Of a DNA stretch of 64,000 nt, positions 1 to 64,000 are shown piece by piece. The stretch spans positions 1,056,001 through 1,120,000 of the forward strand of contig CAVQEQ010000004.1 of NCBI GenBank assembly GCA_963711565.1, read 5' to 3'. This stretch comes from an uncultured delta proteobacterium. Lineage in GTDB: Bacteria; Desulfobacterota; Binatia; Binatales; Binataceae. The translations under genes and the position numbers were made by a program. A model generated the notes under the pieces. That model saw nothing but the letters and a program-made list of their open reading frames with translations. It had not been told where the DNA came from and searched no databases. Each line of letters opens with the position of its first letter. Position 1 is the stretch's first letter.

Positions 1-1101
1 GGCTGGCGACGCCGTCAACATCACGGGTTGCGATCCGGCACTCGGCGACGGGCTCGCGAGCGGATGCGTCAGATTGTAGAACCCGTTGATAAAGCGAATT
101 CCCCAGCCGCCGCCGTTGTCCATGAAGCCGGTGAGCTGGTCGTAGAGCAGGGGATCGTTGACCATCAGTCCCGCAGTCCCGCGGCGCGAGTTGATCTTCT
201 GGAGAATCTCCTTCAAGTCGCGCGACGATTGGCGCAGGTTCGGCAGCACGTCATCGGAGAATTCCTTGTTCTCCATCAGTTGCGGGATAATCCCGTTGGC
301 TTTGTCGAACCGCGCGATCAGCGTGTCCATCCGCGCGCTGGTCTGGCGAATCTTCGTCGCCGTATCCGACAAGTTGTCCAGGAACTGCTTGCCGTTGGTG
401 TCGTTGCTCAGCATCGCGCCGACCAGTCCCTGGCCCTTGTTGACGCGGTCCATCACCTGGCTGAGCGCGACCGACAACTTGTCCACGTGGTCGAGCGTCT
501 GCTCGATCGATTCGAGCGTCAGCCGATGGTTCGGCTCGTTGGCGTCCTCGCCGCGCACCAGTTCGCTGAGCAAGCCGTGACCGTTTTCAATCGACGCGAG
601 GATTGCCCGCAGCGATCCTGAGATCGCCATCACGTTCGCGATCAAGTCGTCGGTGCCTTCGCGCTGCAGAATTGCCTCGTAGTCGATCGGATTTATCGAG
701 GCGAGCACCGTGTCCGGAGTCGCGCGCGGCGCCGCGGCCGTCCCCGGCGTCAGCGCGACGAACTTGTCGCCGAGCAGCCCCATCGAATGTATCTGCATAA
801 CCGAATCGGTGCGCACCCGCTCCGCCGCGGATTCTTCCACCCAGATTCGCACGATCACGTAACTGTTCTCGGGCTCGGGCGGAAACATGATAGAATCGAC
901 GGCGCCGATCCGCACGCCTGACAGCGTCACCGGCGCGCCGGTCTGCAAGCCCTCGATTCGCTCGAAATGCGCTTGCAGGATTTCGGTGCGCGTGAAAAAT
1001 TGCGCGCCGTGTCCGATCGTGATGATCGCGAAGCACAGGATTCCGAGTCCGGCCGCGATCAACGCGCCGACCCGCACTCGCGCATACGCGGAATCAGCCA
1101 C
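1..1101 (-). CDS. mlaD: MlaD/MCE family substrate-binding protein (3' end runs off the window)
   Basis: Manual translation from GTG at 1101: MADSAYARVRVGALIAAGLGILCFAII (TM)...FERIEGLQTGAPVTLSGVRIGAVDSI...GLLGDKFVALTPG, the MCE signature. Lies downstream of mlaE/mlaF. Confidence 0.85.
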   Translation of the reverse strand, partial: MADSAYARVRVGALIAAGLGILCFAIITIGHGAQFFTRTEILQAHFERIEGLQTGAPVTLSGVRIGAVDSIMFPPEPENSYVIVRIWVEESAAERVRTDSVMQIHSMGLLGDKFVALTPGTAAAPRATPDTVLASINPIDYEAILQREGTDDLIANVMAISGSLRAILASIENGHGLLSELVRGEDANEPNHRLTLESIEQTLDHVDKLSVALSQVMDRVNKGQGLVGAMLSNDTNGKQFLDNLSDTATKIRQTSARMDTLIARFDKANGIIPQLMENKEFSDDVLPNLRQSSRDLKEILQKINSRRGTAGLMVNDPLLYDQLTGFMDNGGGWGIRFINGFYNLTHPLASPSPSAGSQPVMLTASPA

Positions 1102-1125
1102 GCTCGCCTCGTAATGTCGCCGTTG

Positions 1126-1875
1126 TCATAGCGCGATCTCCACAAATTCGCGCATCAGCTCGTCCGTGGTCGCGCGCACTGCATCCGCCGTACCGCTGAA
1201 TCGTATCCGGCCCTGGTCCAGCAGCGCGAAGCGGTCGCCGACCATGAACGCGCTCTTCAGATCGTGCGTCACCACCACCGACGTAAACCCCAACTGCCGC
1301 TGCAAGTCACGAATCAGCAAGTTTATCTTGTGCGTCACCAAAGGGTCCAATCCCGTCGTCGGCTCGTCGTACAGCACCGCCTTGGGCTGCAGCGCGATCG
1401 ACCGCGCCAGCGCCACCCGTTTTTTCATTCCGCCCGACAGTTCCGCCGGATAAAGATGCTCGACGCGGGTCATCCCGACCATGTCGAGCAGCTCGGTCAC
1501 GCGCCGCGCGATCGCGGGCTCGTCCATCCCGCCATGCTCGCGCAGCGGGTAGCTCACGTTGCCGAACACGGTGAACGAGTCGAACAGCGCGCCGCCCTGG
1601 AACACCATCGCGACTTGCTTGCGGACCTCGGCCATCGCGTCCTCGCTGAGATCGTTCAGCCGCGTCCCCTCGACAATCACCTCGCCGCTGTCGGGCCGTT
1701 CGAGTCCATTCAGATGCCGCAGCATGACGCTCTTGCCCTCGCCGCTGCCGCCGAGCACGACCAGGGTCTCACCCTCGAACACCTCGAGATCGACCCCTTG
1801 CAGCACCGCTTTGCCCGCGAAGCTCTTGCGGAGCCGGCGCACCTCGATAAACTTCTTGCGTCCGTCGTTCTGCAT
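1126..1875 (-). CDS. mlaF: MlaF-like ABC transporter ATP-binding protein
   Basis: Walker A GGSGEGKS, signature LSGGMKKRVALAR, Walker B LYDEPTTGLDP. The ATG at 1875 overlaps the mlaE stop. Confidence 0.9.
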   Translation of the reverse strand: MQNDGRKKFIEVRRLRKSFAGKAVLQGVDLEVFEGETLVVLGGSGEGKSVMLRHLNGLERPDSGEVIVEGTRLNDLSEDAMAEVRKQVAMVFQGGALFDSFTVFGNVSYPLREHGGMDEPAIARRVTELLDMVGMTRVEHLYPAELSGGMKKRVALARSIALQPKAVLYDEPTTGLDPLVTHKINLLIRDLQRQLGFTSVVVTHDLKSAFMVGDRFALLDQGRIRFSGTADAVRATTDELMREFVEIAL

Positions 1876-2630
1876 CAGATCGATAGAAAAAACTTGGTCA
1901 AAAAGAAATCCGAAATCAGCACCGTGATCGACGCCGCCACCACCGCCGACGTCGTCGCCCGTCCGACGCCGTCCGCGCCACCGCTCGCCGAGAGGCCCTT
2001 CGCACATGCGATTATCGCAATCTCGAAGCCAAAAAACACTGACTTGCCGAGGCCGCTGAACAGGTCGCCGAGCTGCGCGTTCTGGATTAACGAACTGTAA
2101 AAGTAGTCGGCGCTGACGCCGAGCTGAGTGACCGCAATCACCAGCCCGCCGAACAAGCCAACGGCGTCGGCCAGCACCGTCAGTATCGGTAGCATGATCA
2201 CGGTTGCAAGCACGCGCGGCACTACCAGCTTCTTGATTGGACTCGTCGCCAGAGATCGCATCGCGTCGATCTGCTCGGTCACCTTCATCGTGCCGAGCTC
2301 CGCCGTAATTCCCGCGCCCACGCGCGCCGCAACCATCAGCGCGCTCAGCACCGGCCCCATCTCGCGCAGCAACGAGAGCCCCATGATACGGCTGACGTAA
2401 ATCTTGGCGCCGAACTTTGCCAGGAACTGGCCCATCTGCAGCGCCAGCACCATCCCCGAAAAAATCGCGGTCAGATTGACGACGTTGACCGACTTCACGC
2501 CCACTGCTTCGAGTTGATCGAGCAACAGGCGTCCCTCGAACGGGCGGCGGATCAGGTAGCGGAAAAATTCGCCGGTCAGGACTCCGACTTCGCCAAGTTC
2601 ATCGAGAAACCGGTATATTCTTTCAAGCAT
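1875..2630 (-). CDS. mlaE: MlaE family ABC permease
   Basis: LLREMGPVLSALMVAARVGAGITAELGTMKVTEQIDAM motif; C-terminal GADGVGRATTSAVV. Confidence 0.92.
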   Translation of the reverse strand: MLERIYRFLDELGEVGVLTGEFFRYLIRRPFEGRLLLDQLEAVGVKSVNVVNLTAIFSGMVLALQMGQFLAKFGAKIYVSRIMGLSLLREMGPVLSALMVAARVGAGITAELGTMKVTEQIDAMRSLATSPIKKLVVPRVLATVIMLPILTVLADAVGLFGGLVIAVTQLGVSADYFYSSLIQNAQLGDLFSGLGKSVFFGFEIAIIACAKGLSASGGADGVGRATTSAVVAASITVLISDFFLTKFFLSI

Positions 2631-2714
2631 CGCGCCAGTCGAAGCGAGCGTAAGCGAACCCAATGAACGCAGCAACACGAGCTGGGCGCCAGCATCATCT
2701 TTCCTGCGATTGTT

Positions 2715-2748
2715 CCCCTTCCCTCGAGGGAAGGGGTTAGGGGTTAGG
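2715..2748 (+). repeat. Repeat family A, copy 1 (CCCCTTCCC-TCGA-GGGAAGGGG-TTAGGGGTTAGG)
   Basis: 22-bp perfect palindrome plus a G-rich tail; recurs at 12352, 16087 and 17662. Confidence 0.9.
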
Positions 2749-3084
2749 TTGGACTCCGACAACCAACTGCTATTCGTCTACGGAACTCTGATGAATTCCG
2801 CCAAGCGCGTGATGCTGCTGGGCCGCCACATCAACGCCAGCCCCGCGCGGCTCCACGGCTACGCGCGCGGCGAAAAGCGCTTCCCCTTCGTCGCGAAGCA
2901 GGCCGACGCCGTCACCGACGGCGCAGTCCTCGAGGACCTCACAGCGCACGATCTCGCGATCCTCGACGAGTACGAAGAAGTGCCGAAGCTCTACACGCGC
3001 GAGCGCGTCAAGGTCGTCACCGTCAACGGCCGCAAAGTCGAATGCTGGATCTACATCCCGACTGATTGGGCGAATGAGTTCTGA
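2749..3084 (+). CDS. Gamma-glutamylcyclotransferase (AIG2-like) family protein
   Basis: LFVYGTLM N-terminal motif, LAILDEYEE..LYTRERVKV, CWIY. Probable TTG start immediately after repeat A. Confidence 0.85.
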   Translation: MDSDNQLLFVYGTLMNSAKRVMLLGRHINASPARLHGYARGEKRFPFVAKQADAVTDGAVLEDLTAHDLAILDEYEEVPKLYTRERVKVVTVNGRKVECWIYIPTDWANEF

Positions 3085-3127
3085 AGAATGAAACTTTATT
3101 CCGATCCGCGCCGATGTGCCTTTTTCC

Positions 3128-3387
3128 CTAACCTCTCCTTGTCCGAGGAGAGGTCGGCGCGAGCCGAAGGTGAGCGACGGGTGAGGTGCAAAGCCGGCCG
3201 CCGCAGTGAGCGCGTTGTACTTGTTGCTGAAAGTCAGAAAGTCGTGCTGCGGTCGGTCTCGGACCAGTACCTGTGAATTACGGTTAAACGAGTTGAGATG
3301 GGTGCGTTGTCTTGCGTTGCACCTCTCCCGGCGACACCGCTTTTCAAGCGGCTTTCGCCGACCTCTCCTCGGACAAGGAGAGGTTAG
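3128..3387. repeat. Repeat family B inverted pair (REPIN/MITE-like) with perfect 32-bp terminal inverted repeats
   Basis: CTAACCTCTCCTTGTCCGAGGAGAGGTCGGCG (3128-3159) is the exact reverse complement of 3356-3387; each arm is itself a hairpin. Confidence 0.9.
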
Positions 3388-3417
3388 ATCAGCGGCCCCA
3401 CATCCTTTTCTTCCTAT

Positions 3418-3477
3418 CACTGGGTGCAGGGGTCACCCCTGCCGAGGAAGTTTGAAACCCGCGGAGGGTTTCAAATT
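3418..3477 (+). repeat. Repeat family C, copy 1 (two hairpins: GCAGGG-n-CCCTGC and TGAAACCC-n5-GGGTTTCA)
   Basis: Recurs at 13345, 16219 (half), 18154 and inverted at 22531. Confidence 0.9.
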
Positions 3478-3498
3478 AAATCAGTGGCCTCTTCCCTC

Positions 3499-4917
3499 TT
3501 ACTTCACATCCGGCGGTATCGCCTTGCTCAGCTCGCCCCGCTTCAACCCGAACTTATCGATCCTGTATTGCAACGTCCGATAGCTCATCGCGAGCATCTT
3601 CGCCGCTTTCGCTATTACCCAATCGTTGCGCTCGAGCGCTTGCAGAATCGCGTCGCGCTCGAACGTCTCGAAATTGAAGCCCTCGCTCGGTATCTCGTAC
3701 TTGTCGCCGCGCTGACGCTCGCCAACGCGCGTCGGAGTCTTGCGCGCCAGTACTTCCTCCGGCAAATCCCGCGGCGTGACGGTATCGCTTTCGCACAGCA
3801 GGATCGCCCGCTCGATCGCCGATTCGAGCTGCCGCACGTTGCCCGGCCACGAATAGTCGAGCAGTACTTCCATCGCCTCGCGCCCGATCTCTTTCACGCG
3901 GCCTTCCGCCAGATGCCCGAATTTCGCGAGCGCATGATTCGCCAGCAATGCAATGTCGCCGCGCCGCTCGCGCAGCGGCGGCATCGTGACGGTCACGACG
4001 TTGATCCTGTAGTACAAGTCCTCGCGGAAACGGCCCTCGCCGACTTCCTCCGCGATATTGCGATTACTCGCCGCCACCAGTCGCACGTCGATACGGAACG
4101 AATCGTTACCGCCGACGCGCCGCAGCTCCTTCTCCTGCAGCACGCGCAGAATCTTCGCCTGCATCCCCTGCGGCAGGTCCGCGATCTCGTCGAGAAACAG
4201 CGTCGATTTGTCCGCGCTCTCGAACAGTCCGATCTTGCGCTCGTTGGCGCCCGTGAATGCGCCCCGCTCATGCCCGAACAGCTCGTTTTCGATCAGGTTG
4301 TCGGGAATCGCCGAGCAGTTGATCGCGACGAACGGGCGCGCCGCGCGCGGCGACAGCCGATGTATCGCCTTCGCGACGACTTCCTTGCCGGTCCCGCTCT
4401 CGCCCTGGATCAGCACCGTCGAATTCGAAGGCGCGACGCGCCGCACCAGCCGAATCACTTCCTGGATCGCGGGATCCTGCCCGATGATCCCCTCGATCTC
4501 GAAAGTCCCTTCGAGCCGCCGTTTCAGCAGCAGATTTTCCTGCTGCAGATTTGCGAACTCCGCCGCCTTCGCGACCCGCGTCACCAGCTTCTCGCGATCG
4601 GTCGGCTTCTCGAGGTAATCGAACGCGCCCGCCTTCATCGCCTGCACGACGCTGTCGGTCGATCCGTGCGCCGTCAGCACCACCACCTGGCTGCCGGGAT
4701 ACGAGCCGCGCACATTCGCGAGCAGCTCCTCGCCCGACATTCCCGGCATCATCAGGTCCGTCAGCACAACGTCGAAACGCGACAGCGCCAGCAGCTCGAT
4801 CGCGCGCTTGCCGACCGCCGCCTCTTCGACCGCGAAGCCTTCTTCGCGCAACGTGTCCGCGGTTATCTGCCGTTCGAGGTCGTTATCTTCAACGACCAGT
4901 ACTGAGGCCTGCGTCAT
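3499..4917 (-). CDS. Sigma-54-dependent response regulator (NtrC/AtoC family)
   Basis: Receiver domain (DLMMPG), AAA+ GESGTGKE, GAFTGA loop, C-terminal Fis-type HTH. Confidence 0.95.
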   Translation of the reverse strand: MTQASVLVVEDNDLERQITADTLREEGFAVEEAAVGKRAIELLALSRFDVVLTDLMMPGMSGEELLANVRGSYPGSQVVVLTAHGSTDSVVQAMKAGAFDYLEKPTDREKLVTRVAKAAEFANLQQENLLLKRRLEGTFEIEGIIGQDPAIQEVIRLVRRVAPSNSTVLIQGESGTGKEVVAKAIHRLSPRAARPFVAINCSAIPDNLIENELFGHERGAFTGANERKIGLFESADKSTLFLDEIADLPQGMQAKILRVLQEKELRRVGGNDSFRIDVRLVAASNRNIAEEVGEGRFREDLYYRINVVTVTMPPLRERRGDIALLANHALAKFGHLAEGRVKEIGREAMEVLLDYSWPGNVRQLESAIERAILLCESDTVTPRDLPEEVLARKTPTRVGERQRGDKYEIPSEGFNFETFERDAILQALERNDWVIAKAAKMLAMSYRTLQYRIDKFGLKRGELSKAIPPDVK

Positions 4918-6388
4918 GCTTGCGTCCGTTTACTACCGCACTCGGCGGGAAGGTGAAAGTCAATGTGGTTCCGGGTCCGTCCGCGTTCGGTCCGATGTCG
5001 ATTGTACCCCCATGCGTCTCGATGATCGCCTTCGACAGAAACAGCCCGAGTCCAATTCCTTCGCGCTTGGTCGTGAAGAACGGCTCGAACACGTGGTCGG
5101 CGACTTCCGCTTCGATCCCAGCGCCCGTGTCCGAGAACGCGATCACCATCGAACCGTCAACGCGCCGAAACGTGATCCGCATCGTGCCGCCTTCGGGCAT
5201 CGCCTGGATCGCGTTTGCGACCACGTTGATAAAACAGGTCCGCAGCTTCTCAACGTCCACGTTGAGAATCGGCGCCGCGTCGTTGCACTCCTCGACCAGC
5301 TCGATTCCCTGGCTCTTCATTTTCGATTCCGACAGCGCCACCACTTCATCGACCAGTTCATGCACATCCGTCGGTTCCGGGAATATTTCGATCGGCTTGC
5401 CGTAATGCAGAAAGCTCTGCACCAGGTCCGCCAGCCGCCGCATCTCGTCCTTCATGATTCCGAGCTGGCGCAAAAACGCTTCGCGATCGTTCGGCTGCTG
5501 CGGCGCGTAGCGTGCGCGGAGCTGGTCGAGCGCCAGGCTGATAAAGTTCAGCGGATTTTTGATTTCATGCGCCAGGCCGCCCGCCAATTGCCCCAGCGCC
5601 GTGAACCGCTCCAACCGGTTCAGCTCCTGCTCGCGTTCGCGCGCATGCCGCAGTTGCCCGACCATGTCGTTGAAGCTGCGCGTCAGCAAGCCGATCTCGT
5701 CGCGCCGATGCGCCTCCGGCACCGGCTCCAGTCCGCGCGCCGCGATATTCTGCGCCGCATTCGCGACCGCATGAATCGGCTTCACGTACCGATCGGCGAG
5801 TATGTACGCGAACACCAGCCCGATTGCGAAAATCGCAAACGCGATCATCAGCTCGCGCGTCCGGCTCTCCTCGAGCGGCTGCGCGAAGTCGCCGAAATTC
5901 GCCACCACCTGCACGTAGCCCAGCAGATGGTCCTCGACCTCGACCGGAATCAGGTAAACCGTCGTCTCGGGCGCCAGACCGAGCTTGCCGGGCGGAATCG
6001 TCAGCAGAGTATCGGGATGCTTAAGTTGCTCGGGCGTCAGCCATTCTGCCTGCTTGGGCCGCAGCGCCGCGCCGATCAATTGCGGATTCGAGCTGTTGAG
6101 AATCAGGTTCTCGCTCGACGCGATCGACACTTCGAGTCCCTGCGTATGCAGATCGTCAACGTAGTTGTGCAGCTGCTCGCGATCGGTGTCGCGCACCGCC
6201 GTCAATTCCTGCACGCCAATCTGGATCACGCGCGCCAGGTCCTTGACCTTCTCCTGCGTGTCCGCGACGATCGCCGCCTGCGTGCCCAGGCTCACCCACA
6301 CCTCCGCGCCCAGCGTCAGCCCGAGCAGCCCGACCATCAGCACGATCAGCTTCGCCTTGAGGTTCAGCGCGGGAAAGTATGATTCCAT
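4889..6388 (-). CDS. Sensor histidine kinase (TM-sensor-TM-HAMP-HisKA-HATPase)
   Basis: HAMP (DEIGLLTRSFNDM), H-box LAHEIKNPL, NAIQAM, DTGAGI, FFTTK..GIGLGL. Confidence 0.93.
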   Translation of the reverse strand: MESYFPALNLKAKLIVLMVGLLGLTLGAEVWVSLGTQAAIVADTQEKVKDLARVIQIGVQELTAVRDTDREQLHNYVDDLHTQGLEVSIASSENLILNSSNPQLIGAALRPKQAEWLTPEQLKHPDTLLTIPPGKLGLAPETTVYLIPVEVEDHLLGYVQVVANFGDFAQPLEESRTRELMIAFAIFAIGLVFAYILADRYVKPIHAVANAAQNIAARGLEPVPEAHRRDEIGLLTRSFNDMVGQLRHAREREQELNRLERFTALGQLAGGLAHEIKNPLNFISLALDQLRARYAPQQPNDREAFLRQLGIMKDEMRRLADLVQSFLHYGKPIEIFPEPTDVHELVDEVVALSESKMKSQGIELVEECNDAAPILNVDVEKLRTCFINVVANAIQAMPEGGTMRITFRRVDGSMVIAFSDTGAGIEAEVADHVFEPFFTTKREGIGLGLFLSKAIIETHGGTIDIGPNADGPGTTLTFTFPPSAVVNGRKHDAGLSTGR

Positions 6389-6417
6389 TTTCGATGCCGG
6401 CGCGGGCCGACGGATAA

Positions 6418-7050
6418 TTATTCGGGCAATTCGCTCTTGGCTGCTGGTTCGGTGGTCTTGCGTATCACCAGCAGCCGGGTCCCGTACACCAGCACGCTCA
6501 GGACCGCTACAACTATGATCAGCTTGTCGAAGCCGCCGATGTATCTGACGATCCATTCGAGCTGCTTGCCGAATACGTAGCCGAGCGTCACAACGATCGG
6601 CACCGATATCAATGCTCCAAGCAGATCGTAGAACAGGAACACGCCCGGACGCACGCCGAAAGATCCCGCTGACAAATAGACCAGCGCGCGCAGTCCGGCC
6701 AGGAATCGCGCGTAAAAGATCGCGCGATGCCCATGGCGCTGCATGAAGCCCTCGATCCGCTCAATCTGATGCTTGCGGCCCGGCCGTCCGAGGGAGAAAT
6801 AGCGCACCAGTCCCGATCCGAAGCGCCGTCCCATGAAAAACAGCGAGTTGTCACCTGCCACCACGCCCAGCAGCGCCACGATCAGCGTGATCGGATAGCG
6901 CGTGACCCCGCGATGCACCAGGTAGCCGCCCGCGAGCAGCGCCACGTCTTCTGGAATCGGCAATCCAAGGCCGCACAACATCAGAACGACAAACAGTCCT
7001 AGATAGGTGAAGTGTTCGATGTACGCCGAGATCAGTCCGACCAAGCTCAC
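6418..7050 (-). CDS. DedA family membrane protein
   Basis: GLPIPED, GDNSLFFMGR and ARFLAGLR motifs; GTG start overlaps the upstream stop. Confidence 0.9.
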   Translation of the reverse strand: MSLVGLISAYIEHFTYLGLFVVLMLCGLGLPIPEDVALLAGGYLVHRGVTRYPITLIVALLGVVAGDNSLFFMGRRFGSGLVRYFSLGRPGRKHQIERIEGFMQRHGHRAIFYARFLAGLRALVYLSAGSFGVRPGVFLFYDLLGALISVPIVVTLGYVFGKQLEWIVRYIGGFDKLIIVVAVLSVLVYGTRLLVIRKTTEPAAKSELPE

Positions 7051-7469
7051 TCTCCGTGCGCGTATCGCGCGCGCAGAGCGTCGCGAATTTGCTCGACCGA
7101 CATGCCCTGGCGAGCCATCGGCTCCGCATCGCGCGCCTCGCCCATGCAGATTCCACACCTGCTGGCGTGATCATCACGGTAGCAATCGAGCAGGCTCTTG
7201 TGGCCGAGTGACTTGTCGCATCCGCAGTAGCAGTGAAGTTGCGAAAGCAGCGCGGGATCGTGCTCGGCGACTTCATAAGCCTCGCGCACATTGCCCTGGA
7301 ATTGCTGCGGATCAAGCGTTACTCGCAGTTGTTCGCCCGGATCGCCGGCCGCGGCTGCCTGGCCGTCCGACGACTTCGAATTGCCCGACAGGTAGCCGCC
7401 ATATGCGATCGCCACTACCACGATCGCAGCTGCGCTCAACGCGACAATTCCTTTTATGCCTTTGAACAT
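7047..7469 (-). CDS. PCYCGC-motif membrane-anchored/secreted protein
   Basis: N-terminal TM; LHCYCGCD..GHKSLLDCY..HASRCGIC. Confidence 0.8.
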   Translation of the reverse strand: MFKGIKGIVALSAAAIVVVAIAYGGYLSGNSKSSDGQAAAAGDPGEQLRVTLDPQQFQGNVREAYEVAEHDPALLSQLHCYCGCDKSLGHKSLLDCYRDDHASRCGICMGEARDAEPMARQGMSVEQIRDALRARYAHGE

Positions 7470-7488
7470 GACTCCCCGCGGCCCGAAA

Positions 7489-8163
7489 TTATAGCATCTC
7501 GATGAATCTAAGGCTTTGATTCGCGAAACTATATAGAGCGGCCGGCCGATGCGGTCCGCGGCGCGTATGCGGCAGCCGTTTCAGCATCCCCATCGCGAGT
7601 ATGCTGCGCCGGAAGTTCCGCCGATCCAGCGGACGCCCCAGGATTAAAGAGTACAGCTCCTCGAACTCGGCGAAGGTGAATTCCCGCGGCAGCAGCGCAT
7701 ACGCGATATTCGTGTACTCGAGTTTCGACTTCAGCCGCTTCACCGCATACGCCGCCATCAGCGAATGATCGTACGCAAGCTGCGGCAGCCGCGTGACTTC
7801 GTACCACTTACCGGTAGAGTATTTGTCGCACGGTGCGCCAACCTCGTCCGCTTCCGGAATCAGCGCCATGTACGCGACCGACACCACGTGCGCGCGCGGG
7901 TCCCGCGACGGATCGCCGAAGGTGAACAGTTGCTCCAGGTAAGCGCCGCGCAGTCCCGTCGAATCGTGCAGCTCGCGCCGCGCCGCGTCGTCGAGCAGCT
8001 CGCCCACTCGCACCAGCCCGCCCGGAAACGCCCATCGCCCGCGCCCCGGCCCCCGCCGCAACTCGACCAGGTACGTCTGCAACCGGCCGTCCTTAACCGC
8101 GAACAACACCGTATCGACCGCGACCATCGGCCGCGCCGGCTTTTCGCCGGTAGGGCGGGTCAC
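7489..8163 (-). CDS. nrtR: NrtR family Nudix-related transcriptional regulator (start uncertain)
   Basis: Degenerate Nudix box PGGLVRVGE..AARRELHDSTGL, EQLFTFG..RDPR, LAYDH, C-terminal wHTH (LDRRNFRR, RPAALY). Adjacent to nadA. Confidence 0.85.
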   Translation of the reverse strand: MTRPTGEKPARPMVAVDTVLFAVKDGRLQTYLVELRRGPGRGRWAFPGGLVRVGELLDDAARRELHDSTGLRGAYLEQLFTFGDPSRDPRAHVVSVAYMALIPEADEVGAPCDKYSTGKWYEVTRLPQLAYDHSLMAAYAVKRLKSKLEYTNIAYALLPREFTFAEFEELYSLILGRPLDRRNFRRSILAMGMLKRLPHTRRGPHRPAALYSFANQSLRFIEML

Positions 8164-8251
8164 CAGTGGGGCGGGCCGCCGTGCCCGCCGTCGATGCTCG
8201 CCAGTGGGGCGGCCCGCCATGCCCTCAGTGGGGCGGGCCGCCGTGCCCGCC
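8164..8251 (+). repeat. Three tandem GTGG-type REP-like units (CAGTGGGGCGGGCCGCCGTGCCCGCC)
   Basis: Copies at 8164-8189, 8202-8224 (degenerate) and 8226-8251; GTGG followed by a GGCGGGC-n6-GCCCGCC hairpin. Confidence 0.85.
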
Positions 8252-8297
8252 CTCGGCTCGCGCGCAGATCCCCGCGCGACGCTCTGTAAATTCGCGC

Positions 8298-9308
8298 TCA
8301 GACGCTCAGCTCGAGCATGCGCTCAAGCGCCTTCTTCGCGCCTACTCGCACGTCCTCGGTCAGTTCAATTTCGTAACGCAGATGCCGCAATGAATCGAGC
8401 GTGCCCTCGAGCGTTATCATCTTCATGAACCGGCACAGCTTGCACGCCTTGTAAAAATGCTTGTCGGGAATCTCCATCAGCAACCGATCCGACAGACCGC
8501 ATTCCGTCACCACCAGGAACTTATCCGCGTCGCTGGCCCGCGCATACGACATCATCGCGCTCGTCGATAGCACCGCGTCCGCAATCGCGAGCACGTCGCG
8601 CCGGCATTCCGGATGCGCAATCACCTTGATTCCGGGGATCGCGCGCTTGACCTTGTTCACCTCGTCCGGGGTTATCTGATGGTGCACGTAACAATTACCG
8701 TCCCAGGAAATCACGCGCTTCTTCGTCTGCGATTGCACGTAGTTCGCAAGATTCTGATCCGGCACGAACAAAATATTTTCCGAGTCGATCCGCTCGACGA
8801 TCTTCGCCGCATTCGCCGAGGTACAGCACGCATCCGACAGCGCCTTCACATCCGCCGTGCAATTGACGTAAGACACGACCTTGAGATCGGGATAAATCTT
8901 GAGCAATTCTTCCTTCCGATCCGCCAGCGCCTCCGCCGTAACGCTATCCGCCAACGAGCACCCGGCTTTGAGATCCGGCAGCAAAACTTTCCGCTCCGGA
9001 TTAAAAACCTTCGCCGTCTCGGCCATGAAATGCACCCCGCAAAACACGATCACATCCGCGTCCCGAACGTCGCGAGCATTGCGCGCCAACTCCAGCGAGT
9101 CCCCAATAAAATCCGCAACCTCAAAAATCTCCGGCCGCTGATAGTTATGCGCAAGGATAACCGCCCGCCGCTCCTTCTTCAGCTCGCGTATCTCCGCGAT
9201 CATCCCCGCATAACGCTCGCAAGTCTCCGCGGTGTAACTCTCATTCCCAAGCACCGCCAACTTCTCGCGCAGCGCCCCCGCTTCAATCGCCGTCTGTACA
9301 GCTTCCAT
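8298..9308 (-). CDS. nadA: Quinolinate synthase NadA
   Basis: ILAHNYQRPEI, FCGVHFMAETAK, GCSLA, CYVH and AHPEC motifs; AGAGGA RBS before the ATG at 9308. Confidence 0.95.
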   Translation of the reverse strand: MEAVQTAIEAGALREKLAVLGNESYTAETCERYAGMIAEIRELKKERRAVILAHNYQRPEIFEVADFIGDSLELARNARDVRDADVIVFCGVHFMAETAKVFNPERKVLLPDLKAGCSLADSVTAEALADRKEELLKIYPDLKVVSYVNCTADVKALSDACCTSANAAKIVERIDSENILFVPDQNLANYVQSQTKKRVISWDGNCYVHHQITPDEVNKVKRAIPGIKVIAHPECRRDVLAIADAVLSTSAMMSYARASDADKFLVVTECGLSDRLLMEIPDKHFYKACKLCRFMKMITLEGTLDSLRHLRYEIELTEDVRVGAKKALERMLELSV

Positions 9309-9334
9309 CGCCGTCAATCCTCTTAACTCAATAC

Positions 9335-9355
9335 TTTGCGTCAATCTGACACTTA
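9335..9355. promoter_or_regulatory. Putative NrtR operator
   Basis: 21-bp imperfect palindrome TTTGCGTCAATCTGACACTTA (GTC-n5-GAC core) just upstream of the nadA-nrtR operon. Confidence 0.65.
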
Positions 9356-9444
9356 CTCCACCCCGCGCGCCGGCGCAAGTCGTCTCCTGATCCGAAATAC
9401 CTCGCCCCAGTTAGGATGTTGCGTTTCGCGCCACATGCTATTCG

Positions 9445-9545
9445 CCTCTCCCACTTCGTTGTGGGAGAGGCCGCGCCGAAGGCGCGGGTGAGGCGAGCTT
9501 TACGGGAGAGGCGGCCGGCCGCATCGCGGCCGGTAGGTGAGGGTT
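9445..9545 (+). repeat. Degenerate family-B-like repeats (CCTCTCCC..GGGAGAGG..GGGTGAGG)
   Basis: CCTCTCCCA-n-TGGGAGAGG hairpin followed by a GC hairpin and GGTGAGG; a second partial unit follows. Confidence 0.7.
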
Positions 9546-9582
9546 CCGTGATTCAATCACAAAACCGGCTAGCAAGATTTTG

Positions 9583-9664
9583 TGTCATCCTGACGACCCG
9601 AGCATCGCGAGCGCTTGCTTGTCATTCCGACGACGGGAGCGACGCGACGGGAGGAAGGACCTCT
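9583..9664 (+). repeat. TGTCATCC/TGTCATTCC-type REP-like units (two tandem starts)
   Basis: TGTCATCCTGACGAC at 9583 and TGTCATTCCGACGAC at 9620, ending GAAGGACCTC. Confidence 0.55.
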
Positions 9665-9850
9665 GCCAAACTTTCGTCTCGCCGCCGGGTTCCGCGGGAT
9701 TACAGAGGTAGCCCTCGACGTGCAGCGCGCCGGCATCGGCGTCCAGGAACGCCGTCGGATAGCTCTGCGGAGTCTGAGAAACCACGCCGTGAGAGTAAGA
9801 CTCCGCAGCGTGCTACTAAACAGGGGAATTTAATTCCCCCTAAGAAAAGA

Positions 9851-10366
9851 TCACGCGGGTTTACGCGGGCGCTTCGACGGTTTCTTTGCTGCCAGCGTGG
9901 TCACCGGCGGCCGGGCAACGTACAACTGATATGCACGCTGGTTCACGGCGTTTGCAAGGCTGGATTCTACCCGACCTGAAGCCATGAGGTCGCGGCTCGC
10001 TGGTTTGAATGCGTTGGCGAGTTCGGTGCCTGCGATTAGCATCGCTCGCTTTTCGGGATAACCGAAGCGCGCGATCAATTCATCACGCAATCGTATCGCG
10101 TCCCATTCTGATTCGATTGCTTCCACGACCGCGGCCCTGACGCCCTCGATAGTTCCCGGATGCGGCTCGCGTATCTTTTCGCCCGCGTGCTTCGAAGCGA
10201 AGTCCAATTCAGCAGCCTTGAAGTCTTGCCCAACCCGTTCCGCGTGACTTTGTTCCGCGTCCGCGCGGAAGCAAGCTCCGCACCTGCTCGCCTTCATAAG
10301 CGCATTGACTAAGCGCTCGAAGATCGACAACCGCTGGCCGCACTTCGCGCAGTGCTTCCGTGGCAC
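9851..10366 (-). CDS. Hypothetical protein: N-terminal CxxC..CxxC plus a segment resembling phage Mu gpF
   Basis: HCAKCG..RCGAC; RFGYPEKRAMLIAGTELANA. Probable GTG start at 10366. Confidence 0.55.
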   Translation of the reverse strand: MPRKHCAKCGQRLSIFERLVNALMKASRCGACFRADAEQSHAERVGQDFKAAELDFASKHAGEKIREPHPGTIEGVRAAVVEAIESEWDAIRLRDELIARFGYPEKRAMLIAGTELANAFKPASRDLMASGRVESSLANAVNQRAYQLYVARPPVTTLAAKKPSKRPRKPA

Positions 10367-10373
10367 GCGCGGA

Positions 10374-10817
10374 TCAGCCTGGCTGTTGCGCGACGATCGC
10401 TTTCCCGCAAGCGCTCGAAATCTTGTGATCGGCGAGATCGCTGAACCACTGCTGGACGATGAAGCCGGCGCGCAGGTGCTCGATACCCGCTTTCTCGACC
10501 TCTGCGCCAACGTCCGGCTCGATTCCGAGAACATCGTGATTGGGATCGCCATTTTGGACTGTGCAGAACGCTCTTTCCACGATTTGACGTTCCGCCGTCG
10601 TGGCCGGCGCCGCCGCGGCTAGATCGTCGTTGCCGGAGGGAGCCAGCGCGGCGACTATCGCAATCACTACAAGCAGCGCGATCCCTCCGACGACAGCCAG
10701 GGCGATTTTAGTGCCACGTGCCATCCCCGCCGGCTGTCCCTGCCCGCAATGCGGACAATGTCTAGCTGTGGCCGATACTTCCTTGCCGCACGTTTTGCAG
10801 TTCGCCAGTTTGGCCAT
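10374..10817 (-). CDS. Zinc-ribbon plus single-TM hypothetical protein
   Basis: CKTCGKEVSATARHCPHCG followed by a hydrophobic helix; GGAGG RBS. Confidence 0.75.
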   Translation of the reverse strand: MAKLANCKTCGKEVSATARHCPHCGQGQPAGMARGTKIALAVVGGIALLVVIAIVAALAPSGNDDLAAAAPATTAERQIVERAFCTVQNGDPNHDVLGIEPDVGAEVEKAGIEHLRAGFIVQQWFSDLADHKISSACGKAIVAQQPG

Positions 10818-11189
10818 TTTAAATCCTCCCCTTCTTTACTCCAACGACGGGCGGCGCGTGGCCGCGATGATTTTGTGTGCCGCAGATTGTGATCACCCTT
10901 CACTGAATCTTCCGGCTCGACTCTTGACTCCTGCGAAGGGCCGTCGCCGAGACTCAGTAACTGCGAAAATTCTTTTGCTTGCGATCCTCTTTGTCGGCCA
11001 TTGGTCGGCACCCCGCATCTACCAGTTACATACTCAAGCCGATAGGCTGCCGACAAGCCGGACAGCTTCGCGCACGCGAAGCCGGTTCCGGTTCCGAAAA
11101 TCGCGCAGCGCTCCTTCCCTCGCTCAGGCCCTCGGATTCTCGTACTCTCCCCACAATCCGGATGAATCACGCCATCAGGAGCGAAACCA

Positions 11190-12336
11190 ATGGACGAACT
11201 ACCAGATCGCGAAATCATCGCCACCGTCCGCCGCTTCGTCGAGCGCGACGTAATTTCCAACGCTTCCGCCCTCGAGCATCGCGACGAATACCCGCATGCG
11301 ATGGTCGCGACGATGCGCGAGCTCGGCCTCTTCGGCGCCACCATCCCGGCCGAGCACGGCGGCCTCGGCCTCAGCTTCACAACCTACGCGCGCGTGATGG
11401 AAGAACTCGCGCGCGGATGGATGTCGCTGGCCGGCGTCATCAACAGCCATCTCATCATGGCCTTCATCATTGCCAATCACGGCACCGACGCGCAGAAAAA
11501 ATATTTCCTGCCCGCGATGGCGCGCGGCGAAAAACGCGGCGGCCTCGCGCTCACCGAACCGCATGCCGGCAGCGACGTGCAATCGATTCGCACCACCGCC
11601 GTCCGCCGCGGCGATGACTACATCCTCGCCGGCTCGAAGATGTTCATCACCAACGCGCGCCACGGTACGATGCTCGCCGTCGCCGCCAAGACCAACCCTC
11701 ACGCCGATCCCGCCTACGCCGGCATCAGCATGTTCGCCGTCGAGAAGTCCGACCGCGGTCCCACCGTCAGCCGCAATCTCGACAAGCTCGGCTACAAGGG
11801 CATCGACACCTGCGAAGTTCTGTTCGAAGACGTCAGTGTCCCTGCCGCAAATCTGATCGGCGCCGCCGAAGGCGCGGGCTTCAAACAAGTGATGAGCGCA
11901 CTCGAGGTCGGACGCATCAACGTCGCCGCGCGCGCCGTGGGAGTAGGGCAGGCTGCCTTCGAAACCGCAATCCGCTACGCGCAACAGCGCACCGCATTTG
12001 GCAAACCGATCTGCCAGCATCAAGCAGTCCAGTTGATGCTCGCCGACATGGCGACGCGCGTCGAGGCCGCGCGCCTGATGGTCGCCAGCGCGGCCCGCAA
12101 AAAACGCCGGCGAACGATGCAACGTCGAAGCCGGGATGGCGAAACTCTTCGCCTCGGAAGCCTGCGCAAAAATCTCGCTGGACGCGATGCGCGTGCTCGG
12201 CGGCTACGGCTTCATGGCCGACTTCCCGGTCGAAAGATTCTACCGCGACGCCCCACTGATGATGATCGGCGAGGGCACCAACGAAATCCAGGCGCTAGTA
12301 ATCGCCCGCGGCCTCTTAGCGCGCTATCCGATCTGA
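11190..12336 (+). CDS. Acyl-CoA dehydrogenase, frameshifted near 12099-12105 (artefact or pseudogene)
   Basis: ALTEPHAGSD, GSKMFITN, QRTAFGKPI; the C-terminus (AGMAKLFASE..ERFYRDA..IGEGTNEIQ) continues in another frame after an A6 run. Confidence 0.88.
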
Positions 12337-12351
12337 TCTTTACTTTTGGTA

Positions 12352-12384
12352 CCCTTCCCTCGAGGGAACGGGTCAGGGGTTAGG
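12352..12384 (+). repeat. Repeat family A, copy 2 (slightly degenerate)
   Basis: CCCTTCCCTCGAGGGAACGGGTCAGGGGTTAGG. Confidence 0.85.
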
Positions 12385-12411
12385 TTCTTCGCATCGAGCT
12401 CGCTGCTCGCC

Positions 12412-13143
12412 TCATTCCCCGCGCGCCAACTCGTGCAGCGCCCGGGCGCATTCCACCGGATGCGTAAACATCACCTCATGCCCGCTCTTCACGAACTTGA
12501 GCGTCGGATTCTTAAGCCTGCTCGAATAGAACGGATGCCAATTCGGCGCGCCCGCGATCGGCGTCTGATCGTCCTCGCACACGATATAGCTGCTCGGAAT
12601 TCCGGTCGCGAAGTAGGGCGCCATCGCGATCGGCGCGACCAGCGGTGCAATCGGCTCCGGCCCCAGCGCCGACAGCACGTATTCCCTCACCGCCGGCGCC
12701 ATATCATTCGCGAGCCCGTCGAGAAATTCCTTGCCCATCACTTCGATCGTTGTCGATCGCTCGGGCATCGACTCCATCGCCGCCGCCAGCGGCAACGTCG
12801 CCGGGTCGATGATCGGCTGCCCGTCCAACGCCACCATCGCCGTCACCCACACGACGCGCTTGATCCGCGCCGGAATCTTCGCTGCCACTCCGGAAATCGT
12901 AAGCCCGCCCAGACTATGCCCCGCGAGCACGACGCCTTTCAGATCGTGCCGCTCGACAAACTCCGCGACGCTATCGACATAACTCTCGAGCGTAACCTTC
13001 GACCTATCCGCCCGATTCATCCCATGCCCCGGCAGATCAACCGCGTAAGCCCGGTCTCCCAGCTTCTCGAGCTGATTGATCACCGCCGCCCAGCACCACG
13101 CTCCATGCCATGCGCCATGTACCAAAACAAAAGTCTCCGCCAT
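12412..13143 (-). CDS. Alpha/beta hydrolase (methylesterase/Abhydrolase_6-like)
   Basis: FVLVHGAWHGAWCW, GHSLGG nucleophile elbow, SGHEVM. Confidence 0.9.
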   Translation of the reverse strand: MAETFVLVHGAWHGAWCWAAVINQLEKLGDRAYAVDLPGHGMNRADRSKVTLESYVDSVAEFVERHDLKGVVLAGHSLGGLTISGVAAKIPARIKRVVWVTAMVALDGQPIIDPATLPLAAAMESMPERSTTIEVMGKEFLDGLANDMAPAVREYVLSALGPEPIAPLVAPIAMAPYFATGIPSSYIVCEDDQTPIAGAPNWHPFYSSRLKNPTLKFVKSGHEVMFTHPVECARALHELARGE

Positions 13144-13161
13144 TTTCTTTTCCCCTGTATG

Positions 13162-13291
13162 TTACCACTCCCTTCGGGAGAGGACGCGACTCCGTCGCGG
13201 GTGAGGGCGCCCGCATCCAGCTCGATTCCCACGCCCTCACCCGTGCGCGACACAAGTGTCGCCGCACGACCTCTCCCGAAGGGAGAGGTAA
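13162..13291. repeat. Family-B-like inverted repeat pair
   Basis: TTACCACTCCCTTCGGGAGAGGACG versus CGACCTCTCCCGAAGGGAGAGGTAA (2 mismatches); inner GGGTGAGGGCG/CGCCCTCACCC. Confidence 0.85.
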
Positions 13292-13344
13292 TTCTTCCTC
13301 GCCAAACTTCCGACCAGGGACGAAGTCTCGCCTCTTCTCTTAAT

Positions 13345-13402
13345 ACTAAGGTGCAGGGCTTAGCCCTGCCGAAGGAAGCATGAAACCCACCGTGGGTTTC
13401 AT
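13345..13402 (+). repeat. Repeat family C, copy 2
   Basis: GGTGCAGGGC-TTA-GCCCTGCC..ATGAAACCCA-CCG-TGGGTTTCAT. Confidence 0.9.
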
Positions 13403-13424
13403 TTGGATTAAGTTCCTACTTCCC

Positions 13425-14633
13425 CTAACTCGCGACCGCCGTGACTTCCTGCCCCTCTTTCAACGTCGCCGCCGGCACCACGATCACCATCTCGCCGCCG
13501 CTCAGTCCATTCTTGACCTCGACCCCGTCCTGGTATTCGCGCCCGACCGTGATCGGCGCCAGATGGATCGTGTCGCCGCGCACGACCCAGACCGAATTCG
13601 CGCTGCCGTCCGTGACGATCGCCTTCTTCGGCACCAGCACCATCGGCGCCGTCGCCGCATTCGTCATGATCGATTGGAAGGTGACCTTGGCGCTCATTTC
13701 CGGCTTGATAATTTTCAGGTCTGGCTGCAGGATTCGCACTTCGACTTTCACCGTGCCTTTCTGCCGGTCCGCCTCGGGATAAATCTTCGCCACCTGCGCC
13801 GGGAACGGATCGTCGGGATACGCGTCCGGGATCACCGTCGCCGGCGTGCCCATCTTGACCTTTGCGATATCGCTTTCGTTGATATCGACTTCGCAGCGCA
13901 TATCGGTCAGGTCCGCGAGCTGCGCGATATCCGTGGCGCCGCCGCCCGCCTGGATTTCGCCGCCATAGTTAATCGTGTCGCCCAGTTCGCGATACTTCTG
14001 CAGCACCACGCCGTTGATCGGCGACGTGATCACGGTCTGGCTCACGTTGAATTTCGCGAATTCGATTTCGCCGTCCGACTTCTTGAGGTTCGCCTCCGCC
14101 ACCGACAGCTGATTCTCCGCGTCGTCGAGCGAGTCCTTCGACTCCACGCCCTGTGCGTAGAGCGTGCGCATCCGATCCGCGCGCGCCCGCTTCAGCACCA
14201 GGTCGGCCGCCGCCAAATCGCGATCCGCATACGCCTGCTTCAGTTGCGCCTGGTAATCGCGATCGTCGATTCGCGCAAGCAGGTCGCCGACCTTGACCCG
14301 CTGCCCTTCCTCGATCGGCTCGGCCACGATCTGCCCGAGAATCTTGGTGCCAATCACGATGTACTTGTGCTTCGTGATTACATAGCCGCTGCCGGTCAGC
14401 ACGGTGCCCGCCTGTCCCGCCTGCTTGACGCTGACGATCGCGGTCTGCACTTCGGGCGGCCGCCCGAGCGTCTTCTGATAGACGACATAGCCCGCCGCGC
14501 CTACCACGGCGAGAATCACGATCGTGATCGCCGCCGGTACCAGCCGGCTCGGTTTCTTCGGCTGCGCCGCGCGCGCAATCCGGAGCGACTCGAGCTCGCG
14601 GATATTCGGTCCTTTTGGCGCTTCAGTGGACAA
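13425..14633 (-). CDS. Efflux periplasmic adaptor subunit (MacA/HlyD family)
   Basis: N-terminal TM, lipoyl half-motifs (EEGQRVKVGDLLARID; ITSPINGVV), EVDINESDI. Confidence 0.9.
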   Translation of the reverse strand: MSTEAPKGPNIRELESLRIARAAQPKKPSRLVPAAITIVILAVVGAAGYVVYQKTLGRPPEVQTAIVSVKQAGQAGTVLTGSGYVITKHKYIVIGTKILGQIVAEPIEEGQRVKVGDLLARIDDRDYQAQLKQAYADRDLAAADLVLKRARADRMRTLYAQGVESKDSLDDAENQLSVAEANLKKSDGEIEFAKFNVSQTVITSPINGVVLQKYRELGDTINYGGEIQAGGGATDIAQLADLTDMRCEVDINESDIAKVKMGTPATVIPDAYPDDPFPAQVAKIYPEADRQKGTVKVEVRILQPDLKIIKPEMSAKVTFQSIMTNAATAPMVLVPKKAIVTDGSANSVWVVRGDTIHLAPITVGREYQDGVEVKNGLSGGEMVIVVPAATLKEGQEVTAVAS

Positions 14634-14637
14634 AGGG

Positions 14638-15801
14638 TCACACGCTCCTCAAAGCATCTACCACCGGCATTTTCATCGCCTGCCGCGCGGGAAGCCAGCC
14701 CCCGACCATACCCATTACGGCGGCGAAAATCAGCGCCTCGATCACTATCGCAAACGTGACGCGGAAGCTGAATGCCAGCGTCGAGAACGTGACAAAATTG
14801 CCGAACGTCGTCGACAGCCCGTTAATTGGCAGCGCGATTATAATTCCGATCACGCCCGCCGCCACCGCCAGCACCAGCGATTCGAGCAGGAACAACGTCA
14901 TCACCGCGATCGGCGCGAAACCGAGCGCGCGCAGCGTGCCGATTTCAGTCGTCCGCGACGAGACCGCCGCGTACATCGTATTCATCGCGCCGAAAATCGC
15001 GCCTACCGCCATTATCACCGCGACGATCATCCCCAGCACCCGCATCTGGTTGGCGACCACCGCCTGATCCTTGTAGTAGTCCGCCTCGGTCTCCGCCTGC
15101 AGATTTATTCGCGGATCGTCGGCCAGCCGCCGTATCAACGCCCCGGTGTCCGCGCCCGGCGCGAGTTTCAAGCGCACGTCGGCGTAGTACGCGCCGCGCT
15201 GCGCGTCGTCCTGCACGTTATGAATATCGCCCCACACCTCGGACTCGAACGATCCGCCGTCGGCCGCGAAAATCCCGACCACCTTCCAGTTGCCGCGTCC
15301 GAAGCGCAGGGTGTCGCCGAGCTGCATATTCTCGTAATGCCCCTGTAAGCCCTTCCCGACAATCACTTCATTGACTGAAGGATTAAACATCCGCCCTTCG
15401 ATAATCTTCACCTTCGGATGTACTTTCAGCGCGATCGGTAGCACTCCGCGCACGACTATATTGTCGCGTCCGCCGCCCGTGCGATCCATCAGCGCCTGCA
15501 CCGGCAATTCCGGCGACACATCCACGGTCCCATCCGGCTCGCGCCGAATCTGCGGCAGAAATTTCATCGCATCGAACTGATCGAGCTGAATCGCCGAGTA
15601 GGTCTCGGTGGTAGCCCCCTTGCGCAGCACAATTACGTTATCCGGATCCCCAGTATCCGAAATCGCCGAATTAAGCCCCGCGACTAACGCCATCACGATC
15701 ACAAACACGCAAACGACCAGCGCAATCCCGCCCCCAGTCATAGCAGTAGAAACCCGCCTAACCAGCAGCGACCTAACATTATATTTCAGCGGTATCGCCA
15801 T
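14638..15801 (-). CDS. ABC transporter permease (MacB/FtsX family)
   Basis: RTTEIGTLRALGF motif; one TM, large periplasmic domain, then three TM. Confidence 0.9.
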   Translation of the reverse strand: MAIPLKYNVRSLLVRRVSTAMTGGGIALVVCVFVIVMALVAGLNSAISDTGDPDNVIVLRKGATTETYSAIQLDQFDAMKFLPQIRREPDGTVDVSPELPVQALMDRTGGGRDNIVVRGVLPIALKVHPKVKIIEGRMFNPSVNEVIVGKGLQGHYENMQLGDTLRFGRGNWKVVGIFAADGGSFESEVWGDIHNVQDDAQRGAYYADVRLKLAPGADTGALIRRLADDPRINLQAETEADYYKDQAVVANQMRVLGMIVAVIMAVGAIFGAMNTMYAAVSSRTTEIGTLRALGFAPIAVMTLFLLESLVLAVAAGVIGIIIALPINGLSTTFGNFVTFSTLAFSFRVTFAIVIEALIFAAVMGMVGGWLPARQAMKMPVVDALRSV

Positions 15802-15870
15802 CTCACTTCAGTCCCCCTTTCCGTCTTCCCCTCTCCCCATTCTGGGAGAGGAGAAGAAGCGTGTCCATTC

Positions 15871-16120
15871 CTAACCTCTCCTTGTCCGAGGAGAGAGCCT
15901 GCCCTGAGCCTGCCGAAGGGTCGGCGAAAGCCGCCTGTAAAGCGGTGTCGCCGGGAGAGGTACAACGCCAGTCATCGCACCACCTCATACTTATCTCTCC
16001 AATCCAGACACTCGTGCGGCGTCGCGCATAGCACCTCTTCTTAACCCTCTCCTCGGACAAGGAGAGGGCACTGAATAAATCCGGTCCCCCTTCCCTCGAG
16101 GGAAGGGGTTAGGGGTTAGG
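15871..16120 (+). repeat. Composite repeat unit (B with 24-bp insert + inverted B half + A copy 3 at 16087-16120)
   Basis: Collinear with 17447-17695 over about 250 bp. Confidence 0.9.
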
Positions 16121-16218
16121 TAGCACTCATCCATCACAGTTCCCGCCAACTCGCTCCCTCATTCATTCCACGCGCCCCTGACAGCAAAGTAGCGCGCCGC
16201 GCGCAACTTTGCTCTTCA

Positions 16219-16244
16219 CACTGGGTGCAGGGCTCAGCCCTGCC
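16219..16244 (+). repeat. Repeat family C, copy 3 (first hairpin only)
   Basis: CACTGGGTGCAGGGCTCAGCCCTGCC, identical to the start of the 18154 copy. Confidence 0.85.
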
Positions 16245-16275
16245 GCCCGCCGCGCAGGCGATTATTTCCTGCTCC

Positions 16276-17415
16276 TCACGCCACCGTCCTCAACGCATCC
16301 ACAATATTCCTCCGCGCCGCCGATCTGGCCGGCACCATCGCACTGAACAAGCCAATCAGCGCCGCTATCACCAGGGTCTCCGCCAATACCACCGGCGGCA
16401 TCCGGATCGTCCCCAGCGGTCCGCCCATGTTGCCGACCGAAAAAGCCTTCAGCGCCAGATACGCCGATCCGCATCCTATTATTCCGCCGATAAGTCCTAT
16501 CAGCAGCGACTCCGCCAATAGCAGCGACAAAATCGTGCGCGACGTAAATCCTATCGAGCGCATCACCGCTATCTCGCCGCGCCGCTCCCGAATCGACATC
16601 GCCGCCGTATTCGCCGCCACCAGACCTATCGTCAGCACCACGATAAAGCCCAGCAGCTCCGCCATCCTGAAAAACGTGCGGTACTGTTCCATGAAGCTGC
16701 CGATAAACGCCGCCTCCGATTCCGAGATCGTCTCCGCCGACGAGTTGGCAAAGCCTTCGTCTATCGCCGCGATCACCTGCGGAACGTTCTCCGGCTTGTC
16801 AACTCTGACCCAGATATTATCGACGACTCCCGGCCGCCCGGCCGCCTCTTCCAGGTAGTCTCTCCTGAACAGCAGAAAATCCGGCGGCGCCTTGCCGCCG
16901 ATCGTACCGACGATTTGCAGCGTCACGTTGAACGGGTAGAGCGTGCCTTTGAGCTGAATCTGCTGCCCGACCCGCAGATGGAACCGCTTCATCGTGTCGC
17001 CGCCGACGAGCGCCGCCGTGCGAATCTTCTTGAACTGCGCGAACGCCTCCGGGCTGATTCCCCAGTCGGTCCACATCTTGTCAACGTCCTCGGGATCGGC
17101 CGCCAGGTTGGGAAACTGATCGTAGACCTCATGGTAAACGCCGCCGAACCAGCTCTCCGGCACCACCACCTCGACATGCGGCACGGCGATTATTCGCTGC
17201 TTGTAGGCGACCGGAATCGAGTAGGCGAGCCCGGCCTTGTTATGCGTCGCGACGCGCGTCAACGAAGCCGTATTTCCAAGAATCTCGTTAGCCACAGTCG
17301 GAATACTGACCAGCGCGGAAAAAATAAACAGAGAAACCGCAATCGACAAAACGGTAAGAAAGGTCCGCCGCTTCGAGCGCAGCAAATTCTTAAATATCAG
17401 CGCCAAGTACTTCAT
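16276..17415 (-). CDS. ABC transporter permease (MacB/FtsX family)
   Basis: KNLLRSKRRTFLT N-terminus; RERRGEIAVMRSIGF. Confidence 0.9.
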   Translation of the reverse strand: MKYLALIFKNLLRSKRRTFLTVLSIAVSLFIFSALVSIPTVANEILGNTASLTRVATHNKAGLAYSIPVAYKQRIIAVPHVEVVVPESWFGGVYHEVYDQFPNLAADPEDVDKMWTDWGISPEAFAQFKKIRTAALVGGDTMKRFHLRVGQQIQLKGTLYPFNVTLQIVGTIGGKAPPDFLLFRRDYLEEAAGRPGVVDNIWVRVDKPENVPQVIAAIDEGFANSSAETISESEAAFIGSFMEQYRTFFRMAELLGFIVVLTIGLVAANTAAMSIRERRGEIAVMRSIGFTSRTILSLLLAESLLIGLIGGIIGCGSAYLALKAFSVGNMGGPLGTIRMPPVVLAETLVIAALIGLFSAMVPARSAARRNIVDALRTVA

Positions 17416-17446
17416 CGCGCCACCTTCATCCTTATACCTCCTGCTC

Positions 17447-17695
17447 CTAACCTCTCCTTGTCCGAGGAGAGAGCCTGCCCTGAGCCTGCCGAAGGGTCGG
17501 CGAAAGCCGCTCGAAGAGCGGCGTCGCCGGGTGAGGTACAACGCCAGTCACCGCACAGCCGCATACTTACCTCTCCGAGCCCGACACTCGTGGCGCGTCG
17601 CGCGTCGCACCTCTCCCTAACCCTCTCCTCGGACAAGGAGAGGGCACTAAGCAATCCGGTCCCCCTTCCCGCGCGGGAAGGGGTTAGGGGTTAGG
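17447..17695 (+). repeat. Composite repeat unit, second copy (A copy 4 at 17662-17695)
   Basis: Same B+insert / inverted B / A order as 15871-16120; the A centre is GCGC instead of TCGA. Confidence 0.9.
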
Positions 17696-17716
17696 TTCCT
17701 GAGCATCACAACCACC

Positions 17717-18112
17717 TCAAGCGCCCTCAGCCATCGCCGCCGCCGAACTCTTAGTCCTAATCTCCAGTACATGATTCGCAAGATCGAAGAAGTAAACGAC
17801 GCGCCCGCCATGCGACTCATCCACCTTCATATCCCCGAGCGACCACGGCTGACTGCCATAACTCAGCCCCTCTTTCTTGATCCGCCCGAATATCGCGTCG
17901 AACTCCTCTTCACTGACATGGAACGCATAATGATGGACGCCGAAATTCTCCCAGCGGTCATCGAAGTCCATCGTCAGCGTCCCATTCACCCGCACTGGCG
18001 CGAACGGACCCATCGGCCCGTCGTAACTAAGTCCAAAAAGCTTCGCAAAGTACTTGGCCGACGCAACCTTATCCCGCGCCGGAACGATAGTGTGATCCAA
18101 TACAATAGCCAT
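17717..18112 (-). CDS. VOC/glyoxalase family protein
   Basis: LDHTIVPARDK..SA, HHYAFHVSEEEFDAIFGR, GGRVVYF.D..HVLEI. Confidence 0.88.
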   Translation of the reverse strand: MAIVLDHTIVPARDKVASAKYFAKLFGLSYDGPMGPFAPVRVNGTLTMDFDDRWENFGVHHYAFHVSEEEFDAIFGRIKKEGLSYGSQPWSLGDMKVDESHGGRVVYFFDLANHVLEIRTKSSAAAMAEGA

Positions 18113-18153
18113 AGTCACACCTCCTACAAATTAATCCGTGCGTTATCTCCTAA

Positions 18154-18211
18154 CACTGGGTGCAGGGCTCAGCCCTGCCCAGGGAAGCGTGAAACCCAGG
18201 AGGGGTTTCAC
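18154..18211 (+). repeat. Repeat family C, copy 4
   Basis: CACTGGGTGCAGGGCTCAGCCCTGCCCAGGGAAGCGTGAAACCC-AGGAG-GGGTTTCAC. Confidence 0.9.
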
Positions 18212-18225
18212 ATTCAATTAGTTCC

Positions 18226-18954
18226 TCACCCATGCGCCGCCGCCTCGCTCGTAACTCCTCTCATCCCCGGCTCAACTCCCGCCAGCACTCCCTTATCCAG
18301 CCGATAAACCGTATCCACATACCGCTCCGCGCGCGGGTCATGCGTCACCATCACGATCGTCTTCTGAAACTGCCGATTCATATCGACCAGCAGCCCCAGA
18401 ATCTCCTCCGCCGACTTCGCATCGAGATCTCCGGTCGGCTCGTCGGCCACGATAATCGTCGGGTCCGCCACGATCGCGCGCGCAATCGCCACGCGCTGCT
18501 CCTGACCGCCCGACAATTGCCGCGGATAATGGTCCATTCTGTCCGCCAGGCCCACCACCTTGAGCGCCGTCTCGACATGCTCGCGCCGCTCGGCCTTGTT
18601 CAGACTCGTCAGCAGCAGCGGCAACTCGACGTTCTCGAACGCCGTCAGCACCGGGATCAGATTGTAGAACTGGAACACCAGCCCGATATGCCGCGCGCGC
18701 CAGCCCGCCAGGTCGCGCTCCTTCATCCCGGTTATTTCCTCGCCGCCGACCGCGACCCGTCCCGTGCTCGCGTGATCGATTCCCGCAACCAGGTTGAGCA
18801 TCGTGGTCTTGCCGGACCCCGATGGCCCCATGATCGCGACGAAGCGTCCGGCCGGAATCTGCACCGTCACGTCGTCGAGCGCGCGCACCTCGAATTCGTC
18901 GCGCTTGTAGATTCGGGTCACATGTTCGAGATCGATCGCAAACTTTTGGTCCAT
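18226..18954 (-). CDS. ABC transporter ATP-binding protein (LolD/MacB type)
   Basis: [30 protein letters not shown]. Confidence 0.95.
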
Positions 18955-19031
18955 GGTGTCCTTCCCTTTGTGAAATTGTTGCAGTTAACCCTGATCTTTG
19001 ACTCAAATCTGTATATTGCCGCCGCCGCCAG

Positions 19032-19613
19032 TCAACGCAGCCCGGATGCTGCCGTGCGCGCGACTTTTACCCGCGATGTACCGCGCCGCTTAAGCTGTAT
19101 TTCACGCTTCAACTGCGCGCAAAGCCGCGCCAGCGCCCGCGCCTTGGCATCGACGATCTCGCGCCCAAGCTCCAACACCATTCTCCGCACCGGACTCGCA
19201 CCCGCGCGGCGCATCTCGGCCACCATCTCTGCCAGTATCGCCGTGCGCGCCACATCGTCGCGCCGCGACCGCTCCAGATGCTCGAGCGCGATCTCGGGCT
19301 CGCGGTCCGCAAAATAAACCTTCACCTGCGACTCGTCGAATACGAACAGCGGCTGCGCCGGCTCGCGCAGCATCCGCATAAAATGCGCCCGGCCGCGCGG
19401 CGTGATCGCATAAACCTTGCGCGCGCGCCGCCCATGCCGTTCCGTCCGCAGCTTGACGTGTCCGTCGTGCGCCAGCTTCTTCAACGCGGGATAAATCGAT
19501 CCGTCGCTGACCCGGTAAAAGAACCCGACCGGGTCCTGGAACCGCTGCTTCAGGTCGTAACCAGTCGCCTCCGCCTCCATCAAAAACCCGAGGATCGGAA
19601 ACTTCACATCCAT
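19032..19613 (-). CDS. PadR family transcriptional regulator
   Basis: ILGFL..TGYDLK..GSIYPALKKL..RKVYAITPRGR. Confidence 0.9.
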   Translation of the reverse strand: MDVKFPILGFLMEAEATGYDLKQRFQDPVGFFYRVSDGSIYPALKKLAHDGHVKLRTERHGRRARKVYAITPRGRAHFMRMLREPAQPLFVFDESQVKVYFADREPEIALEHLERSRRDDVARTAILAEMVAEMRRAGASPVRRMVLELGREIVDAKARALARLCAQLKREIQLKRRGTSRVKVARTAASGLR

Positions 19614-19676
19614 CCGCGGCGGCGTCTTCTCGAATTCCAGGACCGACCTGGCCGGAAACAACTGCGCGCCGCCACG

Positions 19677-19694
19677 ATATCCGTTCAGCGATAT
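19677..19694. promoter_or_regulatory. Putative PadR-type operator ATATC-n8-GATAT
   Basis: Inverted repeat with 8-bp spacer about 65 bp upstream of the PadR/ABC operon. Confidence 0.4.
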
Positions 19695-19754
19695 AAACGA
19701 CACCTCACGCATACCCATCGAGCCAATAGCTCGACTTGAGCTATGAGTCAACAA

Positions 19755-20276
19755 TCAGGGTGCAGCAGTATGACTGCGGATCGCTCGGCCAAGATTGCTC
19801 GACCCCGCCAGCGGCGCGACCCGCGCCCCGATAGCCGCCAACTCCCGCATCCGCGCCGGCTCGGGCTCCGTCCCAAACACCACATCCCAGAGCCGCGTCG
19901 TCACCCCGAAAATCGCGTCCGGCTCTGCCACATGATGCGCCAGATGCCGCGCGCGCAGCCGCGCCTCAACCTCGAACAACCGCGTCGCGAAATGAATCCG
20001 GTAATGTACGTACTCATACACCGCGAACCCCGCGACGATCCCGCCATAAAAGACCACGCCAGGCGCCAAACCAAACCACGCAAGCGCGCTGGCTAGCACC
20101 AGCGCAGTAGGAATCCACGCACCCAACGCAAAAACCGCGCGAGGATCGCGATGGTGCACGTCATGCAGCGGCGTCACGAACGTCCGATGCGCATGCCCGA
20201 GGACGCCATGAATGACGTATTCGACCAACGTCCACGCGAACAGCCCCGCCGCGAAAATCAGCAAATCGAGCAGCAT
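19755..20276 (-). CDS. Fatty acid hydroxylase / sterol desaturase family protein
   Basis: His boxes EYVIHGVLGH, HDVHH, YEYVHYRIH, HLAHH; FGVTTRLWDVVFGT. Confidence 0.88.
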   Translation of the reverse strand: MLLDLLIFAAGLFAWTLVEYVIHGVLGHAHRTFVTPLHDVHHRDPRAVFALGAWIPTALVLASALAWFGLAPGVVFYGGIVAGFAVYEYVHYRIHFATRLFEVEARLRARHLAHHVAEPDAIFGVTTRLWDVVFGTEPEPARMRELAAIGARVAPLAGSSNLGRAIRSHTAAP

Positions 20277-20350
20277 CTGGCCTGATCGTAATTCCGTTTC
20301 GTACCGGTAATCAACGCAGCGCTCGGCTTGCAGGCCCCGTCTTTCGGGCC

Positions 20351-20379
20351 TTGACACCCTATTCAAGGATTGGAATACT
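20351..20379 (+). promoter_or_regulatory. Sigma70-like promoter (TTGACA-17-AATACT) overlapped by a TATTC-n8-GAATA palindrome (candidate PadR operator)
   Basis: TTGACA at 20351 and inverted repeat 20360-20377, upstream of the carotenoid oxygenase-PadR pair. Confidence 0.55.
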
Positions 20380-20409
20380 CCAATCTTGTAGCGGGAGGAA
20401 TAAAGCGAA

Positions 20410-21777
20410 ATGAACGATTCTGCCAATCCATACCTGACCGGCAACTACGCACCGTGGCGCGAAGAGGGCGACGCCTTCGATCTCGAGATCGAAGGCGAGC
20501 TGCCGCGCGAGCTCAACGGCGCGCTCTATCGAATCGGGCCGAACCCGCACTTCAAACCGCTCGGCCGCTACCATTGGTTCGACGGCGACGGGATGGTCCA
20601 TGCGTTCATCCTGCGCGACGGCCGCGCCGCCTATCGCAATCGCTACGTCCGCACCGACGGCCTCAAGGCCGAGATGAAGAATGGGCGCGCGCTCTTCGGC
20701 GGATTGCTCGGCACCCCGCGCGAGATGCCGCCGGATATGCCGCCCTTCAAGAACGCCGCCAACACCAACATCATCGGCTACGCCAGTCGCCTGCTCGCGC
20801 TGTTCGAGGCCGCGTCGCCGCACGAGCTCAAGCCGCTCACGCTCGAGACCGTCGGCCTGTTCGATTTCGGCGGCAAGCTCACCGGCCCCGTCACGGCGCA
20901 TCCGAAGTTCGATCCCGTCACCGGCGACTTGCTGTTCTTCGGCTACCAGCCTTTTCCGCCGTACGTGACGTGGTATCGCGCCAGCAGCGACGGCAAGCTG
21001 CTCGAGTCGCGCCCGATCGACACCGGCCTGCCCGTGATGATGCACGACTTCATCGCGACCGACGACTACGCGATCTTTTTCGTGTGCCCCTCTGTGTTCC
21101 ATCTCGAGAACGCGGCCGCGGGCAAACCGATGCTCAACTGGGAGCCGCAACACGGCACGAAGATCGGCGTGATGAACCGCAAGACCGGCGACGTGAAATG
21201 GTTCCAGGACGAAGCGTTCTACGTCTTCCACTTCCTCAATGCCTACGCGGAGAACGGCTCGATCGTTGTTGACGGCTGCCGGATGCGCTCGCTCGACATG
21301 ACCGGCAATTCCTTCGGCGGCAATCCGCCGCTGACCTGGCGATGGAATCTGAATCTGAAAGAGGGCTCGATGAGCCAGCGGCAGATCGATGACGTCTCGA
21401 ACGAGTTCCCGCGCTTCGACGAGCGCCTTGCCGGCCGCAAGCATCGCTACGGTTACTTTGCCGGCGGCAATCCCGGCTCGCCCGAGAAGGACACGAACTT
21501 CAAGGCTCTACTCAAGCGCGACTACCAGACCGACAAGGTCGAGGTTCACGACCTCGGCAAAAACTTTGCGCCCGGAGAGCCGGTGTTCGTGCCGCGCAAT
21601 GCGAGCTCGGCCGAAGACGACGGCTGGATTCTCGCGGTCTGGTACGACGCGGCGCTCAATCGCAGCGAGATGGTTGTGCTCGACGCGGATAACTTCGCGG
21701 GCGCTCCCGTCGCGCGGATCAAATTGCAGCATCGCGTGCCGTGGGGCTTTCATGGCAACTGGGTGTCCGCGCAATGA
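20410..21777 (+). CDS. Carotenoid cleavage / lignostilbene dioxygenase family protein
   Basis: HWFDGDGMVH; four Fe-binding His (TAHPK, MMHDF, VFHFLNA, GFHGNW); EFPR; EDDGW. Confidence 0.95.
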   Translation: MNDSANPYLTGNYAPWREEGDAFDLEIEGELPRELNGALYRIGPNPHFKPLGRYHWFDGDGMVHAFILRDGRAAYRNRYVRTDGLKAEMKNGRALFGGLLGTPREMPPDMPPFKNAANTNIIGYASRLLALFEAASPHELKPLTLETVGLFDFGGKLTGPVTAHPKFDPVTGDLLFFGYQPFPPYVTWYRASSDGKLLESRPIDTGLPVMMHDFIATDDYAIFFVCPSVFHLENAAAGKPMLNWEPQHGTKIGVMNRKTGDVKWFQDEAFYVFHFLNAYAENGSIVVDGCRMRSLDMTGNSFGGNPPLTWRWNLNLKEGSMSQRQIDDVSNEFPRFDERLAGRKHRYGYFAGGNPGSPEKDTNFKALLKRDYQTDKVEVHDLGKNFAPGEPVFVPRNASSAEDDGWILAVWYDAALNRSEMVVLDADNFAGAPVARIKLQHRVPWGFHGNWVSAQ

Positions 21778-22529
21778 AGAAGGCGGTGCGTTCGACCGCG
21801 GTACCGATTCGCAAACGCGCACGCGATGTTCCGCGTGAAGCTCCGAACGATGGGCTCGGCTACCTGCGGTTTCCCACCAGGAAGGCGTCGCTCGATCTCG
21901 CACTGCTCGGATTGATCGCGGAAGTCCCTGGCGTGTCCGGCTACGACATCATGAAGATCTTCGATCTGTCGATGGCGCATTACTGGCACGCGCAGCCGAC
22001 GCAGATCTACCCGACGCTCGATCGGATGGAGGAGTTCGGGCTGATCAAGAGCCGCAACGTCGTGCAGCGCAATCGGCCCAACAAGCGCCTCTACACGATC
22101 ACGCCGGCGGGCGAGCGAGTGCTGATCGAATGGCTAGAGAGTCCGTTCGAGGGAATCAACCTGAAGCATCCGCCGCTGCTGCGATGCCGCTTCCTGGGAC
22201 ATCTCGGCGCCGACGGCGCGATCGCGGTTCTCAAGGAAGAGCGGCGGTCGTGGGCGATTCATCTGAAGCGCTACCGCGAGCTGGAAAAGAACTACTTCGC
22301 CGACGGCAAGGGCTATCGCAACGTCAACGCGATGTTCTCGATGTTCACGCTCAGGCGCGGCATCGACTGGATGGAAGAGAACATCCGATGGTGCGATTGG
22401 ACGATGAGCGAGATCGACCGTAATCGCGCACTGTTCCCGGCCGAGAGCACGAAGGCCGCGTTGAAACCACTCATCCCATTCGATCCAATCCGCCACGGCC
22501 AGACCGCGCGAAGAAAAGCCGCCATCTAA
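21774..22529 (+). CDS. PadR family transcriptional regulator (with C-terminal helical domain)
   Basis: LLGLI..SGYDI..QIYPTLDRM..RPNKRLYTITPAG; the ATG overlaps the oxygenase stop. Confidence 0.88.
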   Translation: MKKAVRSTAVPIRKRARDVPREAPNDGLGYLRFPTRKASLDLALLGLIAEVPGVSGYDIMKIFDLSMAHYWHAQPTQIYPTLDRMEEFGLIKSRNVVQRNRPNKRLYTITPAGERVLIEWLESPFEGINLKHPPLLRCRFLGHLGADGAIAVLKEERRSWAIHLKRYRELEKNYFADGKGYRNVNAMFSMFTLRRGIDWMEENIRWCDWTMSEIDRNRALFPAESTKAALKPLIPFDPIRHGQTARRKAAI

Positions 22530-22530
22530 T

Positions 22531-22592
22531 CTAAGGTGAAACCCACCGTGGGTTTCACGCTTCCCTGGGCACGGGTAACCCCTGCACCTTAG
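22531..22592 (-). repeat. Repeat family C, copy 5 (inverted orientation)
   Basis: Reverse complement reads CTAAGGTGCAGGGGTTACCCGTGCCCAGGGAAGCGTGAAACCCACGGTGGGTTTCACCTTAG. Confidence 0.9.
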
Positions 22593-22593
22593 C

Positions 22594-22620
22594 GTAACCT
22601 TTTCGGGGCATTGCGGTTTC
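22594..22620 (+). promoter_or_regulatory. Putative ECF-type autoregulatory promoter (GTAACC-n16-GTTT)
   Basis: AAC-containing -35 element followed by a T-tract, directly upstream of the ECF sigma gene. Confidence 0.4.
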
Positions 22621-22637
22621 TGTAGATAGAGGCTGAT

Positions 22638-23294
22638 GTGTCCCCGCGAGCTGTATCCTTATATGCGCGCTCTGCTGCGCGCGCGATCGGTCATCCCAAT
22701 ACGCGGGAGGGTGGGTTGAAGGCGCGGGTGGCGGCGAAAGTCGATGCCGACTACTCGGCTGAGCGCGCGCTGATTGAGGCGGCGCAGCGGGAGCGGGGGC
22801 GGTTTGCCGATTTGTATGAGGCCAACTTTGAGCGGGTTTATGCGTATGTCGTGCGGCGGGTGAGGGATCGGGACGAGGCGCAGGACGTTACCGCCGATGT
22901 TTTTCATCTGGCCCTGAAAAGTTTGCCGCGGTTTGAATGGCGCGGGGTGCCTTTCGCGGCCTGGCTTTTCAGGATCGCTGCCAACGAAATAGCTGATCGA
23001 TCAAAGAGCATCGCCAAGCGCCGGGCGCATGAGCGCGAGGCACTATTCGAGACGCCGGACGAACACGGCGGAGTCGCGGCGGGGTTTGAAGAGGCGGAGC
23101 GGCGGGGGCGATTGTTCAAGCTCGTCGAGCGGCTGCCGCGCGATCAGTCGCGCGTGATCGTGATGCGATTTGCCGAGCAGAAGTCGATTCGCGAAATCGC
23201 GACTGCGCTCGGGCGATCCGAGGGCAGTATCAAGCAGCTTCAATTCCGCGCCATGCAGAATTTGCGGGTGCGGTTGGGTGATTCGAATGGCTAA
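22638..23294 (+). CDS. ECF RNA polymerase sigma-70 factor (start uncertain)
   Basis: Region 2 (EAQDVTADVF..FAAWLFRIAAN) and region 4 (LPRDQSRVIVMRF..SIREIA..SEGSIKQLQFRA). Confidence 0.92.
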   Translation: MSPRAVSLYARSAARAIGHPNTREGGLKARVAAKVDADYSAERALIEAAQRERGRFADLYEANFERVYAYVVRRVRDRDEAQDVTADVFHLALKSLPRFEWRGVPFAAWLFRIAANEIADRSKSIAKRRAHEREALFETPDEHGGVAAGFEEAERRGRLFKLVERLPRDQSRVIVMRFAEQKSIREIATALGRSEGSIKQLQFRAMQNLRVRLGDSNG

Positions 23295-24810
23295 GGGGAA
23301 ACTGATCGAACAACTGGACCATGCGGTGGAGGCGATCATGGCGAAGCCAGATGCGTCGCTGCCCACGGCCGATCCGCGGCTGGCGGGGATTTTGCGGATC
23401 GCGGGCGAGTTGCGGGATTTGCCGCGCGCCGATTTCAGGGATCGTCTCAAGGCGGACCTTGCCGCCCAATCGAAGGAGCTTGAACCGTCGGCGCCCGGCG
23501 GCAAGCCGCTGTTCACTCATGAGGAGATAGAAGCGCGGCTGAAGGAATTGGCCGCCCAGCCGAAATTTATCGTGCATGACGTGCGCGCCGCGCTGAGCGA
23601 TTTGCCCCAGATGTCGATGCGCTTCCTCGATTCGATGAACAATCATCTGCTGATCGCGTCGCGCGGCGACAAGCGCACGCATTGGGAGCGCCATTTCGGG
23701 TCCGACGAGATGATCTACGTGATGGACGGTGAGACCGACGTCGTCACGTTGACCGACGGCGGGCCGGTCGAATCGACGATTCATGCTGGGTCGTTGTTCG
23801 TGTGTCCCGAGGGATTGTGGCATCGCCTGACGCCGCGGCCGTTCGTGTCCGCATTCTACCTGACGCCGGGCAACACGGCGGGCTCGGCCGCCAAGGATCC
23901 GCGACCGAAGAATGAGCGCGTCGCGAGAAGGCAGGTACGCAGGGGAACTGCCGCGAGGCTTAAGGAGCATGACCTGCGCGCGGCGCTCCGCGAGGTGCCG
24001 CATCTGAATATCACGGCGGACACGACCGCCCAGGAAGCCAATGCGGCAGTGCGCAACGTCGCGAAGATCGGAAATCTGACGCTGGGCGTGATGAGCTATA
24101 CCGGCTTGACGCCGTGGGAGCGGCATCCCGACGGCGACGAGCTGTTGCTGGCGCTTGATGGCGAGCTCGAAGTGACGGTGCTGACGGACGAGGGCCCGGT
24201 GACGCGGAAACTACGCGCGGGCGAGGCGTTCGTGTGTCCGCAAGGCTTGTGGCATCGGCAACTCGCGGCAAAATCGGTGTCGATGCTCTACGGGACGCCA
24301 ACCGACACGACCGAGATTTCGATGGCGGACGATCCTCGCGTCGAGAAAAAGGAAGCCGGCGCGGCGGCACCGGGAGTTGCACGGAGCATCATGCCGTTCC
24401 TGAATATTGAGGGCGTGGCCAGCGCGGTGGAATTCTACAAGAGCGTGTTTGGCGCGTCGGTACTGATGCGCGATGAGGAGCCGAGCGGGATCGTGAGCCA
24501 TGCGATGCTCAAGCTGGGCGACACGACGGTCATGCTGTCGGATCCGACGTCGGCGGACGTGAAGCAGAACGACGTGCATCACCTGTCGCGCTCGCCGCGA
24601 TCGTACGGCGGCTCGCCGGTGCAACTGTATATTTATGTCGCCGACACCGACGACGTTGTCCGGCGCGCGGTTGCGGCCGGCGCGAAGATTATTGACCCGG
24701 TGGAAGATCGGGACTGGGGCGACCGCTGCGGCGGGATCGAGGACCCATACGGTCACGTGTGGTTTGTTGGGACGCCGCTGAAGGACGTGCCGCCGAAGGA
24801 TTCGAATTAG
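23287..24810 (+). CDS. Fusion protein: putative anti-sigma N-terminus + two cupin domains + VOC (PhnB-like) domain
   Basis: Two WERH..DE..G..PxGLWH cupin repeats; C-terminal AVEFYKSVFGA..WGDRCGGIEDPYGHVW; start overlaps the sigma stop. Confidence 0.8.
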   Translation: MAKGKLIEQLDHAVEAIMAKPDASLPTADPRLAGILRIAGELRDLPRADFRDRLKADLAAQSKELEPSAPGGKPLFTHEEIEARLKELAAQPKFIVHDVRAALSDLPQMSMRFLDSMNNHLLIASRGDKRTHWERHFGSDEMIYVMDGETDVVTLTDGGPVESTIHAGSLFVCPEGLWHRLTPRPFVSAFYLTPGNTAGSAAKDPRPKNERVARRQVRRGTAARLKEHDLRAALREVPHLNITADTTAQEANAAVRNVAKIGNLTLGVMSYTGLTPWERHPDGDELLLALDGELEVTVLTDEGPVTRKLRAGEAFVCPQGLWHRQLAAKSVSMLYGTPTDTTEISMADDPRVEKKEAGAAAPGVARSIMPFLNIEGVASAVEFYKSVFGASVLMRDEEPSGIVSHAMLKLGDTTVMLSDPTSADVKQNDVHHLSRSPRSYGGSPVQLYIYVADTDDVVRRAVAAGAKIIDPVEDRDWGDRCGGIEDPYGHVWFVGTPLKDVPPKDSN

Positions 24811-24829
24811 GGGAAAAAGGAGAACAGCG

Positions 24830-25315
24830 ATGGCGAAAAAAGTGAAAATGATGCCCGACGGTTGGCATAACGTGACACCGTTCCTGAGCGTCAACGATGC
24901 GGCGCGCGCGGTCGAGTTCTATCGCAAGGCCTTCGGCGCGACCGAGTTGGAGCGCATGGCTGAACCGGACGGGAAGGTAAATCACGCGGTGCTGAAAATC
25001 GGCGACTCGATCGTAAGACTCTCGGACGACAGCTCCAAACACGCAGCGGAGTGGGTGGCGAAGGGCTGGTCGCGCAGTCCAAAATCGCTGGGCGGCACGC
25101 CGGTACACTTTTATGTTTACGTCGAGGACTCGGACGCGGTATTTAAACGTGCAATCGCCGCAGGCGCAAAAGTTATGGAGCCGGTGGTGGACAAGGAGTG
25201 GGGCGACAGGGTTGGGTCACTCACAGATCCTTTCGGACACATCTGGCTGGTCGCGACTCACAAAAGGGACGTGTCGTTTAAGGATGTCGTGAAGCTTCGC
25301 GCGGCCAGATCGTGA
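24830..25315 (+). CDS. VOC family protein (PhnB-like)
   Basis: VTPFLSV..AVEFYRKAFGA..WGDRVGSLTDPFGHIW. Confidence 0.92.
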   Translation: MAKKVKMMPDGWHNVTPFLSVNDAARAVEFYRKAFGATELERMAEPDGKVNHAVLKIGDSIVRLSDDSSKHAAEWVAKGWSRSPKSLGGTPVHFYVYVEDSDAVFKRAIAAGAKVMEPVVDKEWGDRVGSLTDPFGHIWLVATHKRDVSFKDVVKLRAARS

Positions 25316-25357
25316 AGCAGATCGTGGACGTGGACTGAGAGGAGCGGCGAACGCAAA

Positions 25358-26926
25358 ATGAAAATCTCCCGCATCATCGCAATCGGTCTAGCGGTCCTGT
25401 TCATCCTTTTGATCGCGCGCCTGAACCATGAGGAAAACGGCGGGCCGCCGCATGCGTTCGTGATGCTGCCCGGACAGGAGCCGGCGACCCTTTATCTGCC
25501 GGGGCCGGGGCATCCGTTCTATACGCTGTTTCCCAAACCGGTAGCGGAGCGGCCGCCGGCGGTCGTGCTGATTCACGGCTTCACCGGCGATCGCGTGTTG
25601 ATGAGCGGGCTCGCGCGGCGGCTGGCGGAGAATGGGTACGCGGTGCTGGCGATCGACGTTCACGGACACGGCGAGAATCGCAATCCGTTCAACAGCGGCG
25701 AAGCCCAGAACGACAGCCTGCGCGGGGACGTTAAGAATGCGGTCGATTTTCTTCGCGGCAGCCAATTCGTGGACGGATCGCGAATCGTCGTGATGGGGCA
25801 TTCGATGGGCGCGGGCGCGGCGCTCGACTACGCGACGAACGATCCAAGTGTCAAAGGCGCGGTGATGATTTCCGGCGGCTGGACGATGGGTCCCGAGCGT
25901 CCGAAGAACGCGCTGTTCATTTTCGCCCAGAATGACCCGGTCGAGGGAATCCAGGACACATCCACAGCAATCGCGGCGCATCTGGCGGGCGTCGAGCAGA
26001 TCGAACTTGGCAAGACCTACGGCGATTTCACGCAGAGCACCGCGGTCGAGGCGATCCGAATGCCGGGGCTCAATCACATAACGATCGTCAGCTCGCCGGC
26101 AGCCGCGACGGTCATCGTAAAATGGCTCGACAGTACATTTGGAACCGCGAGAACGGGCGCGATCGAAGTTAAAGACGCGCGTCGTGGATCGGCGAGATTC
26201 GCGCTGCTGGTGTTTGTGATCCTGCTGATTCCGATCGGCCGGTTTTGCGGCTCGATAGCGCCGGGCTGGGCGCAGGCGCGGCCGGGACCGAGCGGTTGGG
26301 CAGGACTGCTGATACTCGGTGGCGCACTGCTCGCGGCGATGCCACTGGCGGCGGCGAACCCGGCGTCGTTCGTGCAGATCATCGTGGGCGACATTCAGAT
26401 CTCATGGTTTGCGATCGCCGGGCTGATCATGCTCGGTGTGATCGCGCTGTGGCACCTGGCTGTCTGGGAGCATATCCGCGACGGCGCGGGCGCTGCGGTG
26501 CTGGCCGGCGCGGCGGGATTCACGGTCGCGTATGTGTGCCAGGTCGCGATGTCCCCGATGCTGCATCACCTGTCGTTGTCGCCCGAGCGGCTGATGGTGC
26601 TGGCGATGGCCACGGTGCTGATGTTCCCGTTCTGGATCAGTTTCGAGCTGCTGGTGCGGCGCGGCGGTCTCGCGATTTCGACGATGTGGGCGGTGCTCGG
26701 GCGTCTGCTGATCCTCATTCTGATGGCGGTGGGTGTCAGCCTGAACGTGTTGCCGGGCGTACTGATGCTAGTCCTGCCGATCATAGGAGTGGGCTTCGTG
26801 CTGATCGAAATCCTCTCGGCGTCGGCATACAGCGCGTCGCGCAATCTGCTGCTGATCGCAGTCGCCGAAACGATCTGGTTCGCGTGGATGATCGCGGCTG
26901 CAAGCCCGATCACTTTTATGTTCTAG
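25358..26926 (+). CDS. Alpha/beta hydrolase with C-terminal multi-TM domain
   Basis: VLIHGF, GHSMG, NH; about 8 hydrophobic helices after residue ~275. Confidence 0.82.
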   Translation: MKISRIIAIGLAVLFILLIARLNHEENGGPPHAFVMLPGQEPATLYLPGPGHPFYTLFPKPVAERPPAVVLIHGFTGDRVLMSGLARRLAENGYAVLAIDVHGHGENRNPFNSGEAQNDSLRGDVKNAVDFLRGSQFVDGSRIVVMGHSMGAGAALDYATNDPSVKGAVMISGGWTMGPERPKNALFIFAQNDPVEGIQDTSTAIAAHLAGVEQIELGKTYGDFTQSTAVEAIRMPGLNHITIVSSPAAATVIVKWLDSTFGTARTGAIEVKDARRGSARFALLVFVILLIPIGRFCGSIAPGWAQARPGPSGWAGLLILGGALLAAMPLAAANPASFVQIIVGDIQISWFAIAGLIMLGVIALWHLAVWEHIRDGAGAAVLAGAAGFTVAYVCQVAMSPMLHHLSLSPERLMVLAMATVLMFPFWISFELLVRRGGLAISTMWAVLGRLLILILMAVGVSLNVLPGVLMLVLPIIGVGFVLIEILSASAYSASRNLLLIAVAETIWFAWMIAAASPITFMF

Positions 26927-26936
26927 GAGACAGCTT

Positions 26937-27413
26937 ATGGCGGACAAATTGGATCCGATTCCGGTCGGGCCGCGCGCGATCACCGCATACCTGACAATCA
27001 AGGGCGCGGCGCAGGGAATTGAATTTTACAAGAAAGCATTCGGCGCGAAGGAGTTGATGCGCTGGACCGGGCCGGACGGAAGAGTGGGGCATGCCGAAGT
27101 CGAAATCAGCGGTACCCCGGTGTTCCTCAGCGACGAGCATCCCGAGATGGGCGTGGTCAGTCCGCAGACGCTGGGCGGGACCTGCGTCGGACTCCATCTG
27201 CTGGTCGAGGATGCGGACGCGACCTTCAAGCGGGCAATTGCGGCGGGCGGAAGGGCGATCAAGCCGATGGAAGACGAGCCGTGGGGTCAGAAGTCGGGAA
27301 CGCTGCAGGACCCGTTCGGGCATCGATGGTTCGTCACGCAGCGCACGGCGGAACTGTCGGTGGACGAGATGAACAAGATCGGCAAAGCCGCCGGCTACAA
27401 GACGCTCAGCTGA
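26937..27413 (+). CDS. VOC family protein (PhnB-like)
   Basis: IEFYKKAFGA..WGQKSGTLQDPFGHRW. Confidence 0.92.
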   Translation: MADKLDPIPVGPRAITAYLTIKGAAQGIEFYKKAFGAKELMRWTGPDGRVGHAEVEISGTPVFLSDEHPEMGVVSPQTLGGTCVGLHLLVEDADATFKRAIAAGGRAIKPMEDEPWGQKSGTLQDPFGHRWFVTQRTAELSVDEMNKIGKAAGYKTLS

Positions 27414-27414
27414 A

Positions 27415-27795
27415 ATGAAAGTCCATGACGTGCAGTCGGCGCTCGACGAGATTGTTGAGCAAGCCCACGCGAATCCTCGCGGCCGCGCCAACGCGGATTT
27501 CGGGATGCTGAATGACTACCAGCTCGGCCTCGGCCGTTACACGGGACAGTCGCCTTGGGAACGGCATCGCAACGGCGACGAACTGCTCTACGTGATGGAC
27601 GGCGAAGTCGAGATAACGTTGCTGTCGGAAGCCGGCGCAGAAGAGCGCGAAATTCTTCGCAGCGGAAGTCTGTTCGTAGTGCCGCGCGACCGCTGGCATC
27701 AGCTCAATACGTCGAACGAGGTCTCGATTTTCTTCGCGAGCCCGCCCGAAAGCGGCGCCGAGCGCACTCGCGACGACCCTCGCGGCTCGCAGTAA
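27415..27795 (+). CDS. Cupin domain protein, paralogous to the cupins of 23287-24810
   Basis: HDVQSAL..SPWERHRNGDELLYVMDGEV..VPRDRWH. Confidence 0.85.
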   Translation: MKVHDVQSALDEIVEQAHANPRGRANADFGMLNDYQLGLGRYTGQSPWERHRNGDELLYVMDGEVEITLLSEAGAEEREILRSGSLFVVPRDRWHQLNTSNEVSIFFASPPESGAERTRDDPRGSQ

Positions 27796-27910
27796 CCACC
27801 TTCATAATGCGCGCGATCAATGCGCGGCCGTGCTAGGCTTGCCGCAGCAGATCGCCCGGTCTGCTTTCATTACTATTAAACCCGTCGTACGCGACGAAAG
27901 GAAAGCAATC

Positions 27911-28372
27911 ATGCTCGAGACAGGAAAACCGTTTGTCAATTTCGCGCTGCAGAACCAGGACGGCAAGCAGATGAAGCTCGGCGACTTCGCCGGCAAGTGG
28001 CTGGTGGTGTACGTCTATCCGAAGGACGATACTCCCGGATGCACGATCCAGGGCAAGTCGTTCACGGCGAGCAAGGCCGACTTCGACGCGGCGAACATCA
28101 AGGTGGTGGGCGTCAGCGCGGACGACGTCGCGTCGCACAAGAACTTCTGCAACAAGTTTGCGTTCACGATCGATCTGCTCGCGGACACCAACGCGGATCT
28201 GCTCAAGGCGGCCGGCGTCGGGCAGGTCGAGTTCAACGGGGTCAAGTATTGGAGCCGGACCAGCTTCGTGATCGATCCGAAGGGCAACCTGCGTAAGGTT
28301 TATGAAAAAGTGAATCCGCAGGGGCATGAAAAAGTGCTGCTCGACGATATCAAGGCGATGCAAAAGGGTTAG
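27911..28372 (+). CDS. bcp: Peroxiredoxin (BCP/PrxQ)
   Basis: YVYPKDDTPGCTIQ active-site motif. Confidence 0.9.
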   Translation: MLETGKPFVNFALQNQDGKQMKLGDFAGKWLVVYVYPKDDTPGCTIQGKSFTASKADFDAANIKVVGVSADDVASHKNFCNKFAFTIDLLADTNADLLKAAGVGQVEFNGVKYWSRTSFVIDPKGNLRKVYEKVNPQGHEKVLLDDIKAMQKG

Positions 28373-28603
28373 CGTCGAGGGGGCAGGCTCGGACGGCAAG
28401 GGGCACGTCGGGAACGTTTTATTATTGCCGCGAATTTTGATTTGATGGAGTAGTGGCAAGGACCCTGACCAGACGGCGAAGGCGATAGCCGGTTTTGGCG
28501 GATTACCTGAATTTTGGACGAAATTTATCGTCCGATAGCTAGATGGTCCGCTACTTGCCCTGCCTCATGAACCAGGAGTTTCGCTACATTCCAGGAGGAA
28601 TGC

Positions 28604-30247
28604 ATGGTTAAGAAGATCGCCGCCGTGGCCGGCGGCGTTTTGATCGGCCTGTTCATCGCCTTTGCGCGCGTCGGCGCGTTCCCATTCTGGGGTTCCGATT
28701 CCGACGCTTCCAAGGCGCCTCCGGCGCAGCAAGCGCAAGCAAACCCGGCACCTCTGCCTGCACCGCCGGTGCCCGGCGTACAGGTGGCGCCATTGGCGCC
28801 CGCCGCGCCAAATACGCCTGAGCCGGGCGAAAAGGTCGGCGTAATCACGTCGTTCGCTCCGCTGGTCAAGCGCATGATACCGGCCGTGGTGAGCGTAAAC
28901 GTCGTTCAGGATGTGAAAGTTTCGGGGATGCCGTTCGGCCCGCAAGCGGGTCCTGGGGATGACGGCGGCGGCGACGACAACGGCGACAATGGCGACAACG
29001 GCGGCGACCAAGGCGCGGTACCGCCCGGCGGCGGCGATCCGTTCGATCAGCTGCGCCGCTACTTCGGCCAGGGTCAGCGCGAATACAAACAGCACGGGTT
29101 GGGCTCGGGCGTGATCGTGTCGGCCGACGGTTACATCCTGACCAACAATCACGTGGTCGGTAACGCCGAAGAAATCCACGTAACCCTGCAGGACAAGCGC
29201 GAGTTCACCGCCAAGGTGATCGGCAAGGACGCGAAGACCGATCTGGGACTTATCAAAATCGATACCAAGGATGCGCTGCCGGTCGCACCGCTGGGCGATT
29301 CCAATTCTACCGACGTCGGCGATTGGGTGATCGCGATCGGTAACCCGTTCAACGTCGGGATGACGGTGACGGCGGGAATCGTCAGCGCCAAGGGACGAAT
29401 CCTCGGCGGCGACTACGACGATTTCATCCAGACCGACGCGTCGATTAATCCAGGCAACTCCGGCGGACCGCTGATCAATACGCGCGGCGAGGTAATCGGA
29501 ATCAACACCGCGATTTACAGCCGTACCGGCGCCAACAACGGCATCGGCTTCGCGATTCCGATCGACATGGCGCGCAACGTGATGGATCAGTTGAAGGCGC
29601 ATGGACGTGTGATCCGCGGATGGCTGGGCGTCGAGATACAGGAAGTGACGCCTGACCTTGCACAATCATTCGGATTGCCGAAGCCCGAGGGCGCGCTGGT
29701 CGCGAGTGCGGACAAGGACGGCCCCGCGGGCAAGGGCGGAATCGAGCGCGGCGATATCGTGCTCAGCTTCAACGGCCATCCGGTTGACGACGAGCATGAG
29801 TTGCCGGCACTGGTCGCGCAGACGCCGATCAACAGCAGCGTGCCGGTCGAGGTCGTGCGCAACGGCAAGCACATGACGCTCGAGGTTACGATCGGCGAGC
29901 GCAAGGAACCCGAAGTGGCGTCGGCCAAGGCTGAGACGCCGGGCGGGAACTGGGGGATGCAGGTCGGCGATATCACGCCCGAGCTTGCGCAGCAGTTCCA
30001 TCTCGAGGGCACCAAGGGCGTGGTGATTCAGAAGGTCGCGCCGGACAGTCCGTCGGCGGAGGCGGGCTTGCAGCCGGGCGATGTGGTCATGGAAATAAAT
30101 CACGACAAAGTCGCGACGGTTGCGGATTTCGTCGCGAAGGCCAAAGCAGCGCAGGCCAACAAGACGCCGGCGCTCCTGCTGGTGGAGCGCGGCGGCGCGA
30201 CGCTGTACACGGTGGTCAAGCCGGCCGAGGGCCAAGGCCAAGGCTGA
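28604..30247 (+). CDS. Do/DegQ family serine endoprotease with two PDZ domains
   Basis: LGSGVIV, TNNHVV, DLGLIKI, QTDASINPGNSGGPL. Confidence 0.95.
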   Translation: MVKKIAAVAGGVLIGLFIAFARVGAFPFWGSDSDASKAPPAQQAQANPAPLPAPPVPGVQVAPLAPAAPNTPEPGEKVGVITSFAPLVKRMIPAVVSVNVVQDVKVSGMPFGPQAGPGDDGGGDDNGDNGDNGGDQGAVPPGGGDPFDQLRRYFGQGQREYKQHGLGSGVIVSADGYILTNNHVVGNAEEIHVTLQDKREFTAKVIGKDAKTDLGLIKIDTKDALPVAPLGDSNSTDVGDWVIAIGNPFNVGMTVTAGIVSAKGRILGGDYDDFIQTDASINPGNSGGPLINTRGEVIGINTAIYSRTGANNGIGFAIPIDMARNVMDQLKAHGRVIRGWLGVEIQEVTPDLAQSFGLPKPEGALVASADKDGPAGKGGIERGDIVLSFNGHPVDDEHELPALVAQTPINSSVPVEVVRNGKHMTLEVTIGERKEPEVASAKAETPGGNWGMQVGDITPELAQQFHLEGTKGVVIQKVAPDSPSAEAGLQPGDVVMEINHDKVATVADFVAKAKAAQANKTPALLLVERGGATLYTVVKPAEGQGQG

Positions 30248-30337
30248 TCGAGCAATCAGTTATACGGATTGAACGCGCGGCGCATCGAGGAAGTCGATGC
30301 GCCGCGCTTGTTTTGATGCTAGGCGTTGAAGCTTGCG

Positions 30338-31571
30338 ATGGAAGCCTCGCGAAAATTTGACGTCGTGATTGCAGCGCGGCCCGGCAGGACTGGCGACTGC
30401 GATGTTCCTTGTGAAGAATCGGCCAAGCCTGGCGGGTCGAATCGTCGCGATCGAGAAATCGGCGCATCCGCGGTTCAAGGTTTGCGCCGGCGGACTGATT
30501 CCAAAGACGATGCTCGCGCTCGACGAGCTTGGAATCGCGCTCGACGTGCCCGCCGTCGAAGTGATTCGAGGAGAAGCGGCAACTCCGGTGGGCAGCGTCG
30601 ATCTGTCGCGCAACGGCGATGTACTCGCCACCGTGATTCGGCGCGACCAGTTCGACTCGATGCTGGCGCGCGCCGCGACCGAGGCAGGAATCGAAATCGC
30701 GCAACGCACTCGCGTGCTCGGCGTCACTCAGGATGCGGGCGGCGTGCGCGTCAGCACCGACGGTGGCATCTTCGAAGCGCAAGTCCTGGTTGGCGCTGAT
30801 GGCTCGGGAAGCCGCGTGCGTCGCGCTGTATTCGGCGCACGCAAGGAAACGATCGGGCGCGCGCTGATGACGGACATCGCGGTCGATCCTGAGCGCACGC
30901 CCGAGTTTACTGAGAAGCGTTACCGGTTCGACTTCCGCTGCATCAGCGGCGGAATCAACGGTTACAGCTGGTCTTTTCCGTGCTTGATTGGCGGTGCGCC
31001 TCATCTGAACGTGGGCATCTACGATCAACGCTCACACGAATTCACGGAAGAAGGTGGCGAACACGCGCGGATGATCGCGGAACTCGTCGCTGCCTTTCCC
31101 GAACTTCCGCTCGACGGCTTGAAGCGCCACGCCGCGCGATGGCAATCGTTCCCGATTCGATGGTTCGACGCGCGTGACAGCTATGCTCGCGGACGCGTCA
31201 TCCTTGCCGGTGATGCCGCGGGTGTCGATCCGCTGATAGGCGAGGGCATCTCGTGCTCGTTCGAGCATGGCAAGCTTGCCGCAAGAGCGATCTGCAAACT
31301 TCTAGACGGCAACAGCGCCGCGCTCGCGGCCTACAATCGCGAACTGCACGAAGGTGCGGTGGGGAAAAAACTTGGCAAGCTCGCGTTCGCGGCGCGTCAT
31401 TTCTACGGGCCTCGCAGCCGACTCTTCTTCCGTATCGCGCGCATCAGCCGCCCCGCGCAGGAAATCGGCGTCGATTGGTACAACGGCGCGCGGCATCTCG
31501 ACGAGCTGCCGACCCGGCGGCTGATCGCGCGATGGGCGCGTGCGGTTCTATTAGGTGACCCTGTGCGGTAG
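30338..31571 (+). CDS. Geranylgeranyl reductase-like FAD-dependent oxidoreductase, frameshifted at ~30372-30380
   Basis: FDVVIA|GPAG (broken GxGxxG), HPRFKVCAGG, VGADG, AGDAAG.DPL.GEGI. Confidence 0.82.
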
Positions 31572-31605
31572 CATCTCCGGTGTCGCTTGGTGGAGGGGTT
31601 GCGAG

Positions 31606-31926
31606 ATGGCGGATCGAGTACGAGCGGCGTCGTCGCGAAGGGGCGTGGGGAAGCGGCGGCCGGTGAAAAGGAAACGGATGCGGCGGCTGGGAATCCTCGG
31701 GCTGGCCGCGCTCACGGCATTGATCCTGGGATTTTTGGCGAAGAGAATCATGATCCCGTCGGCCGTCCATTACATCGCGTATCGCGCGCCCGATCAGCCG
31801 CAGCCCGCGGGAGATGCAAATCCGCCTGCCGCTTCAGAAGGGCAGGGCGACGCCGGCGGCTCCGAAAATCTGACACCCAGCGATCGCAGTCAGCTCGACG
31901 CGATCATCAAGCGCAAGGCCAAGTGA
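31606..31926 (+). CDS. Small single-TM hypothetical protein
   Basis: Basic N-terminus, TM helix, ENLTPSDRSQLDAII tail; fits the operon spacing. Confidence 0.65.
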   Translation: MADRVRAASSRRGVGKRRPVKRKRMRRLGILGLAALTALILGFLAKRIMIPSAVHYIAYRAPDQPQPAGDANPPAASEGQGDAGGSENLTPSDRSQLDAIIKRKAK

Positions 31927-31937
31927 CGAAGATTTAG

Positions 31938-32774
31938 ATGGCGGGCTCGATGCAAATAGCGGATGACATGGGCTTTCGCGTCGAGCTCGAGCGCCCGCCG
32001 TCGCGAATCGTGTCGCTGGTGCCGAGTTGGACGGAGACGTTGTTCGCGCTCGGTTTCAGCTCCGAAGTCGTGGGCATCACGAAATTCTGTGTCGAGCCGG
32101 TGGCGGCGGTTGCGTCGATTCCAAAGGTCGGCGGAACCAAGAATCCCGACATTGCCGCTATCGTGAAGCTCGAGCCCGATCTGGTGATCGCCAACGCCGA
32201 GGAGAACCGGCGCGAGGACGTCGAGCGGCTCCGTGCGGCGAACATCCCGGTGTTCACGACGTATCCGCGTACGGTGCCCGGCGCGGTCGAGTCGATTCTG
32301 CGATTGGGCCGCGTGCTGAACCGCGAGGCCGAGGCTGCCACACTGGCAAAGGAGATCACGCTGAGCGTGAGCGGTATCGAGGCCGCGCTCGGCGTATGGA
32401 GCAAGCTGCGGCTCCGGGTTTTCTGCCCGATATGGAAGAAGCCGTGGATGTCGTTCAACGCCGACACCTATGCCCATGACGTGCTGCGGATGCTCGGCTA
32501 CAACAATATCTTTGCGTCCGCGGGCGAGCGGTATCCCGTCACGACGCTCGAGAACGCGGTCGAACTCCGTCCCGATATCGTGATACTTCCCGACGAGCCG
32601 TATGAATTCGACGAATCCAACGTCTCCGAGCTGAAGCCGCTTTTGCCGCCCGCGCTCAGTCGTCGCGTGTTGATAGTCAGTGGCCGCGACCTTCACTGGT
32701 ACGGCGTTCACATGGTGGGGGGGCTCAAGTCGCTGGCGGAAAGAATGGCGCGAGTGCGCGCAGCGGTCCTATAA
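31938..32774 (+). CDS. Helical-backbone metal receptor (BtuF/YvrC-like)
   Basis: RIVSLVPSWTETL, VGGTKNPD, ANAEENRREDV, LPDEPY. Confidence 0.88.
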   Translation: MAGSMQIADDMGFRVELERPPSRIVSLVPSWTETLFALGFSSEVVGITKFCVEPVAAVASIPKVGGTKNPDIAAIVKLEPDLVIANAEENRREDVERLRAANIPVFTTYPRTVPGAVESILRLGRVLNREAEAATLAKEITLSVSGIEAALGVWSKLRLRVFCPIWKKPWMSFNADTYAHDVLRMLGYNNIFASAGERYPVTTLENAVELRPDIVILPDEPYEFDESNVSELKPLLPPALSRRVLIVSGRDLHWYGVHMVGGLKSLAERMARVRAAVL

Positions 32775-32828
32775 TTGGGCCGGGCGTAAGGACGCGATGA
32801 GATCGGTCGAGCAGAATGGGAGATTGGT

Positions 32829-33218
32829 ATGATCCCGAAAATCAGCATAGCAGCCGCTTTTTTTCTGATGACGGCGCCGCCGATGGCGTGCGCGTCAACT
32901 CGCGACGCTGCCGGTCGCGCGCCGCTAACCCGCCACGCTCAAAGGTCGGCGCTGGACATGGTTCTCGCGCAGGACGACTCACCCAGCATGGGCACTACCA
33001 ACAACGACAGCGACAACGATAGCAGCGACAACGACAACGATTCCGACAGCGCCGATGACAATCAGAACGCCGACGGCAATCAGACCGATCAAAACGCCGC
33101 CGGCGACGATCAGCCGATTCCACCGACGGTCCTCGGCGCGCCCGACAGCGATTCCGGCGACGCGCAGCAGCCGTCACAGACAAATTCATATCCGCAGCCG
33201 GCGAACCCATATCAATAG
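32829..33218 (+). CDS. Secreted low-complexity Asp/Asn/Gln-rich protein
   Basis: Signal-peptide-like N-terminus; GGGAG RBS; acidic D/N tract. Confidence 0.6.
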   Translation: MIPKISIAAAFFLMTAPPMACASTRDAAGRAPLTRHAQRSALDMVLAQDDSPSMGTTNNDSDNDSSDNDNDSDSADDNQNADGNQTDQNAAGDDQPIPPTVLGAPDSDSGDAQQPSQTNSYPQPANPYQ

Positions 33219-33271
33219 GCTCGCTCGACTCGCGCACCTACTTTTTCGATAGTTCTTCCGGGGTATCGACG

Positions 33272-34473
33272 ATGCCTGCACCACTCGATGGAATCAAAGT
33301 TCTCGATCTGACCAAGCTGGCGCCGGGGCCTTTCTGCACGATGATCCTCGCAGACCTTGGCGCTGAGGTGATCAGAATCGAGGAGCCGGGTCCTCCAACC
33401 GGAAGACGTGCGCAGCAGGCCGGCGCAGCCGGTACGCGTCCGGCGGGCAACAGCTTCAACAGCTCGCCCTACAACGCGCTGGCGCGCAACAAGAAGTCGA
33501 TCGGGATCAATCTCAAGAGCGGCATGGGCAAGGAAATCTATACTCGTCTCGCTCAGCGCGCCGACGTGATCGTCGAGGAGTACCGGCCGGGCGTCGCCAA
33601 GCGGCTCGGGATCGATTACGAGAAGCTGGCGTCGCGCAACCCGCGGCTGATCTATTGCGCCATCACCGGCTTCGGACAGACCGGTCCGTATCGCGACCTG
33701 GTCGGCCACGACATCAACTACATCGCGACCGCGGGCGTGTTGTCGATGTTTGGGCGCCCGGCCAGCCGCCGACGATTCCGCACAACGTGGTTGCGGACTA
33801 CGCCGGCGGCGGGATGCATGGCGCGATCGGAGTGCTCGCGGCGCTAGTCGCGCGCAATCAGACCGGACGCGGGCAATACATCGACATCTCAATGATGGAC
33901 GGCAGCCTGGCGCTGCTGGCGCAGGCGTTCTCGACATTTTTCGCCAACGGCAAACTGCCCAGGCGCGGTGAGACGATCAACGACGGCGGGATTCCAAACT
34001 ACAACGTCTATCTGACCAAGGACGACAAATACATTACGATCGCGGCGATCGAGCCGTGGTTCTTCGCCAACCTCTGTCGCGCGCTCGGCCGCGAGGATTT
34101 TATTCCTCACGAATACGATTCCAGCAAACGCGCGGAAATAGCCCGCGTGTTCACCGAGACCTTCAAGACCAAAACGCGCGATGAGTGGTTCGAGATCCTG
34201 AGCAAGAGCGACATCTGCGTCGGCCGGATGCTCACGCTCGACGAGGTACCGAACGATCCGCAGGTGCTCGCGCGCAACATGATCGTCGAGGTCGAAGGCG
34301 ACGGCGGCAGGAAGTTCAAGCAGGTCGGCATCTCGGCGAAGTTCTCGGACACTCCTGCATCGATAAGGTCGCTCGCGCCGAAACTGGGGCAGCACACCGA
34401 CGAAATCCTCGGCGAGCTGGGCTACAGCAAGGAAGATCTCGATCGCTGGCGCGAGTCGGGCGCGATCAAGTAG
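33272..34473 (+). CDS. CaiB/BaiF family III CoA-transferase (AMACR-like), frameshifted at ~33760
   Basis: LDGIKVLDLTKLAPGP, RNKKSI, GFGQTGPY..GHDINY; continues ADYAGG..APKLGQHT in another frame. Confidence 0.88.
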
Positions 34474-34655
34474 CGCGTTATCGAGCGCGCCGCCAATGCG
34501 CATCTTCAATCGTATCGCGCGCTCCGCGTGAGACGATCGCGAGAGACCTCTCCATTCCGGGAAATACCTGTCGCGCCTGACTGACCGGACGCTCCGTACC
34601 AGTTCTTGCAGAGGTTGGCGGCAAGCGGTAACTCCCGATCAGGAAGGAAGTTGCG

Positions 34656-36254
34656 ATGGCAAATCCAATTCCGCGATCGCTGTCGCACGGCTCGGCCACG
34701 GACAGCGAGCCTACCCAGGCCGGCAAGTGGCTAGTCGCCGCGTCAGTGATGATCGGTACCTTCCTGTCGGTCATGGACGCGACGGTGGTCAACGTCGCGA
34801 TGCCGCACATGATGGGCAGCTTCGGCCAGGACCTGCTGACTATCACCTGGGTTTCGACCGCCTACAGCATCGCCGAGATCATCATGATCACGATGTCGGC
34901 GTGGATGACGACGCTGCTCGGCCGCAAGCGCCTGTTCCTCGCGTCGATGATCTTGTTCACTGTCGGATCGGTATTGGCGGGCACCTCGAAGACGCTCACC
35001 CAGATGATTTTTTATCGGGTTGTGCAGGGCATCGGCGGCGGCAGCCTGATGCCATGCTCGCAGGCAATTGCGCGCGAGACCTTTCCGCCGGCCGAGCAGG
35101 GCATGGCGATGGCGATCTACAGCATGGGCGTTGTGCTCGCACCGGCGATCGGGCCGGTGATCGGAGGATGGCTGGTTGACAATTACGGCTGGCAGTGGGT
35201 CTTCTATATCAACGTCCCGTTCTGCATCGTCGGCCTGATGATGGTCAGCACTTTTGTGCATGACCCGTCGTACCTGAAGCGCGGCGTCGCCCGCATCGAC
35301 TGGACCGGAATCGGCCTGCTCACCGTCGGACTCACGATGATGCAAGTGGTCCTCGAACGCGGCGAAGAGGTCAACTGGTTCTCCAACCACTGGATCGTTA
35401 TCGGTACCGTTGTAGCTTCAGCCTCCATCGTCGCCCTGGTGGTGTGGGAGCTCTACAACGACGAACCGGTAATTAACTTTCGCTTGTTTCGCAACGTCCC
35501 GCTCAGCGCGGGTTCGGGCCTCGGGATGGTCGTTGGCTTTGCGCTCTTTGGATCCAGTTTCCTGCTGCCGCAGTTTACCGAGACCCTGCTCAATTACCCG
35601 GCGTACCAGGCGGGAATGGTTCTGATGCCCCGCGCGGTCGCGATGCTGCTGACGATGCCGCTGGTCGGACGCCTCTACAATCACGTGAGTCCGCGCATTC
35701 TGATTGCCGTGGGCATAGTTGCTCTGGTCGTGGGTTACTGGGAGCTAAGTCAGTTCACCCTCACGGTCAGCTTCGCCAATTTCTTGCCGATCCTGGTGAT
35801 GACCGGTATTGGAATGGGCGCTGCGATGGTGACGATGAGTACGGTGTCGCTGAGCACGATCAATCGCTCGCAGATGACCGGCGCATCCAGCTTGTTCACT
35901 CTGTCGCGGCGCGTTTCAGGCAATATCGCGTACGCGACGCTGGCGACCCTGCTCGCGCGCCGCTCGCAGGTTCATCGCTCGGAGCTGATCAGCGCAGTCG
36001 GTGGCACCAATCCCGTGTTCCGCTCGGCCGACGCACAGTATCGAAGTCTACTCAGCGGTTATGGAATCGCTTCGACGCCCAGCCGGCGACCGGACCTCGC
36101 GATGCTCGACGGAATGGTCAATCGACAGGCGACGATGATGGCCTACAACGATTGTTTTTGGCTGATGGCGGTGATGCTGGTCGCTGTGCTGCCCTTCTTG
36201 TTCCTGCTGCCCAAAACCGGAGTCTCGCAGGAAGCGGAGGCAATCCTCGAGTGA
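34656..36254 (+). CDS. DHA2 family MFS efflux permease (EmrB/QacA)
   Basis: DATVVNVAMP, RVVQGIGGG, GPVIGGWL..WQWVFYINVP. Confidence 0.93.
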   Translation: MANPIPRSLSHGSATDSEPTQAGKWLVAASVMIGTFLSVMDATVVNVAMPHMMGSFGQDLLTITWVSTAYSIAEIIMITMSAWMTTLLGRKRLFLASMILFTVGSVLAGTSKTLTQMIFYRVVQGIGGGSLMPCSQAIARETFPPAEQGMAMAIYSMGVVLAPAIGPVIGGWLVDNYGWQWVFYINVPFCIVGLMMVSTFVHDPSYLKRGVARIDWTGIGLLTVGLTMMQVVLERGEEVNWFSNHWIVIGTVVASASIVALVVWELYNDEPVINFRLFRNVPLSAGSGLGMVVGFALFGSSFLLPQFTETLLNYPAYQAGMVLMPRAVAMLLTMPLVGRLYNHVSPRILIAVGIVALVVGYWELSQFTLTVSFANFLPILVMTGIGMGAAMVTMSTVSLSTINRSQMTGASSLFTLSRRVSGNIAYATLATLLARRSQVHRSELISAVGGTNPVFRSADAQYRSLLSGYGIASTPSRRPDLAMLDGMVNRQATMMAYNDCFWLMAVMLVAVLPFLFLLPKTGVSQEAEAILE

Positions 36255-37228
36255 TCTGCTGCTGCGGAAGCTTCGTCGATCGCCTGTTTGCGGAGACCGA
36301 AATACAGCGCGATCGCGCGATCGGCCTCAAACAGGTGATACGACGCGATATCCGGATTGTTGCGCTGTTGGCTGGCGAGCATCCGCATGTCCTGACGCGT
36401 GAACACCAGCTCGAGGTCGAACTTGGCGGCGAGGCGCGCAACGATTCTGCCGCCGAGCCATCCTGGAATGTAACTCTGTCCGTAGCGCGCCCAGAGCCAG
36501 GTATGGTCGCGATCGATCGGCGTCGCGCTGGCGATGAACTGGATTCCTTTGGCGACCGTAATCGTTGCGAGCGTCGGCAAACACATCGCGGAGGTGAAAC
36601 TGTAAGTCGGCCGCATCCAGCCGGGTCGCTCGTGATGGAGCGAGACTTTCAGTCGAATCACAGCGCCGTCGAGTTTCGCCGCCTGCATCTCGACGCGCGT
36701 CCCCGCTCGGGGAATCGTCGCGCGATGAACGAACGGAATGTGATGGATGTCGCCGAGGTTCTCCATCACGCGCAGGTATGACACCGGATAGTCGCGCTGC
36801 ACGATGCTGGTTCGCGGCCCCGGTTCCGGCGCTTCGGGAATCCAGGGAACTTCCGCCGCGGGTTCCGAATCGCCGTACCAATACCAGATGAGACCATGCG
36901 CCTCGCGGACCTGACGCGTCGGCAAATCGAAGCCTCGCGGTATCGGCTCGCCTTCGCCGTTAGCGGGGATCAGGACGCATTGGCCGGCGGAATCGAAACG
37001 CAGTCCGTGAAATGGACATTCCAGGCAGCCGTCTCGGATCCATCCCAGGCTTAGTTGCGCCGCGCGATGAGGGCAGCGGTCGGTCGTGCAGACGGCGCTG
37101 CCACTACCGTCGCGCCACAGCACGAGTTGCTCGCCGAGGCGGGTGATGCCGACGGGTTTGCGACGTTTCAATTCGGAACTGTCGAAGATCGGGTACCACT
37201 GATTCGGAATAAATTCGTCAGGAGTCAT
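36143..37228 (-). CDS. Rieske non-heme iron oxygenase alpha subunit (VanA/KshA-like)
   Basis: CPHR..CPFHG Rieske motif; ENLGDIHHIPFVH mononuclear Fe motif. Confidence 0.9.
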   Translation of the reverse strand: MTPDEFIPNQWYPIFDSSELKRRKPVGITRLGEQLVLWRDGSGSAVCTTDRCPHRAAQLSLGWIRDGCLECPFHGLRFDSAGQCVLIPANGEGEPIPRGFDLPTRQVREAHGLIWYWYGDSEPAAEVPWIPEAPEPGPRTSIVQRDYPVSYLRVMENLGDIHHIPFVHRATIPRAGTRVEMQAAKLDGAVIRLKVSLHHERPGWMRPTYSFTSAMCLPTLATITVAKGIQFIASATPIDRDHTWLWARYGQSYIPGWLGGRIVARLAAKFDLELVFTRQDMRMLASQQRNNPDIASYHLFEADRAIALYFGLRKQAIDEASAAADHSRIASASCETPVLGSRNKKGSTATSITAISQKQSL

Positions 37229-37890
37229 GGCTCCTCCCCGGATATTGTGTCGCCGCGAGCGAATAAACCTCGCATCGCGATCGCGGTGCCGCGCCGGATT
37301 TCCTTGCGCACCATTTCGTCACTGATTTGGTCGTTCATCAGATATGCGGTCATCCACGTAAAGCAGACTCCGTAGAGGACCGTCGCCGCCGGCAGGGGTT
37401 CTATGTCGGATGCGAGCACGCCGTTGCCGCGATACTGCTCGAGCAGCGATGCGAGTTGTGAAACCAGCTGCGCGTCGCCTTCAAAGAGCCGCTTCCCAAC
37501 TACCCCAGGATCCGCAATTGCGGCGCCGAAAAGTTCGCGCCACAGGCGGCGATCTTCGCGGGTAAAATCTTCGAGAAAAATCTCGGTGAATGCGGTCGCG
37601 GCCGCTACCGGATCGTCCGGGGGGTCGTCGAGGATCTTCCGTCCGCGCGTTAGCAGAGATTCCGACTCGCGTCTAACGATTGCGAGCAGCAGGGCGGACT
37701 TGGACGGAAAGTAGTTGTAGATTGTGCCGACCGCCAGGCCGGCGCGGGCCGCCACGTCCTCCATCGCGACTTCGGCAAAGCCCTTTTTGGCGAACAGCCG
37801 TTCGGCTGCTTTGACGATACGACGTTCGCGTTCCCGTTTCTGGCGGTGGCGGAGGCCAGGAGATTGCTGCACTGCGGGAACTGAATCCAT
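37225..37890 (-). CDS. TetR/AcrR family regulator
   Basis: AERLFAKKGF..MEDVAARAGLAVGTIYNYFPSK. Confidence 0.93.
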   Translation of the reverse strand: MDSVPAVQQSPGLRHRQKRERERRIVKAAERLFAKKGFAEVAMEDVAARAGLAVGTIYNYFPSKSALLLAIVRRESESLLTRGRKILDDPPDDPVAAATAFTEIFLEDFTREDRRLWRELFGAAIADPGVVGKRLFEGDAQLVSQLASLLEQYRGNGVLASDIEPLPAATVLYGVCFTWMTAYLMNDQISDEMVRKEIRRGTAIAMRGLFARGDTISGEEP

Positions 37891-37902
37891 TCATTATTTA
37901 TA

Positions 37903-37955
37903 TTGACACCCGTTCAGTGAGTCTGTCAACAAACATGAATTGATTCATATTCATG
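37903..37955. promoter_or_regulatory. Divergent promoter/operator region with TTGACA-n15-TGTCAA and ATGAAT-TG-ATTCAT palindromes
   Basis: Two inverted repeats in the AT-rich gap between tetR and the aminotransferase. Confidence 0.5.
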
Positions 37956-38006
37956 CCGAACGGCGACGCGTTGCCCGCGACATCGAATCACGGTTAAGAT
38001 TCAGCT

Positions 38007-39329
38007 ATGCCACCGCCATCTCCGATGTTCATGCGCGGGCCCCACGATCCGATTCGGATCGAACGCGCCGAGGGTCCATGGCTTTACGCCTCCGACGGCA
38101 ACAAGATCCTCGACGCGGGCGGCGGCGCCGTGGTGGTGAATATCGGGCAGGGGCGGCGCGAAATCGCCGAGGTCGCGGCGCGCACGATCGCCAATCTCGA
38201 TTACATTGTGCCGGTGTGGACTTCGCCCGAGCGCGAGAAGCTCGTCGATCGTCTGACGCGATGGACTCCGCCGGGGCTCACGCGGTTCTTTTTCACCAGC
38301 GGTGGATCGGAGTCGGTCGAAGCGGCTCTGAAGTTCGCGATTCTCTACCACAAGGCTCGCGGCAAACAATCGAAGAGCAAAGTCATCGGGCGCCGCTTCT
38401 CGTATCACGGCAACACGATCGCGGCGTTGTCGGCGGGCGGAAGCGGGCGGCGCGCGGACTACGAACATATTCTGCTCGACTGGCCGAAGATCGATCCGAC
38501 GTACTGCTACCGCTGCCCGTGGGGCAAAACCTATCCGTCATGTGAGATCGACTGCGCGACGACGCTCGAAAAAGAGATCCTCAAGCACGGCCCCGACTCG
38601 ATCGCGGCGTTTATCGCGGAACCGATGATGGGTTCGAGCGGCGGCGTGGTCGCGCCTGTCAAAGAGTACTGGCCGAAGATTCGCGAGATCTGCACGCGCT
38701 ATGACGTGCTGCTGATTGCCGACGAAGTGATGACCGGCTTTGGCCGCACCGGCAGGCGCTTCGGCGTCGATCATTGGGACGTGGTGCCGGACATCCTGGT
38801 CGGTGGCAAGGGACTCACTGGCGGTTACATGCCGATGGGAATGATCGCGGTCAAGGAATCCTTGGTCGAGGAAGTCGAGCAGGCCAAGGCCGAGTTCATG
38901 TTCTACACCTACAGCTCGCATCCCGTCGCGTGCGCGGTCGCCGACGAAGTGCTGGCCATCATGGAGCGCGAGCGGCTCGTGGAGCGCTCGGCAGAGGTCG
39001 GCGCGCGTCTCGGCGCGAGCTTGAAGGAAGAACTGTCGGGGCATCCGATGGTCGGCGACATCCGCGGCACCGGGATGTTCTGGGGGATCGAGCTGGTTCA
39101 AGACAAGGCGACCCGCATGCCGTTTGCGCCTGAAAAGAAAGTCACTAATCGTGTGCTCGGTGCGTCGGTGCGCAAGGGGATGTTCTTTTATCCGGCGACC
39201 GGGATGGCGGGCAAGGCGGGTGGCGACGCGATGATGATCACGCCGCCGTTCATCATCGGTGACGCGGAGATCGAATTCATCACTCGCACGGCACGAGCGG
39301 CACTCGACGAGATCCAGCCTAACCTGTAG
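38007..39329 (+). CDS. Class III PLP-dependent aminotransferase
   Basis: SGGSESVE, SYHG, IADEVMTGFGRTG, PDILVGGKGLTGGY. Confidence 0.93.
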   Translation: MPPPSPMFMRGPHDPIRIERAEGPWLYASDGNKILDAGGGAVVVNIGQGRREIAEVAARTIANLDYIVPVWTSPEREKLVDRLTRWTPPGLTRFFFTSGGSESVEAALKFAILYHKARGKQSKSKVIGRRFSYHGNTIAALSAGGSGRRADYEHILLDWPKIDPTYCYRCPWGKTYPSCEIDCATTLEKEILKHGPDSIAAFIAEPMMGSSGGVVAPVKEYWPKIREICTRYDVLLIADEVMTGFGRTGRRFGVDHWDVVPDILVGGKGLTGGYMPMGMIAVKESLVEEVEQAKAEFMFYTYSSHPVACAVADEVLAIMERERLVERSAEVGARLGASLKEELSGHPMVGDIRGTGMFWGIELVQDKATRMPFAPEKKVTNRVLGASVRKGMFFYPATGMAGKAGGDAMMITPPFIIGDAEIEFITRTARAALDEIQPNL

Positions 39330-39363
39330 CGTTTGCGCAGTACGTCTTAGGAGAGACCGGCAC

Positions 39364-40236
39364 ATGGCCGATAGCATCATCGGGCCGACTTCGCATTACT
39401 TTTATTCGCAGCGCCTGAAACTGCACTACGTGGATTGGGGCAATCCCGACAAGCCGCTGCTCGTGCTGGTGCATGGCGGCCGCGACCATTGCCGCAACTG
39501 GGATTGGGTCGCGCTCGATCTGCGCCGGCATTTTCACATCATCGCGCCCGACCTTCGCGGCCACGGCGACTCCGACTGGGCCGTGGGCAGCGGCTATTCG
39601 ATGATCGACTACGTGCTCGATTTGTCGCAGCTCATGAACGCGGTTTCGAGCGAGCCGGCGACGCTCATCGGCCACTCGCTCGGCGGCGGAATCGTTCTGC
39701 AATACACCGGCACGCATCCCGACGCCGTCAAGCGCGTCGTTTCGATCGAGGGGATGGGTCCGCCGCCTGGAATGATCAAGGACACTCCCGCCTACGAGCG
39801 CATGAATAACTGGATCGGCCAGATGCAGACCCTGGCGCGGCGCAAGGTGCGCGAGTACGCGTCGATCGAAGAGGCGCTCGCCCGCATGCGCGAGGCCAAC
39901 CCGCATCTCAGTCGCGAGCAGGCGCGCCATCTCACGATTTGGGGAATCCGCCGCAACGAAAACGGCACCTACTCGTGGAAATTCGACAACTACGTTCACG
40001 CAACGTCGCCCTACATGTTCAACAACCGCGACGCGCGCGAAATCTGGGGACGCATCACCTGCCCGACGCTGCTGATTCGCGGCACGGAATCGTGGGCGGG
40101 CGATTGGGTCAAGGACGGGCGCATCCAGGCGTTCAAGAACGCGGAGTCGGTGACCGTCAACAAGGCGGGCCACTGGGTACATCACGATCGCCTCGATGAA
40201 TTCCTGGCAGTGACGCATCGCTTCCTTGGCGTTTAG
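39364..40236 (+). CDS. Alpha/beta hydrolase
   Basis: LVHGG, PDLRGHGDS, GHSLGG, AGHWVHHD. Confidence 0.92.
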   Translation: MADSIIGPTSHYFYSQRLKLHYVDWGNPDKPLLVLVHGGRDHCRNWDWVALDLRRHFHIIAPDLRGHGDSDWAVGSGYSMIDYVLDLSQLMNAVSSEPATLIGHSLGGGIVLQYTGTHPDAVKRVVSIEGMGPPPGMIKDTPAYERMNNWIGQMQTLARRKVREYASIEEALARMREANPHLSREQARHLTIWGIRRNENGTYSWKFDNYVHATSPYMFNNRDAREIWGRITCPTLLIRGTESWAGDWVKDGRIQAFKNAESVTVNKAGHWVHHDRLDEFLAVTHRFLGV

Positions 40237-40259
40237 CGGCATCGGCGGATAGCACTTCC

Positions 40260-42311
40260 ATGCGACGACCTTCGCTCTCGCTGCGCAGCGACCAATTCGA
40301 ATACGTCCAGTTGATTCTGATCGCAGTGACCGTCGGCATCCTCGCAGCGCTCGGAAATCTTGGCTTTCGCCAACTGATCGAATTTTTCTCGTGGCTGTTT
40401 CGTGTCGTCGAGTGGAGCGCGCTCGGAATCGGCCTCGGTGGAGCGCATCGCGCGCTGATTCCCGTGATCCTCTTGAGCGGCGGCGTCGCGATTCTGCTGC
40501 TTGACCGGATTTTTCCCGGAGACGTGCTCGGTTACGGTTTTCCGAATTTCCTGGAGATGGTGAACCTCGGCACCGCGCGCCTCAAGCGTCGCTGGATTTT
40601 CGTCAAGGCTGCCGGCGCCGCGATTTCACTAGGCGCAGGCGCGTCGGTCGGACGTGAAGGCCCGATCGCGCAAGTGGGAGGTGCGATCGGCTCGACGGTC
40701 GCACAGCTCCGAAAGCTGTCGCCCGATCGCGCCAAGGTGCTGGTCGCGGCCGGCGCGGGCGCGGGTATCGCGACGACCTTCAACGCGCCCATCGGCGGCC
40801 TGATGTTCGCGCAGGAAATCGTCCTGCTCGGCCACACCGAAATCGCCAATCTCACCTTGCTGATCATCGCGACTTTCACCGCCGTGATCACCTCACGCGC
40901 GATCGTCGGCAACGCCTCTGTCTTCGTGGTGCCCGAATTTGTCCTGCGCAGCTACTGGGAGATGGCGACGTATGCGCTCATGGGCGCCGGGCTCGGCGTT
41001 CTCGCCGCCGGCTACATCCGGTTCTTCAACGCAACCGAGGCGTGGTTTCGCCGGCTGAATCTCCCGATTTGGGTCAAGCTCGAGGTGGGACTTGCGGTGG
41101 TGGGCGTGATCGCGATCTGGCTCCCGCAAAATCTGTCCGACGGATACCCGGTGATCAACGGCGCGATGGCGGGTGAGTTCGGCATCGGGATGCTGGCAGC
41201 GATGACCTGCGCGAAATTCTTCGCCAGCAGCGTGTCGCTCGGATGCGGCGCGCCGGGCGGCTCCTTCGGCCCGACGTTTTTCATCGGCACGATGGCGGGC
41301 GGCTTGTTCCAGCGCGTATCGGCGATGGCGATTCCGCATCTGACCGGCCCGCGCGGATCGTACGCGCTGGTCGGGCTCGGCGCGTTTTTGGCCGGGACCA
41401 CGCATGCACCGCTGACGGCGCTGTTCCTGCTCTGGGAGATGACGCACAGCGACACTATCGCGTTGCCTTCGATGATCGCGACCATCACGGCGCTGGTCGT
41501 CGCCCGCGCGATCGAAACCGAATCCATCGACGAGTTCCGCCTCGCGCGCCAGGGTAAGACGCTGCAAATAGGCAGCGAGCGGCTGGCGCTCACTCTCATA
41601 CCGGTGAGCGCAGTCGTGACCCGGAACGTCACGATCGTGAGCGAGAACACTTCCTTGTCGGAGGTGCTCCGCACCGCCGGCGAGACCGCACAGTCCACGT
41701 TGCCAGTAGTCAACAGTGACGGCGAACTCGCCGGGACGATCGTTGTGCGAGATTTGTTGACCATGATCAGTGGAGGACAGGAGCTCGGCCCGCTCGTCAA
41801 CGCATTCGACATCTGCAATGCGCATGGTCCGACAGTGTCGCTCGATGCGAACCTCGACGAGGCGAGTCAGTTGATGGAGCATGATGGCCTCGATGAGATT
41901 CCGGTGATCGACCGCGCCACGCGGCGGTTCCTCGGCCTCGTCACCAGCCGGCAAGTCGCGCAAGCGCTGAACCGCGTGACGGTTTCTCTCTCGACGCTGG
42001 CGACGCGCGACCCGAACATTTATTGGGCAACCGGTTATCGCGTGACGCGCGTTTCGGTTCCCGCCAACGCGGCGGGAAAGACCGTGCGCCAACTCGACGC
42101 CCGCGCCCGCTTCAGCGTCACAGTGCTGGCCGTTCAGGACGCGGGCAACCCGCAGGGTGAATTTACGCCGATCTCGCCCGATCGCCCGCTGAAAGCAGGC
42201 GACGAGCTGATAGCGGCGGGGCGTCCACAAGACATCCGGCAGTTCACGCACGAGTTGGAGAACGCGGTGGCGGTCGCCGCTTCGGCTCAGGTTGGCTCGA
42301 AGAAGGTATAG
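40260..42311 (+). CDS. CLC chloride channel family protein with CBS pair and TrkA-C domain
   Basis: GREGP, FNAPIGG, GGSFGP; C-terminal CBS domains and GKTVRQLD..TVLAV..PLKAGDEL. Confidence 0.9.
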   Translation: MRRPSLSLRSDQFEYVQLILIAVTVGILAALGNLGFRQLIEFFSWLFRVVEWSALGIGLGGAHRALIPVILLSGGVAILLLDRIFPGDVLGYGFPNFLEMVNLGTARLKRRWIFVKAAGAAISLGAGASVGREGPIAQVGGAIGSTVAQLRKLSPDRAKVLVAAGAGAGIATTFNAPIGGLMFAQEIVLLGHTEIANLTLLIIATFTAVITSRAIVGNASVFVVPEFVLRSYWEMATYALMGAGLGVLAAGYIRFFNATEAWFRRLNLPIWVKLEVGLAVVGVIAIWLPQNLSDGYPVINGAMAGEFGIGMLAAMTCAKFFASSVSLGCGAPGGSFGPTFFIGTMAGGLFQRVSAMAIPHLTGPRGSYALVGLGAFLAGTTHAPLTALFLLWEMTHSDTIALPSMIATITALVVARAIETESIDEFRLARQGKTLQIGSERLALTLIPVSAVVTRNVTIVSENTSLSEVLRTAGETAQSTLPVVNSDGELAGTIVVRDLLTMISGGQELGPLVNAFDICNAHGPTVSLDANLDEASQLMEHDGLDEIPVIDRATRRFLGLVTSRQVAQALNRVTVSLSTLATRDPNIYWATGYRVTRVSVPANAAGKTVRQLDARARFSVTVLAVQDAGNPQGEFTPISPDRPLKAGDELIAAGRPQDIRQFTHELENAVAVAASAQVGSKKV

Positions 42312-42943
42312 GGGCGCGCGCGTCCGGCGCGGATTTCCGCGCACATCTGCTCGACCGTCTTGACCTCGCGCTCGAACTCCGTCGCGACTGTCATGAACCA
42401 TTTCGCCGTCGCGAAATGCGCGTCGCTGCCCCCGACCGCCGTCAGCCCGAGCTTCAGCGCCGCGTCTTCTGCGCGCCGATTCTCCTCGGCTGAGTTCTGG
42501 CCGTTCAGCACTTCGACCGCGCCGAGCGCCGCGCCGTGACGGCTCAGTAGCGCGTCGAGCCGCGACCCATAGCCGGAGTCGCGAAACGGATGCGCCGGTA
42601 TTGCGACGCCGCCCTCATGATGCAGGACTTCGATCAGGCTGTCGCTTTTGAGCATCCGCGCCGTCAGATCGAATCGCCGCGTCACTTCGTCGTTCACGCC
42701 GAACAGGAGCAGATGACCAAGGTCGGTGTCGGTCTCGATTCCTTTGAAGATTGCGATTTCAAATCGCTCCGCGAGTTCCGCGTACAGCCGTCCGACTTCG
42801 CCGTCACCGGGGAACAGGCGATGCTCGGTGAAGCAAATCGCGCCGAGTGCGCGGCCGGAGCGCTTCACGAATTCGAGATACTGCTCCGGCGCGACGTTCG
42901 AGTCGGCGGAAAGCCTGGTGTGGACGTGCAGATCGGCGATCAT
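42287..42943 (-). CDS. PHP domain metallophosphoesterase
   Basis: DLHVHT, TEH, AHPFR, GGSDAH. Confidence 0.9.
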   Translation of the reverse strand: MIADLHVHTRLSADSNVAPEQYLEFVKRSGRALGAICFTEHRLFPGDGEVGRLYAELAERFEIAIFKGIETDTDLGHLLLFGVNDEVTRRFDLTARMLKSDSLIEVLHHEGGVAIPAHPFRDSGYGSRLDALLSRHGAALGAVEVLNGQNSAEENRRAEDAALKLGLTAVGGSDAHFATAKWFMTVATEFEREVKTVEQMCAEIRAGRARPYTFFEPT

Positions 42944-42953
42944 GAAGTCGATG

Positions 42954-44471
42954 CTACGGCTCGGCGAAGGTATCGCGCACCTGGATGTGATCCTCGATCG
43001 AGAAAATTCGCGCGAACATGAAAATCTGCGTCTGCACCATCAGACGATCCGCTTCGGTCGGCACCGTGCCCCACAGGACGATCGTGTCGCCCTCCATTTT
43101 GAAATGCACCGAGCCGTAACCCTGCGCGTCGAGCGCCTGGCGCAGCGCGACCTCGCGCGGTGCAGTATGCGCTGGTTCGGGCGCATCGGGCGCGCCGCCA
43201 TCGGGCACCGACGGCACCGAGCCATAGTCGGGTCCGGGTCCGGTATCGCCGTCGGAAGGCTGCGGTTGCGATGAATGGAAAATCAGGTACCCGATCAGAA
43301 AAAATCCACCGACCACTAGCGTCATCAGTCGCGCGGGATGCCGCCGGCGGCGGCGCTCATGAAAAATCGGACCCGGAAAATCACCAGGTGAGGCAACGTC
43401 GTCGAGCACGATCGTCTGCGCCTCAGGCGTCGCGCCGCGATCCACCGCCGACAATCGTCCCGTCACGTCCGCGGCGCAGAACGAGCAGAAGTTCGAATCG
43501 GCCGGAATGCTACGGCCGCATCGCGGACACTCAGTATCGATCGCATTGCTCAGCATCGTCGGCGCCGACGCATGCTGCTCTCTCGACCTCATGCCGCCCA
43601 GCGGTAGTTTGAGTTGCGGACGCGACGACGCCACGGTTGACGAACTGCGCTGCGGTATCGTTATCGGCGTCCCCGACTTGATCGCCAGCAGCCGCTGCCT
43701 GAATTCCGCGGCGTCGGCCATGCGCAAGGCAACGTCGTACTTGAGCGCCTGATCGACCAGCTCGCACAGCGCGGGAGTGATGTCAGGGCAGAGCGAATGC
43801 AACGGTGGAAAACTGAACGGCGGTTCGAGCGCGGGGTCACGGCCCGACAGCGCGTGATGCATCGTGGCGCCCAGGGCGTACAGGTCAGAGCGGAATTCGA
43901 CCTTGCCGCGATATTGCTCCGGCGGCGCGTAGCCCTGCGTACCGATCATCGTGGCGTTGCTGAGCGGCTGGAATAGTCGTGCGATTCCGAAGTCAATCAG
44001 CTTCACCTGCTCCGACGGCGTCAGCATCACGTTCGACGGCTTCAGGTCGCGATAGATAACCGGCGGTTCGAGGTTGTGCAGGTATTCGAGTGTGTCGAGC
44101 ACCTGCAGCGCCACGTCGGTCACCTCGCCCTCGGGCAGCTTGCCGCCCGCGCCTCTGAGTTTCTCTTCGAGCGTGATCCCGTCGATGAACTCCATGACGA
44201 GATAGTGATGGTTCTGGTCGCTGAAGCGATCGAACACGCGCGGGATATGTTCGTTGCTGAGTTGCGCCAGCATGTCGGCCTCACGCTGAAACGCGGCGAT
44301 GGCCTGCTTCTGCGTGTCGGGACTGGTGAAGCTGTCAACCATCTCGGCCAGCGCGCACGGCCGCGCCGCCAGCCGCAAGTCCTCGGCCAGGTAGACGAGC
44401 TTCATCCCGCCCCCGCCAAGCGGCTTCATCACGCGGTAACGTCCGCCGACGATTGTGTTGGGCGCAATCAT
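42954..44471 (-). CDS. Hanks-type Ser/Thr kinase with zinc ribbon, TM and C-terminal BON-like domain
   Basis: YRDLKPSN, DFG, GTQGYAPPEQ, DLYALG; CPRC..CSFC; TM; IVLWGTV..IEDHIQV. Confidence 0.9.
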   Translation of the reverse strand: MIAPNTIVGGRYRVMKPLGGGGMKLVYLAEDLRLAARPCALAEMVDSFTSPDTQKQAIAAFQREADMLAQLSNEHIPRVFDRFSDQNHHYLVMEFIDGITLEEKLRGAGGKLPEGEVTDVALQVLDTLEYLHNLEPPVIYRDLKPSNVMLTPSEQVKLIDFGIARLFQPLSNATMIGTQGYAPPEQYRGKVEFRSDLYALGATMHHALSGRDPALEPPFSFPPLHSLCPDITPALCELVDQALKYDVALRMADAAEFRQRLLAIKSGTPITIPQRSSSTVASSRPQLKLPLGGMRSREQHASAPTMLSNAIDTECPRCGRSIPADSNFCSFCAADVTGRLSAVDRGATPEAQTIVLDDVASPGDFPGPIFHERRRRRHPARLMTLVVGGFFLIGYLIFHSSQPQPSDGDTGPGPDYGSVPSVPDGGAPDAPEPAHTAPREVALRQALDAQGYGSVHFKMEGDTIVLWGTVPTEADRLMVQTQIFMFARIFSIEDHIQVRDTFAEP

Positions 44472-44532
44472 GCCTACGCTAAGAATCTAACCATTACTTC
44501 AATTCTGTGGCAGCCGGCGCGTGTCCCCATCT

Positions 44533-44871
44533 TCATCGCGCGATCCTGTCTTCGCGGAGCGTGTCGGAGAAGGCGGCGTTTGCAGCGCATATGAGATGAA
44601 TCAAGACGCCGAACGGTGCGCCCATCTCGTACGCCATCGACACGCCGAAAAACCACAAAATTCCCTTGAACGGTCTGCCGCGGTAGATATGGCCGACGCC
44701 CGGGACGATGCTCAACACGAGCGCCAGCACCGGGTTGAATCCGTTTCTGTGCAACAGCGGGAACCGGGTGACCGGCGCGCCGCACGATTTGCAGAAACTC
44801 GCCTCGGCGACCACGATCGGCGCACCGCATCGCGAACAGAACCTCGGCTTTTCGAAGTCCGCTTCAGCCAC
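44533..44871 (-). CDS. Zinc-ribbon membrane protein (TM2-like)
   Basis: FCSRCG..FCKSCG; NPVLALVLSIVPGVGHIY.G. Confidence 0.8.
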   Translation of the reverse strand: MAEADFEKPRFCSRCGAPIVVAEASFCKSCGAPVTRFPLLHRNGFNPVLALVLSIVPGVGHIYRGRPFKGILWFFGVSMAYEMGAPFGVLIHLICAANAAFSDTLREDRIAR

Positions 44872-46195
44872 GGAAAGTAAACTGCGCGTCGCCGACCCGG
44901 ATGATTTCGCCGTCGCCGACGCGCGTCGGCTCGGTCACGCGCCGACTGCCGACGAACGTCCCGTTCTGGCTGTTGAGGTCGCGCACCACGAACGTGCTGT
45001 TGGAATTCTCGATGCTCGCGTGATGCCGTGAGACCGACGAGTGGCTGACGACGATTTCGTTGTCGAGCGCGCGCCCGATCCGCGTAACCGAGCCGGTGTG
45101 GACGGGGTAGGGCTGCCCCGACGCGTCGATCAAGCTCGGCCCGTCAACCTTGACGTTCGCCCCTGCCAGCCGCGTGGCGATGTGCGCGGGATTCACCGCA
45201 TCCGCCGCCAGCGACGCCTGTTGCCGCGCGGCCGTCGAGGTTCCGCGCAGATGGAACATCATCTCGTAGCCGCCGATATTGACTCGATCGCCGTCGTGCA
45301 GGTCAACGCTTTCGATTCGCTTGCCGTTGACAAAGGTGCCTTCCTGCACCGCGAGATTCCTGATCACGTAATCGGCCCCGCGTCGTTCAATCACCGCGTG
45401 CCGCTGCTGCACCGAGGGATCGCCGAACAGGCCGACCGGATTTTCCTCGGCGCGCCCAATCGTCGCGCGCGCTCCCTCGATCCGGTACTGGCGTCCGCGC
45501 AGCCGTCCCTGCTCGACCGTGACCCACGCGGCCTTGGTCAGCTCCTGCACGAGTCCAATGAACAATCCAATCGCTAGGCCGGTGACCGCTTCGCCGAAGA
45601 AGCGCGATGCCAGTCCGCCGCCGACGATTGCGCCGATCAAATCGAACGCGATTCCGCCGACCGCGCCGCCGAGCAGTCCGCCCACAGCGCCCTTGGGCAC
45701 GTTATCCATCGTGAGAGTCGCCAAACCCACGCCAGCGCCCACCAGCGCTCCGTCGATTGCCCATCCCAGCAGCCGCGCGATGACGAGAGTTATGACCGAA
45801 CCCGAAACCAGCTGGCCATCCGGGTTGAAGCCGACGCCGCCCGCCTGCAGGACAGCGTTGAATACGTAGTTTCCGAGATAAGTGGAGAGAAACGAGAGCG
45901 CAAAACAGATCGCGAAGCCGCGCATGAAACGCCGCTGCGCCTCCGGCGTCAAGCGAACGTCTGACGTATCCACGGCCGTGATGAACGCGCCAATCGCACC
46001 CGCGGCTATCGCCGCCGACAGGTAGTACGCAATCGTATCGCCGGTCGTCTGCGCCTCGCCAAGGTGAGAGTTATGCGATGCCAGCTCGACCGGCAGCCAT
46101 CCGATCGCGCCGCCACACAGGCCGGCCAGAGCTTTGAACGTCAGTTCGCGCCGGTTAAGAGATTCGCTTTTGAGTAGAGCTAGAGGTGAATCCAC
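44864..46195 (-). CDS. Multi-TM protein with two C-terminal FHA domains
   Basis: Gly-rich TM helices; IGR..RHA..GTFVNG and IGR..SVSRHHA..SQNGTFV. Confidence 0.88.
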   Translation of the reverse strand: MDSPLALLKSESLNRRELTFKALAGLCGGAIGWLPVELASHNSHLGEAQTTGDTIAYYLSAAIAAGAIGAFITAVDTSDVRLTPEAQRRFMRGFAICFALSFLSTYLGNYVFNAVLQAGGVGFNPDGQLVSGSVITLVIARLLGWAIDGALVGAGVGLATLTMDNVPKGAVGGLLGGAVGGIAFDLIGAIVGGGLASRFFGEAVTGLAIGLFIGLVQELTKAAWVTVEQGRLRGRQYRIEGARATIGRAEENPVGLFGDPSVQQRHAVIERRGADYVIRNLAVQEGTFVNGKRIESVDLHDGDRVNIGGYEMMFHLRGTSTAARQQASLAADAVNPAHIATRLAGANVKVDGPSLIDASGQPYPVHTGSVTRIGRALDNEIVVSHSSVSRHHASIENSNSTFVVRDLNSQNGTFVGSRRVTEPTRVGDGEIIRVGDAQFTFRG

Positions 46196-46342
46196 GGCAC
46201 CCTCGGCACATGCATCCTGCTTCTAAGATATAATAGCCCGCAGCCGCGCGCTGGAAAACGCTCTTCGCGAACGGCATGCAATCGGCGGACTGCGGCCCTT
46301 GTATTGCCCGCGTTCGGCGAAAACAGGCATCATCCCGGTGTC

Positions 46343-47584
46343 ATGAGCACTGAAAACCTGGTCTCTGAAAAATTCGGCCCCTTGCAGGGCGTGAAGATCG
46401 TCTCGACCGGGACGTTGATCGCGCAGCCGTTCGCCGCCGAACTGGCCGCCGAGATGGGCGCGGAAGTCATCCAGATCGAACGGCCGGGAATTGGCGACGT
46501 CGGATGGCGCAACATCGGGATCAGGCTCAAAACCAAAGACGGCAACGCCGCCGTCGCGACCACCTGGATCCAGGAACGGCGCAACGTCTTCTGCATCTCG
46601 CTGGACTTATCGAAGCCGCGCGGCCGCGAACTTTTTCTCAAGCTCATCGCGCGTGCCGACATCTGGATGGAAAGCTCGAAGCCCGGCACTTACCGCAAGT
46701 GGGACCTCGACGATGCCGCGATCTGGAAGGTCAATCCCAAGCTGGTGATCGCTCACGTCTCGGGCTTCGGCCAGAGCGGCGACCCCGACTACGTCCATCG
46801 CGCGTCATACGACGTAGTCGGGCAGGCGGTCGGCGGCATGATGAGCCAGACCGGCTTTCCCGACCCGACACCGCCGACGCGCGCCGCGCCGTGGACCGGC
46901 GACTACATCACCGCGCTGTTCGCGATGTGGTCGTCGCTGGCCGGCCTCACTTACGCGCGCGCAACCGGAAAAGGCCAGTCGATCAACGTCGCTCAGTACG
47001 AGGCGATTCACAAAACGCTGGGCGGCACGATGGTTGAATACTTCCAGAACGGCATCGTTCGCGAGCGCTCCGGAAATCGCGCGCAGGGCTTTCAGCCGCT
47101 CGACACGTTTCAAGCGTCCGACGGATGGGTCGTGATGGGCGCGATCGGCAACGTCTATTCGCGAATGCTGCGCGTGATTGGGCTCGATCCCGCCGACCCG
47201 AAATGGGAAACGGCGCGCACCCAACTCGAATCGATCGAAGGAATCGAGTTCGATGCGATCCTTCGCGGATGGATTTCCGAGCGCACCGTGAAAGACGTTG
47301 TGACGGCGATGGCGGCCGGCAACGTGCCGTGCTCGCCGATCATGACGAGCAAGGACATCGCCGAAGACCCGCAATACCGCGCTCGCGGTATGCACGTCGA
47401 ATGGGAAGACGAGCAGGTCGGCAAGGTGAAAGGTATCGGCGTCGCCCCAAAGTTCTCGGTGACGCCGGGAAAAATCGTGCGCGGCTCGGTGCCGCTAGGC
47501 CACGACAACGACCGCGTCTATCGGGAGATGCTCGGTGTTAGCGCCGCCGAACTCGAGCTGCTCCGCCGCGACAAAGTGATCTAG
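46343..47584 (+). CDS. CaiB/BaiF family III CoA-transferase
   Basis: GPLQGVKIV..AQPFA..GAEVIQIE, SGFGQSG, DYITA. Confidence 0.9.
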   Translation: MSTENLVSEKFGPLQGVKIVSTGTLIAQPFAAELAAEMGAEVIQIERPGIGDVGWRNIGIRLKTKDGNAAVATTWIQERRNVFCISLDLSKPRGRELFLKLIARADIWMESSKPGTYRKWDLDDAAIWKVNPKLVIAHVSGFGQSGDPDYVHRASYDVVGQAVGGMMSQTGFPDPTPPTRAAPWTGDYITALFAMWSSLAGLTYARATGKGQSINVAQYEAIHKTLGGTMVEYFQNGIVRERSGNRAQGFQPLDTFQASDGWVVMGAIGNVYSRMLRVIGLDPADPKWETARTQLESIEGIEFDAILRGWISERTVKDVVTAMAAGNVPCSPIMTSKDIAEDPQYRARGMHVEWEDEQVGKVKGIGVAPKFSVTPGKIVRGSVPLGHDNDRVYREMLGVSAAELELLRRDKVI

Positions 47585-48408
47585 TTCGCGACCTTCGCCA
47601 TGAAAGTCTCGACCGATCTGCCAAACGCTTTCTCGTCCGCATAGCGACCCAGGTCCAGGATGAAATAAGTCGCGCCGGCTTCCTTCTCGGCGGCCACCTT
47701 CGCGCGCGCTGCGGCGGTGTCATCGAGCCTGAATCCTCGACGCACGATGATCTCAGCAGGTTGGCGTCCCGCCGCACGCGCCCGTGCATTCAATTCTTCA
47801 ACTTTTGCCTTAAGTTCCGCCGCCGGCAGCATCGGATGCCACCCGTCGCCGAACTTCAGTGCGCGATTCATCGCAGCCGGCCCGTTGCCGCCAATCCAGA
47901 TAGGCGGGCGCTTGGGCCTCGGCAGAAATACAAACGATGGGAACTTCACCAACGGACTGTCGAAGGCGCCGGGGACGTCGGCGCTGAACAGATGATGAAT
48001 CACGCTCAGCGTCTCATCGGTAATCGCGCCGCGTTTGCGAAACTCGGCACCCAGCGCTGCGAACTCCGGCTTCATCCAGCCGACGCCGACGCCGAGAATC
48101 ATTCGCTCGCCCGAAAGTTCCTGGATCGTCGCGACCTGCTTCGCAGTCAACACGGCGGGCCGATAGGGCACGACCAGCACCGAAACGCCGAGCCGGATTT
48201 TCTCGGTCGCGCCGGCGATGAAGGCCAGCGTCGCGAGCACGTCGAGATAGCGGCCGCCACTACCTTCGGTCTGGTCGGGCGGAATACACAAATGGTCGGA
48301 GACGAAGAGCGCATCGAAGCCGGCCTGCTCCGCGATTCGTGCGCATGCGCGAATCGTCGCGCGGTTGGATTGCGGACCCATGTTGCGGATTGCGACTGCG
48401 AATTTCAT
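47581..48408 (-). CDS. LLM class (probably F420-dependent) oxidoreductase
   Basis: GFDALFVSDH, IRLGVSVLV.PYR, GVGVGW..EF, PPIWIGG. Confidence 0.88.
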   Translation of the reverse strand: MKFAVAIRNMGPQSNRATIRACARIAEQAGFDALFVSDHLCIPPDQTEGSGGRYLDVLATLAFIAGATEKIRLGVSVLVVPYRPAVLTAKQVATIQELSGERMILGVGVGWMKPEFAALGAEFRKRGAITDETLSVIHHLFSADVPGAFDSPLVKFPSFVFLPRPKRPPIWIGGNGPAAMNRALKFGDGWHPMLPAAELKAKVEELNARARAAGRQPAEIIVRRGFRLDDTAAARAKVAAEKEAGATYFILDLGRYADEKAFGRSVETFMAKVAN

Positions 48409-48503
48409 TGTTGTTTCTCCGGCGATATCACTGCCACGGAAAAAAGACTGGCAAGCGCGCGCGCATCCAGTCAAACTACTCGGCCACTGGAGGCGATAGA
48501 CGC

Positions 48504-49136
48504 GTGGGCCGTCCATCCGCGAAGCAGCGCAAGCCTTACAATCCCGACGCGATCCTCAACGTCGCCGTGCGCGTGTTCCGCGAGCGCGGCTACGACGGCA
48601 GCACGCTCGACAACGTCGCGCGCGCGGCTGGCATCACCAAGGCCAGCATCTACTATCACGTACGCGGCAAGGAAGAGCTGCTGGCGCGCGGCGTCGGCCG
48701 CGCGCTCGACGCGCTGTTCGCCGTGCTCGACGAGCGGCCCGCAAAGCGGGGCCGCGCCGCGGCGCGTCTCAGATACATCGTACATCGCACGATCGAGGCC
48801 ACCGTCGATCAATTGCCCGAGGTGGCGCTGCTGCTGCGCGTCCGCGGCAATACTGCCGTCGAACGGCGCATCATGGAACGAAGGCGCGCGTTCGACCATC
48901 TGATTGCGCGATTGATGCGCAATGCGCAGCGCCAGGGCGATCTGCGCGCCAACGTCGAGCCGCGGCTCGCGACGCGCCTGCTGTTCGGGATGCTCAATTC
49001 GGTAACGGAATGGTACCGCCCCGGCGGCGACCTGGACGCACCCGAAATAGCGGAGGCGATATTCCGGATGGCATTCGAGGGGATGGAGCAGGGCGCCCAC
49101 CACCGCGTTTTGACAAATCAACCAAATGGTAGGTAA
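48504..49136 (+). CDS. TetR family regulator (PaaR-like)
   Basis: ERGYDGST..AGITKASIYYHVRGKEELL; LLRVRGNT..RRRAFD; LFGMLNSVTEWYRP. Confidence 0.85.
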   Translation: MGRPSAKQRKPYNPDAILNVAVRVFRERGYDGSTLDNVARAAGITKASIYYHVRGKEELLARGVGRALDALFAVLDERPAKRGRAAARLRYIVHRTIEATVDQLPEVALLLRVRGNTAVERRIMERRRAFDHLIARLMRNAQRQGDLRANVEPRLATRLLFGMLNSVTEWYRPGGDLDAPEIAEAIFRMAFEGMEQGAHHRVLTNQPNGR

Positions 49137-49139
49137 ATT
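49110..49139 (+). promoter_or_regulatory. Sigma70 promoter (TTGACA-18-TAAATT) containing a PaaR-like operator ACCAA-ATGG-TAGGT
   Basis: Located at the end of the TetR gene, just before the AGGAG RBS of the diiron protein; resembles ACCGA-n4-TCGGT. Confidence 0.6.
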
Positions 49140-49159
49140 AGATCAGGAGACAAAACGCG

Positions 49160-50182
49160 ATGAACGAATTCGAAATCCCGGAGGGCGGCCTGGTCGAGGC
49201 GCCTGCCGTTGCGCAACCGAATATCTTTCCCATCGAATGGCGATGCGAGACGCCCAAGCTCGCCGAGATTTACGAGCGCGCAAAGCGGGAAGGTTTCAAT
49301 CCCGCGGATATCAACTGGAGCGAGCTGTCACCCGAGGCGTGGAGCGACGACGAGAAGGTCGCGATCATGTACTGGTGGGCTCTCCTGTCCAACTTCGATT
49401 CGTCGGGACCGGCGGTCTTTGCGCGCGCGACGATTCATGCCTGGGAGATGCACGAGGAAGACCCGGTCCGCAAATGCTTTTTCTCGATCACGCGTGACGA
49501 GACCAATCACGAGGAAACCTGTCAGCGCGTGATCCAGCGCCTGGTGCCGAACGGCCCGCAAGGTTTCACGCCCAAAAGCGAGCTGCAGCGCGTCGCGCTC
49601 AACAATATCGGTTGGCTCTACCATAACGGCGGCCGCTACTGGACCGGCTACAACCGCGCGATCGATCGTTATCCGCTCGCCGTGATCTTCACCTCGTTCA
49701 TGATGGGCGAAGTGGCATCATCGACGCTGTTCCACGGCATGGCGCACGCCACGACGCATCCGGTGTTCCGCGATATCTTCACCAAAATCGGCCGCGACGA
49801 AGCGCGTCATCTGCAGATTTGCATCAACCTGCTCGAGAAGGAGTGGCCGGGACTCACCGACGAGCACAAAACCTTTATCACCAAGCAGCTCCGCGCCGGC
49901 TTCGTCTTCCTCTCGATGGTGCTCTGGGAGCCGCCGGCGCAGTTCTGGGATTTGCCCGGATATTTTTTGCACAACCATCGCATCTTGCTGCGAACCGCGC
50001 GCGAGGCTGGCCTCGGAGTTCTGACGTTCGAGCAACAGGCCGACAACTGGCGCCTTGCGATCGCGCGCGTCCGCAAACTGGTCGAGCGCTGGGACATCCA
50101 GTTCCCCGCGATTCCCGAACTTGATATTGAGGGTGTTGACGTCGGCGATATCACCGCCGACGACATCATCCCCGTGTTCTAG
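49160..50182 (+). CDS. Ferritin-like diiron-carboxylate protein (putative oxygenase/desaturase)
   Basis: Two ExxH motifs (DETNH, DEARH) with upstream acidic ligands (NFD, MGE). Confidence 0.75.
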   Translation: MNEFEIPEGGLVEAPAVAQPNIFPIEWRCETPKLAEIYERAKREGFNPADINWSELSPEAWSDDEKVAIMYWWALLSNFDSSGPAVFARATIHAWEMHEEDPVRKCFFSITRDETNHEETCQRVIQRLVPNGPQGFTPKSELQRVALNNIGWLYHNGGRYWTGYNRAIDRYPLAVIFTSFMMGEVASSTLFHGMAHATTHPVFRDIFTKIGRDEARHLQICINLLEKEWPGLTDEHKTFITKQLRAGFVFLSMVLWEPPAQFWDLPGYFLHNHRILLRTAREAGLGVLTFEQQADNWRLAIARVRKLVERWDIQFPAIPELDIEGVDVGDITADDIIPVF

Positions 50183-50202
50183 CAGACTCAGAGGCGATCA
50201 AT

Positions 50203-50975
50203 ATGAGCGTCGATTTGTCGGTCGATAACGGTCTCGCCGAAATTGTTCTCAACCGGCCCGACAAGATGAACGCGTTGAGCGACGCGATGGTGGCCGAGTT
50301 GAACGGATGCGTCGAGCGCGCCGCCTCGCAGGGCGTTCGCGCGATGATGATTCGCGGCGAAGGACCGGCGTTCTGCGCCGGCCGCGATCTCGCCGATGCG
50401 CACCCCGGCGACGAAGACGCCGAAGCGATAATCGAGACGACGTTCAACCCGCTGATGAAGCGAATCGTCGCGTTCCCCGCGCCGACATTCGCCGCCGTTC
50501 ACGGCGCGTGCCTGGAGCCGGCCTGGGAATCGCCCTCGGATGCGACGTGGTCTATATTGCCGACGACGCGAAAATCGGTTCACCGTTTGCGCGCATCGGC
50601 GCGGTGCTGGACTCCGGCGGCCATTCGTTTTTCGTCTCGCGCCTCGGGACGCATCGCGCGCTCGAACTGATCTACACGGGACGATTGCTCTCAGGTATCG
50701 AAGCGGCGCAACTCGGACTCGTCAATCGAAGCATGCCGAAGGATTCGCTCATCGCAGAGACGCGTAAAGTTGCGGCGCAGGTGGCGCAAGGTCCCACCGC
50801 TGCGTTCATGCAATCGAAGCGCCTCGTGCGCAGGATCGATGAAGAGGCGATGGGCTTGTTCGCGGTTCTGAAATGCGAAGCGCAGGCGCAAGGCGCGGCG
50901 GGCCGCACTGCCGACTACAAGGAAGGTATCTCGGCCTTCCAGCAAAAGCGCGCGCCGAAGTTCGTCGGGAAGTAG
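50203..50975 (+). CDS. Enoyl-CoA hydratase/isomerase (PaaG-like), frameshifted at ~50514
   Basis: LNRPDKMNAL, FCAGRDL, AAVHGAC|GAGLGIALGCD, DSGG, DYKEGISAF. Confidence 0.85.
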
Positions 50976-51028
50976 AAAGAGCGAAGGGCAGGCTTCGACC
51001 CGAGGCGTATTTCGGCGGATACTGAGGC

Positions 51029-51301
51029 TTGGAGAAAAACCTCGTGGAAGAAAAAATCAAAGTTGGATTCCAGGCTTACGTTTCCGACGGAGGCGAGGAG
51101 TTCGGCGCGGTTCGCCAGGTGTCGCCGGGCGGACGCCCCGAGCTGGTGATCTACGTCGAGAATGCCGGCGACTTCACGGTCCCGCTCAGCGCCGTCGAGG
51201 CGGTGCATTCCGAGAAGGTTGTGCTGAATTGCGCCAAGCTCGATCGCAAGCTGCGGCATGCAATTGGCCACGCGCATGACGCCGAAAAGCCCGGCGCTTG
51301 A
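51029..51301 (+). CDS. Small hypothetical protein (PRC-barrel-like)
   Basis: Well-formed 90-aa ORF: DGGEEFGAVR..VENAGDFTVPLSAV..HAHDAE. Confidence 0.6.
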   Translation: MEKNLVEEKIKVGFQAYVSDGGEEFGAVRQVSPGGRPELVIYVENAGDFTVPLSAVEAVHSEKVVLNCAKLDRKLRHAIGHAHDAEKPGA

Positions 51302-51318
51302 TGCTCGCAGATAGCAGG

Positions 51319-52434
51319 TCACCCCGCGGCGGCTGATGACGGGATCGGCGCTGGATCTACCAGCGGCGCGGTGTTCCACTTCTTCAGCTCGGGCAGCACG
51401 TACTTGGCAAAGCACTTGATGCTGCGCTCCGCATCTTCATAAGGCATCCCGCCGAAACTGAAATTGAAAAACACTCCGTTAGCGTCGATCGTGTCGCGAA
51501 TGAACGCGCACTTCTCGAGCACCTGGTCCGGCGTGCCCCACGGCATCAGCATCGCGAAGTCGCGCGCGGCAACGTCGGGGCCGGTCTTTTTGATGAACTT
51601 GCTGACGTTGCTGTAGAACTCGTAGCTCTTCTTGGTGCCGAATTCCGGCGACATCATCTCGTAATGCTTCATGACGGTGTGGTAGTTCGCCGCGATCCAT
51701 TTCATCGCCATCTCTTCGGCGCGCTCCTTGTTCTCGTTGACGACGCAGAAGCCGCCGGAAATCGGCTTGGGTATTGGCGCCGTGCCATTAACCTCGCGCC
51801 AGACCTTGTGATAGACCTCGAAATCCTTCGTGACGGCGTCCCACGGCTTTTGCGGAATCACCAGCAGACCGACGCCCAGCTTCGCCATTATCGGCATCGA
51901 CTCGGGCGAGACGGCGGCGGCGTAGGTGCGGCCCTTGAATGAGCGCGCGGGGCGCGGACGAATCTCGCGGCGCGGCTGACGCGTGAATTTCCCGCCTTCC
52001 ATGTAACCGTTCTCGAGTGCGTTCAAAACCAGCTCTGCGTATTCGACGAACAGGTTGCGGCCTTCGTTCTGGTCGAGGCGAAAACCGTCGTACTCGATCC
52101 TCGCCAGGCCGCGCCCGAGGCCTAGGATGACGCGGCCGTTGGAAACGTGATCGAGTAGCGCGACCTGCTCCGCGACGCGGATCGGATCGTGCCACGGCAG
52201 CACGACGACGCCCGAGCCGAGCTTCACATGCGAGGTGCGGCCGGCCATGTAGGAGAGGAATTGCAGCACGTCGGGGCACATCGTGTAGTCGTCGAAGTGA
52301 TGCTCGACCGACCAGATGGAATCGAAGCCAAGCGGCTCGGCCATCTCGGCGAGGCGCAGCTCGTTGCGATAAACCTCGGCGTCAGGAAGTGCGTTGTTGG
52401 GATTCTGGAAAACCGCTCCGTAGCCAACATGCAT
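51319..52434 (-). CDS. LLM class flavin-dependent oxidoreductase
   Basis: AEPLGFDSIWSVEHHF, LPWHDPIRVAE, GRVILGLGRG, GTPDQV. Confidence 0.92.
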   Translation of the reverse strand: MHVGYGAVFQNPNNALPDAEVYRNELRLAEMAEPLGFDSIWSVEHHFDDYTMCPDVLQFLSYMAGRTSHVKLGSGVVVLPWHDPIRVAEQVALLDHVSNGRVILGLGRGLARIEYDGFRLDQNEGRNLFVEYAELVLNALENGYMEGGKFTRQPRREIRPRPARSFKGRTYAAAVSPESMPIMAKLGVGLLVIPQKPWDAVTKDFEVYHKVWREVNGTAPIPKPISGGFCVVNENKERAEEMAMKWIAANYHTVMKHYEMMSPEFGTKKSYEFYSNVSKFIKKTGPDVAARDFAMLMPWGTPDQVLEKCAFIRDTIDANGVFFNFSFGGMPYEDAERSIKCFAKYVLPELKKWNTAPLVDPAPIPSSAAAG

Positions 52435-52537
52435 AACGAACAATCCTCCTGGGCTGGATCGGCAGGCTCATAAAGAGTCATAGACCGCGCCAATCGAGAA
52501 GTACAGGATTTCTCTATCACATAGACGGATCGAGAGA

Positions 52538-53680
52538 GTGCACCGATCGGTTTATCCAAACTCGCGATCGTGCTCAAATGCATCCGCTGTGCCTGATCTC
52601 AACGCGCCGACCAACGCCACGTCCCCGCAGCCTGTCACGCCACAAGGCGTCGTGATGGGGCCGACGCAGGCCTCGCTGTTTATGGTCGTCATGATCGACT
52701 CGCGTCCCGACAGCGCGATGGCAGTCCGTGCGATGTGTCCCGGCCTGGCAGCGCTGATTCGCGCGGTCGGATTTCGCGATACTGCCGCGGGCCTCTCGTG
52801 CGTGATGAGCTTTGGGTCGGCGGCGTGGGACCGGCTTTTCGGAGATCCGCGGCCGGCAGGTCTGCATCCGTTCCGCGAGATTAACGGTGGATCGCGCAAG
52901 GCGGTATCGACTCCGGGCGACGTGCTCTTCCATATCCGTTCCTCGCGCCCGGACTTCTGCTTCGAGCTCGCGACGCAGATCATGTTGGCGCTCGGCGACG
53001 CGGTTTCCGTCGAAGACGAAGTCCACGCCTTCAGCTATTTTGACAACCGCGATCTCTTGGGCTTCGTCGATGGCACCGAGAATCCGGTCAACCGCGAGGC
53101 GCTCGACGCCGTCCTGATCCGCGACGAGGATCCCGCGTTCGAGTGCGGCAGCTATGTTATCGTTCAGAAGTACGTACACGATCTGCCGGGATGGAACGCG
53201 CTGCCGACCGAGGTCCAGGAGCGAATCATCGGCCGCACCAAGGTCACGGACATCGAATTGGACGACGCCGTCAAACCGATCTCCGCGCATAACGCGCTTA
53301 ACACCATCGTTGAAGACGGAGTCGAGAAGAAGATCTTCCGCGCCAACGGTATCTTTGGCCGTCCGGGGCAGGGCGAGTTCGGCACCTATTTCATCGGCTA
53401 TGCGCGCTCGCCGCGGATTATCGAGCAGATGCTCGAGAACATGTTCGTCGGGCGGCCGCCGGGCAACTATGATCGTATTCTTGATTTCAGCCAGGCTGTC
53501 ACCGGCTCGTTGTTTTTTGCTCCGTCGGCCTCGTTCCTCGACGGCGTGACACCAACCGGGACAGCAGCGGCAGCCGCTGCTTCCGTCCCCGCTCAGAAAG
53601 GCTCTTCACCTGATACCGGGTGCGCGCGCGATGGCTCGCTCGGCATCGGTTCCCTGAAAGGAGAATCGCGCGATGAATAA
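52538..53680 (+). CDS. DyP-type peroxidase with encapsulin cargo-loading peptide (start may be the GTG at 52589)
   Basis: GFVDGTEN, QERIIGRTK, proximal H (SAHN), C-terminal DGSLGIGSLKG. Confidence 0.93.
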   Translation: MHRSVYPNSRSCSNASAVPDLNAPTNATSPQPVTPQGVVMGPTQASLFMVVMIDSRPDSAMAVRAMCPGLAALIRAVGFRDTAAGLSCVMSFGSAAWDRLFGDPRPAGLHPFREINGGSRKAVSTPGDVLFHIRSSRPDFCFELATQIMLALGDAVSVEDEVHAFSYFDNRDLLGFVDGTENPVNREALDAVLIRDEDPAFECGSYVIVQKYVHDLPGWNALPTEVQERIIGRTKVTDIELDDAVKPISAHNALNTIVEDGVEKKIFRANGIFGRPGQGEFGTYFIGYARSPRIIEQMLENMFVGRPPGNYDRILDFSQAVTGSLFFAPSASFLDGVTPTGTAAAAAASVPAQKGSSPDTGCARDGSLGIGSLKGESRDE

Positions 53681-54482
53681 TCTGCACCGCGAGCTTGCCC
53701 CAATCTCTGACGGCGCGTGGGCTCAAATCGAAGAAGAAGCGCAGCGCACGCTGAAACGGTACTTGGCAGGGCGGCGGGTCGTCGATGTCAAAGGTCCGCG
53801 CGGCGCCATGTTGTCGGCGGTCGGCACCGGCCATCTCAGCAATCTCGAGGCGCCGGGCGCGGGCATCATCGCGCGGCAGCGCAAAGTCAAGGCGCTGGTC
53901 GAGCTGCGCGTGCCGTTCCAGTTGGAGCGCCAGGCGATCGACGACGTCGACCGCGGCGCGAATGATGCGGACTGGCAACCGCTGAAAGACGCCGCGAAGC
54001 GGATCGCATTCGCCGAAGACCGCGCGATCTTCGAAGGTTATGCCGCCGCCGGAATCGAAGGCGTCCGGCAGGGAACCAGCAACAAAATTGCGGCGCTGCC
54101 CAGCGACCCGTCTCATTACCCCGACGCCGTCGCGGAGGCGCTCAGCCAGTTGCGCCTCGCCGGCGTCAACGGACCGTATTCGGTGGTGATGGGCGCGGAT
54201 GCGTACACGGCGCTGAGCGAGGCGAGCGATCACGGCTATCCTGTAATCCAGCACATCCAGCGGCTGGTCAACGAGGAAATCATCTTCGCCCCAGCGATTG
54301 CCGGAGCGTTCGTGTTGACCACGCGCGGTGGTGACTTCGAACTGCATCTCGGCCAGGACGTTTCGATCGGCTATTGGAGCCACGACGATAAGAACGTCAA
54401 CCTGTACCTGCAAGAATCGCTGACCTTCCTGCTGTTGACCGCAGAGGCCGCAGTAGCGCTCAAACCCGCCTCGCGGAAGTAG
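53673..54482 (+). CDS. Family 1 encapsulin shell protein (linocin M18 type)
   Basis: MNNLHRELAPIS..W..IEEEA, GRRVVD, RGGDFELHLGQDVSIGY. Confidence 0.95.
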   Translation: MNNLHRELAPISDGAWAQIEEEAQRTLKRYLAGRRVVDVKGPRGAMLSAVGTGHLSNLEAPGAGIIARQRKVKALVELRVPFQLERQAIDDVDRGANDADWQPLKDAAKRIAFAEDRAIFEGYAAAGIEGVRQGTSNKIAALPSDPSHYPDAVAEALSQLRLAGVNGPYSVVMGADAYTALSEASDHGYPVIQHIQRLVNEEIIFAPAIAGAFVLTTRGGDFELHLGQDVSIGYWSHDDKNVNLYLQESLTFLLLTAEAAVALKPASRK

Positions 54483-54514
54483 CGGAAATCGGCGGGTGTT
54501 CCGGCTGGCCAGGA

Positions 54515-55459
54515 TCACAGTTTATAGCGGTACCCGTTCGAGCGAGCTGCGAGACCGAACTCTTGTGCCACCTCGGCCAGGGTTTCGGGACAGAAATAGT
54601 AGTAGCGGAATCCGGTGATGCGGCCGTCGTGTTCCCCGAATCGAAGTACGTCGCCGACTCGATCTTTGCCCTCGTTGCAATAGAAGAGCAGTACGATCTG
54701 CTCGCCCACGAGCTCCCGGCGCTCGGCCTGGCGCAAATCGTCCGCGTCGACGAACAGCGTATGATACAGACTTCCGCCCTTGCGGCCGATTACTTCCTGC
54801 CCATGCTCGAGCGAAAGCCCGACGATTTCGACCGTCGCGTCCTCCAGCATTAGCGCTACCATCCCGTTTAGATCGCGTGCGTTGAATCGCTCGACGAATC
54901 GATCGAGCAGAGCTGCGCTCGGACCTCCCGCGTTCCGGGTTTTCGAATCCGATCCCGCCTTGCTATCCGAGAGTCTCTTACGCCCGCGATGAAGAGCGGC
55001 CTTCACCGCGCCGACCGACGTTTCCAGCGCCAGTGCCGCCTCTTCGAGCGTCAGGTCGAAAACGTCCTTGAGCAGGACTGCCGCGCGCTCCTGGGGCGGC
55101 AGAGAGCTAACCAGGTGCGACGCCGCATCGCGCAGTTCGCGCGGAAATGGGGTGTCGGCAGTTTCTGTTTCGGGCACGACGTTGGTCTCCGTCTTGCGCA
55201 CTCCGCGGAACCTGTCGATCCAGAGGTTGCTCGCGACACGGAACAGGTAGGCGCGCGGGTTTTCGATCGGATCGTGAATCTCGGCGAAGCGGACGAATGT
55301 GCGGACCAGCGTTTCCTGCACCAAATCTTCCGCGTCCCAGATTGTGCCGGTCAGTCCCCGGCAATATCGATACAGTTCGGGCCGCACGGACTCGGTCCGG
55401 TCGATAAATTCGTGCCAGGCCTTGCGAATCTGATCGGTGAAATCGCGTGAGATTTGCAC
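54515..55459 (-). CDS. ECF sigma factor with C-terminal SnoaL-like extension
   Basis: DAEDLVQET, YLFRVASN, LPPQERAAVLL..GAVKAALHRGR; LLDRFVERFNARDL..LEDAT. Confidence 0.88.
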   Translation of the reverse strand: MQISRDFTDQIRKAWHEFIDRTESVRPELYRYCRGLTGTIWDAEDLVQETLVRTFVRFAEIHDPIENPRAYLFRVASNLWIDRFRGVRKTETNVVPETETADTPFPRELRDAASHLVSSLPPQERAAVLLKDVFDLTLEEAALALETSVGAVKAALHRGRKRLSDSKAGSDSKTRNAGGPSAALLDRFVERFNARDLNGMVALMLEDATVEIVGLSLEHGQEVIGRKGGSLYHTLFVDADDLRQAERRELVGEQIVLLFYCNEGKDRVGDVLRFGEHDGRITGFRYYYFCPETLAEVAQEFGLAARSNGYRYKL

Positions 55460-55560
55460 AGTTCGTTCTCCTGAAGCGATTGCTTCTATAGTGACGACGA
55501 TTGAGCAGTGCGAAAAGATACGGGCTTGAGTCGAGGGCGTCGAAGGCCTGAGCCAGATGC

Positions 55561-57210
55561 TCAGGCGCGGCGGCTTCGTGATTCGGCGAGGCGGCGGGCG
55601 GCTTCGCCGATCGCGCCTGCGCGATGCCATCGCGAGTATTCCTCGACGGTCAGGCCGTGCGCGAGTTCTAATGCTACGGACAGTCCTGCGAGCACGAAGA
55701 CTTCGCCGAGCACGCTGATGCGCGGGGCGAGTCCCAGGCCGCCGCCCTCGTTGGGGACGGGGACATGGATGACGAGGTCGGCGAGTTGCGCGAGGCTCGA
55801 GTCCTTGTTGCCGGTGATCGCGATTAACTGCGCGCCCTGCTCGCGGATGGCGGTCGCGGTCGAGAGTAATTCGTCGGTGCTGCCGCTGTTGGAAATCGCG
55901 ATGACGATGTCGCGCGGATGCACTTGGCCGAGGCTGCCGTGCAGAGTCTCAGTCGCGTGCAGAAATGTCGCGGGCGTTCCGACCGAGCAGAATACGCTGG
56001 CGGCATAACGCGCGACGTGCTCGGGCTTGCCGACTCCTGTCACGTGGACGCGCCCGCCGCGGCCGAGCGCGGTGCGGATTATCTCGACGGTGCGCGAGAT
56101 GGCGGTGATGTTCAAACCGCCGCGCAATTCAGCTAGCTCGGCGAGGGCGAGGTCGAAAAACTTTTCTACTTCGCCGGTCGAGTCGCCGATAGCAGCTGCG
56201 CGCGGCTCAGCGTCGACACGCGGAGTCGGCAGCGCGAGCTGCTCTGCATAGAGGTCGAGAATTTCCTCACGCACATCGAAGCCTGACGGAAATGCGCCGA
56301 GCCGCGTGACCGCGACTGCGCCGGCTGCATTGGCGAGCCGCCCAATCTTGTCCCACGGCATCCCGAGACGAAGGCCGGCGCAAATGCCCGCGAGGAACGC
56401 GTCGCCCGCGCCGGTGGAATCTACTTGCTTGACCTTGAAGGCGGGCACGCGAATAGAAGTGTCCCGCGCCGCGATCGAGCATCCCTTGTCGCCCTCGGTG
56501 ATGATGACGGCGCGATTGCCGTACTTGGCGCGAATCGCGTCGGCGATCTTCAGCGGGTCGCGGCCGTTGCCGGCGATTTCGCGCGCTGCGGCTTTCGAGG
56601 GCTTGAGCCAGGTCGCGAGCTTCAGCGCGCGTTCGAGTTCCGCGCGCGTGCCGAGCGATCCGATCGCGTCGGACGGCGGTACGTCAACGTCGAGAATCGT
56701 CGGAATCGAATGCGTGCGCGCGAACAGCAGTATCGCGAGCACGGTGCGCAGCGGCAGCTGCGAAATCTCGGTCGAAACGAGATTGGCGCGGCGGATGAAC
56801 GCGCCGTGGCGGTTGCGAACCTCGGCCGGCGTGAGCTCGCCGGTCGCCCCGCGCGCCATGTAGATGGCGCGATCGCCGTTGGCGTCGACAAAGATCGTCG
56901 CGAACGCGCTGGCGGTCCCGTCGAAGGTCAGGTGATGGCGAATGCCGAGGCGATCCATCCCGTCGCGCAGAAACTCGCCGTTGCGGTCGTCGCCCATCTT
57001 GCCGAAGATGCCGGTCTTCAGCCCGAGGATTCTGCCCCAGCCGAGATGGTTCAACACGAGACCGCCGACCTGCGTGCGTTCGATCGCGGCGCTCGCCGTA
57101 TGCGCGCGGAGCAGGATTTTTTCATCGGCGCGGATAATCCGCGGCGTGCGGTAGAACAGGTCAACGACCATGCTGCCGCATCCGACGACGTCGAGTTTTT
57201 CTTCAGCCAT
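55561..57210 (-). CDS. PfkB family sugar kinase fused to a KpsF/GutQ-like SIS isomerase domain
   Basis: DSTGAGDAF; TGVGKPEHVA..GTPATFLHATETLHGSLG..AISNSGSTDE; no CBS domains. Confidence 0.88.
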   Translation of the reverse strand: MAEEKLDVVGCGSMVVDLFYRTPRIIRADEKILLRAHTASAAIERTQVGGLVLNHLGWGRILGLKTGIFGKMGDDRNGEFLRDGMDRLGIRHHLTFDGTASAFATIFVDANGDRAIYMARGATGELTPAEVRNRHGAFIRRANLVSTEISQLPLRTVLAILLFARTHSIPTILDVDVPPSDAIGSLGTRAELERALKLATWLKPSKAAAREIAGNGRDPLKIADAIRAKYGNRAVIITEGDKGCSIAARDTSIRVPAFKVKQVDSTGAGDAFLAGICAGLRLGMPWDKIGRLANAAGAVAVTRLGAFPSGFDVREEILDLYAEQLALPTPRVDAEPRAAAIGDSTGEVEKFFDLALAELAELRGGLNITAISRTVEIIRTALGRGGRVHVTGVGKPEHVARYAASVFCSVGTPATFLHATETLHGSLGQVHPRDIVIAISNSGSTDELLSTATAIREQGAQLIAITGNKDSSLAQLADLVIHVPVPNEGGGLGLAPRISVLGEVFVLAGLSVALELAHGLTVEEYSRWHRAGAIGEAARRLAESRSRRA

Positions 57211-58345
57211 TGCGCCCCGCGGATTTTCGTTGCGATACCGGCGCGTGGCCGGCGGCCGAATCGTATTCGCTGACCCATCCGCGCTCAAGCATCTCGGCGT
57301 TGCGTTCACGCAGCGCGGCGAATCGCGCGGAGAACTCACGGCGCTCGCTGTCGTTGAGCGGCGGCGTGCCGGGTCCGACTGCGGCGCTGTCGATGACGCC
57401 CAGTTCCTTGAGTGAAGCCTTGAGCGTTGCGATCGTCGGGCGATAGGCCTTGCCACCGCGCTTGAACGTACAGGTTGTGCGAAATTCCTCGATCGCGTCC
57501 GCATACAAGCGCATCAACTCGGCGTCGCCCGAGCGGCAGACCTGCCATGCGCGTTGCCATTCGCGCGGCATCGCATTGGCAGGTCCCGCGACGACGCCAT
57601 ACGGGCGCGTGCGCTGAGTCAGGTAACGGTTCCAGTAATGCCGCATGCGATCGCCGACGCCCTCCGGCGGCGCGAACAAATCGAAAATCAGGTACGCGTT
57701 GCCGGCGTAGATGGCGAATTCGTGACCCGCCTTGAAGTGCGACGCGGCGCGCGTGTAGTTGCCGATCACGGTTTTGCTCGCGGTAACTTTTATCCCGCGA
57801 ACGTATGGCAGCCGCGCCATCGCCTTGACGTCGCGGGTGTGCAGATGCGCCGCCTTTCCGGGGGCACTGATGTCGGCGTTGTCGTAGAGGAACAGCGGAA
57901 GCATCCGGCCCGCGCGATCGAACACGGTTCCGATATCGCGCTCGACGAAATCCGCGGGATGCTCGACGTCTTTGATTGACAGCGGCGCAACGACGACCGC
58001 ATCGGCGCCGGCGTGGATTGCGTGGACGAGATTGTCGAGCGTGTCGGCACGCGTGTGCGCCGTGATACCCGCCCACGCTTCGATCTTCTTGGCGGCCGCC
58101 GCCCGCGCGCGGCTACATTCCTCGATCGCGATTCGTGCGACCGCCTGGCGGCGCGAGTTGTCGATCCGATCCCATTCGCCGGTCGTGCCCGCGGCAAAAA
58201 TAACGTCGGCGCCTGTGCCGTCCTGCAGCGCGAAGCGAACCACCGCGCGCTGCTGGTCTTCGAGAATGCGGCCGCGGCCGTCGAGAATCGTGACGATGGG
58301 GATCGAGAGGCCGGGGCGCGGTATGTACTCGTCGAGCGAATTCAC
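57203..58345 (-). CDS. DHDPS/N-acetylneuraminate lyase family aldolase
   Basis: GTTGEW, GADAVVVAP, LFLYDN, GIKVT (Schiff-base Lys). Confidence 0.8.
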   Translation of the reverse strand: MNSLDEYIPRPGLSIPIVTILDGRGRILEDQQRAVVRFALQDGTGADVIFAAGTTGEWDRIDNSRRQAVARIAIEECSRARAAAAKKIEAWAGITAHTRADTLDNLVHAIHAGADAVVVAPLSIKDVEHPADFVERDIGTVFDRAGRMLPLFLYDNADISAPGKAAHLHTRDVKAMARLPYVRGIKVTASKTVIGNYTRAASHFKAGHEFAIYAGNAYLIFDLFAPPEGVGDRMRHYWNRYLTQRTRPYGVVAGPANAMPREWQRAWQVCRSGDAELMRLYADAIEEFRTTCTFKRGGKAYRPTIATLKASLKELGVIDSAAVGPGTPPLNDSERREFSARFAALRERNAEMLERGWVSEYDSAAGHAPVSQRKSAGRNG

Positions 58346-58403
58346 GGCGGCGATTCTAGCAGAAGCGGGGTGGGGCTGCTGCCCGGTTGAAATCGACGCG
58401 CTG

Positions 58404-59111
58404 TTAGCTGATGCCGAGGCCGAGGTCGGTGATGAAGCTCCAATGACGCTCGTCGAGGGAGGCGAAGTTTTCGAGCTTCATTTTGATCGTCAGCCGATAG
58501 TTGCCGTCGCCGGACAGCGCCGCGACGGGAGGATTCTCGTACCAAATGCTTTTCTTGCAGACGTCGATCAACATCTGATCGATTCTCGCTTTGCCCGAGT
58601 GCTGCTCGAGGATGAGTTCGGTGAGCTTGCCATTTTTATCCATGATCGCGGTGATGATGACGGCTCTGATGTCGGTGGGCAGCTTGGTTCGCGAAATCTC
58701 CTCGGTTCGCTCGGCGATAATCAGTCGCCCATATATGCGATCGAGAATTACATCGGCAAAATCTCCGAACTTGGCGGCCTTGGCGTTGAGCAGGCGCACC
58801 GTCGCGGGATTTTTTTCGCTGCCGATCTCGCGTGAGATGCCGGGGTCGATCTGGTAGGTGCGGGGTCCGGGTGTGGCCCCACCGGAATCGTGCAGCAGCC
58901 CTTCGCCGGGGGCCGGAACCGCGTTGACGTTGGCCAACGGATCGACGTGGGCGTCCGAAACGTCGGACAGATCGCTCAACAACTTAGGCTGCTGCTGGCC
59001 GGCGTCCGGCATCGGCGGCGGCGGCTTGTCTTCCGCGGCACATCCCGCGGCGAAGATTGCGGTTGCAAAGAAAGCGGCTGTGAAAAACCGTTTCCGTCGT
59101 GCGCGGCTCAT
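58404..59111 (-). CDS. Lipoprotein with TonB-C-like C-terminal domain
   Basis: Lipobox AAGC; Pro-rich linker; AIMDKNGKLTELILEQHSG..ID. Confidence 0.6.
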   Translation of the reverse strand: MSRARRKRFFTAAFFATAIFAAGCAAEDKPPPPMPDAGQQQPKLLSDLSDVSDAHVDPLANVNAVPAPGEGLLHDSGGATPGPRTYQIDPGISREIGSEKNPATVRLLNAKAAKFGDFADVILDRIYGRLIIAERTEEISRTKLPTDIRAVIITAIMDKNGKLTELILEQHSGKARIDQMLIDVCKKSIWYENPPVAALSGDGNYRLTIKMKLENFASLDERHWSFITDLGLGIS

Positions 59112-60673
59112 CTGGTTTTTTCCTGCCGGTGATCGTTCTCCGGATCCAACGCGAGAATGGCCGGACGCGCATCATTATAATCGGCGACGAACGCGTCGAA
59201 AAGTTCCTCGAAGAAGGCCCGCTCTTGGGCGCGAACCTGGTCGTTATGTTCCTGCGCGATCGCGTCGCCGATTCGCGCGAGCAACTCGAGCGTCGGCGAG
59301 TAGTCCAACTGGGCCGTGGCGCCGCCGGCGAAATAGTAGTTGCCGTTGGCCAGCTGCCGCGACGTGAGCGTGGTGTTGAGGCCCCCGTTGCCGGTCGCCA
59401 GCACGCGCAGGAAATCGCCCGCAATCAAGTCCATCATCTGATGCACCCCCGGCGGCGCGATCAGTTGCGGCACCGCGTCCATCCGGTTGACGAATGTCAC
59501 CGCGCCCGGCTCGCGGCGGTAGTCCGTTCTGAATCCCATGTTGGCGAGGCCGAAATTCATCGCGAGGCTTGTGATCTGAGCCGAGGCGAGTGTGCGATAG
59601 CTGCCGTGCGTCAGTTCGCCGAGCGCGACGCTGTCGCCCGCCGGTTGCATCGCGGCGTTGAACGGCGTCAGCAGGCCGTTGCGAATCATCAGCGTGACGC
59701 GGATGTGGCCGTGGTCGAATCCCTCGCGGAACCAGTAGTTGCCGTGCGAATCCAGAATATCGGATTTCGCCGTCACCGCGGGCACGACCTTGCGATAGAA
59801 ATCATAGAGCAGCGGATATTTCTTCAGCGCGTCGAGGCGAACTTCGGCGTCAACGTTGAAGAGCACGATTGCGCCCGCGGGTGAATTGAACTCGTCGAGT
59901 AGGTTGTTGAACTTGAAATAGTGATCGAACTTCGCCGCGAGATGCGGCATCTGGCGGTGGAACCGGTCCATCGCGGCGCGGTCGTGATGATTGAATGTGC
60001 CGGGCGCGGTATCCCACGGAGGCTTCAGGTCGCCGTGAAACTCGCGCAGTGTGTCGGCCATCGTATCGACCAGCGCGCCAAGACCGTAGGTGTCGATCAT
60101 CAGCTCGCCCCCGAGCGTGCCGGTGACGCTCGAAACGTTGTCCGGGGTCGAATCCCCCGCGGGCTTGAGTCCGAAGACACCCGCGAAGCGCGCCGGCTCT
60201 TCGGGACTGTGCCAATCCCGGACGAGCGTGTAGAGATAGTCGGCGTCGTCGGGCTGCCCCGCGACGCAAATCTGATGCGTGCGGTCGGGCTTATCGCGCC
60301 ATGGAATATCATTCTTCGAGTAGAGCGCGGCGGCGCGGATCATCGTCGATTGTCGCGGCGGAAGCAGGTCGATGACTTCCTGAAGGGAGGCGCCAATCTT
60401 GGGATGGAACGAAATCTTGCGCTGGAAATCGAGCTGACGATTGAGGATCGCGATCGCTCGCGACGCGCGCGCGGGACCGGGAGGTGCGAGATACACAATT
60501 GGTGCGAAGAGGGTCCGGCTGTCGGGCGCGAACCCGGCATTCGATGTCGTTGGCGCTGCCGCTGGTTTCGCGGGCGAAGATGCGGCGTAGGTGGCATTGG
60601 CGCAGATCGTGATTATTATTGCTGCGAACGAGGTGGCGATAGCGATACGAAAAGCCCGAAATGGCCGCCGCAA
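59108..60673 (-). CDS. Exported hypothetical protein (start inferred at TTG 60673)
   Basis: Long ORF with normal codon usage; signal-peptide-like [29 protein letters not shown]; stop overlaps the lipoprotein start. Confidence 0.7.
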
Positions 60674-60745
60674 CGGGCGAATTGTGCGAGATACCTTGCG
60701 ATGGTATCCTGCAACACAATAGGCAGCAGAGTTCGAGAAGCAAAA

Positions 60746-60985
60746 ATGAAAACTGGAATCCATCCTGAATACCGCCGCTGCACTGTCGTCTGTGCGTGCG
60801 GCAACACCTTCGAAACGCGCTCGACGCTCAAAGAGCTTCACGTCGAGGTCTGCTCGAAGTGCCATCCTTTTTACACTGGCACACAGCGCCTGGTCGATAC
60901 CGCGGGGCGCGTCGAGCGGTTCAATCGCAAATACGGCATCAAGAAGCCGGCCGAAAAAACGGCGGAGACTGCCGCCGAGAAGTAG
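60746..60985 (+). CDS. rpmE: 50S ribosomal protein L31 (zinc-binding type)
   Basis: [33 protein letters not shown]. Confidence 0.97.
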
Positions 60986-61044
60986 CATAGCAACTCCCGC
61001 CGCCTGCGGTGCTCAAGCACCCGGGTGCGCGGGGGAGAATCCAT

Positions 61045-61079
61045 CGGCACGGCCATCTCGGCCGCGCCGTTTTTGTTTT
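61045..61079 (+). terminator. Intrinsic terminator-like hairpin after rpmE
   Basis: CGGCACGGCC-ATCTC-GGCCGCGCCG followed by TTTTTGTTTT. Confidence 0.6.
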
Positions 61080-61100
61080 CAGGGCGGGGGCTGATCGGCG

Positions 61101-62162
61101 ATGCTCGATAAGGCAAGCGCAATAGAAGAGCGGGTCGCGGAACTCGAGCGCAAGCTCAGCGATCCAGCGACGCTCGGCAATCAGCGTGAATACGCGCGAC
61201 TCGCCAAGGAGCGCTCGCAGCTTTCCGAAGCGGCGCAATGCGCGCGCGAGTACATCCGCATCGCGGATGAAATCGCGGGGCACAAATCTATCCTCGACGG
61301 CAACGACGCTGACTTGCGCGAACTCGCCAAGGCCGAGCTGCCGACGTTGCAGAAAAATCTCGCCGCGGTCGAAGAGAAGCTCAAGGAGCTGCTCACTCCG
61401 CGCGACCCTAACGACGAGAAGAACGTGATCCTCGAAATTCGCGCTGGCACCGGCGGCGAAGAGGCTTCCTTGTTCGCCGGCGATTTGTTCCGGATGTACA
61501 CGCGCTACGCCGAGCGGCACGGCTTCAAGCTCGAGACGCTGAGCCTCAGCGACACGGGGCTCGGCGGAATCAAGGAAGTGATCGCGTTGGTCAGCGGGCG
61601 CGGCGCATACTCGCGCCTCAAGTATGAAGGCGGGGTCCATCGCGTGCAGCGCGTGCCGGAAACCGAAGGCTCGGGACGCATCCATACGTCGGCGGTCACG
61701 GTCGCAGTGATGCCCGAGGCGGACGAGGTCGAGGTCAACATCAACGAGGCGAAGGACCTGCGCATCGACGTGATGCGCGCGTCGGGACCGGGCGGGCAGA
61801 GCGTCAACACCACCGACTCGGCGGTGCGAATCACGCACATCCCAAGCGGGATGGTGATAATCCAGCGCGACGAAAAGTCGCAGCACAAGAACAAGGCGAA
61901 GGCACTCAAGATTCTGCGCGCGCGGCTGCTGGAACGGGCGCAGTCGGAGCAGCAGGCGAAAATCGCGCAGACGCGGAAGTCGATGGTCGGCACGGGCGAC
62001 CGTTCGGAGCGCATCCGCACCTACAATTTTCCGCAATCGCGCGTGACCGACCATCGCGTCAACGTGACGATTCATCAGCTCGACAATTTCCTCGACGGCG
62101 CGATCGATCCGGTTATCGACGCGCTCGCGGCCTACGATCGCGAGCAGTCGCTCAGCGCGTAG
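61101..62162 (+). CDS. prfA: Peptide chain release factor 1
   Basis: EIRAGTGGEEA, VQRVPETE (PxT), GPGGQSVN, RSERIRTYNFPQ. Confidence 0.97.
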   Translation: MLDKASAIEERVAELERKLSDPATLGNQREYARLAKERSQLSEAAQCAREYIRIADEIAGHKSILDGNDADLRELAKAELPTLQKNLAAVEEKLKELLTPRDPNDEKNVILEIRAGTGGEEASLFAGDLFRMYTRYAERHGFKLETLSLSDTGLGGIKEVIALVSGRGAYSRLKYEGGVHRVQRVPETEGSGRIHTSAVTVAVMPEADEVEVNINEAKDLRIDVMRASGPGGQSVNTTDSAVRITHIPSGMVIIQRDEKSQHKNKAKALKILRARLLERAQSEQQAKIAQTRKSMVGTGDRSERIRTYNFPQSRVTDHRVNVTIHQLDNFLDGAIDPVIDALAAYDREQSLSA

Positions 62163-62169
62163 CACGCCG

Positions 62170-63039
62170 ATGAGTGATGCGGCGCGGCGCGCGTTGGAGC
62201 AGATCGACACAGCGTCGCGCAGGCTGGCGACCGCGGGTATCGAATCGTCACGCCTCGATGCAGAACTCCTCCTTGCAGCGTCGGCAGGCGTGACGCGTGA
62301 AGCCGTCGTCATTGGCTCGATCGATCTTTCGCTCGCAATCCTGAAAAGGTTCGACGCACTGATCGCCCGCCGCGAAAAGCGCGAGCCGATTGCGTACATA
62401 GTCGGGCACAAAGAGTTCTACTCGCTCGACTTCGAGGTCACGCCGGCGGTCCTGATTCCCCGGCCGGAGACTGAGTTCGTAGTAACCGCGGCGCTGGAGA
62501 GTATTGCAGGGAAGGCCGACGCGCGGGTACTCGACATCGGCACCGGCTCAGGCGCGATTGCGATTGCGATTGCCGTCAACGCACCGCGCGCGCAGATCAC
62601 AACGGTCGATATTTCCGCCGACGCGATTGCGGTAGCATCGCGCAACGTTCGGCGTCATCGGGTAGAGGATCGAGTGACGATCCGGCGCGGCGACTGTTAC
62701 CACATGCTGGACGGAGGAGGCTCGCTCGGGACTTTCGACGCGATAGTTTCGAATCCGCCTTACCTGGATGATGCGGAGATTGCCTCTCTGGAGCCCGAGG
62801 TGCACCGCTTCGAGCCGCGCATAGCGTTAAACGGCGGGGCGAGCGGCCTCAACGTCCTGCAACGCATAACGATCGGCGCTCGTGAGCATCTCGAGACCAA
62901 CGGCGAGTTGATCGTGGAAATGGGGGCAGGCCACGCCGGTGACGTGGTGAACCTGATTACACGTGCGGGCTTGCGCATTACCGATGTGATAAACGATTTC
63001 GCGGGGCATCCACGCGTCGTGCGTGCGCGCAGGGCTTAG
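62170..63039 (+). CDS. prmC: Release factor glutamine methyltransferase
   Basis: LIPRPETE, DIGTGSG, SNPPY; follows prfA. Confidence 0.95.
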   Translation: MSDAARRALEQIDTASRRLATAGIESSRLDAELLLAASAGVTREAVVIGSIDLSLAILKRFDALIARREKREPIAYIVGHKEFYSLDFEVTPAVLIPRPETEFVVTAALESIAGKADARVLDIGTGSGAIAIAIAVNAPRAQITTVDISADAIAVASRNVRRHRVEDRVTIRRGDCYHMLDGGGSLGTFDAIVSNPPYLDDAEIASLEPEVHRFEPRIALNGGASGLNVLQRITIGAREHLETNGELIVEMGAGHAGDVVNLITRAGLRITDVINDFAGHPRVVRARRA

Positions 63040-63057
63040 GCGGTTGCGGAGTTTACG

Positions 63058-64000
63058 ATGGAAAAAATGATAATTCATGGCGGTGCTCCGCTGCGCGGCA
63101 CCGTCACGCTCAGCGGCAGCAAGAACGCCGCGCTGCCAATCATGATGGCGTCGCTGCTGACGTCCGAGCCGCTCGTGCTCAGCAACGTGCCGCGCCTGCG
63201 CGACGTGAAGACTGCGATGGACCTGCTGTTTCAGCTCGGCGTCGCGGCGCGCTGGATCGACGACCATCGCGTCGAGCTTCACGCGGCCAAGGTTACCTCG
63301 CACGAAGCGTCGTACGAACTGGTCAAGACGATGCGCGCGTCGTTCGTCGTGCTCGGGCCGCTGCTGGCGCGGACGGGACGCGCCCGCGTCTCGACTCCGG
63401 GCGGATGCGCAATCGGCGCGCGTCCGGTGAATCTGCATATTGCGGGCATTCGCGCGCTCGGCAGCAAGATCCAGTTTCGTCACGGCTACGTCGAAGCGCA
63501 CGCCGAAAGATTGACCGGCGGCCGAATCTGGCTCGACTCGCCATCGGTCGGTGCGACGGAAAATATTTTAATGGCTGCGGTCACCGCCCGCGGCCGAACC
63601 GCTATCGAAAACGCGGCGCGCGAACCCGAAGTGCAGGACCTCGCGCGCGTGCTGGTCAAGATGGGCGCGAAGATCATTGGCGCCGGCACTCACGTACTCG
63701 AAATCGACGGGGTCGAGCGTTTGCATGGCGCGGAGCACGAGATAATCCCCGACCGAATCGAGGCCGGGTCGATGATGGCGGCGGCGGCGATCACTGGCGG
63801 CGACGTCACAATCGCAAATGCGCCGGTCGCTCATCTTGACGCCGTAGCCACCAAGCTGCGCGAGGCCGGCGTCCTTGTCGAGTCCATCGGCAACGGGTTG
63901 CGCGTCGCGCGCGCGAATGGACTCAGGTCGGTCGAGCTGCGGACGCTGCCGTATCCCGGTTTTCCGACCGATCTGCAGGCGCAGATGATGGCGATGCTGA
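63058..64000 (+). CDS. murA: UDP-N-acetylglucosamine 1-carboxyvinyltransferase (partial, runs off the window)
   Basis: Manual translation: [54 protein letters not shown]. Confidence 0.96.

Follow-up and report, generated by a model that had tools for sequence, protein, structure and literature searches.

The window, namely the whole stretch of 64,000 nucleotides that was analysed, encodes a membrane Hanks-type Ser/Thr kinase whose architecture consists of a kinase domain, a zinc ribbon, one membrane helix, a Pro-rich linker and a BON-like domain (Table 1). The 505-aa protein matched the Pkinase profile of Pfam (PF00069) with an E-value of 8e-35, and belongs to the RD kinases. Of the catalytic residues expected in a Hanks-type kinase, the protein has the Glu of alphaC, the Asp of HRD, the Lys and Asn of the catalytic loop, the Asp of DFG and the APE motif, and lacks the beta3 lysine. 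A first-pass annotation, made from the letters alone, had reported a Lys in place of the third glycine of the loop and an Ala at the beta3 position, with the alphaC Glu, YRDLKPSN, DFG and APPE motifs intact; both codons were confirmed and each motif was located in the translation of the ORF. Among the 47 clade representatives, Thr174 is kept in 44 and Thr178 in 43, and the membrane helix was found in 103 of 111 full-length homologues.

Table 1. Features of the kinase gene and its neighbours, in positions of the window
Feature	Position	Strand	Basis or remark
Membrane Hanks-type Ser/Thr kinase gene	42954..44471	-	ORF, 505 aa
Glycine loop LGGGGMKLVY, residues 18-27	44391-44420	-	Translation
Lys24 codon AAG, third glycine of the GxGxxG loop	44400..44402	-	Translation; invariant in 118/118 homologues
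Ala42 codon GCC, beta3 (VAIK) lysine site	44346..44348	-	CALAEM = residues 39-44; alignment, model
alphaC Glu64 (FQREA)	44280..44282	-	Translation; 47/47 clade representatives
Catalytic loop YRDLKPSN (Asp142, Lys144, Asn147)	44031..44054	-	Translation, conservation
DFG motif, Phe161 where WNK1 has Leu369	43986..43994	-	Translation, conservation
APPE motif	43917-43928	-	Translation
Activation-segment Thr174 to Thr178, likely phosphoacceptors	43938..43952	-	Role by analogy with PknB-type kinases
Cytoplasmic zinc ribbon, residues 315-335	43467..43529	-	Pfam Zn_Ribbon_1, E 4e-5, just below cut-off
Single membrane helix, residues 380-398	43278..43334	-	Hydropathy 1.95; Arg cluster precedes
Extracytoplasmic BON-like domain, residues about 438-498	42978..43160	-	Model; weak
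Upstream gene of a double-FHA membrane protein, a likely phospho-Thr partner	44864..46195	-	Pfam FHA x2
Small zinc-ribbon/DUF6677 membrane protein, between FHA gene and kinase	44533..44871	-	18/20 loci
PHP-family metallo-phosphoesterase, starts 10 bases past the kinase stop	42287..42943	-	13/20 loci; possible operon member
CLC-CBS-TrkA_C gene, convergent neighbour, not judged part of the system	40260..42311	+	15/20 loci

The residue register was fixed by alignment to StkP (GRGGMADVY ... VAVKVL), and two canonical paralogues encoded by this genome (GGGGMGMVY ... CAIKEM) gave an identical one. In the AlphaFold2 model (pLDDT 92), beta2 spans residues 24-31, beta3 37-45 and alphaC 51-69, with Lys24 at the start of beta2 and Ala42 within beta3. 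The relocation would have been undone by another lysine at the beta3 site, and there is none in the modelled strand 37-45, while K16 and K55 are variable among homologues. The closest folds to the model were PknB, PknA and Stk1 (Z 28-29), with Z 29.3 and rmsd 2.1 for PknB 5u94, and WNK1 5w7t gave Z 27.4 at 24% identity. Prediction of a homodimer with ATP and Mg scored 0.37 against a mark of 0.42 and yielded no contacts.

In the best 120 homologues (57-100% identity, the named ones mostly from Ca. Binatus or other Binataceae), the pair K24 and A42 is present wherever the site is covered (118 sequences, the other two being truncated), and DFG in all 120. The DNA pattern of the pair was recovered from 148 of the 151 genomes of the order, all of which belong to one family, and from 96/96 high-quality Binataceae genomes, and the reversed-pattern control returned 0; the swapped kinase is a core gene of Binataceae. 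In a search of 301 genomes drawn from the phylum, nothing passed E 1e-55 except the genome studied, three members of the family and a single match of 42% identity, and the swapped clade was thus not found outside Binataceae in the genomes searched. Of the 20 distant swapped clusters looked up, 5 carried an organism name, and all 5 were Binataceae. The K24 codon reads AAG in 27 and AAA in 22 of 49 orthologue loci, and the 50th locus is also K/A; its variation is synonymous only.

The loop lysine and the beta3 lysine are mutually exclusive across relatives, which bears out the covariation that the first-pass annotation had asked for. Among 150 cluster representatives, collected with the first 100 residues as a query that favours swapped matches, 83 carry the loop Lys and none of these a beta3 Lys (beta3 is Ala in 80, and Ser, Leu and Ile in one each), 64 carry the beta3 Lys and none of these a loop Lys, one has neither, and the site is uncovered in two. 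Domains gathered independently of the pattern and clustered at 72% gave 68 swapped, 84 canonical, 3 with neither and 0 with both, and both lysines were seen in 1 of 503 unclustered domains, a degenerate one without HRD. The rest of the catalytic apparatus is retained at canonical rates, with E64 in 47, D142 in 45, K144 in 47, N147 in 47 and D160 in 46 of the 47 clade representatives, compared with 78, 75, 80, 80 and 75 for the same residues in 85 canonical domains, although these covariation and conservation counts come from kin rather than from independent events.

When species genomes were scanned for the pattern, at least 117 stretches matched, and among the matches listed 86 belong to this clade, 20 to a distant clade and 11 to non-kinase sequences. 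In the matches listed, the second clade shares 32-39% identity with the present kinase, and its 16 titled members are Solirubrobacterales or other Actinomycetota. Its members have the architecture zinc ribbon-kinase-AAA_16-TPR, mostly with a class III cyclase. Of its 120 matches 98 were parsed, comprising 93 with loop Lys, 2 with loop Arg and 3 unrelated canonical proteins. The clade also occurs in other Binatia families, where the 14 best loci have loop Lys in 13 and beta3 Lys in none, and it is widespread in metagenomes, as judged from a pattern-selected set (the metagenome pattern search gave 123 stretches). Several side observations were made in this clade: one Binatia genome (G482) holds about ten strong matches to it; in its sediment branch, Anaerolineae was named for 1 of 10 clusters; and the members P0289, P0319 and L174 have a loop Arg, or a Lys one residue earlier, as possible variants or decay.

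For the phylogeny, 54 rows were chosen from 185 clustered domains, and the trait columns and their neighbours were dropped. The Binataceae clade is nested among canonical kinases in a group with 99% support, adjoining the canonical paralogue of its own genome, and the tree requires two trait changes. A single origin of the Binataceae clade and the second clade was rejected (p-AU 0.0015, for groups named after a first tree). In the phylum Verrucomicrobiota, 251 genomes yielded nine matches. Each is a kinase that combines a loop Lys with beta3 Ala, HxD and DWG, and together they form a swapped non-RD clade (HLD/HFD). The tree with six Verrucomicrobiota kinases added requires three changes, and joining them to the Binataceae clade was not rejected (p-AU 0.061). 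These tests and the tree changes show two origins of the swap in bacteria, and a third origin is likely. The nesting among canonical bacterial kinases, in trees that hold no WNK sequence, together with the 24% identity to WNK1, argues that the swapped kinase descends from canonical bacterial kinases and shares no common descent of the trait with the WNKs.

The loop Lys nevertheless occupies the WNK position, since WNK1 reads GRGSFK and VAWC (with HRD and DLG; Table 1 of PMC2639636, in the part of the source available) where the bacterial kinase reads GGGGMK and CALA. The WNK kinases (WNK1 PDB 5w7t and 6cn9, WNK3 5o21) resemble it in the Lys at the last loop position, the small beta3 residue, the alphaC Glu, the HRD and the fold. 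WNK1 has Cys at beta3 and DLG, whereas the swapped bacterial kinase has Ala and DFG; the latter is moreover a membrane receptor with a zinc ribbon and a BON-like domain, with no evidence of chloride control. PknB, PknA, StkP and Stk1 provide the best sequence and fold matches and share with it the loop Met, the gatekeeper Met, the RD motif, one membrane helix and an FHA partner gene, but they keep the beta3 Lys. PASTA repeats are missing from the swapped kinase (NF033483, 190 bits against a cut-off of 450). Judged by sequence comparison, the swapped kinase is real, conserved and convergent with the WNKs without being a member of that group.

The closest functional parallel is an engineered PKA that carries the same two substitutions, beta3 Lys to Ala and loop Gly to Lys. 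According to the available part of PMC5130182, this double mutant (K72A/G55K) showed about 400% of wild-type activity, and the loop Lys in K/M and K/H backgrounds gave about 2%. The natural pair in the present kinase is likewise K/A plus G/K, and beta3 remains small in both clades, being Ala in 45 of 47 representatives of the Binataceae clade and Ala, Ser or Gly in 53/53 of the second; this small residue matches the rescue of PKA in the K/A background and not in the K/M or K/H background. The difference is that the PKA mutant is a laboratory eukaryotic kinase, and the bacterial pair is a natural state fixed across a family. Because the matching double mutant, albeit on a eukaryotic scaffold, is reported to be about 4-fold active, the gene is likely to encode an active PknB-type membrane Ser/Thr kinase in which the loop Lys stands in for the beta3 Lys. 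The claim of a convergent, compensated WNK-type site instead of decay was upheld by the mutual exclusion, the kept catalytic residues, the canonical nesting and this PKA rescue.

An ATP-binding pseudokinase, catalytically weak or dead, would alternatively scaffold the FHA protein or activate a canonical paralogue, with Lys24 serving only in nucleotide binding or structure. Loss of the beta3 Lys is a standard pseudokinase mark (PMC12599244, in the part available), and the genome encodes two close canonical paralogues (about 54% identity), as an allosteric pseudokinase would require. The bSTK atlas (10.1101/2025.01.12.632604) and a review (PMC12599244) describe, in their available parts, seven pseudokinase families (ActPs1-3, GLW, CP1, DYD and DLHK) that resemble the present kinase in having no VAIK Lys, and mention WNK only as a eukaryotic example. 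By these descriptions, the seven families also lose HRD/DFG residues or the alphaC Glu, or carry Arg or bulky residues at beta3, and a loop Lys is reported in none; the swapped clade is not marked by such extra losses, whether of the alphaC Glu or of the Asp in HRD or DFG. As its other catalytic residues are conserved as well as those of canonical domains, the identical double change rescues PKA and the swap recurs with intact motifs in an independent clade, a pseudokinase is considered unlikely.

Other kinases are known to replace the beta3 Lys. CAK-chloro (PMC1821047) and POMK (PMC13519141), as far as the available parts of both sources go, have lost it and obtain the charge from another residue. 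CAK-chloro differs in being a prokaryotic non-Hanks kinase with Met at beta3, Ala at the G55 position and Phe at that of the alphaC Glu, and POMK in being a eukaryotic sugar kinase with DLD that is not Hanks-type. The available part of PMC13686953 makes no mention of bacteria. No published description of a bacterial Hanks kinase with a relocated lysine was found in full-text searches of the openly accessible literature.

The gene context was compared in 20 wide loci from other genera. The FHA gene adjoins the kinase gene in 20/20 and is the tightest partner; the zinc-ribbon/DUF6677 protein is fused to the kinase in the homologue P0122. In 15 of the loci a CLC gene occurs within 7 kb, compared with 16 for a CoA-transferase and 15 for a hydrolase. 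The PHP gene and the CLC gene converge and share their last 25 bases (42287-42311). A promoter scan gave one site against 1.0 expected and terminators numbered 8 against 3.9 +/- 2.3, counts that are uninformative. Word shares in nine soil metatranscriptomes were 0.04-0.06, and contigs of relatives from four runs cover the kinase gene, a coverage that does not show transcription. As a separate observation, the genes flanking the kinase between 36000 and 52500 of the window look catabolic, three of them being Pfam-confirmed; by motif they are presumably a Rieske oxygenase, TetR regulators, an aminotransferase III, a hydrolase, a CoA-transferase III, luciferase-like monooxygenases and an enoyl-CoA hydratase.

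Kinase paralogues in Binataceae carry TPR, Sel1, PQQ-propeller, FGE-sulfatase, SPOR, BamE-like or PDZ domains. The genome studied encodes a second swapped kinase (GEGADKQVY ... RAVAVM) at C4:788096-790111 (+), which comes after two FHA genes; Rhs/YD-repeat-like ORFs then follow it, possibly marking a mobile or secretion-linked locus. Elsewhere in this genome (C1:1001673-1007844, +), two canonical sister kinases, one with an FHA domain, flank a degenerate kinase-phosphatase fusion, whose phosphatase part we take from its motifs to be PP2C-like; the locus offers built-in controls for the swapped enzyme. On one Binataceae contig (L082:1188-3232), two divergent swapped kinases stand side by side with an FHA gene.

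PknB-type kinases respond to an envelope cue by autophosphorylation and FHA docking. In the present kinase, Lys24 is predicted to extend into the space freed at Ala42 and, like Lys233 of WNK1, to hold the phosphates of ATP, and the enzyme so built would be capable of catalysis. Autophosphorylation at Thr174/Thr178 may follow when the BON-like domain outside the membrane reads an envelope cue, and the co-encoded FHA protein would dock on the resulting phospho-threonines.

The assignment of the BON-like domain itself is weakly supported. The model of the C-terminal domain (pLDDT 82) shows the order helix-strand-strand-helix-strand and best matched OsmY, CdsD and DolP at E 0.001-0.01 (OsmY: E 1.1e-3, TM 0.69), but the C-terminus of the kinase gave no Pfam BON (PF04972) match, and sub-threshold BON matches (E 0.0007-0.01) were obtained in 4 of 9 full-length orthologues scanned.

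It was also suggested by the first-pass annotation that this domain and a CLC gene ending about 650 bp away hint at osmotic or anion sensing, if not by coincidence. The distance was measured as 642 bases from the CLC end to the kinase stop, with the PHP gene in between, and the hint itself was not supported. In such a scheme, an active WNK-type chloride or osmotic sensor would bind an anion at the beta3 site, read envelope stress through the BON-like domain and target CLC; in WNK, chloride may bind at a site that overlaps with that of the canonical lysine, as a review notes (PMC7606576), CLC lies close by in most loci, and OsmY is the top, though weak, match of the C-terminal model. In WNK1, chloride is bound at the Gly370/Leu371 amides with Leu369, and the L369F variant is insensitive to chloride (PMC7606576 and PMC13397483, in their available parts), whereas the bacterial kinases have DFG throughout, in 120/120. 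The CLC gene is on the opposite strand, is missing from 5 of 20 loci and is kept no better than the CoA-transferase or hydrolase genes; no CLC gene was seen in six neighbourhoods of paralogues, of which four spanned just 5 kb. The swapped paralogues lack BON and bear unrelated sensor domains, and CdsD and DolP are about equal to OsmY as matches to the C-terminal fold. The idea of chloride sensing is weak given DFG in place of DLG, the ordinary CLC synteny and these sensor domains, and a chloride or osmotic sensor of this kind is very improbable. Both the CLC linkage and the BON-like domain as an osmosensor were rejected as weak on synteny, paralogue domains and fold matches. The kinase is probably not a chloride sensor of the WNK kind, and the CLC linkage is probably genomic inertia. 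The boldest version, with at least three bacterial origins and a Binataceae kinase that is a true WNK analogue, its pocket binding chloride or sensing water activity despite DFG and its BON-like sensor linked to CLC, would be a long shot.

A last alternative is that the swap stems from an error in sequencing or assembly, from a lesion in one strain, or from an alignment out of register that hides another beta3 lysine. In its favour, the DNA comes from a metagenome-assembled genome, and the lineage is uncultured. This reading is refuted by the pair in 118/118 homologues and by its DNA pattern in 148/151 genomes, and a modelled beta3 strand without Lys beside the variable K16 and K55 also speaks against it; the view of the first-pass annotation that error was unlikely was justified.

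The lysine swap is likely to characterise the kinase domain of this lineage as another way of building the same active site, and not as an adaptation for sensing chloride. The relocated lysine, which has been treated as a eukaryotic WNK signature, is a repeatable solution of the kinase fold, as its fixed, independent bacterial cases show, and under the three-residue rule entire clades of bacterial kinases that are likely active would be classed as pseudokinases. The Binataceae kinase is the natural counterpart of K72A/G55K, the hyperactive PKA mutant, and its canonical sister paralogues in the same genome make the effect of the swap on activity, activation-loop dependence and inhibitor binding directly testable. 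The same comparison could show whether lysine relocation without DLG creates anion sensitivity, which bears on why the WNKs moved their lysine. For Binataceae, a family of uncultured soil bacteria, the kinase is a core membrane signalling enzyme.
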